A stretch of 62,364 bases of DNA, the filler included, from Globobulimina sp. (Eukaryota), in NCBI GenBank assembly GCA_003354225.1. It is 26 parts of 26 records of this genome, joined end to end, with 100 filler letters (N's around TTAATTAATTAA, not from the genome) between each part and the next. Parts side by side here need not be neighbours in the genome. Positions count along the whole stretch, not along the records: positions 43,253 to 45,554 come from PIVH01007530.1; 25 more parts are not named here. One strand, written 5' to 3'. Shown here piece after piece: positions 1 to 62,364 of this stretch (the first letter of the stretch is position 1; every line of letters starts with the position of its first letter). The notes below the pieces were generated by a model, which was not told where the DNA came from, made no database searches, and saw only the letters and a program-made list of their open reading frames with translations. The position numbers were made by a program, and so were the translations under genes.

Positions 1-187
1 GTTAACTATAAAAGTAAAGGACATTAAATCTCATAAATATAGAAATCAAATAAATAGTTGAGCTACATCTTCATCTCTCATGTATGTATGTTTTAATTGT
101 CTAATTTTTTAAGGTGGGCCATGCAGAATATATTGTCACATTATTTGTAATCAAGTAAACTATGAATGGAAATATACGACAACAAAT

Positions 188-709
188 ATGCAGCGAACTC
201 CAACAATTTGTGCTTTCAGTAAAGTGCCAAAGGATATCGTTGAATTCGATTGTTACTTTGAAATATTATCCAGACCTATAATGAGGCCAAGGAAGCATAA
301 ATTACATTCTTTTGCAAAATACAAATGGAATTTGAATGAAATGATAGTTGGTGATATGTTGAATAATATCCATCGACGATTCTATTCACCAAACTTTAAT
401 TATGGATGTTTTGTTTTGAGCATGTACAATAATAAAATGCACCCAAACGACAAATGTAGAGTGCTAAAGTTCCAATTGATATTATTAAATGATGAATGTA
501 TTGAATTGGGATTCATTAAAAAAACATATCGCATTGAAGGAATAATCAGTATCATTGATGTGGATAAAAAATGTTTTCAATGCAAACTACCAAACGCTCC
601 GTTTATGCGTGATAATGCTACGGTAACTGCAGAAGCTAGAATTGATAGGAATGTGATGGTTAAATCCATCGAAGTGACTTTCAAAATAAACTTCACTAAA
701 AAACTGTGA
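188..709 (+). CDS. Hypothetical protein (possibly the last exon of a multi-exon gene)
   Basis: 173-codon ORF in AT-rich DNA with no recognisable motif. A GTATGT...AAG intron-like stretch lies upstream. It ends 5 nt before the next ATG. Confidence 0.3.
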   Translation: MQRTPTICAFSKVPKDIVEFDCYFEILSRPIMRPRKHKLHSFAKYKWNLNEMIVGDMLNNIHRRFYSPNFNYGCFVLSMYNNKMHPNDKCRVLKFQLILLNDECIELGFIKKTYRIEGIISIIDVDKKCFQCKLPNAPFMRDNATVTAEARIDRNVMVKSIEVTFKINFTKKL

Positions 710-714
710 AAACC

Positions 715-1989
715 ATGCAGCGTTCACACAAGCGACAATATAGTAACCAACAAAACAGAAACAACCACCATAACAACAATAATAATTATTCAAATTACAA
801 TGAGCCACAAACAAAACGTCAACGTATCACGGAATACCCGGCTACCAATACAAAGAATGCACATTTAACTCAATTATCCGCACCCTCATCTGATCAAAAA
901 ATGATAGCAGCACATTATGGCAACCGCAACGATGGTCAGTTAGAAACCAGAGAACAATCATCCATTATTCAACTGCGTAAAATAAATAACTGGATGAAGT
1001 CAGTGTTAATTTCCTTATTTTGCCATAGAAAATCAATTGTTTTGGATATTGGTGGTGGGAAAGGTGGTGATTTAAACAAATGGGCATTTCAAAGAATTGA
1101 TGAATTGGTTCATGTGGATCATGCCATTGGTTCTGTAATGGACTGTAGACAGCGATATAATGATGGATTAGATAAAAATCGTTTTAATTTTCGATTAAAA
1201 TTGGTTTGTGCCGATGCTTTTGCGCGGCAAATATCTGACTCTTTAGATCATGATATTTATTTTGATATTGTATCGTCACAATTTGCATTGCATTATGCAT
1301 TTGAAACGGAACAAAGAGTGAAAGCAATGTTGTTAAATGTGACTCAAAGGTATGTTATTTGTAATATTAATATCAGTTTAATTCCTTGCACCAGCATAAT
1401 ATGATTATATTTATATTTATATTATAAATGAGTTAGATTGCGAGAGGACGGATATTTTATTGGTACCATCCCCGATGCAAACGTTTTAGTGCAAAAATGG
1501 AGAGCGAAGAGTCCCGGCGTTCATACATTCTGTAATACCAAATACCGTGCATCGTTTAAGTGTGATTCAAAAGAAATGAATGATAAAAAGAAATTAAGTT
1601 TAAATCGTGAACGAGGATCCTATGCAATTCGATATATGTTTAACTTAAATGATGCGGTGGATTGCCCGGAATATTTGTTACATTTTGATTCTTTTGTTAA
1701 ACTTGCTGCGAATGAACCGTATAATTTAGAATTGGTTTTAGATTGTAATTTTCATGAATTTTTTGCACGGAATTGTAATGTTAAGGAATATAGGAAATTA
1801 TTGCAGCGAATTGGCATTACTAATTATGAAGGAAAAGGAACGATTTTTAATGACCAATGGGAAATTGCATACTTATATAAAGTGTTTGTATTTAAAAAGA
1901 AAAGATCGAGCAATGGAGTAACATATCCAATTCGTGAAACCAAAATGGCCAAAAAAATTGACGTTAAAGATATTATTGTTTGTAAATGA
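715..1989 (+). CDS. RNMT: mRNA cap guanine-N7 methyltransferase; intron 1350-1436
   Basis: Motifs IAAHY, LRKINNWMKSVLI, VLDIGGGKGGDLNKW, FDIVSSQFALHYAFETE, VDCPEYL. Splicing GTATGT..TAG joins the two ORFs as NVTQRLREDGYFIGTIPD. Confidence 0.95.
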
Positions 1990-2054
1990 CATTGACATCA
2001 CAAAGCATTGCAGTTCACTCATTAATGTTTAATCAAAATCTAAATGTTTTTATC

Positions 2055-2111
2055 CTCCTAGTCCTGGGTAAAAAAGCAAACGAAGTGTAACGTAGTTGCT
2101 TTTACTAGGAG
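2055..2111. repeat. Small imperfect inverted repeat (hairpin) downstream of RNMT
   Basis: CTCCTAGT...AAAAGCAA pairs with TTGCTTTTACTAGGAG, with an insertion in the left arm. Confidence 0.5.
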
Positions 2112-2304
2112 TTCTAACCAGTTTATTCCAACCACCAAAAGTTGCTTAGAATGTCTTCATTTTTGAATATGTTGAATTCCAATTTTTGTTCAATTTTTGT
2201 TGAATTCCAACATCAATTACAAAATCCAATTAATTTTTAATTCATTTATTCCTCCCGTTTGCTCGTAAATAAATAAAAGTTAATTCACATATTAAAACTT
2301 GAAA

Positions 2305-2404
2305 NNNNNNNNNNNNNNNNNNNNNNNNNNNNNNNNNNNNNNNNNNNNTTAATTAATTAANNNNNNNNNNNNNNNNNNNNNNNNNNNNNNNNNNNNNNNN
2401 NNNN
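2305..2404. other. Artificial contig spacer (44 N + TTAATTAATTAA + 44 N), first of 25
   Basis: The same 100-bp linker with stops in all six frames recurs about every 2.4 kb (2305, 4709, 7113, 9517, 11920 ... 59964). Contig lengths fall monotonically from 2304 to 2301. Confidence 0.99.
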
Positions 2405-2495
2405 ACAATACTTAGTTGGACATAGTCTAATCTACGTACTGGGAAAGGAGTCAAGTCGAAAAAGCTTCTTTACTTTTTAAAAACTGCAAACAAAA

Positions 2496-4467
2496 ATGTC
2501 ATCCCGGCCAAGTAGAAGAAGAATCAAAACAAAACGATCAGCCACACTCGATCCATCCACCCAAATCGACAATTATTACTCCCTTTCATTATCACCATCA
2601 CCCAATCCATACAAAAAAAAATCCAAACCCACTCGAAAAAACCGTCGCATCATAAAATCCAAATCGCCCTCACCTTTCCACCACAAAAAAGCCAAGAAAT
2701 CTCGTCACCGCTCGACCTCATATGCGCCATTCAAATCAGACTTGGATTTATCCAAATTTTCACTCAACTTAGACACCAACAGCAAAACCACAAAATGCAA
2801 AGCAAAACCAAGAAAATGCCGCAAATATACCTCCCAGACACCACTCAATGCTGCAAACAGAAAGAAAAAAGCGAAGAAATGGCGGTCCTGTATGACCCCC
2901 AAAATATCGCTATCGAGCTCCATCACCGAATCACTATTTTCCAGCGATGACGAATTGTACGACAACCGCTGCGGTATTGGCACCGTACAAAGCCATCGAA
3001 AGCAACCCCAAACCATGCAAACTCAGACACAAATCACGAAATTAAGCACTTCCAACACTGTCCAGAAAGCCAGCAAGCTCTTAAATTTAACGGATACGAA
3101 GCTTACCAACAAAATCAACACAAATTTCCAAGAATTCCGGCGTGCTTTGAACGAGCAACAATGCAAATTATTGGGCGATTTGGAGGCATTTTACAGTGAG
3201 AAAAAACAGCAACTTATCTCGATTGAAAAAATATTGTTTAGCAATGCGCAGAAATCGAAAAATAGGAAGCAAAGAGAGTTCACCTTTGACAGCAATGTGC
3301 AATTTGTCATCGACGAAGCGCAGATATTGTCGCAAATTCACAAATATGGCCACATTCAAACGGAAACAATAAGTACAAACACAAAAACAGCTACAAATAG
3401 AACCGAGTTGTATGCGTACGGCGACGTTAAGAGCGAAGACAGTGCGCTGTGTAGCAGCGATTCCGCAGAGACCGAGACTGAGACAATGGCCATGAAACAG
3501 AAGCTGATTTTGGGCGAGATCCAATGCAAAACTATGAACAAATTGGATGTGGTGATTGTAATGGAAAGAGAGGCTCAGAAAAAGGCCAAACGGGCAGCAG
3601 CATTGAGGCGTGGAGTGGATGAAGGAATGAGGTACATTGCGGAGAGAAGTAAGGTTATTAATGATAAGATTGCTGTGGCGATGCGGGAATTGGAGCAAGC
3701 GCGGGAAGCGGTGGCCGGCAATGACCCGAAAGATATTAATGAGATAAAATCGCTCAAATCTCCACCGAGTGTTATTGAAAATGTTATTACTGCGACTGTG
3801 ATGATTTTAGGTTTGTGTTTTTGTGTTGAAACGATATTTTGTATTTGGGTCGGTTGCTTGTGATGTTTTTCATTTTTGTTAGTGAAGTTTTTTTATGTGG
3901 ACATGTTTGAAGTAAAGCAAGCATGTCGACACTGACAGAACTAAAATGAAACAGTTTAGTTTCCAATAAATACACGTTTCAGGCCATAGGATTAAAGAAT
4001 GGAGGGATGTACAAAAGTTATTGAGCTATAAATTCAAGCCTGAGTTGTTGAACTTTGATACGTATTCATTGTCGCCGATAATCAGACAGGAAGTGTATGA
4101 CAAATATGTCGGGAATGCAGATTTTAATTATGATCGAGTGTACGAAGGGAGCAAAGTGTGTGGAAATTTGGTGTTGTGGGTGATTTCGCAGATTAATTAT
4201 TCGCGATTGTTGGATGTTATTATCCCGTTACAAAAAGAAGTTAGGAAATTAAAAAAAGAAAGCATGGAAAAGGGGAAGTTGGCTGCGGAATTGATGCAAA
4301 ATGTGAAGGAGTTGGAAGATAATATTAAATTATATACAGATCAATGTAATCAAATGATTGATCATATTATAAAATCCACAGATTATGAATTGAAACAATT
4401 TAGTGATAAATTACAACCATTAAATGAAAAATTTAATCAATTATTAAGTAAGAATGTGCTCGATTGA
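2496..4467 (+). CDS. About 599-aa protein: basic low-complexity N-terminus, coiled coil and dynein heavy-chain stalk/microtubule-binding domain, no AAA+ motor; intron 3811-3982
   Basis: Spliced sequence EQAREAVAG..DINEIKSLKSPPSVIENVITATVMILGHRIKEWRDVQKLL..FKPELLNFD...FNYDRVYEGSKVCGNLVLWVISQINYSRLLDVIIPLQKEV follows the dynein CC1-MTBD-CC2 pattern. Own ATG, stop and T-rich 3' flank are all inside the contig. Confidence 0.85.
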
Positions 4468-4808
4468 GTTATATGTTTTTTTCATTAAATATTTTTTTTT
4501 CCGAAGAATCCTTTCGTATTTATTTTTTTTTTCGTTTTATTTTTTTGTATCGGAAATGTCAATTTATTTTTTTCTTGTTTTTCTTGTGTTTTTATGGATA
4601 TAATTTGCTTGTGTTTATTTTTTTATATGTTATTTTTATATTTGTTTTAAACTTCCTTAATTAATCAACATGCGCCTATTTCATTTAATTGTTATCACCA
4701 TCTCCTTGNNNNNNNNNNNNNNNNNNNNNNNNNNNNNNNNNNNNNNNNNNNNTTAATTAATTAANNNNNNNNNNNNNNNNNNNNNNNNNNNNNNNNNNNN
4801 NNNNNNNN

Positions 4809-5150
4809 CATATATTTTTGTAATTGATATAATTTAAATGTCATATCAAATATAATTCGTTTATCAACTAATTCTGATTTTGAATCCGAAGCATAAATAA
4901 CGTCAACACCTAATACATCAAATTCACAGTGAAGCGATGAATGGATCGGATTTTCACATGTTGTATATACAAGAAATTGAATTGGAATATTTAAACATAA
5001 TTTGTACCGTATTTCATTCTGCAAAATAGTAATTATATCACCGACTGAGTATCCATTTTGTAACCATTGGTCCTGAATTGGCATACGTTGATAATCCCAA
5101 AATACGACGCATTTATCGGGTGAATACGAACGGTTTCCAAAGGGCTCCAT
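4809..5150 (-). CDS. NYN-domain (PIN-like, MARF1/limkain-b1 type) putative ribonuclease, 3' truncated by contig end
   Basis: CVVFWDYQRMPI ... LGVDVIY ... KSELVDKRIIFDM resembles the NYN pattern VFWDxxN...GV...K..aDkkI..D. Confidence 0.7.
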
Positions 5151-5204
5151 GCGCAAATGTGAAAAGATGTTTTTTGTTTTTTTCGAGTATCTTTGAGTTG
5201 GGAA

Positions 5205-7027
5205 ATGTCACTCAATGGTCCTATCCGTTTTCGTTCACCACCTCTACATGCAATAGATTCATTAGATTCACTCGAATCACATGATGCACCATCACCAATT
5301 ATAAGAAAACCATCATTTGAATATATTACCGACGATACTGAAGAATCAGGCTCTTTTAGACCTGCTGAACTTATAATGAATCAAGTCGATAGTATTGAAA
5401 TCATACAAATCCAATCACAATTAAAAAAGTATATTGCTACAGAAACACATTTGATATCTTCGCAATTTATCGAAATAATGACCAAAATAGCACCACACGT
5501 GGCACCTCGTGATGTCACACAAATGTTTAATCGCATTGACACATTAAATAACGGACAAATTGCAACCAACATATTGTTAAACAATGAATTCTTAGCTCGC
5601 ATGATATTGGTATAATATATTTTCGTTTCTTAAAATAAATCGCAAAAATCCGAACAAAAAACACATAGAAATTATTTAAAGATGACCTTTCATCGTCGCC
5701 TGACATTGACGAGAGCGATAATGAGAGTGATTTGGATAAATATAAAGGAATCAATCCGCAACAATTATGCCTGGAAACCAAACGATTACAAAACTGGATA
5801 ACGTCGTATGGACAACCAGCCGTTGAACGAGTCATTGACTTAGAAACTATTATAAATATATATGAAAAGGAACATAATGCTCAACAAATACAACTAAAAC
5901 AGCAGGAAAGTATGAAGGATGAATTAAGTGACATGCGAATGGAATTAAATCTATATACCGCATCTTCGACATATTTAATTGAGGACAATAAGCATTTACA
6001 AGTTACTGCTGAGCGATCTGTGGAGGAATGGGAGCGACAGAGAAGTTTACTAAATTCGAAACGGAAAGAATTAGAAAAATATAAAAAATTATCTGCCAAA
6101 ATGCGCGCCATAAATGAGACGTATTTAAGCAAAAACAAGCAAGTAAGCGATAAAAATAAAGATTTAGAACAAAAAGTACAGGAATTGCGACATATTATAT
6201 TGTCGTTGGAGAGTGATATGATGCAATTATCACAGGCGTATCATGCACAAAGGGAAGGATTTATAAATGAAATACATGGCTTAACGTCTGAATTACAGTT
6301 AAAATCTGACAGCAAACAAATGAATGATAGTAGTAATGATAGTGCTGATGTGTTATTACTACATCGACGGACTTTAACTCTGGATATTAACGCTTTAAAT
6401 GATACATTACACGGAGTCATAACCGGACAAGATCCGAAAACATGTACTGGTACACCGACTGCATGGAAATATTTTCCTAATGTATTGACGCCATCGAGTC
6501 CGCGATCGGGGACATGGATGATATCAAGCGATTATAACGAATATGACTTGGAACGTAATGTTGCAAACATAGAATATAATGAAACAAAAAGGGAACGTGA
6601 TGATAGTTTGTATGTGCGACCTACGGGTACGAGCACAGTGGATATATTTGAGGATGCAGTCAATACTGGAATTAAAATTGGATTAAAGAAGGAAATAAAA
6701 CAAGAGTTAATGGGAGATTTTGAATTGAAATTGTGTCAAAAAGATATTGAGAATAAATTGAAATTAAATCAACAGAAAGAGAGAATTGAGAATGAGAAAA
6801 GTGACTTAATTGAGAAATATGAGAAGCTGATAAAAAAATATCAAGAAGCAGCCGCTGCAGATGTTGTTATTGTTGTTGGCGATGATGAGAAGGAGGAAAC
6901 ACAACGACATAGTAAAGAAAGAAAGAGTGCTGAGATTGATATGTTGATTGAAGAAAGATTTGTATATAAATTGAAAGAAGCATTTATCGAATCCACATTA
7001 TTGTGGTCATTCGCGTTAATTAAATAA
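5205..7027 (+). CDS. EF-hand-like plus long coiled-coil protein; intron 5610-5668
   Basis: MFNRIDTLNNGQI is an EF-hand-like loop. A phase-0 GTATAA..TAG intron joins the two ORFs in frame. The C-terminal half is heptad-rich. Confidence 0.7.
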
Positions 7028-7233
7028 AAATAAAATATAGTGGAAAAATTATATTTTTTGTGTTTCTATTATAATTTTTACGTTATTGCCATTTTTGAGT
7101 GGAGTTTTAGCANNNNNNNNNNNNNNNNNNNNNNNNNNNNNNNNNNNNNNNNNNNNTTAATTAATTAANNNNNNNNNNNNNNNNNNNNNNNNNNNNNNNN
7201 NNNNNNNNNNNNTATTCAACTTTTTCTTTTCGA

Positions 7234-7344
7234 GGATGAGTAACGTTTCCGAAAACACAGTTTTTTGCCGAGGGAGCTCCGGGGGGTGGTGGGTGGGGAG
7301 CCCCCAAGGCAAAAAACTGTGTTTTCGGAACACGTTACTCAGCC
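7234..7344. repeat. Fold-back element: about 35-bp inverted arms around a GC-rich inner hairpin
   Basis: TGAGTAACGTTTCCGAAAACACAGTTTTTTGCC versus GGCAAAAAACTGTGTTTTCGGAACACGTTACTCA (one-base indel). Core: GGGAGCTCCGGGGGGTGGTGGGTGGGGAGCCCCC. Confidence 0.9.
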
Positions 7345-7786
7345 AAGATATAAAGTTGAATATGAATACGATGCTTTATTCCCAAAAATGACCATACAAT
7401 TTTTTTATATCATCATAATAATAAAAATGCTTTCGGCTTTTTTGATTGAGTTTATGGGAAAAAATTGAAATACAAACATTGCATCTATCAATTCTCTCTA
7501 CAATAATGCATCCATCCAACGAGACACAAACGATCTTATGGCGGCGAAGCCGCCGCAGCGTATTTATTATTCGAAGATAGTGATGATACCTCAATACGAG
7601 CATCTTTTTAAAGAAGATTTGGGTCTAAATCCCAATCATCACATATTTAATTTCTGTTTTTTTGTTTCTATTTGTGATTCCTAGGGAAAATAAAAGTGTT
7701 TTTCGTTTCTATTTTATTTTCTAAGTACTAAATAATAGGTTTTTGCATATAGCAAAAAACATCAGATAAAGTTACTTTTATAGGCG

Positions 7787-9333
7787 TTGTTGGGAATAAA
7801 CAAAGCAAACCATTTAAATCTGGTCAAGGTCGATTATTATCGGACATTAATTGAAATATCAAAGTGTATTCGGACATTAGCAAATCATACAAACTTAACA
7901 AATGATAACAATCAACAAATAAAAATCTTAGAACAAAACAAAAGAAAGCTGGATGCTGAATATATCAACGTTGTTAAATTAATGGAAGAACAGTTTCTGA
8001 AATGGGAAAGATATCAAAACGATGCAAAACATGAACTAACATCACAAATAAAAAATATACACAGTGAGCTCAACCAATTATGCTTTGACGATATAAATAA
8101 ACAAAAACAGAAACAGAAACAAATAAATGGCATTCTGATAAAATCAGAACCTGATAATAATAAAAGGCCGTTGCCAGTGGATAAGTTAATAGAATGTCAG
8201 CATTGTGGATTTGAAACGCATATTGCGAGCGAATTAACTTCTCATTGGCTCAAACAACATACTAAGGAAATTACATCATCAGTACCTGGTCTTGAACCGT
8301 TAGATACACAGAACATAGTTTCAAGCAATAAAAATACTTTGGATAATATTGATTTCATTTCTTGTAAAATATGCCACAAAACGTTTGAAACAAAATTCAG
8401 TGCACTGCTTCATTTTGATGTTCATGCAAGAGATATTTGCAATGTTTGTAATATTGAATATGGCGCAGACATTACAGATGGACAAAAAGAGAAACGTTGT
8501 TATGATAAACATGAATTTATATTGAATGAACTTGACAAACTCACCAAATTAACTTGTAAATATTGCCCATTCACCACAAGAATTCAAAATAATTTTATTC
8601 ACCATCAACTATCGCATAATAACGCATCAGCTGTACATAAAGAGAATGCCATTGGTAGCGATAAAGTGTATTATTTCCCAACATCGCATGGATGCCAACA
8701 TTGCTCACATACTACAAAACTAAACAACAGTTACGTATTCATTTGAGGTGCCATACCAATGAAAGGCCATTTGGGTGTAAAGAGTGTGGGAAAAAGTTCA
8801 CAGTTAAAAGCAGTTTGCGCAGCCATATGATAAATGTGCATGAAAATAAACGGGAATATAAATGTTCATATCCTGTTTGCTGTCGAGCATTTAATTCAAA
8901 CTATAAATCGAAGCAACATTTATATACACATACTGGAGAGAAACCATATAAATGTAAATATTGTGCGGAAATGTTCGGTGGCTCATCTCGAAAAAGAAGA
9001 CATGAAAAGAATGTGCATATTGGTTGGAAATGCAGACACTGTGATTGCAAATTTGGTACAGAATCTCTGTTGAAGCATCATAGGGAAAAAATGCATCCAA
9101 CGACTGATTTTAGGAAATATAAAGGGCAGAATTGGTTTGCTTATGGATGTGAGCGATGTGAGGAAAGGTTTAAAACGAAGGAAGAGGCAGATGTTCATGA
9201 AAGGAAATGTGATGAGGAGCTGGATGGTGATAATGAATTGGATAAGATATTAAAACGGAAAACAAAGAGATCAATCAAGAAAGTAAATAATGTGAATGAT
9301 AAAAAGAATAAAAAGAGAAGAAGAGACAATTAA
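7787..9333 (+). CDS. Multi-C2H2 zinc-finger protein with a 1-nt frameshift at 8716-8719; true start uncertain
   Basis: Many C-x2-C-x12-H-x3/4-H units and HTNERPF/HTGEKPY linkers. Adding one A restores CQHCSHTTKTKQQLRIHLRCH. Confidence 0.9.
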
Positions 9334-9356
9334 CTTTTTTGGCTTAGTTTCGTTTC

Positions 9357-9516
9357 GTTTCATTTCAACGATTAGCAAAGTTTTTGGGTTAGCTAGTGTG
9401 GTTTTCAACCTAGTATTCGAAGTTGACCTAGTATTCGATGACCTAGGTCAACTTCGAATGCTAGGTTCAAAACCACTCTAGCTAACCAAAAACTTTTCTA
9501 ATCGTTGAAATGAAAC
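9357..9516. repeat. Long palindrome (about 75-bp arms, 11-nt loop), dispersed family copy 1, runs into the contig end
   Basis: GTTTCATTTCAACGATTAG...TTCGAAGTTGACCTAG (9357-9431) is the near-perfect reverse complement of 9443-9516. Confidence 0.95.
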
Positions 9517-9616
9517 NNNNNNNNNNNNNNNNNNNNNNNNNNNNNNNNNNNNNNNNNNNNTTAATTAATTAANNNNNNNNNNNNNNNNNNNNNNNNNNNN
9601 NNNNNNNNNNNNNNNN

Positions 9617-11859
9617 TCCATATCCAAACAACGAAATAATTTCATTGCATTGAACATGGCATTGTAAACACTTTTATTTCTATCTTTAATTTCAATTTTA
9701 TTAATTATATTTTTCATTTTCGTTAAATCGCCACATTTTGCATATTGTCTCATTAATCCACATAACAACTTAATATTTCCTGCGTATTTACTCTGTTTTA
9801 TATCATTCTCGATTTTAATTAGTTTATTCAAATTATTGTAACACGAACGCATTGCCAACAAATACGTAATCAAATTCAAGTCGACATCATTATTATTTTT
9901 CATCTCATCATATAAAGTTAATGCATCCTCACAATTATCTGTCTGAGTAAATCCACTCAATTTGGAATTATAAATACTTGTTTTATTATTATTATTATTA
10001 TTATTCTCCACCATATTAAATATATTTTGTGCACATTCAATATCTCCACATTTTATGTATTGTATAAGTAAAGCACTTAAGATCTTGATATTAATTATTT
10101 CATCCTCTCTTTGTAGATCTTGCTCAACCATTTGTAACTGATTTATATTTGTGGAACAAGACGCAATCGCAACTAAATAGAATGATTCATTCCTTTTAAT
10201 TGTGCCGTTTTGTTTGAGTTCATTGTAAATTATCATTGCTTCTTTAAAATATTGATGTTCTTTGTATGATTGCATCATTGTTGTAAAAGTAATGATATCT
10301 CTCCTATGAATTGCTATATTTTTATAAATAAAATAGGACCGTTCAAGATCACCAAATTTTGAATATAAATAAATTAAACAATTTTGAATTTTTAAATCAT
10401 TATTCAATTTACATTCAATTATATCATTGTGAATCTTTATTAAATCGAAAATATTCGTACATATTTTTAACACAACTAAGTAAGAAATATCATTCTGTTT
10501 CATTCCCAATTCTTTCATCTCGAGATATAATTTCATTGCTTTGCCAAACTCGTCATTTTCAGCCAAAATATTGATTATTGTTGAATAAGTATTCAAATTA
10601 CGATATGTTACCTCAATTTTATCGAATATTGTCATGGCACAATTAATATCATTACATTTACCATATTGCGTAATCAATGCATTTAAAAGTTTAATCTCCG
10701 ACTTATATTTACTTTGTTTAATGTCATTATAAATTATATCTAAAACATCTCCATTGATATCACATGATTTAATTGCATATAAATAGATAATATCATCAAT
10801 TACAATGTTTATTTCCTTCATTTCATTATAAATATTTAATATATCCATAAACTGTTCATATTGAAACAGGCATTGTATTATGGATTTAAATATCCAGTTA
10901 TCGAAAACAGATGTTTTATATCTATGGAAAAGTAATTTGGCACTCTCAATCTTTTTACATTTTGTATATTGAAGCATCAGTCCATTGACAATCTTTATAT
11001 TCTCACCATATCCATCACTTATTATTTCTTGATGGAGTTGTATTAAATCACTCAAATTATTCTCATTTATGCCTTTAATTATAAATAAATACGTGATATG
11101 GTCCATTTTTATGTTCTTTTCTTTCATTTCTTGATACAAATTCATTATTTCATTATAATTATTGAGTGAGTTATATGCCCCAAACATTGCATTATATGAA
11201 TGAGTCTGTTTTATTCTTATCGCATCAAATACGTTTTGTGCAGAGTTTAAATCTCCGAATTTAGCATATCCTGTAATTAATGTGTTATATATTCGTTGGT
11301 TTCCAATATTATATTGTATTAAATGCAAATGAATATATTTGATTGCTTCCAAACATTGCGATTTCTTAAAATTGCGGTTTGTTTCGAATTTGTTTAATTT
11401 GGATAACACTAAATTGTATACATAATCATTGAGTATTATTGTTTTTTTTGTGTTTAGGTTATATTCATTATCTAACCAATATAATACATTCATTACTTGT
11501 TGGAATTGTTCATTATTTGCATAATGTCGTACAAGCGATGATAAACATTGTGCATCGATTTTTGTGTGGCTTTGTCTGTGATAAAATTGAATGTCTTTCC
11601 AAATCGAATCGCTATAAATTTCTGACAATTTATGATAATTACATAAATTCAGTATGGCTGTCCAAATATTTTTTTTATTGTTTTCTAATTTATAATCCAC
11701 ATTTTTAAGAATATCATTGATGAATTGCGTTGCACTCGTTTCATTCGTACCGTTTCTATTTTTCGTATCGGACATTCGAAGTAATTGCTTTATTGATGAG
11801 AAATGGAAACGTAAAAGCAGACAATATCGAGAAATAAAAAGTCTTTTTGTTGACATCAT
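9617..11859 (-). CDS. PLS-like pentatricopeptide repeat protein with putative mitochondrial presequence, C-terminus truncated
   Basis: Five complete triplets of about 100 aa plus the start of a sixth (NTLITGYAKFGD / SYNAMFGAY..LYQEMK / ITYLFIIK..IQLHQEII). The N-terminus is R/S/L/F-rich and lacks acidic residues. Confidence 0.9.
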
Positions 11860-12020
11860 CCTTACTTGCTTAAGATTTAAGATTTAAGAAAAAACTATAG
11901 TAGTTTGCATGATGAGCTCNNNNNNNNNNNNNNNNNNNNNNNNNNNNNNNNNNNNNNNNNNNNTTAATTAATTAANNNNNNNNNNNNNNNNNNNNNNNNN
12001 NNNNNNNNNNNNNNNNNNNG

Positions 12021-12467
12021 AGTTATAATTGTACGGAAGGTGGAGGCCATCCGGGATGTTATATTGAGCCAAATCTAAACTATTCATTTGGTATACCTTT
12101 TAATAATAAAGGTGGTGGTGTTTATGCATTGGAATGGAACCGAAATGTTGGCGTAAAAACATGGTTTTGGTTGCATCAAAGTGTTCCTATTGATATTAAA
12201 AACGGAAAACCAAATCCGAATAATTGGGATATTCCATATGGGTTCTTTCCATTTGGTGAGTGGTGCACTGCGGATCATTTTAATTCTATGCAAATTATGA
12301 TTGATTTGTATTATTGTGGTTGGTCTGGACGCGACCCTTCGTGGCAAAGTGAATGTGGTGAAATAGCAAAAAATCAAACGTGTGAATACTTTGTGGCAAA
12401 TAACCCTTCGTATTTTATTGATGCGTATTGGTTGATTAATTATATTGATGTGTATCAAGTCAATTAA
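12021..12467 (+). CDS. GH16 endo-1,3(4)-beta-glucanase-like protein, C-terminal part
   Basis: SFGIPFNNKGGGVYALEW..VKTWFW..VPIDI..KPNPNNW...CEYFVANNPSYFIDAYWLINYIDVYQ matches the Lam16A-type GH16 C-terminus. The frame is open from the contig start. Confidence 0.88.
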   Translation, partial: SYNCTEGGGHPGCYIEPNLNYSFGIPFNNKGGGVYALEWNRNVGVKTWFWLHQSVPIDIKNGKPNPNNWDIPYGFFPFGEWCTADHFNSMQIMIDLYYCGWSGRDPSWQSECGEIAKNQTCEYFVANNPSYFIDAYWLINYIDVYQVN

Positions 12468-12496
12468 CTTGTGTCAAAAGTCATCGTTAGCACAAA

Positions 12497-13588
12497 TTAT
12501 AAAAACTGGAGATGTAACGTGGATTCCCTTTGAATATTATATGTTGCTAAACAGCGATCATTATGCAACTGCTTCCCTCCATAAATTAATATTTGTGTTT
12601 CAGCCGCAATCCCTGTGTTTAGTGCAATAATCATCTTAATTGTTGAAATGTGATCTGACGCCAAACAATGCACAGTCAACGTGCTTCCTTCTTTTCTCTT
12701 TACAAAAATATCCATTTTCTTTTCCTGATAAAACATAATCGCAATACTTATTATTGCATCTGTAATATTTATCAACTGCGCCTGTTGCATTATTCGCATA
12801 TAACCAGTTATTAACACATTATCTCTGTCAATCTTAAATCTATATTTATTATATTGTTCTGCAGCATCTTTCATTCTACGTTTGTATTCCAATGGATATC
12901 GATTACGTTCTGGATAATGACAAAACGCGATCCATGGTTCATAGCTTGGAAATGGTTGATACGGTTTGCCAACATCAGCACCGCAGAAATCAATAATTAT
13001 CGATGAAATTGCACGCGAATCAATGTTTATTACACAATACTTAGAGACAAAAAAATCAATTAATTGTTGACATTCCTGTTTGCATTCCGTTGGTGTTAAT
13101 CCTCGCTGTAGATTTTTTAATTTATCATTCGGAACGGCATCCTGTGCATATTTAACATTGTATTCATAAATTAATTGAACAAATTTTATCACTTTAAACC
13201 TCATCATCTGTGCATAGTGAGGGACCAACGGATCATCTGCATTACCACCAGATGCCTGACACGACAATATTACCAAAAGCACTTTTGAAATGGTCAAAGC
13301 AGGCGACCAGTCCTCTTTTAATATATCACAATCAATGCTACCTTTTCTATTTATATTGACATGGATTATGGGAGTAATAAATTTGATGCTGGGCGGTTTA
13401 AATGGATAATCTCGAGGGAATCTTATTGATAGAAAGTAGACTCCGCCCTCATAAGGAGTTCCCTCCACCCCTGACATAGTCGCCTGCCATTCAAATAGAT
13501 TATATCCAACTGGGCCAGCACTGCAATTGGATAGTGGATTATTTTGAAGGTACTTCAATTCCTTCTCGATCCTTCGACGTGAAGCCAT
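12497..13588 (-). CDS. UBE2D-like ubiquitin-conjugating (E2) domain fused to a C-terminal ubiquitin-like domain
   Basis: E2: MASRRRIEKEL..CSAGPV..FEWQAT..GTPYEGGVYFLSIRFPRDYPFKPP..WSPALTISKVL. C-terminus: MDIFVK...QILIYGGKQL..RCLATYNIQRESTLHL. Confidence 0.92.
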   Translation of the reverse strand: MASRRRIEKELKYLQNNPLSNCSAGPVGYNLFEWQATMSGVEGTPYEGGVYFLSIRFPRDYPFKPPSIKFITPIIHVNINRKGSIDCDILKEDWSPALTISKVLLVILSCQASGGNADDPLVPHYAQMMRFKVIKFVQLIYEYNVKYAQDAVPNDKLKNLQRGLTPTECKQECQQLIDFFVSKYCVINIDSRAISSIIIDFCGADVGKPYQPFPSYEPWIAFCHYPERNRYPLEYKRRMKDAAEQYNKYRFKIDRDNVLITGYMRIMQQAQLINITDAIISIAIMFYQEKKMDIFVKRKEGSTLTVHCLASDHISTIKMIIALNTGIAAETQILIYGGKQLHNDRCLATYNIQRESTLHLQFL

Positions 13589-13640
13589 GTTTCAGATACA
13601 AGTAAGCGGAAAACAAGTGACACTAAAAAAACATAGAAAT

Positions 13641-14322
13641 CTATAATTCAAATTTGCTAAACACAGACACATTTAATTTTTGCTGCTCACACCTTTGTTT
13701 TATCTCATTCAACAAGTTCTGATCTGTTTCATTGATAAACATAACAATCATATCGAACCTATCCAATCTTGTCAATTGTTTTAATGCCAACAATGCGTCA
13801 CAAATATTAACATGCATTGCAATGTAATGAATGGTATTTATCATTTCCGAGAATAATGTATCATCCATCATGTTCTTAATAATCCTTTCTATTTTCTTAT
13901 TTTTTAATGCCAACAATATCAATGCTCGGTTCTTATTTATTTTCGCTCCGTTCCACATCTTCTCAAACTCAATAAAACTCGTTGGCACTCTGTCCATTCT
14001 AAAGGTTTCTGTTTCAAATTCTTGTATTTCAATCAACTCTTTTTCTTTTTTTTCTTCTTTTTCTGTGTCCTTAACTTCGATTTCATTGTTTTTAACATCA
14101 TTCTTTTCATCTTCCTCCGCTGATGAATCCGCAGCTGGCTCTGAATCACTTTCATCACATTCTTCGATTACAATCCTTCTCATTTTATTATCACTTTCTT
14201 TTTTTTGAACACTTTTGCCAAATTGTTGTGACTTTTTGTACATTGCTTGTAATTTATTTTTCATTTCGATTTTCTCTTTTTTCGCTGCTCTGTTCTTTGC
14301 ATTCCATTTTAATGCGCTGTTA
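13641..14322 (-). CDS. RPAP3/SPAG1-like co-chaperone, C-terminal RPAP3_C domain, 5' truncated
   Basis: MRRIVIEEC, VPTSFIEFEKMW and LKQLTRLDRFDMIVMFI. The frame is open to the contig edge. Confidence 0.8.
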
Positions 14323-14423
14323 NNNNNNNNNNNNNNNNNNNNNNNNNNNNNNNNNNNNNNNNNNNNTTAATTAATTAANNNNNNNNNNNNNNNNNNNNNN
14401 NNNNNNNNNNNNNNNNNNNNNNG

Positions 14424-15143
14424 AAAAAAAAGTATTTCTTTGAAACGAATGCATCCCACAAACACAAGTTGACAGCTCCATCCCCGAACAAACTGAACAT
14501 CCAACAAGCACTGAAACAAGCGCCCAGGTTTAAAGTCGTTGTAATCGGTGATGGCGGTGTCGGCAAAACATGCTTTTTAAATCGTCACAATTGCGGTGAC
14601 TTTGAGCGGAAATATGTAGCAACCATTGGCTGCCAAGTGTTTGCATTGACTTTCTATACCTCTGTAGGTGCGGTGATATTTAATTGTTGGGACACCGGAC
14701 AGGATAAATGTGGGGGACTAAGAGATACATATTATAGCGACGCAAAAGCAGCCATTATTATGTTTGATGTTAGTTCGAGAATTACTTACAAATCGATATC
14801 AGAATGGCACAGAGATCTAACAAGAATTTGTGAAAACATTCCAATTGTTCTATGCGGCAATAAAGTTGATGTGAAAAATAGGAAAGTTAAAGCAAAACAT
14901 ATTTCATTTCATAGGAAAAAAACAAACATGAAATATTATGATATTTCTGCAAAGTTAAATTATAATTTTGAGAAACCATTTTTGTGGATTATTAAAAAAC
15001 TAACTGGCAATAACAACGTTAAATACACACCAGAGCCCGCATTAAAACCCTCTCCAATCAAACTAAATGGTAAGAAAATACAAGATCTAATTAATAGTCA
15101 TAAAAATATTGTTTGTCCGTTACCGAGTGATAATGAATTATAA
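14424..15143 (+). CDS. Divergent Ran-like GTPase with N-terminal extension, 5' truncated
   Basis: [65 protein letters not shown]3 reads WDTGQ. No in-frame ATG precedes the G domain within the contig. Confidence 0.9.
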
Positions 15144-15230
15144 TTTTTTTTTTGCTAAATACTGAATTATAATAACAAAGAAAAACCTTTCTTAATTAAG
15201 CTCATCACCGTCTGCGAAAACCTTAAAACA

Positions 15231-16510
15231 ATGTTGTGCCTTTTGCTATCATTATTAATTTTAGTATCAGCAGCCACTGAGAATGAATCATGTGATATAA
15301 CCACAGAAAACACTAAAAGAATAAAGAAGTCATTAAGTGAGACCAAAGCGACTATTGATGAAGATATTAAGTATCGGCATGTGCCAGAACCAAAAGACAC
15401 ACAATTTTGGTATATACATTTAGTCATTTACCAATATAATTTGCCATAATATACAAAAAAAGGGTATCTTTCATTAACGAACGCAACGAAAAAGTCGAAT
15501 TACTTTGGGATGATGGAACAGAGCAAGGAAGAAGACAATCTTTACTCAATCCTTTATCAGCAACGAGTGTAGGCACATATCGCGGACACAAATTTTATTT
15601 TCGTGATTTGCAAACCGATGAGAAACTAATTACTTTTGTAATGACACCAAGTGTAGAAACATATGTATTGCATGCTCCCGAAGAACAGATACGTTTAGAA
15701 ACAGAGGCAACAAAACAAGAACGTGCATTTAAACAGCAATATAGAAACAAAACAGGCATAGAATGGATCGCATATTACCCGCGACAACCAACCAAAATGT
15801 ATATATATCCAATGGAAGATGTTGGGCAAATATTTAAAGTCGAATCAAGTTATGGATATTATCATTGTTATCCAGAGTCTGTGCAAGAAGCAGATATTAT
15901 TAAATGTAAAGATAACAAGCGGATACAGTTTGAGGTGGAAGTTTTATGTGTTTCTCCGAAAGTAGTTTCTATAAAAAACGTATTATCAGACTTTGAATGT
16001 CAACATATTATAGATTTAGCTACGCCAAAATTAAAGAGGTCCACTATTGGTCAGGGCGAGGACATTGAAGTGAGTTATACGCGGACCTCAACCTCGACAT
16101 TTGTGTCCAGGAAAGAGTCCGAGATTATGGACCAAATACATAGGCGAATTGCGGATATTATGAATATCAACGAATCACATTTATGGAATAATGTTGGCTG
16201 CGAAGAGTTGCAAGTGTTGCATTATGAGATTGGAGAACAGTTTTATGATCATCCGGATTATGGGACGACTTCACCAAATACGAGATATCTGACGTTTTTG
16301 ATGTATTTGAATGATGTCGAAGAAGGCGGGGAGACGGAGTTTAGGAACGTTAATTTGAAAACGTTACCGAAAAAGCGTGATGCGGTGGCGTTTTACAGTT
16401 TGATGGAAGATGGGAATGCTGATATAAGCTCAATACATGCGGGAAGACCAGTGATCAAAGGAGAAAAATGGGCGGCTACACTATGGGTTTGGGATCCTCA
16501 TAGAGAGTGA
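15231..16510 (+). CDS. Signal-peptide prolyl 4-hydroxylase (2OG-Fe(II)) with N-terminal VHL-beta-like domain; intron 15410-15462
   Basis: LSDFECQHII, RTSTSTF, LQVLHYEIGE..HPDY, FLMYLNDVEEGGETEF, IHAGRPVIKGEKW (HxD..H..K). Hydrophobic N-terminus. The splice gives an in-frame join. Confidence 0.9.
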
Positions 16511-16825
16511 CAGTATGTATAATTGATTGACTGTACTTGTTTTTGTTGCATTGCCAGATGAAAACCAGCTTAAATAAATCTTTTTGTCAAATGCCAGTGA
16601 ATAAATCCGACATTTTAAAGGCTGTTTGTGATTGGAATTTAAAAAATGTATTACATTAATATTATATATACAATGTAGCATCATGGCCTTCAACACTTTC
16701 ATCATCATTCGAAGAGGGAATATTANNNNNNNNNNNNNNNNNNNNNNNNNNNNNNNNNNNNNNNNNNNNTTAATTAATTAANNNNNNNNNNNNNNNNNNN
16801 NNNNNNNNNNNNNNNNNNNNNNNNN

Positions 16826-18067
16826 AGCCCAATATAACCAATTTGCATTCGCCATGAACCAAATTAAAATACAAACAAACAATCGAAACCAACAATATTT
16901 AAACTTTTTCATTTTGAAACCAAACAAAACCGTTTTCCATCCAATATATCTGTTTGGTGACAAGAACGGTAAAACCAATGGCAACAAACAAATATACCAT
17001 GTAAAATATTGTGACGTGCAAACTTTGTTAAATGTAACAAATATAAATGTCGTCATAAACATTGCCAAATGCAGGTTTTTATAAGTAATAAATGATATAA
17101 TTATAATATATCCAAATTGTGGAATGAATGAACAGCGGGACATTAACGGAGCAAAACAGTATCCAATAAAATGATTTATATCAATAATATGAATGCAATG
17201 CTTTAGGATATCTGTCATAGAGTGATATGAATTTAATTTTGACAATGTAAAAAAATAAAAATACGGGCTGAAATTGTGCTGATTGTCAATTCGTGTAAAA
17301 TGATATAAATATGATTCTTTTATATAAACATCACCGCCCATAAATATGTAACAGATTGTATTTAATGACATGAATGAAAATAAGCTCATCAAACCAAATG
17401 ACCACACATTTATGTTACATATCATATTTGATAGAATCGCAAAAAAGTTAATATTCAATGCTGGAATACGTTTCTTTTCACCTTTTTGTTGAATAATTGA
17501 CAAATGCGTTATAAATAAAACAAATGATAATGCATAAATGAATGGATATATTCTAAAATGGACAGCTGCTCCATACGCAATGCCAGCAACATAATAATTT
17601 TCATTTAATATCAAATAAAATGTGGATAACACTAATAAAATTATAATAGAATCGCAACTTCCTCGCGATGATACTGTGAATACAATGGGATTAAATAACC
17701 ATATTATTGATACCCAAAGGATGGAATTTATTTTATTTCTCCGATGAATTTTAATTAAATGATTTTTTATGATGTGATGTAACAAATATGCGCCAATAAT
17801 ATCGACTGTAATGAATAATAATTTACCAAATTGTGGCAGAAGCCAAATATTTGGCTGCAATATCCAAGCTAACAACGGTGTATATCTATATGTGTCACAG
17901 TCAAACGCAGTCCCTCCATTATAAATATGACGCGATGCATTTGTAAATACTTCATAGTCAATGTCTTGATATTTCACACCTTGCGGAGAAAAAAAGTCTC
18001 CCCAAAATACAAGATATAATCTTAACAAATACGCACTGACAAATATTTCGGTCTCAAACGAAGACAT
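16826..18067 (-). CDS. PIGM: GPI alpha-1,4-mannosyltransferase I catalytic subunit, 3' truncated
   Basis: VKYQDIDYEVFT, TYRYTPLLAW, WLFNP..SSRGSCD, VHFRIYP, YLYHFTRIDNQHNFSPYFY, FVTFNKVCTSQYFTWY. Confidence 0.96.
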
Positions 18068-18106
18068 TACATCAAGTGTTTTTACCTAAAAACAGCGTGT
18101 TTAAAC
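18068..18106. promoter_or_regulatory. 39-bp interval between divergent ATGs, containing the inverted repeat TGTTTTTA-CC-TAAAAACA
   Basis: Perfect 8-bp inverted repeat at 18077-18094. A regulatory role is inferred from position only. Confidence 0.5.
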
Positions 18107-18955
18107 ATGCTACGCTCACGAAACAAAACTGCGTCTCCCAACCAATCATCACAGTATAATCAAACAAATAATCTTGAAACCAAAAGCAACTTTAACAAAT
18201 ATGCAACAACATTGTTACAAATATTAATTTTTGTGATATTGATATATGTAATATGGATATTATATCAATTTCAGCTCGAATCATCAGATTCAGATATCGA
18301 ACATGTAGATATTAAGCAGATAATTGCCAATGAATTACAAATTGAAATTGAAAATCCTAACCTTGATACAGCAAGTGATGAATCTCATGAATCCGATGAA
18401 TCTGCGACATTATCTGCCAACAATCAACAAAAGGAATCCGCACAATTTATAAATTTACCACAGGATGAATGTGAGTGGAGACCTCAAAACATAGTCGGTA
18501 CTTGTTTTGGATTGAGTTTTGTGAAAGAGATTGCATCGCATATTGAATGCAAAAAAACCTGCTGTGAAAATAGTGAATGTATCACCTGGCAATATCACCC
18601 AACTAAAGGCTGCCAGAATGGTGGCAATGTACGGTTCGGATTAGAACACGCATCAACACCCAATTGGTGCGAACCAACAAAGCCGAGAGAATGGGAAGGC
18701 AAACGAATAAAAAACAGAGATATGAATAAATGCGAATGGGAGGACACGGACATAAATACGCAATGTTTTGGTTTAGGTCCAGAACAGAAAAATATCGAAA
18801 CAAAGGAAGAGTGTGTAAGATTGTGTTGCGATGGAAAGGATAAAGAATGTGAATTATGGCAATGGAGAGATGATAAAGGATGTTTTATCGGGAAATCACA
18901 TAATTGTGACTCTGATGTGCTAAGCTATATTGGACAAAGAAAGGTTATGCAGTGA
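18107..18955 (+). CDS. Type II membrane protein with two Cys-rich PAN/apple-like modules
   Basis: One N-terminal TM segment. Two internal repeats CFGL...ECxxxCC..xCxxWQ...KGC. Confidence 0.7.
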   Translation: MLRSRNKTASPNQSSQYNQTNNLETKSNFNKYATTLLQILIFVILIYVIWILYQFQLESSDSDIEHVDIKQIIANELQIEIENPNLDTASDESHESDESATLSANNQQKESAQFINLPQDECEWRPQNIVGTCFGLSFVKEIASHIECKKTCCENSECITWQYHPTKGCQNGGNVRFGLEHASTPNWCEPTKPREWEGKRIKNRDMNKCEWEDTDINTQCFGLGPEQKNIETKEECVRLCCDGKDKECELWQWRDDKGCFIGKSHNCDSDVLSYIGQRKVMQ

Positions 18956-19430
18956 TATATTACTGACAACATTTGTAAAAATTGTTTAAAATATTTGAAA
19001 AACACTACAGCTTAGCTTTTTTTTGCATGTCAACGTGACTTTCGTTCAATGATATTTTCTAGGTTTATTTATATTTATAATTTGGATCACTACCGTAGTA
19101 CTAGTATATAATTGAAACACTCAGTTTANNNNNNNNNNNNNNNNNNNNNNNNNNNNNNNNNNNNNNNNNNNNTTAATTAATTAANNNNNNNNNNNNNNNN
19201 NNNNNNNNNNNNNNNNNNNNNNNNNNNNATTTTTTTCTAAAAATTTGTTCGACTTAAGGACAGATAATTCAACAATTCCTGACTTAATGACAGATGAGTT
19301 GGAAAGGTTACTGCAGCCTTGATAAGAAGTGGACTATATCAGATGCAAAATATAAAATATCTATCATCTGCATCCACTTCTTTCCATGTTTCCTCCACCA
19401 AAGCATGATATTTCCTCAAATTTACCAATT

Positions 19431-19552
19431 TGGACAATATAAGATGTGGACAATATGAGATGCAAGATTTGCGATTTTGAAATGTGTTATTTATTGGACA
19501 ATACAAGAAGTGGACAATATAAGAAGTAGACAATATAAGATGAACCACTGTA
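19431..19552. repeat. 16-bp tandem array (TGGACAATATAAGAWG) ending in AACCACTG-TA, possible end of a TA-targeting DNA transposon
   Basis: Units at 19431, 19447, 19495, 19511 and 19527 keep the 16-bp phase. The reverse strand reads TA-CAGTGGTT. Confidence 0.65.
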
Positions 19553-19618
19553 GTTTAATTATTTAACATACTTTTCCTCACTAAATGCAGTATATTGCTC
19601 ACCAGGTTATTGTTAAAT

Positions 19619-19766
19619 AAGAGCATGAGGACCTTTGTCCATAAGTATTCTATTTTTTTCTATCGTCGCACATAAAGGGAAATTGACAAAGGTATAAAAA
19701 TTATAGGCTTGCCTTTGTTTCTCAGAAACAATTAATAAAAATCTGACGCTGAAAACCGATGCTCTT
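19619..19766 (-). mobile_element. MITE-like element, degenerate copy in inverse orientation to 40313-40459
   Basis: 19685-19766 matches the reverse complement of 40313-40392. AAGAGCAT remains at the other end. Length 148 bp versus 147 bp. Confidence 0.8.
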
Positions 19767-20298
19767 TTGACCTACATTTGTTGTGATTCACTTGGTTTGC
19801 AAATCACGTCGCAGAAGATATCATATACAATTAAACAAAACTGTATACATAAACCCATTCAAACATTCGAGATTTGAATAATTGATTTATTTTAAAATAT
19901 AAATTTAGAATTAAGTTAGAATTATTTTATAATATAACAATTTTATTATTTGTCGAAGAAATATATGTCAAAATAAAAAACAAATAATGAAACAAAGACG
20001 GCTGTGACTATAATTTTTAATTTAATTATACACACCACAAAATTCGCGTTATTTACGTATTACATGTGTAATATATGGGTTTTATGCCATTATATAATAA
20101 CACATAATTGGTGCACAACTAATTAGATTTATTTTTATAGCCACAGAGAAAAGAGAAGATACGTACAGGTAATCAACACATAATGAAAAAAATGAAGTAT
20201 AGATTACAATTTATTTGCAATTATACGTCCGGTGATCATACCCATTCATACAATATTGTGTAAAAATAATATAAAACAACATATTATGATATATTTGA

Positions 20299-21531
20299 TT
20301 ATACGCTTTCATTACGATTATTTACAAACATATATCCGTTCCCAAATTCAACTGCATATTCATTCATATTTATATCCACAGAACTTGCTCTATTTTTCCT
20401 TTTCATGTTTTTGTTTTGCTGATTATCGTTGTCTTGTTTATGCCGATCAAAATCAATACATATTGGTGATATTACTCGTTTTACTGTGTATTTATTATAT
20501 GTTTTCTTTTTATGCTTTTTTTTATTTCTTTTCTTAGGTTTGTGTTTAATGCGTACGTTAATATTAATTTCATTCTTCTCACCAAAATCTGGAATTTGTG
20601 AATGTGATTCTGAACGTTTTTTTGTATGACTTCGTGGCGATATGCATGATATCACACTATATGACGAACTATCTGATGAAGATACGTCAATATATACATT
20701 TGGCGGTGGAATATATGGCAACATTGTCGTGTTTAGGTTACGTGGAGTCCATCCATTCACTGCTTTTTTTGCAGTAGGAATCGGTGGAAGTGATTGATTA
20801 AAACTATCATTTGGTAATAATTTAGAACCAGATACAATTTGTGGTGCCATTGATGGATAATTTAAATACACCATATAATCATCAGTAACAGTCGCAGTAT
20901 TTTCAAGAGATAATGATGGTGATAACGATGGTCGTTTATCATTATCTACAGAAACATGTACAATATCAGCAGGGAACAAATAAGAGAATGGATTGAATAC
21001 AGTTGGGTCAATGTGTGCCTTTGTCGCCCAATCTGTGACAATTTCAACTGCCATCAATGTTAATTCAGCATCATCAAATGCATCCTTTTTTATATGTGAC
21101 ATTATTTGACGAGTTTTCAACTTGAATAGTTGAATATATTACTTACTTCAAAATCACAGTATACTATTTTGGACTAAATTTTGAGATTACAGTGCACCCA
21201 ACAATAGTAGCAGCAATCAAAAATGGTGTCAAAGAAATCCATCCATATATATTGTTTGAGCGGGGACAATCAAAATTGTTATAACAATGAACAGAACATG
21301 CACCAAATGCACCATTAATAATCAACAAATCTATAACTTGTACACCGAATGTTGCACTGAGCTTATCATTCTCATCCGATTCATCATTAATTGATAAACG
21401 TAAAAACCAATTCGGAAATACAGACATGACAAAAAATCCGAACGGAGCTCCAGAATATCGAATACCCAAAAAATACATGGCAATGCTACATATTAATAAC
21501 ATTATTGGATTCCTCACAAAATATACAAGAA
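20299..21531 (-). CDS. Hypothetical membrane protein with a low-complexity C-terminal tail, 5' truncated; probable intron ending near 21121
   Basis: Hydrophobic ORF 21164-21517 is followed 43 nt later by ORF 20299-21120. The donor site is not determined with certainty. Confidence 0.5.
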
Positions 21532-21631
21532 NNNNNNNNNNNNNNNNNNNNNNNNNNNNNNNNNNNNNNNNNNNNTTAATTAATTAANNNNNNNNNNNNN
21601 NNNNNNNNNNNNNNNNNNNNNNNNNNNNNNN

Positions 21632-23540
21632 AACACTTAATATGGCTGTAAGTGTGGCAGTAATTACATTGAACAATTTTGAAGCGGATCTGGGGTTTAC
21701 GCCAATTCATTTCTGGACCGCTGTCACAAATACAGAGCCATTTATCACCATCGTTACCCCATTTAACTTTGCGACCTCTGACATATTTATGTGTTTGAGC
21801 AGAAATAGAAGAGATTGAAGACAGTGATGGTGAGAGATTGGACTGCGACGGTAAGCTGTTTGGGATTGAAGGTGGCAAAGTGGGAATGCACAGGTTAATA
21901 TGCACATTATTATCATTGCTGTTGTTATGGTGAATATTGGCAATTCTATTCTCGTCGTTGGTAACATGCGAGTGTCGTAGGGGGGACACTGATGAGGGTT
22001 CGGCGGAGTGAATGGAATCAACAGCATTTTTCACAGTGGTCGCACTTTGCTCGTTGTTTAGCATCGCAGCAACGTTCATAATGTTATCATTGGTGTTGAC
22101 AGTATGATTATTAATGTCAAAAATGTCGTCATTGATATTGGTAAATTTGAGCAGCTGTAAGTTGTTGCTGGACATTAAGTGATTGCTTTCCTGCAGCAAA
22201 CGGTTAATGTCGTTGGTCAAACCCTGTATCTTTTGGTCATTGACTTCCTTTTCCATGGTACTAAATTTCTCAATGAGCTGTTGATCATATTTCAACAACT
22301 CTGCTAAGGGTAAGGTGGATGATGGATTTATTACAAGAGAGTTAAGGGCATTGTCAACTTCAATGTCATTGTCAAATAGTATGAATGGTTTGGGAGTAAG
22401 AGAGGTTGGTAAGTGTCCGGATGCTGATAAGTTCGATAACGATGCGGAGGACTCTGTTTTTTGCTGATCTGACAATGGATAATTGTCCAAACCATCTAAT
22501 AAATGTTGGGTTTGTGTATTGTCAGATCGTGGTATGAACGGTGCGGAATTATAGTTTAAATCACTGGTAATGTGAGATCGCACAGTCTGGTTATCCGGAG
22601 TCTGAATGTTGTTGTGATCCGGGGTATGAATGGTGTGAACAGATTGGTTAATATCCACAGCCATAGTAACAGGGACAAAATGTTGAGGAATAGGAATTGC
22701 GCAGTTCGGGCCGTTGGCAACTGGCGGTGTTTGTTCATAATATGGAATCTGTGGTGATCGGCGCTGATTACATGCAGCACCACGCTGCAAATTACCTCGT
22801 TCGATACTAATGTTACTATTCGCATGATGCACGGCAAATCGATGGATGGTAATGTCGCTGCTCTCACGCCGAACTGCTAAACGTTTACTGGGCGCAAACC
22901 GGGAGTGTCTACGTGGTGGAAGGTCGGAATTCTTTTTCTCATCAACTAAACTAATACCGCGGATGTTATTCTGTGCTGCAGCAATATCCTTATTAACGAC
23001 GTGGGAGTTATTAAGATTGTATAAATTATGCCGCGATAAGGCATCGCCACATTTCTTCTTGAATTTACTCACTGTACGCATATCAAATTGATGTACGATT
23101 GTAATGCAATTTAATTCAGCCATGTTTGCTAAATAAGTGATGTACTTTTTATCTGTGCGTGATAATTGTAAGTGGCTCCAATACAACTTTGCTAAGTCTC
23201 TATATACTGAAATACGATGGAACAAATACTTGAAATTCGCTTTCGTAATGCGGTCGGTGGCACGACTCAAATTGAAATAATACGACCGCTTCAATTTCGT
23301 GCAATCATCGTAAATCGGTTTGCAATTCTTCTGCAAATCATATAAATCTGCATGTTTTTGTTTAAACAACAATAAGTTGTTAAGATTATGACAGTATTTT
23401 AACATTTGATTATAACATTTGCGATAATATTTAAATATACGAAAACAATTCTCGGGAATCTCTAATCGATGATGAAAATCGGTGATATGTTTGGTATAAA
23501 ACTTTTTTCGACACAAATTTACCTTCGAATACCGGAGCAT
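21632..23540 (-). CDS. Large hypothetical protein with the start of a PHD finger at the truncated C-terminus
   Basis: More than 630 open codons. WLCICD...IVQCNYCHTYSHIKC fits C-x-C...C-x2-C-x4-H-x2-C. Confidence 0.7.
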
Positions 23541-24034
23541 CGAAGGTGATAAGTTAGCACGGTGAGGTAAATCCCTCCATGATGAATAACAATGATCAAT
23601 CGATCGCGAACATTTTAAAACAATATGAGGAGGTATTACGAATCAGGTAGGAAGGTGATCTTGAAATTTTGTTCATGCAGTCATTTTCCCTTTCAATGTG
23701 TGTCAGCATTGTGTGTAAAATTGAAAATCGGCTGTTTGTATCCCCTGCAGTGAAATAGATTTGTTCAAAGTTATTTGTTAATAGTTATTCGTTAATTGTA
23801 CAAAGGAATAATATCATTCTTTAATTTTTTTATTTACCAAAGAGTATTGCGCTGGCGAAGATACTACTTCTACCCTAACCTGCAGAAGGAAGCGAGAATG
23901 TCTGGAAACTATCACAAATTGCTTAAAATTGATTNNNNNNNNNNNNNNNNNNNNNNNNNNNNNNNNNNNNNNNNNNNNTTAATTAATTAANNNNNNNNNN
24001 NNNNNNNNNNNNNNNNNNNNNNNNNNNNNNNNNN

Positions 24035-25548
24035 GCTTTTGTGTCGGTGACCCTGTTGGTGTTATTATTGGACTATTTGTTGGAACATTGGATGGAAATG
24101 TTTGTATCGGAGTCTTTGTCGGTGTGTAAGTTGCCTTTTTGGATGGATTTAATGCTCCCGATTTTGTTGGTGCTATACTTGCATTTCTTGATGGATTGGA
24201 CGTAACATTTGGTGTCGAAATACAAATCGTAGTGGCGTTACCTACGTAGTTCAAAACGCAAAAATCCAAAACATTTCTTTGAAAATGTCCACCTGCACAT
24301 ATGACACATTTCAAATGTTACATACTTGCACAGATCCCATCCCATTCAGTCTCACAACAAAATGAGTCCGCAGCACAAATCTCCATTTCACACTGCGTAT
24401 CCACAGCACATCCAACAACATCATATTGCGCATTCATACAATCGCCATGACAACACTCCTTATACACTGTCGGCGGAGTGGCAGTGCCCACATCAGTCTC
24501 CGTCGTCGGTATCGCAGTGGCAGCTGTATTGGGCGCAGTGGTCGGTACCGCCGTGAGAACATCACAGATCTCCCTCCCATTACTCCTACTGATTGTGCCA
24601 TCATTGCAATCCACATTACTGCCGTCACAGCCTAGCCCATCGCACGTGTTCCTGCTGAAAGAGCCGCCATCACACATAGTCGGACAAGCGCCGCCACCGC
24701 ATAAAGCATGATAAGGCTGCAGTGGATAGGTAGCGGCAGTCTTAGATTGACTCATATAATCAGATTGGCATTGCGTGCGATCAGTCATACAGCTGCTACA
24801 AGAACTGCCTGCTTCGTATGGTGCGACGCTGTTGAAATTACCTGCGGGCCAATAGTTGCAGACAAAAAGTGCGGCCCAGCCCCCGCTGCTGCAGCCGTTG
24901 GCATAGCCACAGCCAATATATCTAGTATTGGCCCATATGAGTTGCGTGTAATGGCCACACATTGCGCCACTCTGACAGCCACTGTTATGGCTCCCGAATG
25001 TCCAGTATCGGTACTCATCGAACCAACCTGTTTCGATCTGAGAGAGTATGGTGGCTACGGTGTAAGCGCCAGAGAAGACTGCGATGTTCTCACCAACAGG
25101 GATGCAATCCTGACCAGAGCAAAAGTTCGACAGTTTTTGGGTGTCTGCGCCCCATTTGACAGTGCCTGTGTTGCGCTGAGCTAAGTACGTTATGCCTGCG
25201 TGGCTATTATGGCTCAAACCGGGACAGGTTTCTGCATAGCTTTGAGCTACGTTTTGTAAGCCAGTATCCCAAATTAGACTGTTCATTCCTGTGGCCGGTG
25301 GGTGGCCTGCTCCTGATAAGCCACCGCCTGCCACGCGGTGACGACTGTTGATGTGTTTGTGTTTGTGCAAATTGCGTGTGTGTTGATGTGATATTTACAT
25401 ACAGTTCGTTGTGAAGATCTAATATTTTCTGCTTTTCTAGCGTGGAGAATGGTGTACATGTTGCGTCACTACAATCGGATGAGAGTGGGGATACTGAGGG
25501 AATCGATAAATAAGATGATAGTAAAACAGTAAGAAAGTAGCATGCCAT
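24035..25548 (-). CDS. Secreted CAP/SCP (PR-1/antigen 5) protein with Cys-rich and Pro/Thr stalk regions; introns 25345-25402 and 24242-24325
   Basis: Signal peptide, ILDLHNELR after splicing, VGENIA, CGHYTQLIWANTRYIGCG, FVCNYWPAGNF and PT repeats. Confidence 0.93.
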
Positions 25549-25720
25549 GATTGCTAGTACTGTTACTTAGGTGATTTTCATTTCAGTTTTTTTAGATATT
25601 TATTTAGGCACTTTATTTGTGTTCTTGAGTTGCATACAAATTTATTTGTATACATAGCAATGGAAAATAAGCAATGCATGCAAAATCTCAATCGGAATTA
25701 AATAGATTTAATGAGTGTTA

Positions 25721-26155
25721 TTATGCTTTGACTTTTCCAATCAGAAAATCCTTATTTGCCTGATCAATTACTTCAGGCGGATGTAGAGCAGTTTTGAAAT
25801 CTGCAGTTGCGTCATCGCCAGCTACGCCTAACAGAGATAAAATACCGCCTGGATGTTTGTCCATAAATTTGGTTATGTCATAAACCAAACCATTCAAAAT
25901 AACCCAAATCCCTTCGCGTTTGTTATGTTTTCTAATCTCTTCCAATGTATATTCAGTTAACTTATCCAAATCGACATTTTGCTGTTGAGATGCATTGGGT
26001 TCCTCTTTCTTGTCGTCTTTAGCTTTCTTTTTTGTAGCAAAAAATGATTAAAAAGATACGTAATAAACTTAGGAAGCAAGAGTAACTTTTGTGTTAGGTT
26101 GCTTGTTTTCCTTTTGTGCGCTCTGTCCTTTTTCCTTGCTTGTCGAAGAACCCAT
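25721..26155 (-). CDS. Cytochrome b5 (124 aa) with an N-terminal MGSSTSK motif and no C-terminal TM anchor; intron 26027-26086
   Basis: YTLEEIRKHN..IWVILNGLVYDITKFMDKHPGG..AGDDATADF..LH..IGKV. The upstream exon splices in frame. Confidence 0.9.
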
Positions 26156-26265
26156 TATTACTGAGTTTCGTGTTTTTGATGAAAAGCTAAAGTTTACTAC
26201 AAACCCTAATAATCTGTGATAACTATTTGACTTTTTAGGCTTAAACTTCTAAACACTTCTTTTGT

Positions 26266-26337
26266 GATTGGCAAGGTTTTTGGGTTAGCTAGAGTGGTTT
26301 TCAACCTAGTATTCGAAGTTGACCTAGGTTTCGAATC
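26266..26337. repeat. Second copy (one arm) of the 9357-9516 palindrome family, at a contig end
   Basis: GTTTTTGGGTTAGCTAGAGTGGTTTTCAACCTAGTATTCGAAGTTGACCTAG is nearly identical to the left arm of copy 1. Confidence 0.95.
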
Positions 26338-26781
26338 NNNNNNNNNNNNNNNNNNNNNNNNNNNNNNNNNNNNNNNNNNNNTTAATTAATTAANNNNNNN
26401 NNNNNNNNNNNNNNNNNNNNNNNNNNNNNNNNNNNNNGTGACCATTAATTCCCAGTCCTTATCCAAGAATGAACCTGCATACGCGATAAATGTTTCTTTT
26501 GTACATTTAACAAAAACACCAAGTATGATTCCGCCTGAATATAATCTGAATTTGCATTGATTTGTATGGATTGTTTCTGATGAATACTAAAAGTTTTTTT
26601 CTGTACTTTGACTAGTCATTAACGATGATGGTTTATTCAAGAAATTCGGACATCTCGCGGGGGTTCAGAATGGGGGCTGCATAGCTCCCCTCGAAATATA
26701 TAAACCCAATATACTCTGCCTCACTCGACAGTTGTTACTGCACAAAGTGATGCTGCAAAGTCTGCAAACGCAGATATCTTT

Positions 26782-26893
26782 GTGTCTGTTGATGATGTGA
26801 TGAAAACGCCACAATTGTGGTTGGTTTTTACTACATTATTGTCGACAGATACTGTAGGTATGGGATTGATGTCGGGCTAAGGATGTGATCTAG
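26782..26893 (+). pseudogene. Degenerate fragment resembling an OFA-type MFS transporter
   Basis: VSVDDVMKTPQLWLVFTTLL..VGMGLMS, then a frameshift/stop. It resembles the KTPQFWLL motif that opens the second MFS half. Confidence 0.35.
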
Positions 26894-26917
26894 TCATCGA
26901 GGAACAGGCGCTTTAAT

Positions 26918-28219
26918 TTATAAAAAATATTGTAACATTATTTTACCAATGTTTGGGAAATAAAACAAAATTATTTCAATAGATTGTTGAATGTTTGATG
27001 GATACTCATCAATCATATCGGGAAAATATCTTTGTTTGATAATATTTGTTATATTTGTTGCATTAAATTTGTCATAAATATTCTCATCAATCTCAATTGT
27101 TTTGTCTTTTATTTTATGAATGAAACTAAATACGTCAATCCTTTCCTTTTCAACAAATAAATCTGATGCTTCATAATTATTCCCAATTCTAATTAAATAC
27201 TCAATATTCACATCAATACCGTTTATAATTAATAATTTTATTAAATATTCACAATTATTTTTAATTGCAATATGCAATGACGATTCTGTGATTTTTTCAC
27301 TAATAAAATTATATTCAGAACTACCTGACTTTTTAACGCTTTTCCGATTAACCGTTTCATGAAAAACATTAATATTTACTACATTTTTGCAGCAAACCAT
27401 CAATTGTTCAAAACCTTTAATATGATTATTCTTAATAATTTTATGTAGAATTGTATATTTTGTAGTGTGTCCACCAATAAATTTATTAAAATATCCATTC
27501 ACATTTATGGTAATATGTTGTTCTGTGAGTAAATATTCAAAAATTTCTGAATCAATTTTCGGACCAATGCAATCTAATAAAAAAGATGATTCTGACGATC
27601 CGTATGCCATTCCACCAAAATATGAAGTTTTATCATCGAAATGTATCATATCTTTACAATGATTTACCATTAATTTGAGCAAATCAATGTCATTTACAGC
27701 TATAATCATATCCATCATTGATACTCTCGTCCCACGATTTAACACATCACCACCTCGAAAATATTTAGTATTGATATAATTGCTGTTTATGTTTGGTAAT
27801 AAATATTCTTTTATAAATTGAACTAATTCTTTGTACTTAGGATAGTGTTTGCTTTCTTTGGATTTAATATATTCTAAATTTCGTAAGATATAATGTAATG
27901 CATGAGCTGTACCAAAATGTGGTCCCCATTTGATATATAAAGCATTGACTGACGATTCGATCAAATTAATTGCTAATTTAACATTACCTTTTGATATTGC
28001 ATCCAAATATCTGTCGTTATTATCTAAGCCGTTTTTATAATCGTTATCAGAAAATATTGTTCTCAGATCTTTAAATTGCTCAAACCCTCCATTTCGACCA
28101 CTGCTACGAAAACCAGTTACATAATATTGCTGCAGTATCAATAATATACCATCATCTTCAATATCAATATTTGGACATTCTTTTATGTCATCATCTTGTT
28201 CTTCGTGTGCAGACAACAT
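26918..28219 (-). CDS. Divergent ankyrin-repeat protein
   Basis: TILHKIIKNNHIKGFEQLM..NIN and SSLHIAIKNNCEYLIKLLIINGIDVN. Confidence 0.75.
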   Translation of the reverse strand: MLSAHEEQDDDIKECPNIDIEDDGILLILQQYYVTGFRSSGRNGGFEQFKDLRTIFSDNDYKNGLDNNDRYLDAISKGNVKLAINLIESSVNALYIKWGPHFGTAHALHYILRNLEYIKSKESKHYPKYKELVQFIKEYLLPNINSNYINTKYFRGGDVLNRGTRVSMMDMIIAVNDIDLLKLMVNHCKDMIHFDDKTSYFGGMAYGSSESSFLLDCIGPKIDSEIFEYLLTEQHITINVNGYFNKFIGGHTTKYTILHKIIKNNHIKGFEQLMVCCKNVVNINVFHETVNRKSVKKSGSSEYNFISEKITESSLHIAIKNNCEYLIKLLIINGIDVNIEYLIRIGNNYEASDLFVEKERIDVFSFIHKIKDKTIEIDENIYDKFNATNITNIIKQRYFPDMIDEYPSNIQQSIEIILFYFPNIGKIMLQYFL

Positions 28220-28404
28220 GATATTTATTGTTAATTCAAATAACGTTAGTTGAGTTGTATAATGTATACAGTTTACTTATTCAATATTGACTTGTACTGC
28301 AGTTGTATAATGTATACAAGATCGAAACAAAAAAAAGAGCTAGTCAACAAGAACAAATTCTATACAACAAAAAACGAGTGTAGGTGGTGATTCCGCATGC
28401 TTTG

Positions 28405-28740
28405 TCACTCCATTTTAATATATTTTTTATGTTTTTGATAATGTGAATATTTCGCACTCAAAACAGTAATACCAATTACCTCAATTACTAATTTCATGTT
28501 CCATATCCAAAACATAATGCTACATTGTTGTGGTTGAGTATTTATATTCATTTTAGAAGCACATAATATTCCAATCACACACCAAATAATAAAAAAACAA
28601 TATACCACAATCCAATAATATCTCTTATTGGTTAAATGATTCATAACAGTAAGTAAACCGCCATTTACTGCAACATATTCAAACATAAACCACACAATAA
28701 TATGAATAATGCACCCAACAAATATAAACTCATTTATATC
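28405..28740 (-). CDS. Small multi-TM protein, C-terminal fragment
   Basis: Hydrophobic ORF with FIIWCVIG..C..MFWIW near the contig edge. Confidence 0.45.
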   Translation of the reverse strand, partial: DINEFIFVGCIIHIIVWFMFEYVAVNGGLLTVMNHLTNKRYYWIVVYCFFIIWCVIGILCASKMNINTQPQQCSIMFWIWNMKLVIEVIGITVLSAKYSHYQKHKKYIKME

Positions 28741-28840
28741 NNNNNNNNNNNNNNNNNNNNNNNNNNNNNNNNNNNNNNNNNNNNTTAATTAATTAANNNN
28801 NNNNNNNNNNNNNNNNNNNNNNNNNNNNNNNNNNNNNNNN

Positions 28841-30378
28841 GTATTATCGGAAAGCTATATCTACACAACCCAAAAATGCAACATTTCATGGTATACATAT
28901 ATAGATGTTATATTTGATGAGTAATTAATTATTTTCTTTCTTTTTTTTAAGGCCGTTATGCGACATTATTACATATGAAATTAAATCGTTTAGCAGCAGC
29001 CAAAAAACATTATGAAATAGGATTAAATCTTCGTGGCGATATAAATGCGTTGCATTGCCATTATGGAAAGTTATTGTGCGATTTAGGCGGAGCTAAAAAT
29101 CACCACAAAGCTCAATATCATTTTACAAAATGTCTACAAATTTATGAAAGAGATGAAGAGTGTCATTTTTATTTTGGGCAATTGTTATATAAATTGGGTG
29201 ATATGATCAATGCAGAAAAACATATCAAGCAAGCATTGTATTTGCAAAATAAAGCGTATATTTGGCATTATTATTATTACGCTTTGATTTGTATCGAATT
29301 ATCAAGATTTGATGAAGCAAAGCAATATTTGCAAATCTGTTTAGATTTACAATATGTTTTTAAATCAATGAGTTGGGGCCGAATATATTTTGAATATGGT
29401 TTGTTATTAATGTTTATTTTTAATTCATATGAAATGGGTTTAAAATATATCGGAATGGCAATTAATTCATTTTCCAAAAAATCACAATCTCAATATGTAC
29501 AAATTTATGAAACCTTAAAAAATATCACAGATATAAACTCCTTTGATTTTTCTATTGAACTATACCATGAATATAGACAATCGAATAAAGATAAAGAGTT
29601 TATTGATAATAATGCTGTCTCAGTCAATAAAGCTAAAGCTGGTAATAATAATAATAAAAATAAGAAGAAAAACAGGAAGAATAAGAATAAGAATAATAAT
29701 CATAAAGAAACGATTTCAGAGCATAAAGAAATGAGTGATATCGACTCATCGTCGTCGTCGGAAAAATGGGATTTTTATTTAAATAATAATGATAAAGTCG
29801 ATAAAGATAAAGATCAATTATCAGATGATACGCTATCAAATTTATGTTTGCTGTCATTGTCATTGGATTCGCCACAATCTGCCTCCGGGAAATCATCATC
29901 AGCCAAATCGAAAAAAATTAGAAATGTAGAAACTGTAAAAAAATGTAGTGTAGAAAATGAATTTTGTCTTTTTTTGAAAACTATTGATTTAGAAAATTAT
30001 TATAATAAATTTAAAAATGCTTCAATTAATGATATCCGATTAATTGAACATATCGATCATAAATTTTTATCTAAAACCATTGGAATGACAGAGAATGAAA
30101 TAATTTGTTGGATGAATAATAAAAAAAAGTTAAAATCCGAACGTTTACATTTATTAAATAGATGGAAAAAATATGATCGATTTTTATATACGTTATTTTA
30201 CGATATTTTTTGTGAAAACGGAGTATTAACAATTCAATCATTTTTGTATTATTTTAAAAGACCAAAAGACATTTTATATTTAGTGAGTAATAATTATGAT
30301 CACGCAAAATCACTTTGGGAATTATTTCAAAATATAAAACAAAATGATCATACGATTAATTATCAAAAAAAAAATTAA
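28841..30378 (+). CDS. TPR-repeat protein with a C-terminal SAM-like domain, 5' truncated; intron 28891-28951
   Basis: TPR units (HCHYGKLL..KAQYHFTKCL; HFYFGQLL..AEKHIKQAL). SAM-like segment FLKTIDLENYYNKF..IGM. Confidence 0.85.
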
Positions 30379-30786
30379 ATGCTTATAATAATAAAATGAA
30401 TAAACAAATCCGAATAACTCCATATTGCAATTATTTAGATTTCAACAGAAAATCGAGATTTAAATTATTGCCTATTTAAGATTATTTTATTTTTTGTGTG
30501 TGTTTGGGGATAGGTTTTTTAGATTTATTTTAATTTTACACAACAAAATCACCAGACCTTACATACAATAATATCTTGAGCACACAGCAAAAACCTTACT
30601 TTAAAGATGAACATGTTTCATTTGAAACTGGGTATTGGTATTGGCACAACCAGCATGTTCGCAATTTTTATGTGCTTGGATTGGTACATAAGGTATATAC
30701 ATATGCATACAGGTTGATGATGAAATTATTCTTTTGGATTTTCAACAGAATTATATTGGACGCAAACGAAACTGCATATACAATAA

Positions 30787-31142
30787 GACAAAAACTATGG
30801 TTCTTTAATAGACAGAGGAAACCTTACAGTGTATGGTAAAGGAAAAGTTTCGAGATACCTGCTTACTGACCAATGGCACTATGTTTCATCACCGTTTAAT
30901 AATGTTAATAGTACTGAATTTGGTGATGAAATATACTATTATGATGAAGCTGTAGCAAGTGAAAACTGGTATAATGGTTGGGTACTTGCCGAAAATATTA
31001 AACTTGAGACTGCTCGTGGATATGATGTGTATAAATTCCAGGATGATATAGTTAATCTTGAAGGTGAATTTAATACTGGTGATATTAGTATAACTGTAAC
31101 TAATACTGATGGCATAGAGGTTGCAGATCACGAAGGCTGGAA
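30787..31142 (+). CDS. Bacteroidota-like secreted/surface protein fragment, probably foreign to the contig
   Basis: GSLIDRGNLTV..VSRYL..QWHYVSSPF...ARGY...GEFNTG...EGW resembles T9SS-cargo-type proteins. No start or splice context. Confidence 0.6.
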
Positions 31143-31242
31143 NNNNNNNNNNNNNNNNNNNNNNNNNNNNNNNNNNNNNNNNNNNNTTAATTAATTAANN
31201 NNNNNNNNNNNNNNNNNNNNNNNNNNNNNNNNNNNNNNNNNN

Positions 31243-32636
31243 CGCACATAGTTCAGCATCAATGTTGGATTCATTGTAGAATAATGTACGCCCGTTTCTT
31301 CTCCCTGTTGCCTGCAAATAAATATATATCCAAATACATTCATACACAAAAAACAATAGAAATAGAAATATAAATATACCAATCAATCCACCAAAAGTCA
31401 AATCCATGGTAGCTTCCATCTGCTTGCTCCATTATGGGAGTTTGTACGATGTCCTGTAACGTCAACATATAATTTTCATCCGTGACAGCAAAGGCGATGC
31501 CTTCTCCATTGCTAACACCCAATGCTTTGGCCGCTGGTTGATAGTACATCTCATAGTTCTGAATGCCATCACCATCGTGAATATTGGCAGTTGTTCGTAA
31601 GCCTTTCTTCTTAAACCAAGCTTGCGTCAAATTGTAATATGGAAAAAGTGCAGCATTCCATGTGTAACAACCCCTGAAAGCATTTCATTTAATAATCTGT
31701 AGACACAACAGCATGAATAACAAACCATGGACCATATAGATGCCAGTTCATATCCCATACAAATACATCCAGCGGAATATCGACAGCCTCATAGCTTTCA
31801 ACCACTTGTTTGGAGGATAAGTCGCTGTAATCATACCATCGGCTGTGCCATGAACCCAATGCATATCTGGGCACAACGCCGTGTTTGCCACTGATTAAAC
31901 TGAAATCTTTCAAAGCTTGTTTATAATCCATGCCATGGCCAAAAAAATACCAATCATGAATGTTCTGATTATCTGTATGCGACAACCAATCACCGTCAAA
32001 CATTGCTGTTTCTGTATCGTTAATCAGTGCAAATCCGTCGCGTCCAAATACTGCCCACGTACAATGTAAGTCGCTCCTTTTCTGTTGCAACAATTGAGAG
32101 CAGTTCAATGTTAATGGCGAGCCAACGCCATCCAAAGTCCTTATGGTTCCAAGCAAGTTCCGTGACAGAGCATTGTCCACATTTGGTCCTGAAATAAGAG
32201 TATGTTTTGGCAGATATATATATGTGCGTTTACGTTGTTGTTACGTACCAGATCCCGATGGTTTGTAAGTAAAATTAAAGCCATTGATATTGCCAACAAT
32301 TTGCAAGGAGGAAGACGTGAAATCTTGTCCTTGCGTATAGGTCAATGTTAAGTCGGTTGTTGTAATTGTTAATATTCCATTGGATGATGCATTGCTAAAT
32401 TGTGGAACTGCTGTTTTTCGGTTTAAAATTGCCGCAGATTGTCTGTTCTCAAATTTTCCATTTGGGTCATATTCACATCGGATCAAATTGGCTGTCAACA
32501 CAGTAAATCGAGCCCTTGGCGTTGATACCATCGCTTGTGAATTAGCTAACGGGTCATAATCAATTATTTGCCACGCTCCATAACAAAACTGCAAAATAAT
32601 TAACAATGCAACAGCGAAAAAATATGGAAAAGCCAT
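31243..32636 (-). CDS. Secreted GH31 alpha-glycosidase, 3' truncated; introns 32189-32248, 31674-31725 and 31312-31379
   Basis: ARFTVLT..LIRCEY, NLLGTIRTLD, DWYFFGHG, PRYALGSWHSRW, IPLDVFVWDMNWH. Splicing rebuilds WGCYTWN..LFP and the nucleophile motif FWWIDWQQG. Confidence 0.93.
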
Positions 32637-32836
32637 GATGTATTATAAAACAGTTTTTTTTCTAGTAGGGATGCCAGCAGCTGCAATCAAGTCAACTCTT
32701 GGAGTCTGTATTTTATCTCATAATCGCCGCCCAATTATAATCATCCAGTGGAACAGTCGCAGGCACAATGCACCGTTCATTCAATCAGGGAACAATACAT
32801 TTGCAGTTTGCACGAAGTATGTTAAGATATCTATAA

Positions 32837-33157
32837 ACAATCTGTTTTACGCACTCGTTACCCTTTAATTCAATCCGTTCTTTCTATGAACCCGTTGATA
32901 CAGGGACAACTGATCGGGCAATACAATTATTTAGTCAAACACCATATACAATTATTTTTTGCGGTCATTCTCACTCAAGCATACTTTTTCGATTGAAAAA
33001 CGGGGTTGTGACGCGTGAACAGATCCATACCAATGAACTGATTCGATTTAATTCTTCCGAGCGGTATATTGTGATTGTCGGATCTTCCGACAATGGTGAA
33101 TGCGGAATGTTTGATAAAGAACAAATGACTTACCAGAGAATTCCAATTAATCTGTAA
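32837..33157 (+). CDS. Bacterial-type metallophosphoesterase, C-terminal fragment (absent from the ORF track)
   Basis: ICFTHSLPF...IIFCGHSH...RYIVIVGS. Intronless, with no start codon. Confidence 0.65.
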   Translation, partial: TICFTHSLPFNSIRSFYEPVDTGTTDRAIQLFSQTPYTIIFCGHSHSSILFRLKNGVVTREQIHTNELIRFNSSERYIVIVGSSDNGECGMFDKEQMTYQRIPINL

Positions 33158-33235
33158 TTTTACAAATCACTTAAATTTAAAAATGTATTTTTCAAACGAT
33201 TGTCAATGTACAGAAACCAAGGCTGAATAAACAAT

Positions 33236-33544
33236 ATGACACATGTAAATATAAAAACCCTTGGTATTTGCCTGGGTGCTTCTACTATTTCTCTGGTACA
33301 GGTAGAAAAAAAATGTCCTGTCGTTGAAACCGATGCTCTTTATTCAAAAGATTCCGTTCGGATTATTGATTTTGAAACAATCTCCCATGCCGGTAATCCG
33401 AAACAAAAATTAAAATCAGCTTTAGCTTCCCTGGATTTATCTCAGTTTGACAGAATCGCGGCAACCGGCCGCAGGTTCAGGCATCTTGTGAATTTCTCAT
33501 CAATTGCAGAACCGGAAGCAGTTGAATACGCATACCAGTTTGTA
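33236..33544 (+). CDS. Bacterial BadF/BcrAD-type ATPase (2-hydroxyacyl-CoA dehydratase activator-like), N-terminal fragment
   Basis: LGICLGASTISLV...HAGNPK...IAATGRRFR...SIAEPEAVE shows the ASKHA activase pattern. Confidence 0.8.
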
Positions 33545-33644
33545 NNNNNNNNNNNNNNNNNNNNNNNNNNNNNNNNNNNNNNNNNNNNTTAATTAATTAA
33601 NNNNNNNNNNNNNNNNNNNNNNNNNNNNNNNNNNNNNNNNNNNN

Positions 33645-35946
33645 CGTCAAACTCAAACTGCCAAGTCACGCTATGATCCAAATCGATATTCAAAGAATCC
33701 TCATATAAAATCAACAATAAATAGCATTACTAATAGAAATACCAGTTCGTCCCTTTCAAATACAAACAGTAACAATAACAAATATTCAGTTGATATAAAT
33801 CGTTTACTTCATGGACAAAACAATAAATCATCGACCTCATCAACCACAAGCGAGCCGTCACCAAATCCAATTCCTTCAACACAGTCCACAGCATTCCCCA
33901 CTCGCCACATCACCACCAGATACACCAAAAAACAAAACAACAATAAAAATAATATCCGCCCGCCCACATCATCCATGTCCACATCAACCTCAATACCGTT
34001 AGCAAAGCGTATGCATAGCACACTAGACTCAAACAACAATGGCAACAATAATAATAACAACGACTACAAATCCAATGATCAAATACTAGACACATTTAAA
34101 AATATAAACTTATCCAATAAGTTCCAGTTATCCTCCAATAATAACTTAGTAGCCACAAAGCCTATAAACACAATAAATCGCATAACCGACACGCAATATA
34201 ACTTATCATTGATACGGCCAACGGACTGTGTCGTATTATATTGCCCTGTCGCTCATTGTTACGGTATGTTTCTACTTTATTTATATTTATTTATTCCGAT
34301 AGCAAACCACTTGTACATAAGTTTGCTATTTTTTTCCGATAACAAATTGTGAAAAACAGTTTGTGAGTTTCTTTAAACATTAATGTTTTCCACGTCATGT
34401 CATGTCATGTCTCGGCTTACACACTCACAATGCTTGAACCTGCGATATATACATAGTGTGTTTGAGTGACTTCGAAGAGGACAGTGGCATAAAAGAAAAA
34501 GAAGAGAAAAGCACAGAGTTATATTTAAAATGCGATGACATGGAAGGCGTTGGTTTGTTAATTGGCGAGACCTCCTTTACCGGCACTTGCAAATTTTTAA
34601 CAGATTGCAAAATCCAATTAATCACTGGCCAGGGCGGCTTATACAAGGACAGAAATCGTATAATAATCGACAGTAAACATGCTACGAAATTCATGTTACA
34701 GAAACATTCAAACCTAAATGACACCGGTTGTATGATGATTGGCCACAATGTATTGATATTTGTAGAAGCTTCGCGATCGAATAAAAAACAGTTTTGGTCC
34801 TATGATGCTGAGACAGAGACTATTATTTTGAAGGAATTATCACAGGCAAAGCCGACCCAAAATGAAATCTTTGTACTTCAAAAATACGGACAGCCGTTGC
34901 AACAATATGAGGCTCAGAAACCACAAGAGATGCAACATCTAAATATTGAGTTGTATAAATTGTCCACAAATATCCAGGAATTTTATTTATGCCATGACAT
35001 ACTGCGGGTTTTGTCCCGTCATAATTTCGATGGCGATTTTCTCAAATTTTCCTATGACGCAGTGTACGGATTTCCTAAAATAATATTTAATGCCAAGAAA
35101 TATGGAATTAAACCTCTTTTGGCGTCATCTGTCAATGCATTAACTCCATTGATTGAACATACAGCAAAAGTGCGGTATTTCACGTCGATTCATTCACGGA
35201 CGGAATATGGAATGGTTTCGCAAGCGTTTTGCTGCGAAATTGATAAACATTTGTGCGATTTTAATATATTGATTGTTCAGTTGGAGACGCGGCTAAATCG
35301 AAATGAATTAACTTTGCAGAACATGCGGTTTTATTTACAGCGCGCATCGAGAAGTATGAGTGCTTTGCATGCTATTTGCTATAAAATCCATTTGAATCAA
35401 TTTGATATTAATAAGAGCAGGAATGCGCATAAAAATACGTACTTAGGATCGCGTGGCGGTGCCTTGTTGAATATGATTAAGCACCACATTGATACGTCCG
35501 GTGAGAAGCATGTGGTTATTTTGTATAATAAGTTGCAGGAAGCAGCGCAAAAACCGTATTTTGAAATGCTGTCCAATTGGATTTACAGAGGCATTATCAC
35601 TGATATTTATGGCGAATTTATGATCAAAGAAAAGAAACATTTGAAGAAAGAGGATCTTGGCCAAGAATACAACAATGAATATTGGACCAGCAGATATTCA
35701 TTAAATGTGACTCAGATATTTCGAGGTTTGGTTAATTTGCTAATTTGCTTCTGTACATATTAAATGTGTTAATATTTGTAGGTGTGTCAGAGTATAAAGA
35801 TAAGATTGTGACAACTGGGAAATATCTGAATGTTATGAGAGAGAGTGGCTATCGGTACGATATTAATGAGCGGGATAAAGAGAATGGATATGAATTAATA
35901 AGGGAAGAGAGAGAATTATGTGAAATAATTGGAGCAAATAGTGATT
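33645..35946 (+). CDS. TUBGCP2: Gamma-tubulin complex component 2 (Spc97/GCP2), partial; introns 34264-34456 and 35726-35781
   Basis: EYGMVSQAFC, LTLQNMRFYLQ, RGGALLN, PYFEMLSNWIYRGIITDIYGEFMI, EYNNEYWTSRY, DKIVTTGKYLNVMRE. Confidence 0.88.
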
Positions 35947-36046
35947 NNNNNNNNNNNNNNNNNNNNNNNNNNNNNNNNNNNNNNNNNNNNTTAATTAATT
36001 AANNNNNNNNNNNNNNNNNNNNNNNNNNNNNNNNNNNNNNNNNNNN

Positions 36047-36454
36047 TGAAGGGGTAAAGAATGTAGCTGTATTATTTTCAACATCAATGATGACTGAATC
36101 ATTTGGTAAATCAGTAGATCCACCAATTAGATTTAATCCATCAACACTAAACTGTACAGAGTTAATTGCCACGTCACTACTATAGTCTACCTGAACTGTG
36201 GCATATTCTGTACCTGAAATATCCAGGTCACCAAATGAGAAGAAAACACCACCATTACATGAGCTGTCTGAGCCATCTGTAACCCAACCTGCAGGTGCAT
36301 CAGCAGCACAAACATTCATGCTTTCATCAGGACAACCGAGTCCATCTTCATCGATATCTGAGTAATAATCTTCAGCAGCATCTTCAAAACAGCCACAGCC
36401 AAGATCGTCGCTGTCAGCAATATGTTCGCTGTTCCCTTCAGAACATTCGTCACA
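36047..36454 (-). CDS. Asp/Cys-rich bacterial-like surface protein fragment joined in frame to the aminopeptidase
   Basis: CDECSEGNSEHIADSDDLGCGCF..YYSDIDEDGLG..V.YSSDVAI..VQF is unrelated to the M1 peptidase C-terminus, and composition changes abruptly. Confidence 0.6.
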
Positions 36455-38106
36455 AGAATCTAAAAATGCAGTAAAATTCGCAGGACCAGAGTATCCATCA
36501 TAGTGTGCTCCAAATACCTGGACTAAATCGTCGGCGTTTGCGTTATCATATCGGTAAACCCTCAAAAACTGCCTGCTTGCTTTCAAAAATGCCTCCCGCC
36601 CCATAAAGTTATCAACCATCTTTAAAATGGATGCACTTTTATCATAAGCAATGTCATCAAACACATCGTTGCATTGTTGAGGTGTTTCGACTAAATCTTC
36701 ATCAACAATGATAGGATGCGTATATTTTGAAATATCATTATTCATTTGATTGTTTGTTCTCATGTTTCGATAATCATATACATGCAATTCAGGATGAACC
36801 GCGTCAGCTGACCAATATTCTAAATATCTGCCAAACCCTTCATTTATAAATATGTTGCTCCACCATTCACAAGTCACTAAATTGCCAAACCATTGATGTG
36901 CTGTCATTGTGTAAAAAAACGAAGTGGATATATAAAATATGAAAGTAACAAGCATACCTAATTCATGTCCGATAACCAGACTACATCTTATTTTTTGTTG
37001 TAAGTCAGCATTTATAGGATTCGTCATTAATCGGCCTGTATCATATGTAACTAATCCCCAATGTTCCTGTGCAATAACAATATGAAATTAATTATATAAA
37101 GTTGTGAAAAGACAATAAATACCATAGCATTTGGCCTATCTGTGATAGCAACATCATCTAATTTTGATAGCATATCAGTATAGCTGTAATTAAATATTTC
37201 TTGTGTGCCAAAATAATGCACTGTAAATAGTGATGCATTGTATGCCCATATTGCATCAGAAATCGGTTTATTCCATGGATAATAAAGATTTTGTGGCACA
37301 ATTTCGGGGAGAAAATATGGATTTATACCTTCGATCTTCTGGTAATCCCCAATGACAAATGTATTTAGGTACGTTGACATTATTGGCGATGGCTCAAACG
37401 TCACAATTTTGCAGTCAGTGCCCGTGTTTCCATTTGCATATTGATAATAGCAGGAATACATATTATTTATATCCATATCTGTATTGTACATTGGTGTGTT
37501 GTATAAAACAGTGCAATTAATGGGTGCAATAAATGTAAATTGGAATATTGATTTTAATGCAGGTTCGTCAAAGCAGGGGAATGCAGTGCGAGCAAATACA
37601 GACTCAAATTGTGTGACAATGTTACGAATTAATGTATTATTGAACGTGTAGGTTGATAGGAACACACCGCGCCGTGTTGGTGTTCTATACATTGATGTAT
37701 ATTTAATATATAATATCCCAATAATATAAGAATTGCTGCCTATTAATGATAATATTTGATTATTTGTAATTGCAAATGATATGTTTGTTATTTCTGTTGC
37801 GGTGTTGTTGTCAATTGTGGTCGCAGAAAAAATAAAATTCTCCAATGATATCGATATACTTAGCATTTCAACTTCTGTTCCTTGATGTATTCTAATCTCA
37901 AACGGACTGTCATTTGAATCAACATAATTAGCGCTGATATTTATTGTGATATATTCCCATCCTTCAAAATCGTATGATATATTTTCAATAAAATTTGGAA
38001 ATAATGTAATGTTATATGATAGCGGTTTGATTGTGGTGGGCAAGCGATATATCGATTGTGCGTAAAGCAAAGGAAACAAACAAATTGTTAACAACACAAA
38101 TGCCAT
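36455..38106 (-). CDS. Secreted M1 aminopeptidase N-like zinc peptidase; introns 37067-37122 and 36901-36957
   Basis: YRLP..P..Y, TQFE..ARTAFPCFDEP, MSTYL, spliced NAMEHWGLVTY and HELAHQWFGNLVT..NEGF, FDDIAYDK. Confidence 0.93.
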
Positions 38107-38761
38107 GGTAAGGAGCTCAGGGGTTTTTGTTTTTGATTTGGAGAAACGTTTTCAGAATCAATCAAATGTTAATCCACAGAAACAGATCATTTCAATCATT
38201 GTTTTGCAACTGAAAAGCGAGAGGGGATTTTAACAAGCTCTTGTATGTTATAATTTGGTTTTACTGGCTTCTCATTGTCACTGTTGATGGAATTGTAATC
38301 TACATTCACCACAATGCCTAATGTTGGCCGTTTTTTATAAACTGTCCGNNNNNNNNNNNNNNNNNNNNNNNNNNNNNNNNNNNNNNNNNNNNTTAATTAA
38401 TTAANNNNNNNNNNNNNNNNNNNNNNNNNNNNNNNNNNNNNNNNNNNNTCTGGAAACTTTAAAAAAATAACAGTTATCAAGAATTCAACAAAAAATAAAG
38501 TTGCTTTGTTGGTTTAAAAAGTGTTTTAGACGTTTTCATGTTTTGATGCGAAATTAAACAATATTTGCTTTTGAAAAAATATATGAATATAAATTATAAA
38601 AATACAAAATACAAATTGCGATTTGGTGGGTTCTAAGATATAAAATAAAAAATAATAAAAATACACTAAATATATTACCCAACCTTGAAAGCTAAATATA
38701 AAAACATTTTTAACTGAAAAAAACAAACAAACAAAAAAATTAAACATACGTAATTACAAAT

Positions 38762-40191
38762 TCAATCAACAAATTCATGATCATGTTCATTTTCATCATT
38801 TAAAATAGATAAACTATGCGCTTTATTAAATATATGATTATCATTTGGCAGTGTAATGATTGTATCAAACGAATCAGTTGACTTCAAAGTAGGTTCTGAT
38901 TGTGTATCTACTCTGAATTCTTGATTATCGTTATTGAGCTCATGAAATACAGAAAGCATTGAAGAATTGGCGGAAATCTGACTATCATTTTTATTAAGAA
39001 CCATATTCTTCAATGAAGCACTGACTGTCTTTGTTATGGTCGATGCATACGAATGAGAATAATTCTTTTTTAAATTTACAATCATAGATTTTCCGGCTGG
39101 AATGTGTGAAAGCTTTGAGACTGTATCACCTTCTTCGTCATCCTCATCTGAGATATATGTAAATTCAGTGTCGTCCTCATCCTCATCCTCATCATCAACA
39201 GATATCATAGTTTCGATAGATTCCGGTGTCGATATCATCTCTTTAGTCGGAGTCAACCGGCTGTACATGTCACTGTTATACATTTTGCACAATCGAATCA
39301 GTTCATCATTTGCCTCATCGCACGCATCCATTAGTTCTTTTTCAATCACATACGAACGGACAACACAAAGGGTAGAAGTGCATATTACAAACACGATACA
39401 CATTATCAAACCATACACGCCGTACCATAACGTAGTTATACGCTCTTTACAAACACAACAAATATAAAAGCACAAATATAGATAATTATAGAATTATAAC
39501 CTGATTCATCCGCCATATACGACACAGATTCCGCTGGAGATAAAGCTGCAGTGGTCGTGGGATGCGTTGTTTGCGGATTATTGCAAATGTGATGGATGTC
39601 TTGACATAGCCAGGTATTGTCACTAAATGGACAACTGACCTCATAGCCGACTGTGCAGTGCATTATACCCGCTTGGGATTTCAATGAATCTGCATAATTA
39701 ATAATTTCTATGTCATTCCAACCATAAATCGCATACAAATTCATGAGACTCTCCTCTTCTGATTCTTCTTCGATGAATGTAACATTGGGTCCAGCTGCTT
39801 GAGATAAATCACCATCACTGCCATCGATCATAGCTCTGGCAATACCATTATTATTTGGTGGCAAGTAAATTGACAGTCCATTACATGCAAGTAATCCACT
39901 ATTACAGTCATGGATTGTTAATGATGACGAATGGGTTGCCACTACAATTGCATTCTCACATGATTTTGCGGCAGAACATGTAACATCACATGATTTTGAA
40001 ATTGGGCAATTAATTTGGGTGTTTTTACAACCATTAGTATAGTCGCAAATAATTGCGCAGTCTTCACTGTTATCACATGAGATAATACCATTACGGTATT
40101 CATCCATAGAGTTTGTATGGAACACTTGTAATCCATTTAAACTTGAAAAAAGAAGGTGGAAGACGAATAGTGGGTGTAATACAGTTGACAT
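38762..40191 (-). CDS. Type I membrane protein with a Cys-rich ectodomain; intron 39445-39500
   Basis: Signal peptide, repeats such as CxIxC..xC..xINCP..CxVxC, one TM segment and an acidic/Ser tail. The splice joins the ORFs in frame. Confidence 0.75.
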
Positions 40192-40312
40192 TAGATCAGT
40201 GGAGTGGAAAACTGCAAAAAAGAAATGTGTGACGCGGATAGAAAGGGAAAATATTATGATAAAAAAAAATCATTCAATTCTTGTTAGTCTTTAACCAATA
40301 TTATATGGATTT

Positions 40313-40459
40313 AAGAGCATCAGGTTTTCAGCGTCAGATTTTTATTGTTTCTGAGACACGAAGGCAAACCTATATTCTTTTTACCTTTATCAGTCACCAG
40401 AAACGGTTTGCGTATACCTTGCCCCAATAAAAATCTGACGCTGAAGACCGGATGCTCTT
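40313..40459 (+). mobile_element. 147-bp MITE-like element with 35-bp terminal inverted repeats
   Basis: AAGAGCATCAGGTTTTCAGCGTCAGATTTTTATTG and CAATAAAAATCTGACGCTGAAGACCGGATGCTCTT (2 mismatches). A second copy lies at 19619-19766. Confidence 0.88.
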
Positions 40460-40850
40460 TACTCACAGTGAACATTTACACTGGCGTAGTAATAGAGACA
40501 CATAATACAATCCATACGATAGTGCTTGTAACGCTCGCCATTAAAAATTTAAAATAAATAGCAGTTTTTAAACTTTGTCATGTCTTTGCGAAATTACATC
40601 GTTATTATATTTAGCATCCAATTATTGTTTCTATTTGGATTTTATTATCACATTGATATTTCGAATTAATTCATTCATTCAAACAACTCAAACGAATTTA
40701 ACTATAACAAAGCTCCATATCATCGAAAATAAGAAACCCAGAGTGGTTGTNNNNNNNNNNNNNNNNNNNNNNNNNNNNNNNNNNNNNNNNNNNNTTAATT
40801 AATTAANNNNNNNNNNNNNNNNNNNNNNNNNNNNNNNNNNNNNNNNNNNN

Positions 40851-41503
40851 GTAATCGATGTGATACATTGCTCGGAATCTCATATCAAACGGTTGCAGAG
40901 TTTAAGAATAATGATACTGATGAAATATTGAATGAATATCATTTGTGGAAGTTTGAATTGCAAATAGAAGGAATATATTCGATACCATATTCACGAAATA
41001 ATGGTAAGATGGACAATGTTTATCAGTGGTATTGTATTGAAAATTATTTTGCAACAAAAATATTAGAAACAAAAAAAGCGAGAATGGTTCATAAATTTTT
41101 GATTTATGATTATAATTTTGAGATATTTATAAAAATTAATTTAATGTCAAGCAAATGTTTTGTAAAATGTCCACTGTTTATAAAAGACTCCGAGTGTAAT
41201 AAAATGGCACCAGTTCTGAAATTATTGTATGTGGACTCATCGCGTTTATCATTTGAAGAGAATAATGAATGGATGAGGCAGGAAAATGGACATTTAATTG
41301 CTTCATCAACCGAGAATTGTAAGTTGTTGTTGAGCTATTTGGATAAATATAATAAATTATATCCACACACCATTCAAACACAGAAGTTTGCATTCAATAT
41401 GAAATTGACATTTCTCAGATTGTATGTTTCTATCATTTTGTTTCCATATTTTGATAATATTGTCTTTTTTTGTGCTGTATATAAACAGGCTCAGCAGAAC
41501 TAG
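40851..41503 (+). CDS. Hypothetical protein fragment
   Basis: ORF of more than 200 codons starting near the contig edge, with no motif recognised. Confidence 0.4.
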
Positions 41504-41759
41504 TGCTGCAACATTGGAGAAAGTGACTGATCGAATGACTGATTAAGTTCTTCGCATTGTAAATTTTTTGTGATATATTCATTCTTGAACTAATTATTAT
41601 TAAACAAACAATTAAGTTTGTTAACGTGACTCTCTTCACTTCCAAGTTTATGTTAAATAGTCAATAATCCCCAGGTAAAACATTTCCTGTTAATACCTGA
41701 AACAGTTTCAAGAACAGTAAATCCGGTCCTACATAGGCTTGAAATTGACGCTAGAAACG

Positions 41760-43102
41760 ATGATCGCTAGTTGGTATTTAATGAGCGTAACAATGCCGTT
41801 TTGTTTTACATTATGTATATTATTGACTGTCATCCAAACAAAGGCATTACAATGGAACCTACGCAGAGGTAAAACCGGCATCTTAAAAAAGAAAATGCAA
41901 TTATTTTGCCTGTACGGATTATATCTAATGGGTGCTATGTGTGCCATTTTATGTGCATTGTGCCATATTTCCAATTATTTTGCTACATGGTTTTGTGTTT
42001 ACGGGATGAGTATTTGTGTCATATTATATGCGACCACAAAGACATTTCTTTATGGCTTCTTTTTTGAGGTAAATACATTTACTGTAATCATACCAAATCA
42101 ATTAACATACTGTGTATAATATGTATAGATAGCAAAATGTGTCCAATCCACACAAAAAGTTCTACCACACATTGTTGCAAAATACATTATTCCGAGTTAT
42201 ATTGCATTGTATTTAGTGATTTATTTGATTCTCTGTCCATTATCATTTCGAGGCTCTGTTGTTGACCCAATCCATTCAAAAACAATTCCAACCGGTTGCA
42301 TATTTGGGGAATATCAACAATGGGTATTCTTTTTCGGTGTTGCTGTCGATGTATTCAATTCCGTATTCTTCTTAACTCTCTTTGTCTATCCATTATATGC
42401 ATTCTTTGCGAGTCGCAAAGTTCAATTACAAGCAAATCATACAAGGCAGAACAGTCATGCTCAATCATTAAAAGTAAACGTATTGACCTCAATCAAATAT
42501 AATATTGTGTTAGGATCAATTTGCATGATGTCATCCGTCACATTTCTTTTGGTGATGGCATTTGCTGAAACTGGTATGGCCGATACATTTATGTTCAGAA
42601 TTCAGACTGTTTCTGTTCTGACTGTTTCTGTTCTGACTGTATAAAAACAATAAAATAATAATTAGGTGCGATTGGTTACTATTTGTGGTTTAGTGGCAAC
42701 ATAGATATTATGATTAATTGTTTATGTGTTTTTTGGATGTTGGCATCAAACCGATCGTATATATTTCGTGTATTGGTTAAACAGAGAAAATCGCGAACAA
42801 AAATTATTGAATTTGTAAGTAGCGGAGATGGAGCTGGAATGAGTGGAGATGCCCAAGAGCCAAAAATGACGCGTATGACTTCTGGCTCTTCTTCGGATAT
42901 TATGCATAATTTTGGATCAAAGCCTACATTAAATCCTTTATCAATGAGTTTAACGGCAAATCAAGAGCATAGTAAGCCGTATCAGATGCAAATGCAAACA
43001 ATTAACTCTGCGCCGTTACCACAATGGAAAGATGGCACTAAATCTGCACCATTGCCGCATGCAATAATACCAACAAAACCTGCATTATCACTAACAAAAT
43101 AA
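41760..43102 (+). CDS. 7-transmembrane GPCR-like protein; introns 42069-42128 and 42574-42665
   Basis: Splicing three ORFs gives seven hydrophobic segments, Cys at the start of TM3 and in ECL2, and a Ser-rich tail. Confidence 0.75.
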
Positions 43103-43252
43103 TTAATATTTAATTTATTAGTATCCATATTAACATATATTATAAATGATATNNNNNNNNNNNNNNNNNNNNNNNNNNNNNNNNNNNNNNNNNNNNTTAA
43201 TTAATTAANNNNNNNNNNNNNNNNNNNNNNNNNNNNNNNNNNNNNNNNNNNN

Positions 43253-43371
43253 GATGACGATGATATTGTACAAAACATGGATTTTCAACCAACGCCATCA
43301 GATATTCCTCATTATGTAACGGCAGATCGATTCAATGATCTACAAAATGCATTAGATCAGCAACAGGGTAC
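43253..43371 (+). repeat. 119-bp exact terminal direct repeat (second copy at 45436-45554); contig is circular or a collapsed tandem unit of 2183 bp
   Basis: GATGACGATGATATTGTACAAAACATGG...CAGCAACAGGGTAC occurs at both contig ends. Confidence 0.97.
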
Positions 43372-45554
43372 AATTGCGCGATTGCTACGAGATATGGATA
43401 AGTTGGCACCGCGGAAACGTCGTAAACGCCCAATACAAACCACATTAACTCCGCAATTATTATATACAAAATCAAATACTGTAAAACCATTACAATCAAA
43501 TACTAATTCAACACATTCGCCACAAATGCAATATTTATTTAATCGGTTTAGACAGGATCCAATATCTAAATATATAATGCAAAAACATTATGGATTGTCA
43601 ATATCGCAATTAATCGATGTAAATCAAATTAAATTCTTGTTAATAGTCAGACGTATTAATGGTTTCGTTATTATTCATTGTAAAATATGTGGCAGACATT
43701 ATCAATGCTCAAATAATTCAAAAACAACTATGTGTTGTAATCGCCATGGATTTAAAGTGCGTGATATTGATATGGATGACATACAAAAAGGTTCGGATCT
43801 CATTAATAAATTACTGAGACATTATAAAAAGAGTTACCATTTAAAGCATGAGTTGGCGTACAATGATCATGATGCACGTAATAGAACGTATACTTATATT
43901 CAAATTCGTGGGCTAAGCTCTTACATCATGCTTTTATTTCATGTCTTACATCTTTTGCGTTTGTTTGCGTTTGTGTTCGTTTGTTTGTGTTTGCATTCAG
44001 GCAGAAATAAATGGGAGATGTCGGATGTGGTTAGTCGCACAGAAAGCAAATGGCATGGAACATTTATTGGCTTGGAACAATATCTTTGGTCTGCTGAACG
44101 ACCAAAATTCAAAGACAGAGATAAAGCGCAGTTGGTATATAATAATATGAAGAAATTTAGTGTGTTGCCGACATCATTAGATACTGAAAACATTGACAAT
44201 GATTCTATGGAATTATTAATTTATGTAAAGGCATCATGTGATGGATTATATGGCACATTAATATCTGATTTAAATCGCATATTTACATTGAATCATGGCC
44301 CAAACTGCAAAATATATCCATCAATTGCTGGTGACAAGGCATATAAAGATGACATCCATACATATCAAAATTCGTATAAAGCTGCAGCAAAACATGACAA
44401 AATAGGAAAAGCTGCACAGAAAATAATGAAAATAGCATCAACGTATATGAGATATCCAAGAGCGGCATCAATACAACAATCTCTATCTGAGAAAAAAATT
44501 AAAATCACCAAATCGCCGGACCATCGATATGCCACTCATTTATTTGCCCAAGCAACGCCATTTCATGACAGCTATAAAGATATTAATCAGTTATTAACAG
44601 TGTGTAAATGGGAAAAGATCGATGCTGTCAAATCTGGACAGTTTGTAATTGAAATTATAGTTATTTTAGATTGGTTAGAAACGTGTTTAACGCGCTCAAT
44701 TAATTCATTTCAGCGCTCACAAAATTATCGTGGTTACGTTGAAATTTGTGAGGCAGATTCATACGAAAAACACTGTATAATCGAGCGAGTAAAACCGGTG
44801 TTATTATTCGTTTTAAATCATTTTATTGAACATCAAAATCTTGCTATTTGGACATCGTTTGAATTATATATTAAAACAATCAATGTTTTACCGCGTTTAT
44901 CTCAAAGTATATTATCATTGGTTGTATCGGGAACATTTCAAGGCTGCCATATTTATTTTAGTGAGGAAATTCATAATATGCACAACAGGAAATTCAAGAA
45001 AAGGCCTCGCACAGAATCGAGGATAGTAAACACCGTAGCAAATGTCAGCAAAATTCTTGCGACATTGCAAGAGATAAAACAGGAACAGAAACGAAATGCA
45101 GAGTCAGATATTATTGTAAATTTAAGTGATTCAGAGGATGATGATTCGTTATACGATTCCGAGGAAGAGATTGTACCCCTTTTAGAATCTGAAGATGAAG
45201 GTACGTCACTCATTTGTGTTTGCTTTGTTTTTGAGTCAGTCAAGCTACAAACATCATGCTTTGCTTTTATTTAAACAATGTCTTTAAAGTGAAAGATCCC
45301 CAAAATAAACCTGAAAATATTGAAATAAATATTGAGAATGAAGATAATATTGATAGTAATATTGAAATAACGGAGCATATTGAAAGTAAACAAAGCGATA
45401 TTATTGAAAGCGATGACTGTGATATTATTGAAAGCGATGACGATGATATTGTACAAAACATGGATTTTCAACCAACGCCATCAGATATTCCTCATTATGT
45501 AACGGCAGATCGATTCAATGATCTACAAAATGCATTAGATCAGCAACAGGGTAC
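43253..45554 (+). CDS. Stop-free spliced ORF, degenerate hAT/ZNF862-like transposase-related protein; intron 45201-45289 and probable intron near 43908-44000
   Basis: IHCKIC...LLRHYKKSYH (BED/TTF-like zinc finger), SIAGDK, DDIH, KSPDHRY (TRW-like position) and an acidic tract. The family assignment is tentative. Confidence 0.55.
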
Positions 45555-45654
45555 NNNNNNNNNNNNNNNNNNNNNNNNNNNNNNNNNNNNNNNNNNNNTT
45601 AATTAATTAANNNNNNNNNNNNNNNNNNNNNNNNNNNNNNNNNNNNNNNNNNNN

Positions 45655-46839
45655 TTTGTTAATATTTTCATCATTTATACCGGTAATATACCATCCATTA
45701 TCACCTTGAATGCCACATTCTAAAATCAATGCTCTTCCTTGTTTACGTTTAGTATCAATACTTTTTATGAATAGTCCTTTATTAAACACATACTCAAATT
45801 GTCTAAAATATAATTCAAACTCATAAAACAGTCTGACTTGACACAAATCCATTTCATTATCACCCTCTAACAATTCAATAATTGGTCTCTCCTTAAATGA
45901 ATCCCATGCTTCTGAATCTATATCGATGTCTTTATGAGGATCAGCACCTTCATCCTCAGCAGACTCTTTTTCTTCGTCCCCTTTCTTTTCATCCTCATTA
46001 TCTTTTTGTATCATGGACATAATATCGGCATTATTGCTGGCCATAAATGACAGTCTTTGAAAGCGTTTAAAATCTTTTTTGATTTTCTGTTCGTTTTCGT
46101 CGTCTAATTTAACCATTAACCTATTATTGCCATAAAATTCTTGCTGATACAATGCCAATATGCTATTGTTATAAATGTGTTTATGTCCATTGAGTTTCGT
46201 GTTTTTAGTTTCTTTCAATTTCTTTGCTTTGATTTGTTTTTGTTCTAACTCTTTCAGCACTTTTTTAATTTTCTGTGCAGGGATTGCCTGAGTGATAATA
46301 TCTCGCTTACAAAATAAACCTTTATTTCTGGGACAATTAAAGTATCGCTTACCAAATACAGTGCCATTATGTCGGGTTTTTGTGAGTGAATCATAAATTT
46401 CTAAGCCATACCATGTGCCAATACCAAATTTGACTTTGCCTTTAAAGCGGACAAAGCCAACGCGGGACTTTGTTAATTTCACAGTCTGTCCCACATTTAC
46501 TGCGGCTAAAAATTTATTGGTCAGAGCTTTATTGCGTGCACGCCTTTTTTTGGATTTTTTGGTTTTTTTATCATTTGCAGAAAATCTCGCTTTTTTTCTC
46601 TTATTTTCATGTGATGATGATTTAGATTTTAATGGTTTGCCGATACTCTTTAAGTCGCTGGCGCTGCTGCTGTAACTATAGGTATTGTTAGTATTTGGAT
46701 ATGATACTGATTTCGAGAATGCTGCGATTGGTATTCCATCGTCGCTTTCTTCTTCGAATTTATAATCATTGTCGTATGGTTTTACTGCATTTTCAAGTGA
46801 GTATGATGTTGATTTCGTCATAGATAATGGCTCATTCAT
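45655..46839 (-). CDS. CAP-Gly domain protein, 3' truncated
   Basis: VGQTV...GFVRFKGKVKFGIGTWYGLE...RHNGTVFGKRYFNCP.NKGLF. Confidence 0.92.
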
Positions 46840-47021
46840 CTTGTTGGAGGTAGTTATTTGGTAAAGTGACAGGAAAACTTCCCAAGTGTATCAAAAAACG
46901 CATAGTCGATTCCATGTACAAACAAAGGGACTGATGCGCACTATGCAATGTTTAATACATTAAATGAATTACATGTCACAAATCACAACAAATAGAATGA
47001 TTCAGTCAGTGTTTATTTCAA

Positions 47022-47924
47022 TTATATTTTCCTAGCTCTTGTTTTTGGTTTAGGTGGAATACAATCAGCATAATGGCAAATTCCTACATAGTTTGTAATA
47101 ATTTTACCAATATCATAAATCAAAATATTTTTAATAACCAGATTATGCAACCCAGTGTGTATATATTCCATTTGTCGGATCTTATAACTAATTTTGCATA
47201 ATATATCGTCAATGATTCTCACACTTTTATTCAAATTATTTTTTATTGAAAATGATCGACGCCCATTTGGTTGTATTTTCTGTTTGCAATGTCTTTCCTT
47301 AATTTTTCTTAATTTATCTGCAATGCGTATTCCTCGGAATTGGAGGAATGGATTAAAACCATATTCAATTAAAGCACCAACCATTTTAGCATCCTTTGCT
47401 GTTAATGATGTGGATAGATTCCAGACGGATAATACCAATGCACTTCGTCCATATTCATCTTTTAAACCAATAATTGGTTTATGCAATGTCAGGAAATTAG
47501 AAAATGGAATTTTCATTAGGTGGTAACAATAAATAGCGGCGTGGAGTAAGCTGCATTTAATTCCGTGATATTTTATTATTGTATTGATATTTACTTTTTT
47601 TTTACAAAGTAAGATGACAGTTTCGTCGCTCAATCCATATTTATCGGTGTCGCTATATTTTTGTATGAGATATTTGTCGGTGTCACAGGTGGATAACTCT
47701 ACATTTTTAGGGATATTTAATTCCTTTGTTGGTTGTGGTTGTTGTTCATTTTCATTTTTTGTGCTGGAGTTTTGTGTTGAAATTGTGTTGAAATGGTTGT
47801 TGTACTCTTGCTCTTGCTCTTGGTGGCCATGTATATCAGGTTCTTGTTCTTGTTCTTCATCCCAATCTGATATATCTTCGCAAACGTCATCATAAAACAG
47901 ATACTCGTCACAATTATCTGTCAT
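47022..47924 (-). CDS. Hypothetical protein with an acidic N-terminus and weak ankyrin-like segments
   Basis: SLLHAAI, KDEYGRSALVLSV, LIEYGFNP. Confidence 0.55.
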   Translation of the reverse strand: MTDNCDEYLFYDDVCEDISDWDEEQEQEPDIHGHQEQEQEYNNHFNTISTQNSSTKNENEQQPQPTKELNIPKNVELSTCDTDKYLIQKYSDTDKYGLSDETVILLCKKKVNINTIIKYHGIKCSLLHAAIYCYHLMKIPFSNFLTLHKPIIGLKDEYGRSALVLSVWNLSTSLTAKDAKMVGALIEYGFNPFLQFRGIRIADKLRKIKERHCKQKIQPNGRRSFSIKNNLNKSVRIIDDILCKISYKIRQMEYIHTGLHNLVIKNILIYDIGKIITNYVGICHYADCIPPKPKTRARKI

Positions 47925-48056
47925 GTTAATTCAAAACAATTGCAACTGGATTATTANNNNNNNNNNNNNNNNNNNNNNNNNNNNNNNNNNNNNNNNNNNN
48001 TTAATTAATTAANNNNNNNNNNNNNNNNNNNNNNNNNNNNNNNNNNNNNNNNNNNN

Positions 48057-48435
48057 GATACAAATTTTCAAATTGATGTTCAATGGCATCATATAATACT
48101 TTGCCACCGTTCACATACAAACACTTCAAATTTTTTGATGTTTGAAGTGGTATAATTAATCCTCGAGTTTTTAGGACATCTTCAAAACTTTTTTTAGATC
48201 TACTCACACATAAACGTAATTCCTTAATCTTACTGTATCTATTTTTATTGCGTTTTGCCATCAACGAGGCGAATGACAATCTGAGTTGACTCATTGCATT
48301 TTGATCCATACCTACTGTATTAAAATATTTATTTACTGTCGAAAATTTAAAAATGTCATCTTCACACAAGTAATGACAACATTTTATTAATAATTCTTTT
48401 GGTAAAACAGTGATATTCATAAGTTTGGTAATCAT
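48057..48435 (-). CDS. F-box (plus LRR-like) protein, 3' truncated
   Basis: ITVLPKELLIKCCHYL..DIFKFSTVNKYFN. Confidence 0.75.
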
Positions 48436-48567
48436 CAGGTATTCGTACAGATTATGATAATGTAGAAAAAATTATATCATAATTGGTAAATTTACAAAAT
48501 TACCGTTTGTAACGCAGCTGCTGATATTTGTGCCGTCAAACAAGAATCGTTTGGATGTATCATTTGC

Positions 48568-49161
48568 TTAAACCGTTTGAATCAGAGAAGAGATTCCATC
48601 ATTTTTATCAGTTTTGTCTTTATGTTTTGTTGGTACATTGGATTGTTTTATTTTTTTGTTTCTGTCTCGTTTGTAATCCATGGCCAATACATCATTGCTT
48701 TGTGTTGACATTATCTCACTCATTTTCTGCTTATTTTGTGGTTCATATCGTTCACCAAACAATGTCAACGTGCCATTTTTCCATTTTATATGATATGTAA
48801 TTCCACACAATGCAATGATGCCAATTGTACGTAAAAAAAATATGATTCCTATTGGTAATTTGAGCTCGTTTTTTAGTGTTGCCATTGCTGGCTCACCTGT
48901 TTCAAGGTATGTTCCAATGCCTTGGTCATCATATTCCCATTCATTTTCATCTTCATACTCTTCCTCTTCCTCTTCCTCTTCCTCTGCTGATCCATCATCT
49001 TTATTCTCCATATTCTTTCTGGAACTTTCTGTGTCGTGGTCGGTTGAAAATAAATAAGAATGCTGCATAGGTATCATATTTGAGCAATGTTTTAAACCGT
49101 TACAATACTTCATTGGTACACTGTGAATGGAAATTATTCTAAAAGCTCTTGTGAGTTTCAT
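48568..49161 (-). CDS. Putative mitochondrial single-TM protein
   Basis: Presequence-like MKLTRAFRIIS...LFST, a poly-Glu tract and one hydrophobic segment. Confidence 0.55.
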   Translation of the reverse strand: MKLTRAFRIISIHSVPMKYCNGLKHCSNMIPMQHSYLFSTDHDTESSRKNMENKDDGSAEEEEEEEEEYEDENEWEYDDQGIGTYLETGEPAMATLKNELKLPIGIIFFLRTIGIIALCGITYHIKWKNGTLTLFGERYEPQNKQKMSEIMSTQSNDVLAMDYKRDRNKKIKQSNVPTKHKDKTDKNDGISSLIQTV

Positions 49162-49241
49162 GTACTATAAAAGCTCACTTCTAAAAACGTTTCGTCTTGT
49201 TTTGAATCTCAAAATTTATGAGCAAATGAGAAATTTATGCA

Positions 49242-50358
49242 TCAATTAATGCGAAATTTATCAACAAATCGCGGTGTTCTACATTGCTCACATATTTCTG
49301 CTATATTTGGTATTCGTTTATTATGCACTTGAAACGGAATCATTTTTGCCATTTTAACTCTTAAATTTAATGATCGATGATTACAACGATTACAAATCCA
49401 AATAGTACCAACTGGATACAATGCAAATAATTTATTATCCATTTTGTGTGAATGCCAATTAAATTGATACAGTGATTGGTCTTTATCTGCAATAATATCA
49501 TGCCACAAATAATGATTTAATAACCTTTGTCTTCCAATAAATACTTGCAAACAAATTGTGCAAATACACTCATATTTGACACATTCTTCTAACCAATGAA
49601 CGGCCAAATTATTCCTTCTAATATTCATATCACATAAAGTACATTTAATTATTGCTTCTAAACATTGAGTTTCAATATGATCGAAAATATCCATTTTAGC
49701 CACATCAATGCCACAATATTTACACTCAACGCTCTTATCCATATTCTCCATATTTTCCAACGGCTTTCTATTGTCCTCACTCATGACATCCATATTATTT
49801 TTATATTTTACACAAATATTTACAGAGTGTTTCCGATATTTCCATAACGTTTCTGTAGTAATAAAGTGTTTTTCTGTCTGTTTAATAATAATTGTGTCTC
49901 CTTTATCATTTGCAGACAGCTTATAAGTGCCATATTGCATCGGTATTTTATTGACAATATTATTATTATTATGTTTTTTTGTATATTGACCATGCATTGC
50001 TTCATAATAAGCGTCATCATTCAATATATCTTTCAATATAAAATATAAATTCTTATATTTAAAATTCTTTTGTTTTTTATGCACTTTGGTTACAAATAAT
50101 ATTTTAAGCGGAGAAGCAAATTGATATAAATCATATCCATTTGTATTTTTAATACACTTCGTCGATATTTCTAATGCCGGATTATGAATATTTAATGTTT
50201 TTAATTTCACACATTTGATGGAAAAATATTTCCAATCATATTGAATATATGGTATATTGCATGTAATTAAACTCAAGTTTGTCAATGTTGCGCCAAATCG
50301 TTCGGCAATAACTTTTAATAAATGTCCAGTCACATTTATCACTTTAAAACATAATATA
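49242..50358 (-). CDS. LRR plus TRAF-type zinc-finger protein, 5' truncated
   Basis: LTNLSLITC and LKTLNI repeats. CKYC..HIETQC..IKCTLC..HWLEEC fingers. Terminal WICNRC...CEQCRTPR. Confidence 0.7.
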
Positions 50359-50773
50359 NNNNNNNNNNNNNNNNNNNNNNNNNNNNNNNNNNNNNNNNNN
50401 NNTTAATTAATTAANNNNNNNNNNNNNNNNNNNNNNNNNNNNNNNNNNNNNNNNNNNNCAAATAAAATAAAATAAACTCATACTATCCTATCCTATACTA
50501 ATACTATCCTAATACTAAAATAAATATTTTGGCAGAAAAAATTGTCAAAATTACTACTATATTTTTAATTGCTGTGTTTTGTTGTTCGCATTTTCGCATC
50601 TAAATAATGAGTATTTTGTTGCCGTATATATATTCGATCCTTGCACACAATTTCGTTTCTCTTCGTAGGAACATTAAATTCGTTTCTGTTTTCTCGAAGT
50701 GAGCTACTAGTCATCATTTTCGTCGTATTTTTCAGTGTCTTGAAATAGCTAACTTGGGAAAAATAGCTACTAC

Positions 50774-52760
50774 ATGTCGTCTGCGCCAACAACGCCAAAA
50801 TATCTCAACGAAGAGAATTTATTCAACAGTACCTCCGCACTGCATAAACTAGCAGAATCACCCACAGCTTCGGCCACATCTCTCTCTGATCTCAACATAG
50901 ATATCGATACTAATGACACCATTCATCACACACACTCTAAATCGTCACTGCCATCCGCACAGAGAAGAAAACCTAGAAAACGCAAACACAAAAAAACCAC
51001 CTCATTGTCATTGACAGCTGCAGAGACACAGCAAGATACCAATATTATTATAGAACACATCGACTTGCAACAAAACCATGCCATCGACGAGAAAATGTCT
51101 GACAAAGCAATCGCAACCAAAAAGAGCAAAATAAAGCCACCTAAACTCAAAACCGTAGCTTTTTCTGTCGATGATAACGATGCCGATAAAGTTGCAAAGT
51201 TACCAATTTTGAGGAGTAACAGTCACCATATTAAGCGAAAAAAAATTCGATTCAAAAAAAGGAAGTCTATGCCTCACGGACATGAAATGAGGAAAGATAT
51301 ACACAAAAATCTAGCGCATGTCGACCAATATTTGTTGCCTGCTCCAAAGAAGCAGCAATATTACAAATGGTTTGTATTCACTGTCTCTGCGATTTTGCGG
51401 CTATGCAACGCCTCCATACATAGGGCGGTCTTGGACCCATCCGATCTGTCCACAAAAGTGAAGAATTCGGGCACTATCTTGGATTTGATGCAGTCTCTGA
51501 ACACAAATATAGTGGAAGCCACCGCTAATTTGTGCTTGGTGCAGACCAGCCAATTATTGATATGCTTATCCAATGTCTCATCCTCTGCCCCTATCATTTT
51601 ACGCAGGAATTGCACGCAAAGCAACCAAACCATAAAGGAATACTTTCAAATCGTATGTAAGTATATATTTATATCGTTATATGCCATGTTGTAACTTATT
51701 GTGTGTCGATAATGGCAGCCTATTCCAATCAGATCGTATGGATCCAATTTGGATGAGTCCTCGTTGCGACATCTTCTGTCTTCAGCGCGCGAGCAGCGAT
51801 TATTGAAAGCGCATAAATCGCGCTGCAAACCGCAAGGCATCACTCGTAAAATGAAAATGAACGCACGCTGGGAATTAGACACCACGCATAAGGACACCAT
51901 CAAACGTCTGAAACGGTTGCACGATGCCAAGGATCCCATCGATTGGGCCATCTTTGACTTTGTGGCTGCAAATCACAAAAAAAACGCAAAATATTTAGTT
52001 ATCAATGATCATCAATATGGTACTGGAGGATCGGAGGCGTTGTCAAGAAATCTAGCACAGATTGATAGAGTTATTATATATTTCAGTTTCAAACTGAACA
52101 AAAAAAATTGAAAGGCAGTTATATTTCAGTTTGAAACTGGGAAAAAAAAATATTTTGTATACATTTTATCCTTGCACTTTGAATGAAAATATTTTTTAAA
52201 ATGACAGATGAGATATGCGGTGTTGGCGATTGTTTATGGACATATTGTGAAGCACAGATTGGTTTTATTGATAATATGGAACCCAATGAGTCACAATGCA
52301 ATGATGAAAAATTACCAAAGTAAGCATAATTTGTTAGGAAACGGCATAAAACAAACAAATAATCATTCAAAAAAGCAACGACATCATTCACATTCAAGCA
52401 CCATACTTTTCTGGCAGCATAAAGACAAAATAAAATCCTTTGCAAACGCCAAAAAGGAGATGAATATCAATCTACATTCCAAATTGGCTGAATCTATGAT
52501 TATATCCGCGTTGCATAGGGATGGCTTGATTGATGATATCATTATCCGTGTCATCAACAACACGCACCAACATCGAGAGGTTTGCCATGCATTTTTCCCT
52601 GAGCATGTTTTTTTTTTGAGTGAGATCACTCAAAAAGCGTTTCCACAAAATTTATTTACTTTTTTTTGATTATGTGCGTACGTAAAATAATTATATATAG
52701 GAAAACAAGGATGAAGTTCTCGTCGATACTAATCCCGTACGGCCCACTCCAGTGCCACGA
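50774..52760 (+). CDS. Multi-exon hypothetical protein
   Basis: Three consecutive + ORFs separated by short AT-rich intron-like gaps. No family recognised. Confidence 0.5.
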
Positions 52761-52860
52761 NNNNNNNNNNNNNNNNNNNNNNNNNNNNNNNNNNNNNNNN
52801 NNNNTTAATTAATTAANNNNNNNNNNNNNNNNNNNNNNNNNNNNNNNNNNNNNNNNNNNN

Positions 52861-53519
52861 ATAAGCAGAAGGAGCTATTCTCGTTCCAGAAGCAGGTAAC
52901 ATTTCTCTTGCAAACAGTTAAAAAAAACTCACAGATTACAACCAAACATAATATTTTTTACTTTTCCAGCCAAATATGTGCTGTTTTTGCAGTGTGCAGT
53001 GTTGCGTGCAGCGCAGTTTGCAGTGTTTTTATGCAGCCATAAACTGATAAATTGAATTGTAAAATACATGAAATACTAACCAGGAGTCGCGGACGTGGAT
53101 ACAATTCGCGGTCAAGATCGAGGTCACGAAGCGGACACTATCGAAGGAGATATTATTCGCGAAGCAGATCGAGATCGAATTCAAATGATAGATACAAAGA
53201 TAATGATGAACAGTCCAAGAATTATCGGAGGAGATCCTTCTCGCGATCCCGGTCGAGATCGCCGAGCCATTCCAAGAAACATAGTAAGAATAACCATGCA
53301 CATAACAGTAATAATAGTAATATGAATGCAAATGCAAATGCAATCCATGCACAAGCTCAGACACTCCCAACTACGACAACTACGACAACGACTGCAGTTA
53401 TTCAACATCAGCAACCTGTACCACCGCAACCAATGCAAATGCAAATGCAAATAAAGGTGGATGACAAAGTAAATCATGTCATGCCGCAAGTAAACGTACC
53501 TACAACAAGTACAATGTAA
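52861..53519 (+). CDS. RS-domain protein, C-terminal part; intron 52896-53083
   Basis: Repeated YSRSRSRSRS. The intron begins GTAACA and ends TACTAAC-CAG. Confidence 0.75.
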
Positions 53520-53942
53520 CTTCACTGTTAATTATTAATGTAATTTTGATTCACTCCTTAATTGTTCTTTCGTCATTCATTTTTCATTTGTTAGACTCTA
53601 GATCTCCAATTATCCACATTGGACATTTGCAACTTTTTCCACATACAAAAAAAAATTGATTCTTAAAGTTTTGAAGAAGAAGAAGAAGAATAAAAAGTCA
53701 CACATTTGTTATTTTCACTATTTTTTGCAGGACAATGTCAGCGGACTGCTTGTTTGAATTACAAGGAAACGATTCATATGTTGATTGCCTGTGGATTTCT
53801 GGAATATCCATTGGTCTTCTTTTTGGTCAGTTCCTTATTACAGCACCGTTGATCAAACCAATTGTTACTGTATTCATAGTTATGTCACATATGTGAAAGT
53901 AATTTGATATACCAAGTAAATAAAATATAAACTGTAAAGGAA

Positions 53943-55161
53943 ATGGTAAAAGAGAGAATGCCATCAAATGTTCAACAGCCTAATAACGAACAACATAGTC
54001 AACCATTACTTAATGCAGCTGATATTACTGACACTAAACAAGAAATGGAGCAACGGATTGCAATCTTTTGGAAAGATTATAAGCGACAGTTTAAAGTGTT
54101 TGGTTTTAATTTCAACGGATATATTATCTTAATAACCATGGCATGTTTTTTTGTTAACCTCGGGACGATTGGTTTAATTTATTCAGTCGACGATCCCCGA
54201 ACTGTTTGGAGAAACGAAGGGTGGAAGAAAAGCATTAATGGCTCAGTTATGCTGATTGTGATTATTGGAGGATCAAACGGTGTGATGTTAGGTGCTACGA
54301 AGAAGAGTATTAAAAATGTATTGCTATATTATAAATCAACAAAAGTTACAGATGCATTTCATTTAATTTATTGGATCTCTGCATTGAGTACACCTATATT
54401 TTTCTGCATTTACTATCCTTATATTGTTTGTTATTTATTGCTGTGTGCGTTTACATTGGCTGTATGTATTGGTATATTAGTTACCTGTGGTGGATGTTTT
54501 ACGTTCTGTTGTGCATATTTGATATTATATGCTATATTAAATTTGTTTGTTACATGTTTATTGGTTCCATTGAAATGCTGTGTGAGTGAGAAGAAACATC
54601 AGTTAGTTACAGATTTATTGGTGTTTTTGGTGTTGTATGTTGCTATGACATATGGGATGATGGTAGCTTTGCAAATTATTGTATTTGCAGTAACGGGAGG
54701 AATTGACAACGCTGATTTGTGTATTAATGACAATGTCGAATCATGGCTTTCTTTGTTATCTTTATATTGCGGTCCTATCTTTGCAGCAATTGGTTTTTTA
54801 TATAAATGTTGTACGTGTATTAGATCGCATTCTGGTTCAATGGAACTTAAAGATGAATATGTTAATAATGAGGAAGTGAATATGTTAAAATTTGTGGATA
54901 TGACTGAACCAGAGCCTGTTCACGGCAGATATCCAGGTTTGATATTTTTTTATAACACACTGCGCAAAGACTTTATAAATATATAATTCTTTTTTGATAG
55001 TGATAGCAGATCAGGTCCCGCAAAATGTTATGAACGTTGCTATTGAACAGCCGGCAACAAAATATTATGAAGAAAAAGGACAAGCACAGCCGCCAACAAA
55101 TAATTTAATGTTTTCCGTGGATAAATTGGATGGATTATCACAAGCAATTGGACAACAACAA
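53943..55161 (+). CDS. Cys-rich multi-pass membrane protein, 3' truncated
   Basis: 347-codon ORF with several hydrophobic segments and a probable intron near 54937-55009. Confidence 0.65.
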
Positions 55162-55261
55162 NNNNNNNNNNNNNNNNNNNNNNNNNNNNNNNNNNNNNNN
55201 NNNNNTTAATTAATTAANNNNNNNNNNNNNNNNNNNNNNNNNNNNNNNNNNNNNNNNNNNN

Positions 55262-56323
55262 GTTTATATCGAATCCGTCCATACAAATCCTACACGAACT
55301 CTGCTTATATTTATCCATTGAACATCCTCTACGAACTGGTAATTGGTTTACGATACATAAATCTCGCTCATTCTGATTACATCCATTAATATTATTATTG
55401 TCAAATTGTCCCATCAAATTATTATTATTTTGAGTGGATGAACGTGTTGGCATTAATACCGGTGTATTTAATGCATTTCTATAATCGACAAAACGGAAAC
55501 TATTATCGGCATTTCTCTCCATTGTCATCATTTCATTCATTTCATCAATATCTAATAGCTCTAAATTAGGTTCAATATCATCTGTTTCATCACTTTCATC
55601 ATTATTAATATAATTCGATCGTTGATAACTACAAAAATTATCAAATAAAAGAGCTTCATCCTTAGCTTCTTCAGCTTGATATTTCTGTTCAATTTCTTGT
55701 TTACTTTCTAATTCTTCAAAATCTGGTGAATTTGTACTAAATTCATGGGATGAATCACTATTCGATATATTTGCTGTTAAAAAATCATTCGATTCATTTT
55801 GTATTCCAATTTCCATTTGATTTTGTACTGTGCGTTTCCGTTTTTCTTCTTGCTGACGGATCAATTTTTTAATTATTTTCTGAGCACGTTTGATCTCATC
55901 ATATTGCTCTTTTGCTCGTGAAATTTCTCTTTTTGTTCTTTTTTTAAGTTTCTTTAATATTTTTGTTGCCCATTTTGTTTCGTGATCGGTAATAATTTGA
56001 TGATTGGTTATATTGTTATTTTCAATGACAATGTCAAATCGATCATTGATATAATAATCACAATTTTCAATATCAAATGGGATGCAAATGTGTTTGTTAT
56101 CGTCGCCAATATATATTGCATCGTCAATAATAATATCTACTTTTTTTGTATTTGATGTTGATTCACTTGATTGGTTGTATTGTTGTGATCGATTATCGGA
56201 GTAAATATCATTGCATACTCGATGATGTCGTGTATTTGATTGGTTTGCATCATGATTTGATGATGGAAATGGAATATCGAAGAATGATGTTTTCCTTTGG
56301 TGACGAGATCGGTCAGAATTCAT
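55262..56323 (-). CDS. Probable RING-H2 E3 ligase, RING truncated
   Basis: Disordered N-terminus, then IVNQLPV...SSCRICMDGF, the typical RING-H2 lead-in. Confidence 0.7.
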
Positions 56324-56419
56324 TTTATCAATGTTGCAGAGTCAGGATGGTGGAAATTAGAAACAAAATCTAAAAACAATAACTTTTTAAAATTTTTCTT
56401 CTTGACTCAAATTTAATCC

Positions 56420-57562
56420 ATGGCAGCTGTTGACAATACAGGACCAGGAGGCGAAGGAAATATTGATCCATCAATAAATTTTAGAGCATGGTTAAAATCA
56501 AAAGGCGCTAAACCAGAATTAATTGAGAAGATGTTGGCAAAAGATATGGATTCCATGTACGTACACCATGTAATTATTAAAATATATGTTTGACCATCAA
56601 TTTTAAACAGAGAAGTATTGAGAGAAATTGACGTTGACGACGCCGAAGAAATAAAAGAAATATCAAAAGAGCTTAATTTAAATTATTCTCAAAAATGTAA
56701 ATTTAAAGCAATTATCAGAAATATACCAAACTCAAAATTAAATGTATGCAAATCGCATAACTCACATATGTCAATCGCGCCAATTTAAAACATAACAGGT
56801 AATGGTTGATCCGGATGAAAGAAAAGCAATCTTAGAAATGAAAGAGAAATTGAAACAAATTGAATTATCCATAACCAATGTTGACGACGCCAAAAAAAGT
56901 TAATACAGTATATCAGTATATGCATATAACAAGTATTTATTTAAAAATATCGACATCACACTCAGATATTCAAAAGGAAGTAGAACAATGTACCAAATTA
57001 ATATCAACAATGTATGATAATATCGCACAAACTGCAATGGAACGGAAAGGAATATTAATAAATGAATTAAAAGATATTGCCAAGACAAACATTTATGAGT
57101 TAAATAAAAAATATAAATTAATGAAACAAAATGCTGTCTCGACAACATCAGTTCAGTAAATTATATAATTACAACTATTATCTTTATATTAAAATGTATT
57201 GATACCGTTCATAGCAAATTGAAAAGTGCTATGGGTCAATAAATAAGAAAATTGATTTGATACAAATGGAACAACGGAAACAGAATATATTGGCAATCGC
57301 AGAAACTGTAAATAAATTAGAAATTATCGATAAACATAATAAATTAATGACTGATTATCATATTGATTTTGTTTGTAATGCAAAAGAAGTTATTGACAGT
57401 ATTAATAACTCCGGTCATTTTGTATCAGTTCCAGTTCCAATTTTAGTTTCGTTGCAAAGTAAATCTGGTGGCATTGATATAAAATGGAAGTTACAGGATA
57501 ATGATAACAAAAAACGGAACAATGTGAATAAATTTAAAGTTGAATGGTATTGTATGGAAACT
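56420..57562 (+). CDS. Multi-exon SAM-like, coiled-coil and FN3-start protein, 3' truncated
   Basis: The first intron (56557-56610) rebuilds FRAWLKSK..DSIEVLREID. Coiled coil MYDNIAQTAMERKGILINEL. FN3-like start VPIL...IDIKW...FKVEW. Confidence 0.65.
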
Positions 57563-57662
57563 NNNNNNNNNNNNNNNNNNNNNNNNNNNNNNNNNNNNNN
57601 NNNNNNTTAATTAATTAANNNNNNNNNNNNNNNNNNNNNNNNNNNNNNNNNNNNNNNNNNNN

Positions 57663-59653
57663 TAAACAATTGAGATATAGATACGTCTAATCGCAGATTG
57701 TGAGGCAAAGTTACGGAGCGTACGACGAACACAACCCATAGTACGACGGCCCTTTTTCACAACTTCATTCGTGTGTAGTGAATAAGATAAAGAGGGCTCT
57801 AACAAAAGACCAAGATATTTGTAACTGGACACACGTTCAATATTAATACCATTTATCTGAGGAGGATTAGTCAAATGGATAGGCTGAGGTGAGATACTGA
57901 ACAACATGTATTTGGTTTTTTTAGTGTTTAAAGAGAGTGAAAGAGAAGAAAATGAATTGTAAATAAGTTCAGTGTCTCGCCTTATGCATTCCTCAGAATT
58001 AGGAGATACAAGTGGATGCACATAGCACAAATCGTCTGCATACATTATAAGACTGCTATCTGGTGACAATTCCAGTTTACACACTGCATTTACATAAGCA
58101 ATGAACAAGAGAGGTCCAAGAATACTTCCTTGGACCACACCGGACAGGACATCACGAGGAGTAGACAGGGAAGCACCAACCCGGACTACATGTGTGCGTG
58201 CAGACAAGTACGATTTAATAACACATAACAGATACTCAGGAACACCGTATACTGTCTCCAAAACTGTCAACAGCCGGGCGTGAATAACAGAGTCAAATGC
58301 CTTAGAGATATCGTAAAATAAGGCACATACTCCAGTACTCAAACGCGACTGTACACATTTCTGAAAACCATTTAGTACATATGTATCAAAACACATTAGT
58401 GCATCAACAGTCGATCTAGCATGACGAAACCCAAACTGCTGGTCACTCAATTTCTGATAAATATAGGTTTCCAGCAATTTTCTAATATGGCGTTCAGCTG
58501 GCTTTGAATCAATGTCCAGCAAACTAACAGGCCTGTAATCCAATGGGTCAGCAGAGTTGAGTACTTTGGGCACAGGTGAGATAATAGCTTGTTTCCAGAC
58601 AGAGGGGAAAATACCCTCAGCCAACATCCGGTTTATAAGGACAGCTAAGGATGGAGCAATGTCAACTGCCCCTTCTTTCATCATTTTTGCATATATTCCA
58701 TTTATGCCAGGTGATTTGTTTATGCTCATTTGACAAATATCCAATAGCACAAAATCTTCTGAACATATCCAGTCCGGCTCCAATTGACCTGGTGCCGTTG
58801 CTGGAGGTGGTAGACCAGGGGAACGATTCCAAGCTCGATCATAGCAATCAGCCAATAGTTCCGCCTTAGCCTGTGGTTCAGTACAGAGGCCATTTGGTGA
58901 AAGCAATGAAGGGAGAGGTGGACGCGGACCTTTTAGGAAATATCGAATGTTAGCATAAAGGTCCTGTAATGAATTGACTTGTGAAAACTTTTCCTCCATG
59001 TAATGTTTCCTAGCTTCCCAAATAGCTTTGGTGACTCTTTTTTTCAGATGTTTGTGACGGGTTTGAAATTTGAGTTCTTTGGTTTTGTGCCATTTCCTAT
59101 AGGCCGAGTTCCGACGTTTTATCAAATTTAATAGTGGCTTTGTCATCCATGATTTCTGCACACGAAATTGAACTGTTTTTCTAGGAATAGCCGAACTCGC
59201 GGCTTCAAGTATAGCCTTCTGCCACAGAGCAGCTGCTGACTCGACTGTGTCTGCTAACAACACCAAATCTGTCAATTTAGCACTCGATAGTAGGGAGCGA
59301 AATAGGTTCCAATTAGCCCTTGAAAAACACCAAATATTTTTTGATTTTGGGGTCGGTACTTCTATCTTGAATGGAATGTCAATCCAAAGTAAGCAATGGT
59401 AATTTTCAACTGGAGCTCCTAAGCCCCAGCTGACATCAGACATATCTTTGTGGACATAAATATGGTCGATTCCTGATTGTGAACGAGGGGTAATATGGGT
59501 AGGGACATTGACCAACTGACAGAAATCTTGATTCTCACTGAATTGCTTAATTAACGTGTTTTCCTGAGGCTTAAGCACATCAATATTAAAGTCCCCAAGA
59601 ACTACAACAGTTGCGGATGTTAATATGGGTGATGTTCTGAGATAGAACATCAC
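57663..59653 (-). mobile_element. Non-LTR retrotransposon (LINE, CR1/L2-like) ORF2: end of the APE endonuclease plus reverse transcriptase
   Basis: VVLGDFNID, PTH..SGIDH, KSPGINGI, WKQAIISPVPK, DYRPVSLL, QQFGFR..RST, DISKAFDSV.H, SGVVQGSILGPLLF, YADD, YKYLG. Intronless and GC-richer than its flank. Confidence 0.96.
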
Positions 59654-60063
59654 CCATATTTGTCAGAAAATCTTCTATAAACTTGACTTTGATAAATATT
59701 ACTGTGATAACATTGTGTATTGTATTTTTGTATTTTTGTATTTGTGTACTAATGTATTCATGTATTTGTGCCTTGTAGCTTATCTTATAAGTCTGTGCAC
59801 TTCATTAATAAATTGTTCTTGCCATATATATAGTATCATAACAAAAACATCATCATATGATCATGCTTGACGCGGCAGCGTCAACCCCTTTAATATTTCC
59901 AGGAGGGTTAATGCACAATTACAAAATTGTCTACCCTATAACTTTTTTTCTATTGTACCAATTNNNNNNNNNNNNNNNNNNNNNNNNNNNNNNNNNNNNN
60001 NNNNNNNTTAATTAATTAANNNNNNNNNNNNNNNNNNNNNNNNNNNNNNNNNNNNNNNNNNNN

Positions 60064-62274
60064 GACTCCTTTACTCCTTTATCTTTGCTCCTCCATTTTG
60101 CTATTTTATTCCTAAACGTTTCCGCTGATTTCGTAGTTACTTTCTGTTTCACAGATTCATTGATCGCCACAGTATCTGTCACTAACAATGTATCATTGCT
60201 TAAACTCGCCTTATCCGTCAATTGTGTGCTAGTTTGATTATAAAACGAAATATGATTTAATTTCAATTGTTGCGGCACATCATCTTTATATAAAGTTGGA
60301 TCAATTGCTTTTAATAAATCCATCAAAACACTTCTCCGAACTTCCCCAACTAAGACTGCCTCAGATATGGTGTGTACGATTGGAAACCACTCCTGATCAA
60401 AATCTTTGGTTAAAACACGAATTAAATCCTTTGGTTGCGGATCAATGGTAACAAAGGAAAATTCCTTATACATGACATCATCGGCTATCAATAACCTATA
60501 CATTGCTTCTGTTTTGTTCTCAAATAAAGCATTATTATTCAGTGTATTCACCAACATACGATTATTATTTTTCGATCTTCCCGTTTCTGGATCAAATATT
60601 TCTGGTTTATTATCAACACCAATTCTGCCAACGTCTATGCTGTAATCCACACCTGATTCTGTAACGGATTTATTTCTATCTTTTTTTTTGATGGACAATA
60701 TATCTGATAACGGTGAGCGAGTTTTTTTCGCCTTTATAAATACTCGCTTATAGGCAACAGTGGGTCGGATGGGTAGCATCGGGATACCGCGTAATTGCAA
60801 TACACTGTCATAAAATGAATGTGTCAGTGAGGTCGAGACACCACCACTAACAATGACAGCTAATAAGCATGGAATCGCTAAGGATAAATCTTGCGTAATC
60901 TCTAATGCAATGACCGCAGGGGATATGGTCTGAGTCACAGCGCCCGCCAATGCTGCAGCACCCACCACACTATAAAGCCGTGGGTCGCAGTAAGCAAACC
61001 AGCCTCGGAACAATTCTCCGAAAATTCTGCCAAATACTGAACCCAAAGTGAATACCGGTGAGAATATACCGCACGGAAAGGATAATGTTACCGTACAAAT
61101 AGTAAAGAAAAAGTTTAAAATATAAAATGAAACTAAATTGCCATACAATCCACTGTTTATAATCCAGTCATGATAATAACAATGACACCAATCATTTTGT
61201 TGACAAATAATAGCATCATCATTGACATCACATAGCGTCGGATTCGCAGCTAAGTATTCTGCGACACAATCACAGTCATAACATTGTACATTTTCATGCT
61301 CGAATACTTTGTCATCGCAATTACTTAAATATTCAATATTAAACATATCAGATACTGCTTTCCGCGCCGGTTCAATCGCAAAATCACCAATGAAAAACAA
61401 TATGGTGGTAAAGAAAATGACCACAAACGCAGCAATACCATACGGATTAGCCCCAAAAAATTGGGACTGATATTTCCTTCGCAGATCCACGTAAAAGTCA
61501 TGAAAATAAATGAAAAATGTTCCACAAAGCCCAGTAAGTAAACCCAGCAAAGCAAAGTAGCCAAACTCGCGGGGTAATGGTTTAACCGCATCACTGAATG
61601 AGGTTTGGTACAATAACAATGAGGTTGGCGATAAGGATTGGAATATGTGCGTCATTGTGCTGCCAACCATAGCACAACAGAACGCAGTCCAGTAATTTGT
61701 GACGGGATAATATGTGGATGTTACCTCAATGCTAAACAAAACGCCACCAATCGGTGCACCAAATACCGAGGCAAGTCCGCCTGCACATGCTGCCGATAAC
61801 ATTTGTTTACGATCCAAATGCGCAAACACTTTTAATTTGGTCAACTGCCGACCCATTATGGCGGACAAATGAATAAAGGGTCCTTCTAAGCCGATGGGGA
61901 CACCAGAGGATAAGCTCAGAGTCAATGCAACTGTTTTGATCAAGAATGTGGTTTTACTGAGATAATATCTGATCCATATGCCAGATAATATAGCTCTCAA
62001 TTCTGGAACACCACTACCGGCACAGCCAGGGGCAAAGCTCCTGGTTAGACAGATAGCGCCTAAAACCAATATTAATTTCAGTAGCAACAGTAACAAATAT
62101 GCAGGTACGCCGTACGCAATTTGAAAAGCAGAATATTCATAAATGAAGCTCTCCAATAACCATGCTTGACTCGCTGCTTTTGAGATGCAAAACGTCAACA
62201 TTCCATTAAATATTGCCAGTATTATCAATGCAAAGTAGGCTCTCTTCCATATTGTATTAAAGTCCTCCAATAAT
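60064..62274 (-). CDS. CLC-family chloride channel (ClC-1/2-like) with the start of the CBS region, partial
   Basis: GSGVPE, GLEGP, FGAPIGGVLFSIEVTS, PCGIFSP, SFYDS and a CBS-like FPIV...LVGEV.R. Confidence 0.95.
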
Positions 62275-62364
62275 CTGTGTATTTATAACATATATATTTA
62301 TGTTTGGGCACATATTATAGAAAGAATATACCTTTTTTTTGGTGCAGTTTTAACAAATGAAAGA

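What the first reader, a model, noticed from the sequence alone, without database searches (positions are those of the whole stretch)
2496..4467. Stand-alone dynein stalk/MTBD protein without a motor
Seen: a complete gene of about 599 aa, with start, one intron and stop inside the contig. Its C-terminal third is a dynein CC1-MTBD-CC2 module, preceded by a K/R/S-rich disordered region and a coiled coil, with no AAA+ domains. Known: the MTBD normally sits in a heavy chain of over 4000 aa, and stalk registry sets its microtubule affinity. Inference: a dynein-derived non-motor microtubule-associated protein (cross-linker, or competitor for dynein sites).
Basis: partly seen in the sequence, partly recalled or inferred. 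Interest (0 to 1): 0.7.

Follow-up and report, generated by a model that had tools for sequence, protein, structure and literature searches.

The report
Motor-less dynein stalk protein gene
A small two-exon gene, probably from a foraminiferan, encodes only the microtubule-gripping stalk of the dynein motor, joined to a pairing rod and a basic tail; it belongs to a conserved motor-less family that looks built to hold or tie microtubules rather than walk on them.

Summary
Window 2496-4467 (+) is a complete two-exon gene of 599 aa. The intron is 3811-3982, GT..AG, phase 1. The gene lies in a 2.3-kb assembly piece (2405-4708).

- **Domains.** Residues ~331-593 are a full dynein CC1-MTBD-CC2 stalk. 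Exon 2 matches cytoplasmic dynein-1 stalks at E 9e-18. A model of the closest orthologue matches the solved 'entire dynein stalk' (5ayh) at TM 0.89. No AAA+ or other dynein domain is present.
- **Splicing.** The intron is skipped in contigs of two other public runs.
- **Selection.** 30 of 38 listed differences to 90-95% alike copies fall on third codon positions.
- **Family.** Proteins of 550-692 aa with the same ends and layout occur in Ammonia and Nonionella. More distant motor-less forms occur in Bolivina, Elphidium and Globobulimina. All carry PF12777 only.
- **Origin.** The motor-less stalks form one group on three trees (SH-aLRT 99) and are most like dynein-1.
- **Pairing.** The middle helix of the orthologue is predicted to pair antiparallel (ipSAE 0.66 against 0.00 for controls).

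Best reading: a static, probably dimeric microtubule binder or cross-linker with a phospho-regulated basic tail. Microtubule binding itself is inferred, not shown. I found no description of such a family in eight literature searches. Verdict: a new variant of a known kind, interest 0.65.

The parts
2405..4708 (.). the assembly piece (2304 nt) that holds the gene, bounded by artificial spacers
   Evidence: N runs at 2361-2404 and 4709-4752 with TTAATTAATTAA between the N blocks
2496..4467 (+). complete gene, 599 codons plus stop
   Evidence: It is collinear with 575-692 aa homologues.
2496..3810 (+). exon 1 (codons 1-438 plus the first base of codon 439)
   Evidence: Translation P0001. The donor G|GT lies at 3810/3811.
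3811..3982 (+). intron, 172 nt, GT..AG, phase 1, inside MTBD helix H1/H2 region
   Evidence: A joint skipping 172 nt with GT..AG appears in one contig each of X6 (42 letters on the shorter side) and X3 (24 letters). X1 covers the intron. P0004 and P0007 carry an insert or read-through at the same site.
3983..4467 (+). exon 2, ends with TGA 4465-4467
   Evidence: Translation P0002. PDB match to the dynein-1 MTBD+CC2 at E 8.8e-18.
2496..3050 (+). basic, S/T/P-rich, predicted disordered N-terminal region (residues 1-185) with N-terminal RR..K.KR..TLDPS motif and four positionally conserved S/T-P sites (residues 33/35, 57/59, 115, 134)
   Evidence: Composition. Orthologue residues 1-209 have pLDDT <50. 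Motifs are conserved in alignment A1, and the sites are listed.
3051..3251 (+). long middle helix (residues 186-252), predicted antiparallel homodimer rod
   Evidence: Orthologue helix 217-283 has pLDDT 82-96. Complex prediction was run on orthologue residues 205-330 as two copies.
3276..3362 (+). conserved 'F-x-F-D-x-N ... G-h-h' segment (residues 261-289) that joins the predicted dimer interface
   Evidence: Conserved across sub-families. Orthologue interface residues 292-320.
3363..3485 (+). variable, partly acidic linker (residues ~290-330), predicted disordered
   Evidence: Orthologue residues 316-354 have pLDDT <50. Length varies in alignment A1.
3486..3716 (+). stalk coiled-coil strand CC1 (residues 331-407)
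   Evidence: Orthologue helix 361-437. CC1 alignment to dynein chains. Mapping.
3684..3686 (+). codon CGG = Arg397 at the place of the CC1 proline
   Evidence: The proline is present in 124 of 125 stalk rows, while the window has Arg.
3726..4149 (+). microtubule-binding domain proper (residues 411-494), interrupted by the intron
   Evidence: Orthologue helices 441-524. Foldseek hits 3err and 6rzb. PDB alignments.
4153..4446 (+). stalk coiled-coil strand CC2 (residues 496-593), running to within 6 residues of the C-terminus
   Evidence: Orthologue helix 526-623. Mapping.
4468..4672 (+). probable 3' untranslated region
   Evidence: Contigs of X3, X6 and X7 follow the window up to 4668-4672. X3 then runs into A's and an adapter. 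This is a weak hint only.

Best explanation
**Shown.**
- This is a real, spliced gene under purifying selection. It belongs to a conserved family of about 550-690 aa whose named members all come from Foraminifera.
- The protein keeps the whole dynein stalk: CC1, the six-helix microtubule-binding domain and CC2. It ends where the stalk would re-enter the AAA ring.
- It has no AAA+ ring, linker or tail.

**Inferred mechanism.**
- The stalk tip binds the dynein site on the tubulin dimer. No ATPase is present to shift the coiled-coil registry, so affinity is fixed by the stalk itself. The protein is therefore a static binder.
- The 67-residue middle helix and the conserved segment after it pair two chains antiparallel.
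- Each dimer would then carry two stalk-MTBD arms on flexible linkers and two strongly basic tails (net +36 over 200 residues). The tails could hold the acidic tubulin tails.
- Such a molecule would bundle or cross-link microtubules, or brake their sliding.
- The four conserved Ser/Thr-Pro sites in the basic tail are the likely switch, with phosphorylation weakening binding.
- In function it would work like PRC1/Ase1/MAP65-type cross-linkers, but built from a dynein part.
For: **Gene is real.**
- An intron joint with GT..AG appears in contigs of X6 and X3, while X1 covers the intron.
- 30 of the 38 coding differences listed against the 90-95% alike copies in X6/X7 lie on codon position 3. This is my count from table 3; 73 further rows were not shown.
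- The alignment to P0003 runs end to end at E 8e-178.

**Family.**
- 7 of 7 hits and 8 of 8 hits (which searched 281-2000 aa only) carry PF12777 alone.
- In the scan of 1.84 billion representatives, the best 25 of the 150 listed rows are 169-676 aa.
- Source names are Ammonia, Nonionella, Bolivina, Globobulimina and Elphidium.

**Stalk.**
- PDB sequence match at E 8.8e-18.
- The family profile scores dynein-1 at 154-180 bits, dynein-2 at 120 and axonemal chains at <=82.
- The AF2 model of P0003 has pLDDT around 90 over 361-623.
- Foldseek gives 5ayh 'entire dynein stalk' at TMt 0.89, rmsd 2.1 over 249 columns, and 3wuq at 0.87.
- Of 54 stalk columns that are >=80% conserved in 103 heavy-chain-like rows, 36 keep the same majority residue in the motor-less group and 30 keep it in the window protein.

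**Pairing.**
- Complex prediction used ESMFold2 on P0003 residues 205-330 as two copies. The alignment was not used.
- Score 0.66, best of 3 controls 0.00.
- Calibration on microbes: the mark was reached by 21 of 30 proteins solved as pairs of one chain and by 0 of 23 solved as single chains.
- Calibration on eukaryotes: 17 of 29 pairs reached it, but only 1 of the 7 with no older solved relative, and 0 of 30 single chains.
- The runs agree in >=87% of contacts, and partner pLDDT is >=77.
- The best pairs are 246:246, 249:242, 256:238, 264:227 and 271:223. The residue sum is constant, which means an antiparallel arrangement.
- The tool's verdict is that this supports binding but does not show it.

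**Basic tail.** Composition is.
Against: - No experiment or direct computation shows microtubule binding.
- Isolated native dynein stalks are, from my recall of the literature, weak binders unless the registry is locked.
- The window copy has Arg in place of the CC1 proline, which 124 of 125 other stalk rows keep. This copy may therefore be altered in stalk mechanics.
- 24 of the 54 strongly conserved heavy-chain columns differ in the window protein. Median identity to heavy-chain stalks is only 26%.
- The pairing test was run on the orthologue (51% identical overall), not on the window protein. Long amphipathic helices often pair in such models.
- Pfam MT is under its cut-off on the window's separate exon products.
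- The kind (RNA or DNA) of runs X3, X6 and X7 is not on record. A spliced DNA copy is therefore not formally excluded.
Confidence: 0.5

Rival explanations
1. Passive competitor or roadblock. The protein occupies the dynein/kinesin footprint on tubulin and so tunes or gates motor traffic. Pairing and the basic tail only raise avidity, and no cross-linking is involved.
For: The MTBD is of the cytoplasmic dynein-1 type, so it should compete for the same site. Forams have very fast bidirectional transport along microtubules (passages of PMC13371060 read).
Against: A competitor needs neither a full-length, roughly 15-nm stalk nor a conserved antiparallel pairing rod. Both are conserved in all three full-length sub-families.
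Confidence: 0.15
2. Microtubule-to-something-else tether. The stalk anchors on microtubules, while the basic N-terminal region binds another polyanion such as chromatin/DNA, RNA or acidic membranes. The N-terminal RR..K.KR cluster would act as a nuclear import signal, for example for a spindle role.
For: The N-terminal 200 residues have net +36, with a conserved basic cluster in the first 15 residues and conserved S/T-P sites. This fits cell-cycle-regulated nuclear or spindle proteins; that link rests on general knowledge and was not tested.
Against: No DNA-, RNA- or lipid-binding domain was found by Pfam. Basic disordered tails are equally typical of microtubule-lattice binders. Sub-family C replaces most of the basic region with a helical domain yet keeps the rod and stalk.
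Confidence: 0.2
3. Not a functional stand-alone gene: a decaying fragment of a heavy-chain gene, a mis-assembled chimera, or one exon block of a much larger gene.
For: The piece is only 2.3 kb, with 91 nt before the ATG. Pfam MT is below cut-off on the single exon products. The universal CC1 proline is lost.
Against: - The reading frame of 599 codons is open.
- 30 of 38 listed differences fall on third codon positions.
- The start and end motifs are the same in 575-692 aa homologues, including a transcriptome-derived one from Ammonia.
- An independent contig bridges 2931-3796.
- No hit of 281-2000 aa carries AAA domains.
Confidence: 0.03

Closest known systems
Stalk of cytoplasmic dynein-1 heavy chain (solved as an isolated piece: 5AYH, 3WUQ; MTBD on microtubules: 6RZB)
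   Same: The CC1-MTBD-CC2 hairpin has the same length and fold (TMt 0.89 and 0.87). The best sequence scores of all dynein classes go to dynein-1. The H1 'K-x-P-P', the CC2 proline and the H6 'SK.CG.L..WV..Q..YS' signature are kept.
   Different: - In nature the stalk is known to me only as an insert between AAA4 and AAA5 of a chain of more than 4000 aa. Here it is the C-terminal 45% of a 599-aa protein with no ring.
- Identity to heavy-chain stalks is about 26%.
- The stalk base is far more conserved within the family than among heavy chains.
- The window copy lacks the CC1 proline.
Orphan or non-motile dynein heavy chains (DNHD1, DNAHX)
   Same: They are dynein derivatives that have given up motility (passages of PMC11785096 read).
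   Different: Those proteins keep the AAA ring and tail. According to that preprint, DNAHX has a disrupted stalk-MTBD. Here the opposite part survives: the ring is gone and the stalk-MTBD is conserved.
Non-catalytic motor-homology domains of the kinesin-14 partners Vik1/Cik1
   Same: The concept is the same: the microtubule-binding part of a motor is reused without ATPase activity (PMC4338441, search listing and start of abstract only; the rest is recalled).
   Different: The fold, motor superfamily and context all differ. Vik1/Cik1 work as partners of an active motor, and no such partner is known here.
PRC1/Ase1/MAP65 microtubule cross-linkers
   Same: The proposed working principle is shared: a homodimer through a coiled coil, one folded microtubule-binding domain per chain, and a basic disordered region with proline-directed phosphosites. 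The features of PRC1 are recalled and come from no call.
   Different: There is no sequence or fold relationship. PRC1's binding domain is a spectrin-like bundle, and the domain order is reversed. This is not a family member.
Free-standing MTBD genes noted earlier in this scan (Naegleria gruberi; notes e1-636821, e1-644575)
   Same: Motor-less use of the dynein MTBD in a protist (AI notes seen, not checked by me).
   Different: Those genes are described as the tip only, without a stalk. The present family keeps the entire stalk and adds a pairing rod and a basic tail. Its named members are all Foraminifera.

Membership tests
Dynein heavy chain (motor) family | Ring of six AAA+ modules (Pfam AAA_6, AAA_5, AAA_7, AAA_8, AAA_9 and others) | tested here: not met
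   No AAA family appears in P0001 or P0002 at E<=1. None appears in 8 homologues at E<=0.01. The same scan finds them all in a true heavy chain, P0109.
Dynein heavy chain (motor) family | N-terminal tail and linker (DHC_N1, DHC_N2) | tested here: not met
   There are no hits. The N-terminal 200 residues are basic and predicted disordered.
Dynein heavy chain (motor) family | Antiparallel coiled-coil stalk with MTBD at its tip | tested here: met
Pfam PF12777 'MT' (microtubule-binding stalk of dynein motor) | Score at or above the gathering cut-off (24 bits) | tested here: inconclusive
   The window's exon products taken singly give 20.7 bits and no hit. Orthologues P0003 and P0008 give 51 and 47.4 bits. 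Phmmer of exon 2 against dynein-1 stalks gives E 8.8e-18.
Pfam PF12777 'MT' (microtubule-binding stalk of dynein motor) | Fold: two long antiparallel helices flanking a six-helix bundle | tested here: met
   Tested on the orthologue P0003 (73% identical to the window protein over the 241 stalk columns). pLDDT is around 90. Foldseek gives 5ayh at TMt 0.89.
Pfam PF12777 'MT' (microtubule-binding stalk of dynein motor) | Conserved prolines in CC1 and at the start of CC2 | tested here: not met
   The CC2 proline is present (I-I-P-L). The CC1 proline is replaced by Arg397 in the window copy, although 124 of 125 stalk rows have Pro. The other family members keep it.
Pfam PF12777 'MT' (microtubule-binding stalk of dynein motor) | Binds microtubules | not testable with these tools
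   Only conservation could be measured: 30 of 54 highly conserved heavy-chain columns are kept in the window protein.
PRC1/Ase1/MAP65 cross-linkers (considered for 'works like') | Spectrin-fold microtubule-binding domain; family Pfam signature | tested here: not met
   There is no such Pfam hit. The binding domain here has the dynein MTBD fold.
TRIM-type antiparallel coiled-coil proteins (considered for the middle rod) | RING and/or B-box zinc fingers before the coiled coil | tested here: not met
   There is no zinc-finger family in Pfam scans. The only hint was an Atlas feature hit to a B-box cluster at 0.79, below the level of a lead. Antiparallel pairing itself is predicted.

The most novel reading that the evidence does not exclude
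Foraminifera have turned the dynein-1 stalk-MTBD into a portable microtubule-targeting module, and built a lineage-specific set of non-motor microtubule proteins from it.

At least four layouts were seen:
- basic tail + antiparallel rod + stalk (this gene);
- helical N-domain + rod + stalk;
- repeats of short-stalk MTBDs;
- a 1965-aa protein with the stalk near its N-terminus.

In the family of this gene the highly conserved stalk base would act as a natural 'registry lock' that sets a fixed microtubule affinity. The antiparallel dimer would then be a bipolar cross-linker of the sliding microtubule bundles of reticulopodia, possibly co-evolved with the divergent foraminiferal tubulins.
Probability: 0.35. 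Interest if true: 0.8.

Novelty: new variant of a known kind. Interest (0 to 1): 0.65.

Why it matters
In every dynein described, the stalk is a communication device. The AAA ring slides CC1 against CC2 to switch the MTBD between strong and weak binding.

A conserved natural protein that keeps the full stalk and drops the ring is a natural experiment on that coupling. It asks what registry and affinity a free stalk adopts, and which residues at the stalk base fix it. Engineered fusions such as seryl-tRNA-synthetase-MTBD were made to answer exactly this.

It would also add a new class of microtubule-associated protein, with a motor part reused as a static binder. The lineage is one whose microtubule behaviour is extreme and whose MAPs are essentially unknown: fast bidirectional transport, sliding bundles and divergent tubulins. 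PMC5455982 (passages read) states that MAPs, dynein and kinesin of Rhizaria remained to be analysed.

Independent motor-less stalk proteins point to repeated domestication of this module. These are the Gefionella protein, whose modules group with dynein-2, and the Naegleria notes of this scan.

Tried and rejected
- **Own genome.** The genome search 'own' holds no genome for this window. Paralogues and the organism's true heavy chains could not be looked up.
- **Earlier notes.** The search of earlier findings by place and by sequence returned nothing.
- **Pfam on exon 2 alone.** There was no MT hit, only sub-threshold coiled-coil families. I treated this as an effect of the split domain.
- **ESM Atlas on the middle region** (P0001 residues 195-325). 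The best scores were 0.90 or less. They went to unnamed clusters, ARA70/SPATS2-like clusters and a B-box cluster at 0.79. I did not use them.
- **Sequencing runs.**
  - No RNA holder is listed; the kinds of X3, X6 and X7 are not on record or are guesses.
  - The laid contigs of X3, X6 and X7 gave no cover in 2405-2481.
  - The same holds for the break of X1's contigs at 3568.
- **First tree.** It placed the motor-less group beside a true heavy chain, P0109 (97). I had also labelled P0033 a 'foram heavy chain'. Both readings were wrong or unstable. P0033 has no AAA domain. In the wider tree P0109 moved into a fungal-like dynein-1 cluster.
- **Origin class on trees.** It is only weakly resolved. 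With a site-heterogeneous model the motor-less group is sister to the 22 dynein-1-like rows at SH-aLRT 84. That was the quick tree, because the careful search did not finish in 300 s.
- **Identity of P0109's organism.** The last homology search gave no names for it.
- **Glöckner et al. 2014** (the Reticulomyxa genome paper) is not held. It may mention such genes; I could not see it. Supplements of all papers were closed.
- **Sub-family C.** Its N-terminal domain looks SAM-like to my eye, but Pfam finds nothing at E<=1. I did not run a fold search on it.
- **Antisense ORF 3168-3806** (212 codons, stop to stop). It lies wholly inside exon 1, and I took it for chance.
Full report
**1. What the window is.** The 62,364-base window is not one stretch of chromosome. 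It holds 50 runs of 44 N in pairs around TTAATTAATTAA. That makes 25 artificial spacers joining 26 assembly pieces of 2304 to 2301 nt, sorted by length. The finding lies in the piece 2405-4708. Neighbours in the window are therefore not genomic neighbours, and no synteny can be read. No whole genome is held for the window.

**2. The gene model.**
- An ATG at 2496 follows an in-frame stop by 15 nt.
- The frame runs to a G|GT donor at 3810/3811. An AG at 3981-3982 opens exon 2, which ends at TGA 4465-4467.
- Joined by coordinates in a script, the CDS is 1800 nt, giving 599 codons and one terminal stop.

The intron is supported in three ways.
- A contig of run X6 skips exactly 172 nt with GT..AG ends, with 42 letters on its shorter side. 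A contig of X3 does the same with 24 letters.
- Two X7 records leave the window at 3811 and read on with 15 letters that match the start of exon 2 at 14 places (my comparison). Run X1 has a contig across 3770-4040 that contains the intron.
- Homologue P0004 carries a 19-residue insert, and homologue P0007 reads through into unrelated residues, at the same point after 'VMILG'. Six others run straight through it.

The kind of these runs is not on record. 'Spliced RNA' is therefore my reading of their behaviour, not a label.

**3. No chimera, no further exons.**
One X6 contig covers 2931-3796, and X7 contigs overlap over 3255-3671.
- The spliced protein aligns from residue 8 to 597 with residues 11-627 of the 628-aa homologue P0003 (51% identity, E 8e-178). 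It aligns from 2 to 599 with the 692-aa Ammonia transcriptome protein P0008.
- Family members share the N-terminal 'RR.K.KR..TLDPS' motif a few residues after their first Met. They also share the C-terminal '...LQPLNEKF..LL...VLD' end.
- Contigs of X3, X6 and X7 leave the window sequence at 4668-4672. X3 runs into A's and an Illumina adapter, which is compatible with a poly(A) site about 200 nt after the stop (weak).

**4. Selection.** Runs X6 and X7 hold copies 90-95% alike. Of the 38 coding differences listed in table 3, 30 lie on the third codon position (my count). A further 73 rows were not shown. This bias also holds in the 'disordered' N-terminal part, so the whole frame is under purifying selection.

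**5. What the protein is made of.** An AlphaFold2 model of P0003 was built on a 26-row alignment (mean pLDDT 64.9). It gives these segments:

| Segment | P0003 residues | Confidence |
|---|---|---|
| N-terminal region | 1-209 | pLDDT <50, disordered |
| Long middle helix | 217-283 | pLDDT 82-96 |
| Short helix | 305-315 | low confidence |
| Linker | 316-354 | pLDDT <50, disordered |
| CC1 | 361-437 | about 90 |
| Bundle of short helices (MTBD) | 441-524 | about 90 |
| CC2 | 526-623 | about 90 |

Mapped to the window protein:

| Segment | Window residues |
|---|---|
| Basic region | 1-185 |
| Middle helix | 186-252 |
| Conserved segment | 261-289 |
| Linker | ~290-330 |
| CC1 | 331-407 |
| MTBD | 411-494 |
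| CC2 | 496-593 |

Residues 1-200 hold 47 K/R against 11 D/E, and 66 S/T/P. Four S/T-P sites keep their place in the family: residues 33/35, 57/59, 115 and 134.

**6. The dynein module.**
- *Sequence.* Exon 2 against PDB sequences gives cytoplasmic dynein-1 stalk constructs at E 8.8e-18. The best axonemal chain reaches 1.8e-7 and dynein-2 reaches 0.0035.
- *CC1.* The exon-1 part aligns only weakly, best to dynein-2 at E 7.6e-4.
- *Profile.* A family profile scores dynein-1 at 154-180 bits, dynein-2 at about 120 and axonemal chains at <=82.
- *Fold.* Foldseek matches the model to 5ayh, 'the entire dynein stalk region', at TMt 0.89 and rmsd 2.1 over 249 columns. It matches 3wuq at 0.87.
- *Pfam.* PF12777 is passed by the orthologues, with 51 and 47.4 bits against a cut-off of 24. 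It is not passed by the window's two exon products taken singly: 20.7 bits and no hit.
- *Absent domains.* No AAA+, linker or tail family is found in the window products or in eight homologues. The same scan finds them all in a true heavy chain.
- *Conservation.* Of 54 stalk columns that are >=80% conserved among 103 heavy-chain-like rows, 36 keep the same majority residue in the motor-less group and 30 keep it in the window protein. Median identity to those rows is 26%.
- *An oddity.* The CC1 proline is present in 124 of 125 rows, but the window copy has Arg397, codon CGG.

**7. The family.**
- The word-index searches gave 7 of 7 hits (240-767 aa searched) and 8 of 8 hits (281-2000 aa searched) with PF12777 as the only Pfam family.
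- A profile scan of 1.84 billion representatives gave 1644 hits at E<=1e-3 and 40 at E<=1e-30. The best 25 of the 150 listed rows are 169-676 aa long.
- Source names, where given, are all Foraminifera: Ammonia sp., Nonionella stella, Bolivina argentea, Globobulimina turgida and Elphidium margaritaceum. The rest are unnamed JGI, ENA or Logan records.

Three full-length sub-families share the middle rod, the conserved segment and the stalk, but differ before them.
- The window's type has the basic N-terminus.
- A Bolivina/Nonionella type (P0015, P0017) is 37-38% identical from window residue ~206 on.
- An Elphidium type (P0020, P0165, P0021) is 30-32% identical. Its first 80 residues are predicted as a five-helix domain.

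A foraminiferan is the natural guess.

**8. Origin.** On trees of 241 stalk columns the motor-less rows form one group, always with SH-aLRT 99:
- 21 rows on the first tree;
- 22 rows, including the window protein, on the second;
- 12 rows on the third.

Their place among dynein classes is unstable.
- The first tree was built only from top-scoring rows. It put the group beside a true heavy chain, P0109 (97).
- The second tree had dynein-2 and other distant rows added. It left the group at the three-way node between a 67-row dynein-1 cluster and 10 other rows.
- The third tree used a site-heterogeneous model. It made the group sister to the 22 dynein-1-like rows at 84. This was the quick search, because the careful one did not finish.

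Taken with the bit scores, descent from a dynein-1-type stalk is the best reading, but it is not proven. No named rhizarian heavy chain was in the trees.

**9. Pairing.** Complex prediction was run on residues 205-330 of P0003 as two copies.
- It scored 0.66 in all three runs (0.66, 0.67, 0.66), against 0.00 for the best of three controls.
- On microbes, the mark was reached by 21 of 30 proteins solved as pairs of one chain and by 0 of 23 solved as single chains.
- On eukaryotes, it was reached by 17 of 29 pairs, but by only 1 of the 7 without an older solved relative, and by 0 of 30 single chains.
- The runs agree in at least 87% of contacts, and partner pLDDT is at least 77.
- The closest pairs are 246:246, 249:242, 256:238, 264:227 and 271:223. 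The residue sum is constant, so the helices run antiparallel around residue 246, which corresponds to window residue 215.
- Residues 292-320 join the interface.
- The tool's own verdict is that this supports binding and does not show it.

**10. How it most likely works.**
- *Shown.* This is a conserved, spliced, motor-less protein with a complete dynein-type stalk.
- *Inferred.* The MTBD still binds the tubulin dimer. With no ring to shift the registry, affinity is fixed by the stalk. The stalk base is much more conserved within the family than among heavy chains. An antiparallel dimer would present two stalk arms and two basic tails, that is, a multivalent static binder able to bundle, cross-link or brake microtubules. 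Proline-directed phosphorylation of the tail is the likely control.
- *Odds.* I put this reading at about 0.5. Rivals are a pure competitor for motor sites (0.15), a tether between microtubules and another polyanion or a nuclear/spindle role (0.2), and a non-functional fragment (0.03).

**11. Comparison with what is known.**
- The closest relative is the stalk of cytoplasmic dynein-1. The protein fails the defining features of a heavy chain: it has no ring, linker or tail.
- Orphan and non-motile heavy chains (DNHD1, DNAHX; passages of PMC11785096) are the mirror image. They keep the ring, and DNAHX has a spoilt stalk.
- Vik1/Cik1 and PRC1/MAP65 are functional analogies only.
- Two AI notes of this scan describe free-standing MTBD genes without a stalk in Naegleria (not checked by me).

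**12. Literature.** Eight full-text searches found no description of a motor-less stalk-MTBD protein family. I also read passages of PMC13371060 and PMC5455982. The Reticulomyxa genome paper is not held and supplements were closed, so a mention there cannot be excluded.

**13. Verdict.** This is a new variant of a known kind: a known module in a new, conserved, motor-less architecture. Interest is 0.65.

Noticed in passing
window 1-62364: The window is a chain of 26 assembly pieces of 2304-2301 nt, sorted by length and joined by N44+TTAATTAATTAA+N44 spacers. Any 'neighbourhood' reading across spacers would be an artefact.
   Followed up: yes
window 3684-3686: Arg397 (CGG) stands where 124 of 125 dynein-type stalk rows, including all other family members, have the CC1 proline. 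It is one base away from a Pro codon. It could be a real change in this copy or a sequence error. X1's contig over 3569-3726 agrees with the window, but X1 may be the assembly's own source.
   Followed up: partly
window 3817 and 4445 (loose ends): An X1 contig diverges 7 nt into the intron. X3 and X6 contigs diverge at 4445, 22 nt before the stop. X6 and X7 hold copies 90-95% alike. The organism or its close relatives therefore carry further copies or alleles of this gene.
   Followed up: no
protein P0033 (Nonionella stella, 1965 aa): This is another motor-less architecture. A dynein-type stalk-MTBD lies at residues ~174-417, followed by about 1550 residues with no AAA domain. The only other Pfam trace is a sub-threshold NZF zinc finger. 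It is the sister of all other motor-less rows on the trees.
   Followed up: partly
proteins P0026 (Bolivina argentea, 604 aa), P0027, P0031: These proteins have one or two MTBDs on very short stalk arms, interleaved with an unrelated repeated segment. It looks like a further foraminiferal use of the module.
   Followed up: no
protein P0038 (Gefionella okellyi, 869 aa): Two complete stalk-MTBD modules lie in tandem behind a proline-rich N-terminus, with no AAA domain (PF12777 at 92 bits in two stretches). Both modules group with a dynein-2 heavy chain (97). This would be an independent, dynein-2-derived motor-less protein in a malawimonad. It comes from a transcriptome, so completeness is unchecked.
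   Followed up: partly
proteins P0020, P0165, P0021 (sub-family C): The first 80 or so residues are predicted as a five-helix domain (pLDDT 56-81). It has no Pfam hit at E<=1. It looks SAM-like to my eye only, and no fold search was run.
   Followed up: partly
window 34438-35760 (+), 60064-62282 (-), 16826-18085 (-), 9617-11883 (-), 57663-59662 (-): Other pieces of the window carry ordinary eukaryotic genes: a gamma-tubulin complex component N-terminal domain, a CLC chloride channel, PIG-M mannosyltransferase, a PPR protein and a reverse transcriptase.
   Followed up: partly
window 3168-3806 (-): An antisense open frame of 212 codons (stop to stop) lies wholly inside exon 1. I took it for a chance frame opposite a coding region.
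   Followed up: no

Follow-up and report, generated by a model that had tools for sequence, protein, structure and literature searches.

Polyubiquitin is built of complete 76-codon units joined without a stop, and the D4Z4 macrosatellite of coding units that each carry their own stop. Transposases of the hAT group possess a D-x-W-[TS] block. With regard to contigs that look circular, the part of one report that deals with them describes their terminal repeats as technical, with a length equal to k (PMC8008677). In a sponge study, as far as its account of such contigs extends, a ring-like contig with one gene and no spacer between stop and start is described, for which a tandem repeat was possible (PMC8008677; PMC11572364).

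The window, that is, the whole stretch of 62,364 nucleotides of Globobulimina sp. that was analysed, consists of 26 separate contigs of 2301-2304 bp each, joined by N/TTAATTAATTAA linkers. The host of these contigs is an AT-rich, intron-poor eukaryote, and its assembly is highly fragmented. Contig 19 (43253-45554, 2302 bp) has a repeat unit of 2183 bp, and its ends carry the following features:

43253..43371, plus strand: terminal direct repeat copy 1, coding for DDDDIVQN-MDFQPTPSDIPHYVTADRFNDLQNALDQQQG; exact match to 45436-45554
45436..45554, plus strand: terminal direct repeat copy 2, 119 bp; exact match to copy 1
45397..45450, plus strand: 24-nt (8-codon) tandem repeat, 2.2 copies, across the contig cut point

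The two copies of the direct repeat are identical over 119 bp at a spacing of 2183, and both the repeat search and the contig comparison confirmed the exact end repeat and the unit length given in the original prediction. None of the other 25 contigs repeats more than 10 bp directly at its ends, which leaves contig 19 as the sole case among the 26. Its content is one unit plus 119 bp, which in simulation fits 1.06, 2.05 or many copies. The unit is coding throughout apart from short introns, and scanning the complete window with Rfam and for tRNAs returned nothing. In addition, the codon usage of the contig 19 ORF correlated with that of the window's other ORFs at r = 0.92, the highest of 13 values, which marks contig 19 as the host's own DNA.

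Simulated assemblies revealed how such a contig can be written. When two units and a further 119 bp were placed between flanks (L+U+U+119 bp+R), both k = 127 and k = 141 reproduced contig 19 exactly as the unitig. With k = 119, a cycle free of flanks came out as one unit plus 118 bp, or one unit plus 119 bp if the first k-mer was written a second time. A 10-copy array with its flanks retained yielded a 2183-bp unitig from which the terminal repeat was absent; a many-copy array therefore needs flanks that were pruned or that never received coverage. A single unit with a short flanked extension (L+U+133 bp+R for k = 127; L+U+161 bp+R for k = 141) likewise produced a unitig of 2302 bp with the 119-bp repeat at its ends. 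The contig thus arises either from an unflanked loop near a k of 119 or, at any larger k, from two flanked units plus 119 bp. Because a ring and an array yield the same contig in simulation, they are inseparable by sequence. The number 119 is a default k of one widely used assembler, which favours the unflanked loop and fits a ring or a many-copy array alike.

Frame 1 is open from 43253 up to a TAA at 45272-45274, and this TAA sits within the first of two intron-like stretches:

45201..45289, plus strand: candidate spliceosomal intron, 89 nt, GTACGT...TTTAAAG, phase 1, containing TAA 45272-45274
43908..44000, plus strand: T-rich 93-nt stretch, GTGGGC...TTCAG, phase 1, in frame, stop-free

Removal of the 89 nt leaves 2094 nt (698 codons) with no stop across two rounds of the unit, and removal of the 93 nt as well leaves 2001 nt (667 codons), again with no stop, while each of the five remaining frames, after splicing, contains 32-80 stops. 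The intron and the codon counts of the original prediction were thereby reproduced, and translation across the unit junction (...ESEDE-V-KDPQ...DDDDIVQN-MDFQPTP) bore out its frame running on into MDFQPTP without a stop; its description of the TAA as the only stop of the ORF was mistaken, since the unspliced frame has further stops at 45290, 45326 and 45368. The donor at 45201 has five in-frame acceptors (45235, 45244, 45289, 45295 and 45343), and the frame closes with all five. In 6 more contigs of the window, too, ORFs are connected through GTAYGT or GTAAGT donors. Among 2000 shuffles of 43253-45199 none was stop-free; for the 56 codons at 45292-45459, 48 of 20000 were, a figure that makes an open frame there look rarer than it is, because the stretch is built from codon-periodic short repeats. 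The 93-nt stretch contains a 10-nt tandem repeat, TTTGCGTTTG x4, whose period is no multiple of three; the model residues at this place (228-249) have a pLDDT <50, and it corresponds to an alignment gap against residues 408-502 of the relative P0003 (~95 residues, including an aspartate block). It is probably an intron or a deletion scar. A hybrid-intron or introner origin was considered and rejected, the two candidate introns having no more in common than stretches of 29 nt and 11 nt (E = 0.23 and 0.9).

The coding parts of the unit are as follows:

43253..43907, plus strand: coding part 1, with a helix, basic PRKRRKRP and a Cys/His cluster (translation)
43277..43279, plus strand: first in-frame ATG past the acidic tract, context ACAAAACATGG; candidate start codon of the unit
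43409-43432, plus strand: basic stretch PRKRRKRP (translation)
43679-43747, plus strand: Cys/His cluster C-x2-C-x5-C-x8-CC-x2-H (translation)
44001..45200, plus strand: coding part 2, with the core, the insertion domain and an acidic tail ending ...ESEDE
~44012-44332, plus strand: predicted RNase-H-like beta/alpha core (model secondary structure, Hermes matches)
~44351-44929, plus strand: predicted all-helical insertion domain (model secondary structure)
45290..45435, plus strand: acidic Ile/Asn/Glu/Asp-rich coding linker into the next unit (translation)

The AlphaFold model of the window protein (pLDDT 75.4, and >90 for residues 100-210) has strands at 254-276 and 323-328 and helices at 367-559, so that a predicted RNase-H-like core is interrupted by an all-helical insertion domain (TM 0.21-0.31). 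For two independent models, those of the window protein and of the relative P0004, Hermes transposase occupied PDB ranks 1-10, with E values of 4.9e-4 to 1e-2 and 8-11% identity at TM-scores of only 0.21-0.31. In the viral library, rank 1 was a Pandoravirus hAT-domain protein (E 1.5e-4). Language-model look-alikes came from hAT/DUF659/ZBED clusters, and their scores of only 0.75-0.84 make them leads only. The hAT likeness that had been proposed from decayed motifs thus stands at the level of the fold and fails in sequence profiles, where 0/29 members match hAT or BED Pfam models (including hAT C-terminal dimerisation) at E<=1. The proposed BED/TTF-like finger is not borne out: none of the 29 members has a Pfam match to zf-BED, and a conserved C-x2-C-x5-C-x8-CC-x2-H cluster is found instead, whose Cys and His are kept in 9-11 of the 11-12 relatives covering them. 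As to hAT element ends (terminal inverted repeats, 8-bp target duplication), the repeat search of the window found no inverted repeat at the unit's limits.

An exhaustive search of 1.84 billion representatives yielded 28 distant relatives at E<=1e-3 (the best at 2.4e-68 and 5e-61); a word-index homologue search with the window protein found none. Pfam returned nothing relevant for the window protein or any of the 29 family members, PHROGs nothing except one chance-level row for P0021, and the PDB, searched by sequence with the single protein and then with a profile, no meaningful match. A family with a predicted hAT-like fold thus lies outside every Pfam model. Three full-length relatives have 1382, 1195 and 1676 aa, and a eukaryote protein set is the source of three relatives. 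Coding part 2 is the best-conserved region among the relatives; an upstream excess of at least 100 residues was seen in 5/9 relatives reaching the N part of the unit, and a downstream excess of at least 100 residues in 6/8 reaching its C part. Judged by these alignments, the unit is only the middle portion of a longer family protein and has neither its N-terminal nor its C-terminal domain. The family's N or C domain was also absent from the other 25 contigs by tblastn, a search confined to the 26 contigs of the window. No relative aligns to the linker at 45290-45435, and tblastn matches end by contig position 1920; an attempt to assign this acidic exon to the N-side or C-side linker of the relatives was rejected, the BLASTP E being only ~1.

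The aspartate block [TS][LIV]xxD[TA]x[SG], with the conserved D of ...DT[WY]S, is present in 10/29 relatives and missing from the window copy. Where a relative has both this block and the KGEM motif, the block lies 12 residues ahead of KGE (8/8). P0013 and P0021 have internal gaps where the block belongs, and every other relative with sequence there has it; gene models therefore vary across the family. With regard to the catalytic D, D, E triad of hAT transposases, the GDxxY motif keeps its D in 16/16 sequences, window copy included, and in the conserved QRxQNYRG a Q may stand in the place of an expected E. The three matched stretches of P0003 are pieces of one collinear alignment, and no two-unit protein was found among the 29 relatives.

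The best explanation, which we hold with evenly divided confidence, is that a truncated transposase-derived unit, probably inactive, is repeated head to tail in a chromosome. Under it, the assembler would have written the repeated 2183-bp unit as a loop-like contig of one unit plus 119 bp. The unit itself is the middle part of a gene of a small eukaryotic family with a hAT-like predicted fold, comprising a zinc-type Cys/His cluster, an RNase-H-like core and a helical insertion domain. The repeat may have been born by unequal exchange or slippage between two acidic codon-periodic linkers that border the core in full-length relatives, or alternatively by exchange between two same-phase introns, and either route would keep the frame. 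For the linkers speaks the 24-nt codon-periodic repeat right at the cut point. The endless frame is then most likely a by-product of unit borders in codon-periodic acidic linkers and no device for an endless protein, and the unit contains no non-coding space for an origin, promoter or terminator. The enzyme is most likely dead, since both terminal domains are missing, as is the aspartate block that precedes KGEM. The 649 stop-free codons speak for a copy that is young or still selected, which fits poorly with a dead fragment; the absence of the family's N or C domain from the other 25 contigs of the window and the internal gaps of P0013 and P0021 also count against this account. The exact repeat, the closure of the frame upon splicing, the kinship, the truncation and the fold are shown, whereas we infer that the repeat is chromosomal, how many copies it has, where its units join, that the intron is spliced and that activity is lost.

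A genuine 2183-bp ring of extrachromosomal DNA is a distinctly weaker but still serious candidate. Recombination between the two acidic linkers, or between two related introns, would have released such a ring from a full-length gene of the family or from an array, and the ring would be over-represented in the library, for example after rolling-circle-type whole-genome amplification. Very fragmented assemblies are frequent for amplified low-input samples, and the fragmentation of this one is consistent with that course. The terminal repeat has the length of a common k, as the simulated unflanked cycle predicts, and a stretch of 29 nt at ~80% identity and an 11-mer recur, in permuted order, in both candidate introns, a weak likeness (E = 0.23, 0.9). 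In the plants covered by one account, rings derived from tandem repeats, with sizes that are multiples of the unit, are common (PMC2543021), and hAT elements make episomes according to another (PMC2803484). However, the episomes described there have joined element ends (PMC2803484), whereas the unit is an internal coding piece without inverted ends. A ring would also lack non-coding sequence for replication or expression, and the flanks would vanish from the graph only if it were far more abundant than its chromosomal source. It resembles no known plasmid, contig 19 having no blastn match in the plasmid collection, and no bacterial or archaeal record searched, the genome contigs of these groups yielding no relative in small alignment and single-protein scans. 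The contig itself is no demonstration of a ring, because a linear flanked tandem duplication gives an identical one. A small circular Rep-type virus was rejected as a candidate: the ORF is no Rep protein, and the origin-like motif ANTATTAC was found 19 times against 16.9 expected, with one occurrence in contig 19.

That the organism contains no unit-to-unit junction, the join being a chimera of amplification or a wrong join in the graph, seems unlikely to us. Amplification chimeras are mostly inverted rather than direct joins, and the join here is direct, in clean coding sequence with splice signals intact. A precedent is the 141-bp duplicate in a MEGAHIT assembly which, in the case described, was supported by no read (PMC11572364). 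In another form of this explanation the contig is a unitig between two short exact repeat copies, with one unit and ~130-160 bp, and the simulated single unit with 133 or 161 bp does yield the 2302-bp unitig; yet even this form presupposes that at least 119 bp of non-repetitive coding sequence really recur, in frame, at a distance of 2183 bp downstream.

It is quite improbable that the 89-nt stretch stays unspliced and that the units are separate genes, each ending at TAA 45272-45274 with the next ATG 185 nt on. The stop is real, and the tract after it is AT-rich with short repeats. Against this, the GTACGT donor after AAG and the TTTAAAG acceptor match donors joining ORFs in other contigs, the downstream frame continues through 56 codons without a stop and shares the acidic character of the preceding tail, and 185 nt are very short for a terminator plus a promoter.

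A working gene, in which an array or ring is transcribed and spliced into a stop-free message for a huge or unit-cleaved repeat protein, is very unlikely, although the frame closes with all five acceptors, the ORF is intact for 649 codons (0/2000 shuffles stop-free), codon usage is native and the ATG at 43277 is in good context. The giant polyprotein of the original prediction is disfavoured by the truncation of the unit to a middle part of the family protein without the aspartate block, by the want of space for a promoter or terminator, and by the single-unit state of all 29 relatives (0/29 with two units); moreover, closure occurs by chance in 1/3 of cases, and oftener between codon-periodic linkers. 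Least probable of all is a coding-only 2.2-kb ring or long array in which the core of a hAT-like transposase gene closes via a same-phase intron and which is transcribed and spliced into a stop-free message. If true, a transposase-derived concatemer would be translated from it, the equivalent in DNA of rolling-circle translation, with recombination between acidic linkers or related introns flanking the core as its source.

The biological value of the locus, read as a chromosomal repeat, is modest. It offers a caution that an exact end repeat of k-like length together with a self-closing frame is also produced, letter for letter, by a plain flanked tandem duplication. It also points to a small eukaryotic family with a predicted hAT-like fold beyond Pfam (28 representatives in 1.84 billion), with one truncated, repeated copy. 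If it were a true ring or a long expressed array, it would be a rare coding-only repeat with an endless frame.

Compared with known systems, the unit is closest in predicted fold to Hermes (hAT; PDB 4d1q / 2bw3 / 8sjd), with which it shares the split RNase-H-like core, the all-helical insertion and an upstream zinc-type module. The ...DT[WY]S of the relatives also recalls the hAT D-x-W-[TS] block; in contrast, the full-length relatives have additional N and C domains and reach twice the length, and the window copy has neither the aspartate block nor element ends. Polyubiquitin and D4Z4 are likewise tandem units that each carry coding sequence, but the unit here, at 698 codons, represents only part of a longer protein. 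Episomal hobo and Hermes show that small, inheritable hAT-derived extrachromosomal rings exist; in the cases described these contain the whole element with joined inverted ends, often with intercalary DNA (PMC2803484), whereas the window unit is internal coding sequence. Tandem arrays release rings of unit multiples by homologous recombination, and both forms may coexist, but the units in the account concerned are non-coding satellites (PMC2543021) and this one is coding throughout. Circular contigs with a k-length repeat share the exact terminal repeat of k-like length; the cases in the relevant parts of the two reports concern phage concatemers or stop-bearing organelle genes (PMC8008677, PMC11572364), whereas contig 19 carries a nuclear-type gene that has introns and is stop-free. 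Finally, rolling-circle translation of circular RNAs, as outlined in PMC4639774, also involves a closed stop-free frame on a circular template, but there the ring is RNA made by back-splicing, while here the closure lies in DNA, where an intron is still present.

The contig at 43253-45554 (contig 19, 2302 bp) carries the same 119 bp, exactly, at both ends, which gives a repeat unit with a period of 2183 bp; among the 26 contigs, no other has a direct repeat of more than 10 bp at its termini. Its features, on the strand of frame 1, are as follows.

43908-44000: candidate intron, 93 nt, T-rich, containing a 10-nt tandem repeat
45201-45289: candidate intron, 89 nt, donor GTACGT, acceptor TTTAAAG
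45272-45274: TAA, the stop ending frame 1
45397-45450: 24-nt repeat, 2.2 copies

Frame 1 is open from base 1 up to the TAA, which falls within the 89-nt stretch. Removal of this stretch leaves 2094 nt, or 698 codons, with no stop in two rounds of the unit, and removal of both candidate introns leaves 2001 nt, or 667 codons; the end repeat and the endless spliced frame of the original prediction were thus both recovered. All five in-frame acceptors usable by the donor at 45201 close the frame, and we infer from the sequence that 45201-45289 would be removed by splicing. The other five frames of the unit contain 32-80 stops apiece. No stop-free sequence arose when the main ORF was shuffled 2000 times; for a 56-codon acidic stretch, 48 of 20000 shuffles were stop-free, but that stretch is built of codon-periodic short repeats, including the 24-nt repeat, which makes its open frame less remarkable than these figures imply. 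The two candidate introns share AAGCT-C..ACATCATGCTTT..TTT.AT (29 nt, ~80%) and TTTGTGTTTGC in permuted order, a weak likeness (E 0.23 and 0.9).

The window of 62,364 bases consists of 26 separate contigs of 2301-2304 bp, ordered by size and joined by N/TTAATTAATTAA linkers, and is not a single locus. GC per contig ranges from 0.26 to 0.43. The products of the long ORFs are ordinary for a eukaryote (PPR, E2 enzyme, PIG-M, gamma-tubulin complex, M1 peptidase, CAP-Gly, CLC channel and reverse transcriptase), and several pairs of ORFs could be connected by short GTATGT/GTACGT/GTAAGT...AG introns. The sequence thus comes from a fragmented draft of a eukaryote that is AT-rich and poor in introns. 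Of the 22 long ORFs scanned, 9 lacked a Pfam family at E<=1e-5, and no tRNA gene or Rfam family at gathering score was found across the 62 kb. The codon usage of the contig 19 ORF correlated with that of the pooled other ORFs at r = 0.92, more closely than any other of the 13, indicating that contig 19 is the host's own DNA.

Several other contigs showed features of their own. The final ~160 nt of contig 4 (9357-9516 of 7213-9516) are self-reverse-complementary (162 columns, 90%), its opening 150 nt (7213-7362) are weakly so (75%), and ~70 nt of this repeat are found again, in both orientations (93% and 89%), where contig 11 ends (26266-26336); the pattern suggests a family of palindromic or foldback repeats that breaks contigs. 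Contig 11 also carries an ORF at 24318-25394 (-) with a CAP (cysteine-rich secretory protein) domain, a GC of 0.51 and a codon-usage correlation of just 0.20 with the window's remaining ORFs, against 0.69 to 0.92 for the others, a compositional outlier that possibly comes from another genome or is a transferred gene. On contig 6, a single unbroken ORF (12497-13591, -) combines a ubiquitin-conjugating (E2) domain at residues 7-139 with a ubiquitin-like domain nearer the C terminus, at residues 295-361, and ends in ...LHLQFL, without Gly-Gly. The 666-residue open frame at 57663-59662 (-) on contig 25 has a reverse-transcriptase domain (RVT_1, E 1.1e-25) and represents a copy of a retroelement, with a 40-nt palindrome close by (contig positions 1960-1998). 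Contigs 9 (19684-19767) and 17 (40313-40460) have in common an 84-nt repeat (86%), with a 35-nt inverted copy (94%), which is a short dispersed repeat.

Searches of Pfam, PHROGs, PDB by sequence and a word index gave no match to the contig 19 protein. When 1.84 billion representatives were searched exhaustively with HMMER, 28 proteins scored E<=1e-3, of which 16 reached <=1e-10 and 5 reached <=1e-30, led by P0003 (1382 aa, 2.4e-68) and P0004 (1195 aa, 5e-61), and P0003 as query added P0031 (1676 aa), which bears a SAM_2 domain; all three are labelled as from a eukaryote protein set. The full-length relatives share an architecture of a ~190-residue N-terminal domain with Cys and His, an acidic/Asn-rich linker, and a 'YVT' helix with a basic stretch; behind these come a Cys/His cluster and a ~400-residue core, from which a second acidic linker leads to a C-terminal domain of 300-800 residues. 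The alignment of the unit is limited to residues 209-828 of P0003. Its N part is reached by 9 of the 29 relatives, 5 of which continue at least 100 residues upstream (P0026 and P0030, whose upstream parts are long as well, lie just beyond the threshold and were not counted), and its C part by 8, of which 6 continue at least 100 residues downstream. The unit is thus an interior segment of the family protein. No relative aligned to the final 380 nt of contig 19, and no family sequence was found in the other 25 contigs.

The AlphaFold model of the window protein (29-sequence alignment, mean pLDDT 75.4) has a beta-beta-(beta)-alpha-beta-alpha core, after which come ~190 helical residues. Hermes transposase occupied all of ranks 1-10 in the PDB (E 5.4e-4 to 9.3e-3, probability 0.93-1.0), with low TM-scores of 0.21-0.31 and 8-10% identity, followed by Transib transposase and generic RNase-H-like folds; the P0004 model (pLDDT 62.1) likewise gave Hermes at ranks 1-10. 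The lone match at E<=1e-3 in a viral structure library was a Pandoravirus protein whose annotation includes a hAT dimerisation domain, and language-model look-alikes fell in hAT/DUF659/ZBED clusters (scores 0.75-0.84), a lead at most. However, hAT and BED profiles matched 0 of the 29 family members. Therefore, the predicted hAT kinship stands for the modelled fold, and we call the protein hAT-like in fold, its membership of the superfamily being unproven; the BED/TTF-like finger was not borne out. Compared with hAT transposases, the fold is alike, whereas the proteins are about double the length and form a family without a name.

Between ...NRTxTYxQ and the conserved KGEM motif, the relatives hold ~95 residues ending in [TS][LIV]xxD[TA]x[SG] (for example, SLHADTYS and TLFADTWS), which resembles the D-x-W-[TS] block, the site of the first catalytic aspartate in hAT transposases. 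This motif occurs in 10 of 29 relatives, 12 residues ahead of KGE in 8 of 8 having both; in the other 19 the alignment ends or gaps at this position, with internal gaps in P0013 and P0021. The block is absent from the window copy, where 43908-44000 occupies its place, either as an intron whose GTGGGC donor is weak or as a deletion scar.

De Bruijn unitigs were simulated from strings of the real unit and random flanks. With two units plus 119 bp between flanks (case a), the unitig equalled contig 19 at k = 127 and 141 and was slightly shorter at k = 99 and 119. One flanked unit plus 133 bp (k = 127) or 161 bp (k = 141; case b) likewise produced a unitig of 2302 bp whose terminal repeat was 119 bp. 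For an unflanked cycle at k = 119 (case c), the result was the unit + 118 by the convention used, or + 119 if the assembler rewrites the first k-mer, and a 10-copy array with flanks kept (case d) gave 2183 bp without a terminal repeat. Thus, the contig by itself fits a ring, a many-copy array with pruned flanks and a short flanked duplication alike, and the array, circle and duplication or artefact options first proposed are all compatible with it. The value 119 is a default k in one widely used assembler. Such terminal repeats are described in a passage of PMC8008677 as technical and k in length. These two considerations speak for case (c), as in (a) and (b) the 119 bp would be a coincidence. 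Case (c) suits an array no less than a ring, and an excerpt of PMC11572364 describes the same ambiguity for a ring-like contig of one gene without spacer.

At a minimum, 119 bp or more of non-repetitive coding sequence belonging to the core start recur 2183 bp downstream, in frame and directly after the acidic tail. We prefer a chromosomal head-to-tail repeat, to which we give about an even chance, because neither an origin nor a promoter would fit in the unit and a ring would need to outnumber its source locus greatly. Acidic, low-complexity linkers lie on either side of the core in full-length relatives, and the cut point of contig 19 sits inside the codon-periodic 24-nt repeat. Exchange or slippage between these two linkers most likely duplicated or excised the core with the frame kept; alternatively, since both candidate introns of contig 19 are phase 1, exchange may have occurred between two introns of that phase. 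By either route, the endless frame would require no function. The intact frame of 649 codons counts against a dead fragment, the copy being young or constrained.

An extrachromosomal ring is a distinctly less probable source. In its favour, small rings are enriched in amplified low-input libraries, tandem arrays shed rings (PMC2543021), and hAT episomes are reported (PMC2803484). An artefact is improbable, and an expressed endless polyprotein, despite the closed frame, more improbable still. Macrosatellites with coding units and polyubiquitin-type genes are repeats resembling that of contig 19, whose unit, in contrast, is a fragment. A ring would be akin to satellite-derived rings or hAT episomes, but the unit lacks element ends; an endless frame has a known counterpart in circular RNAs only (PMC4639774).
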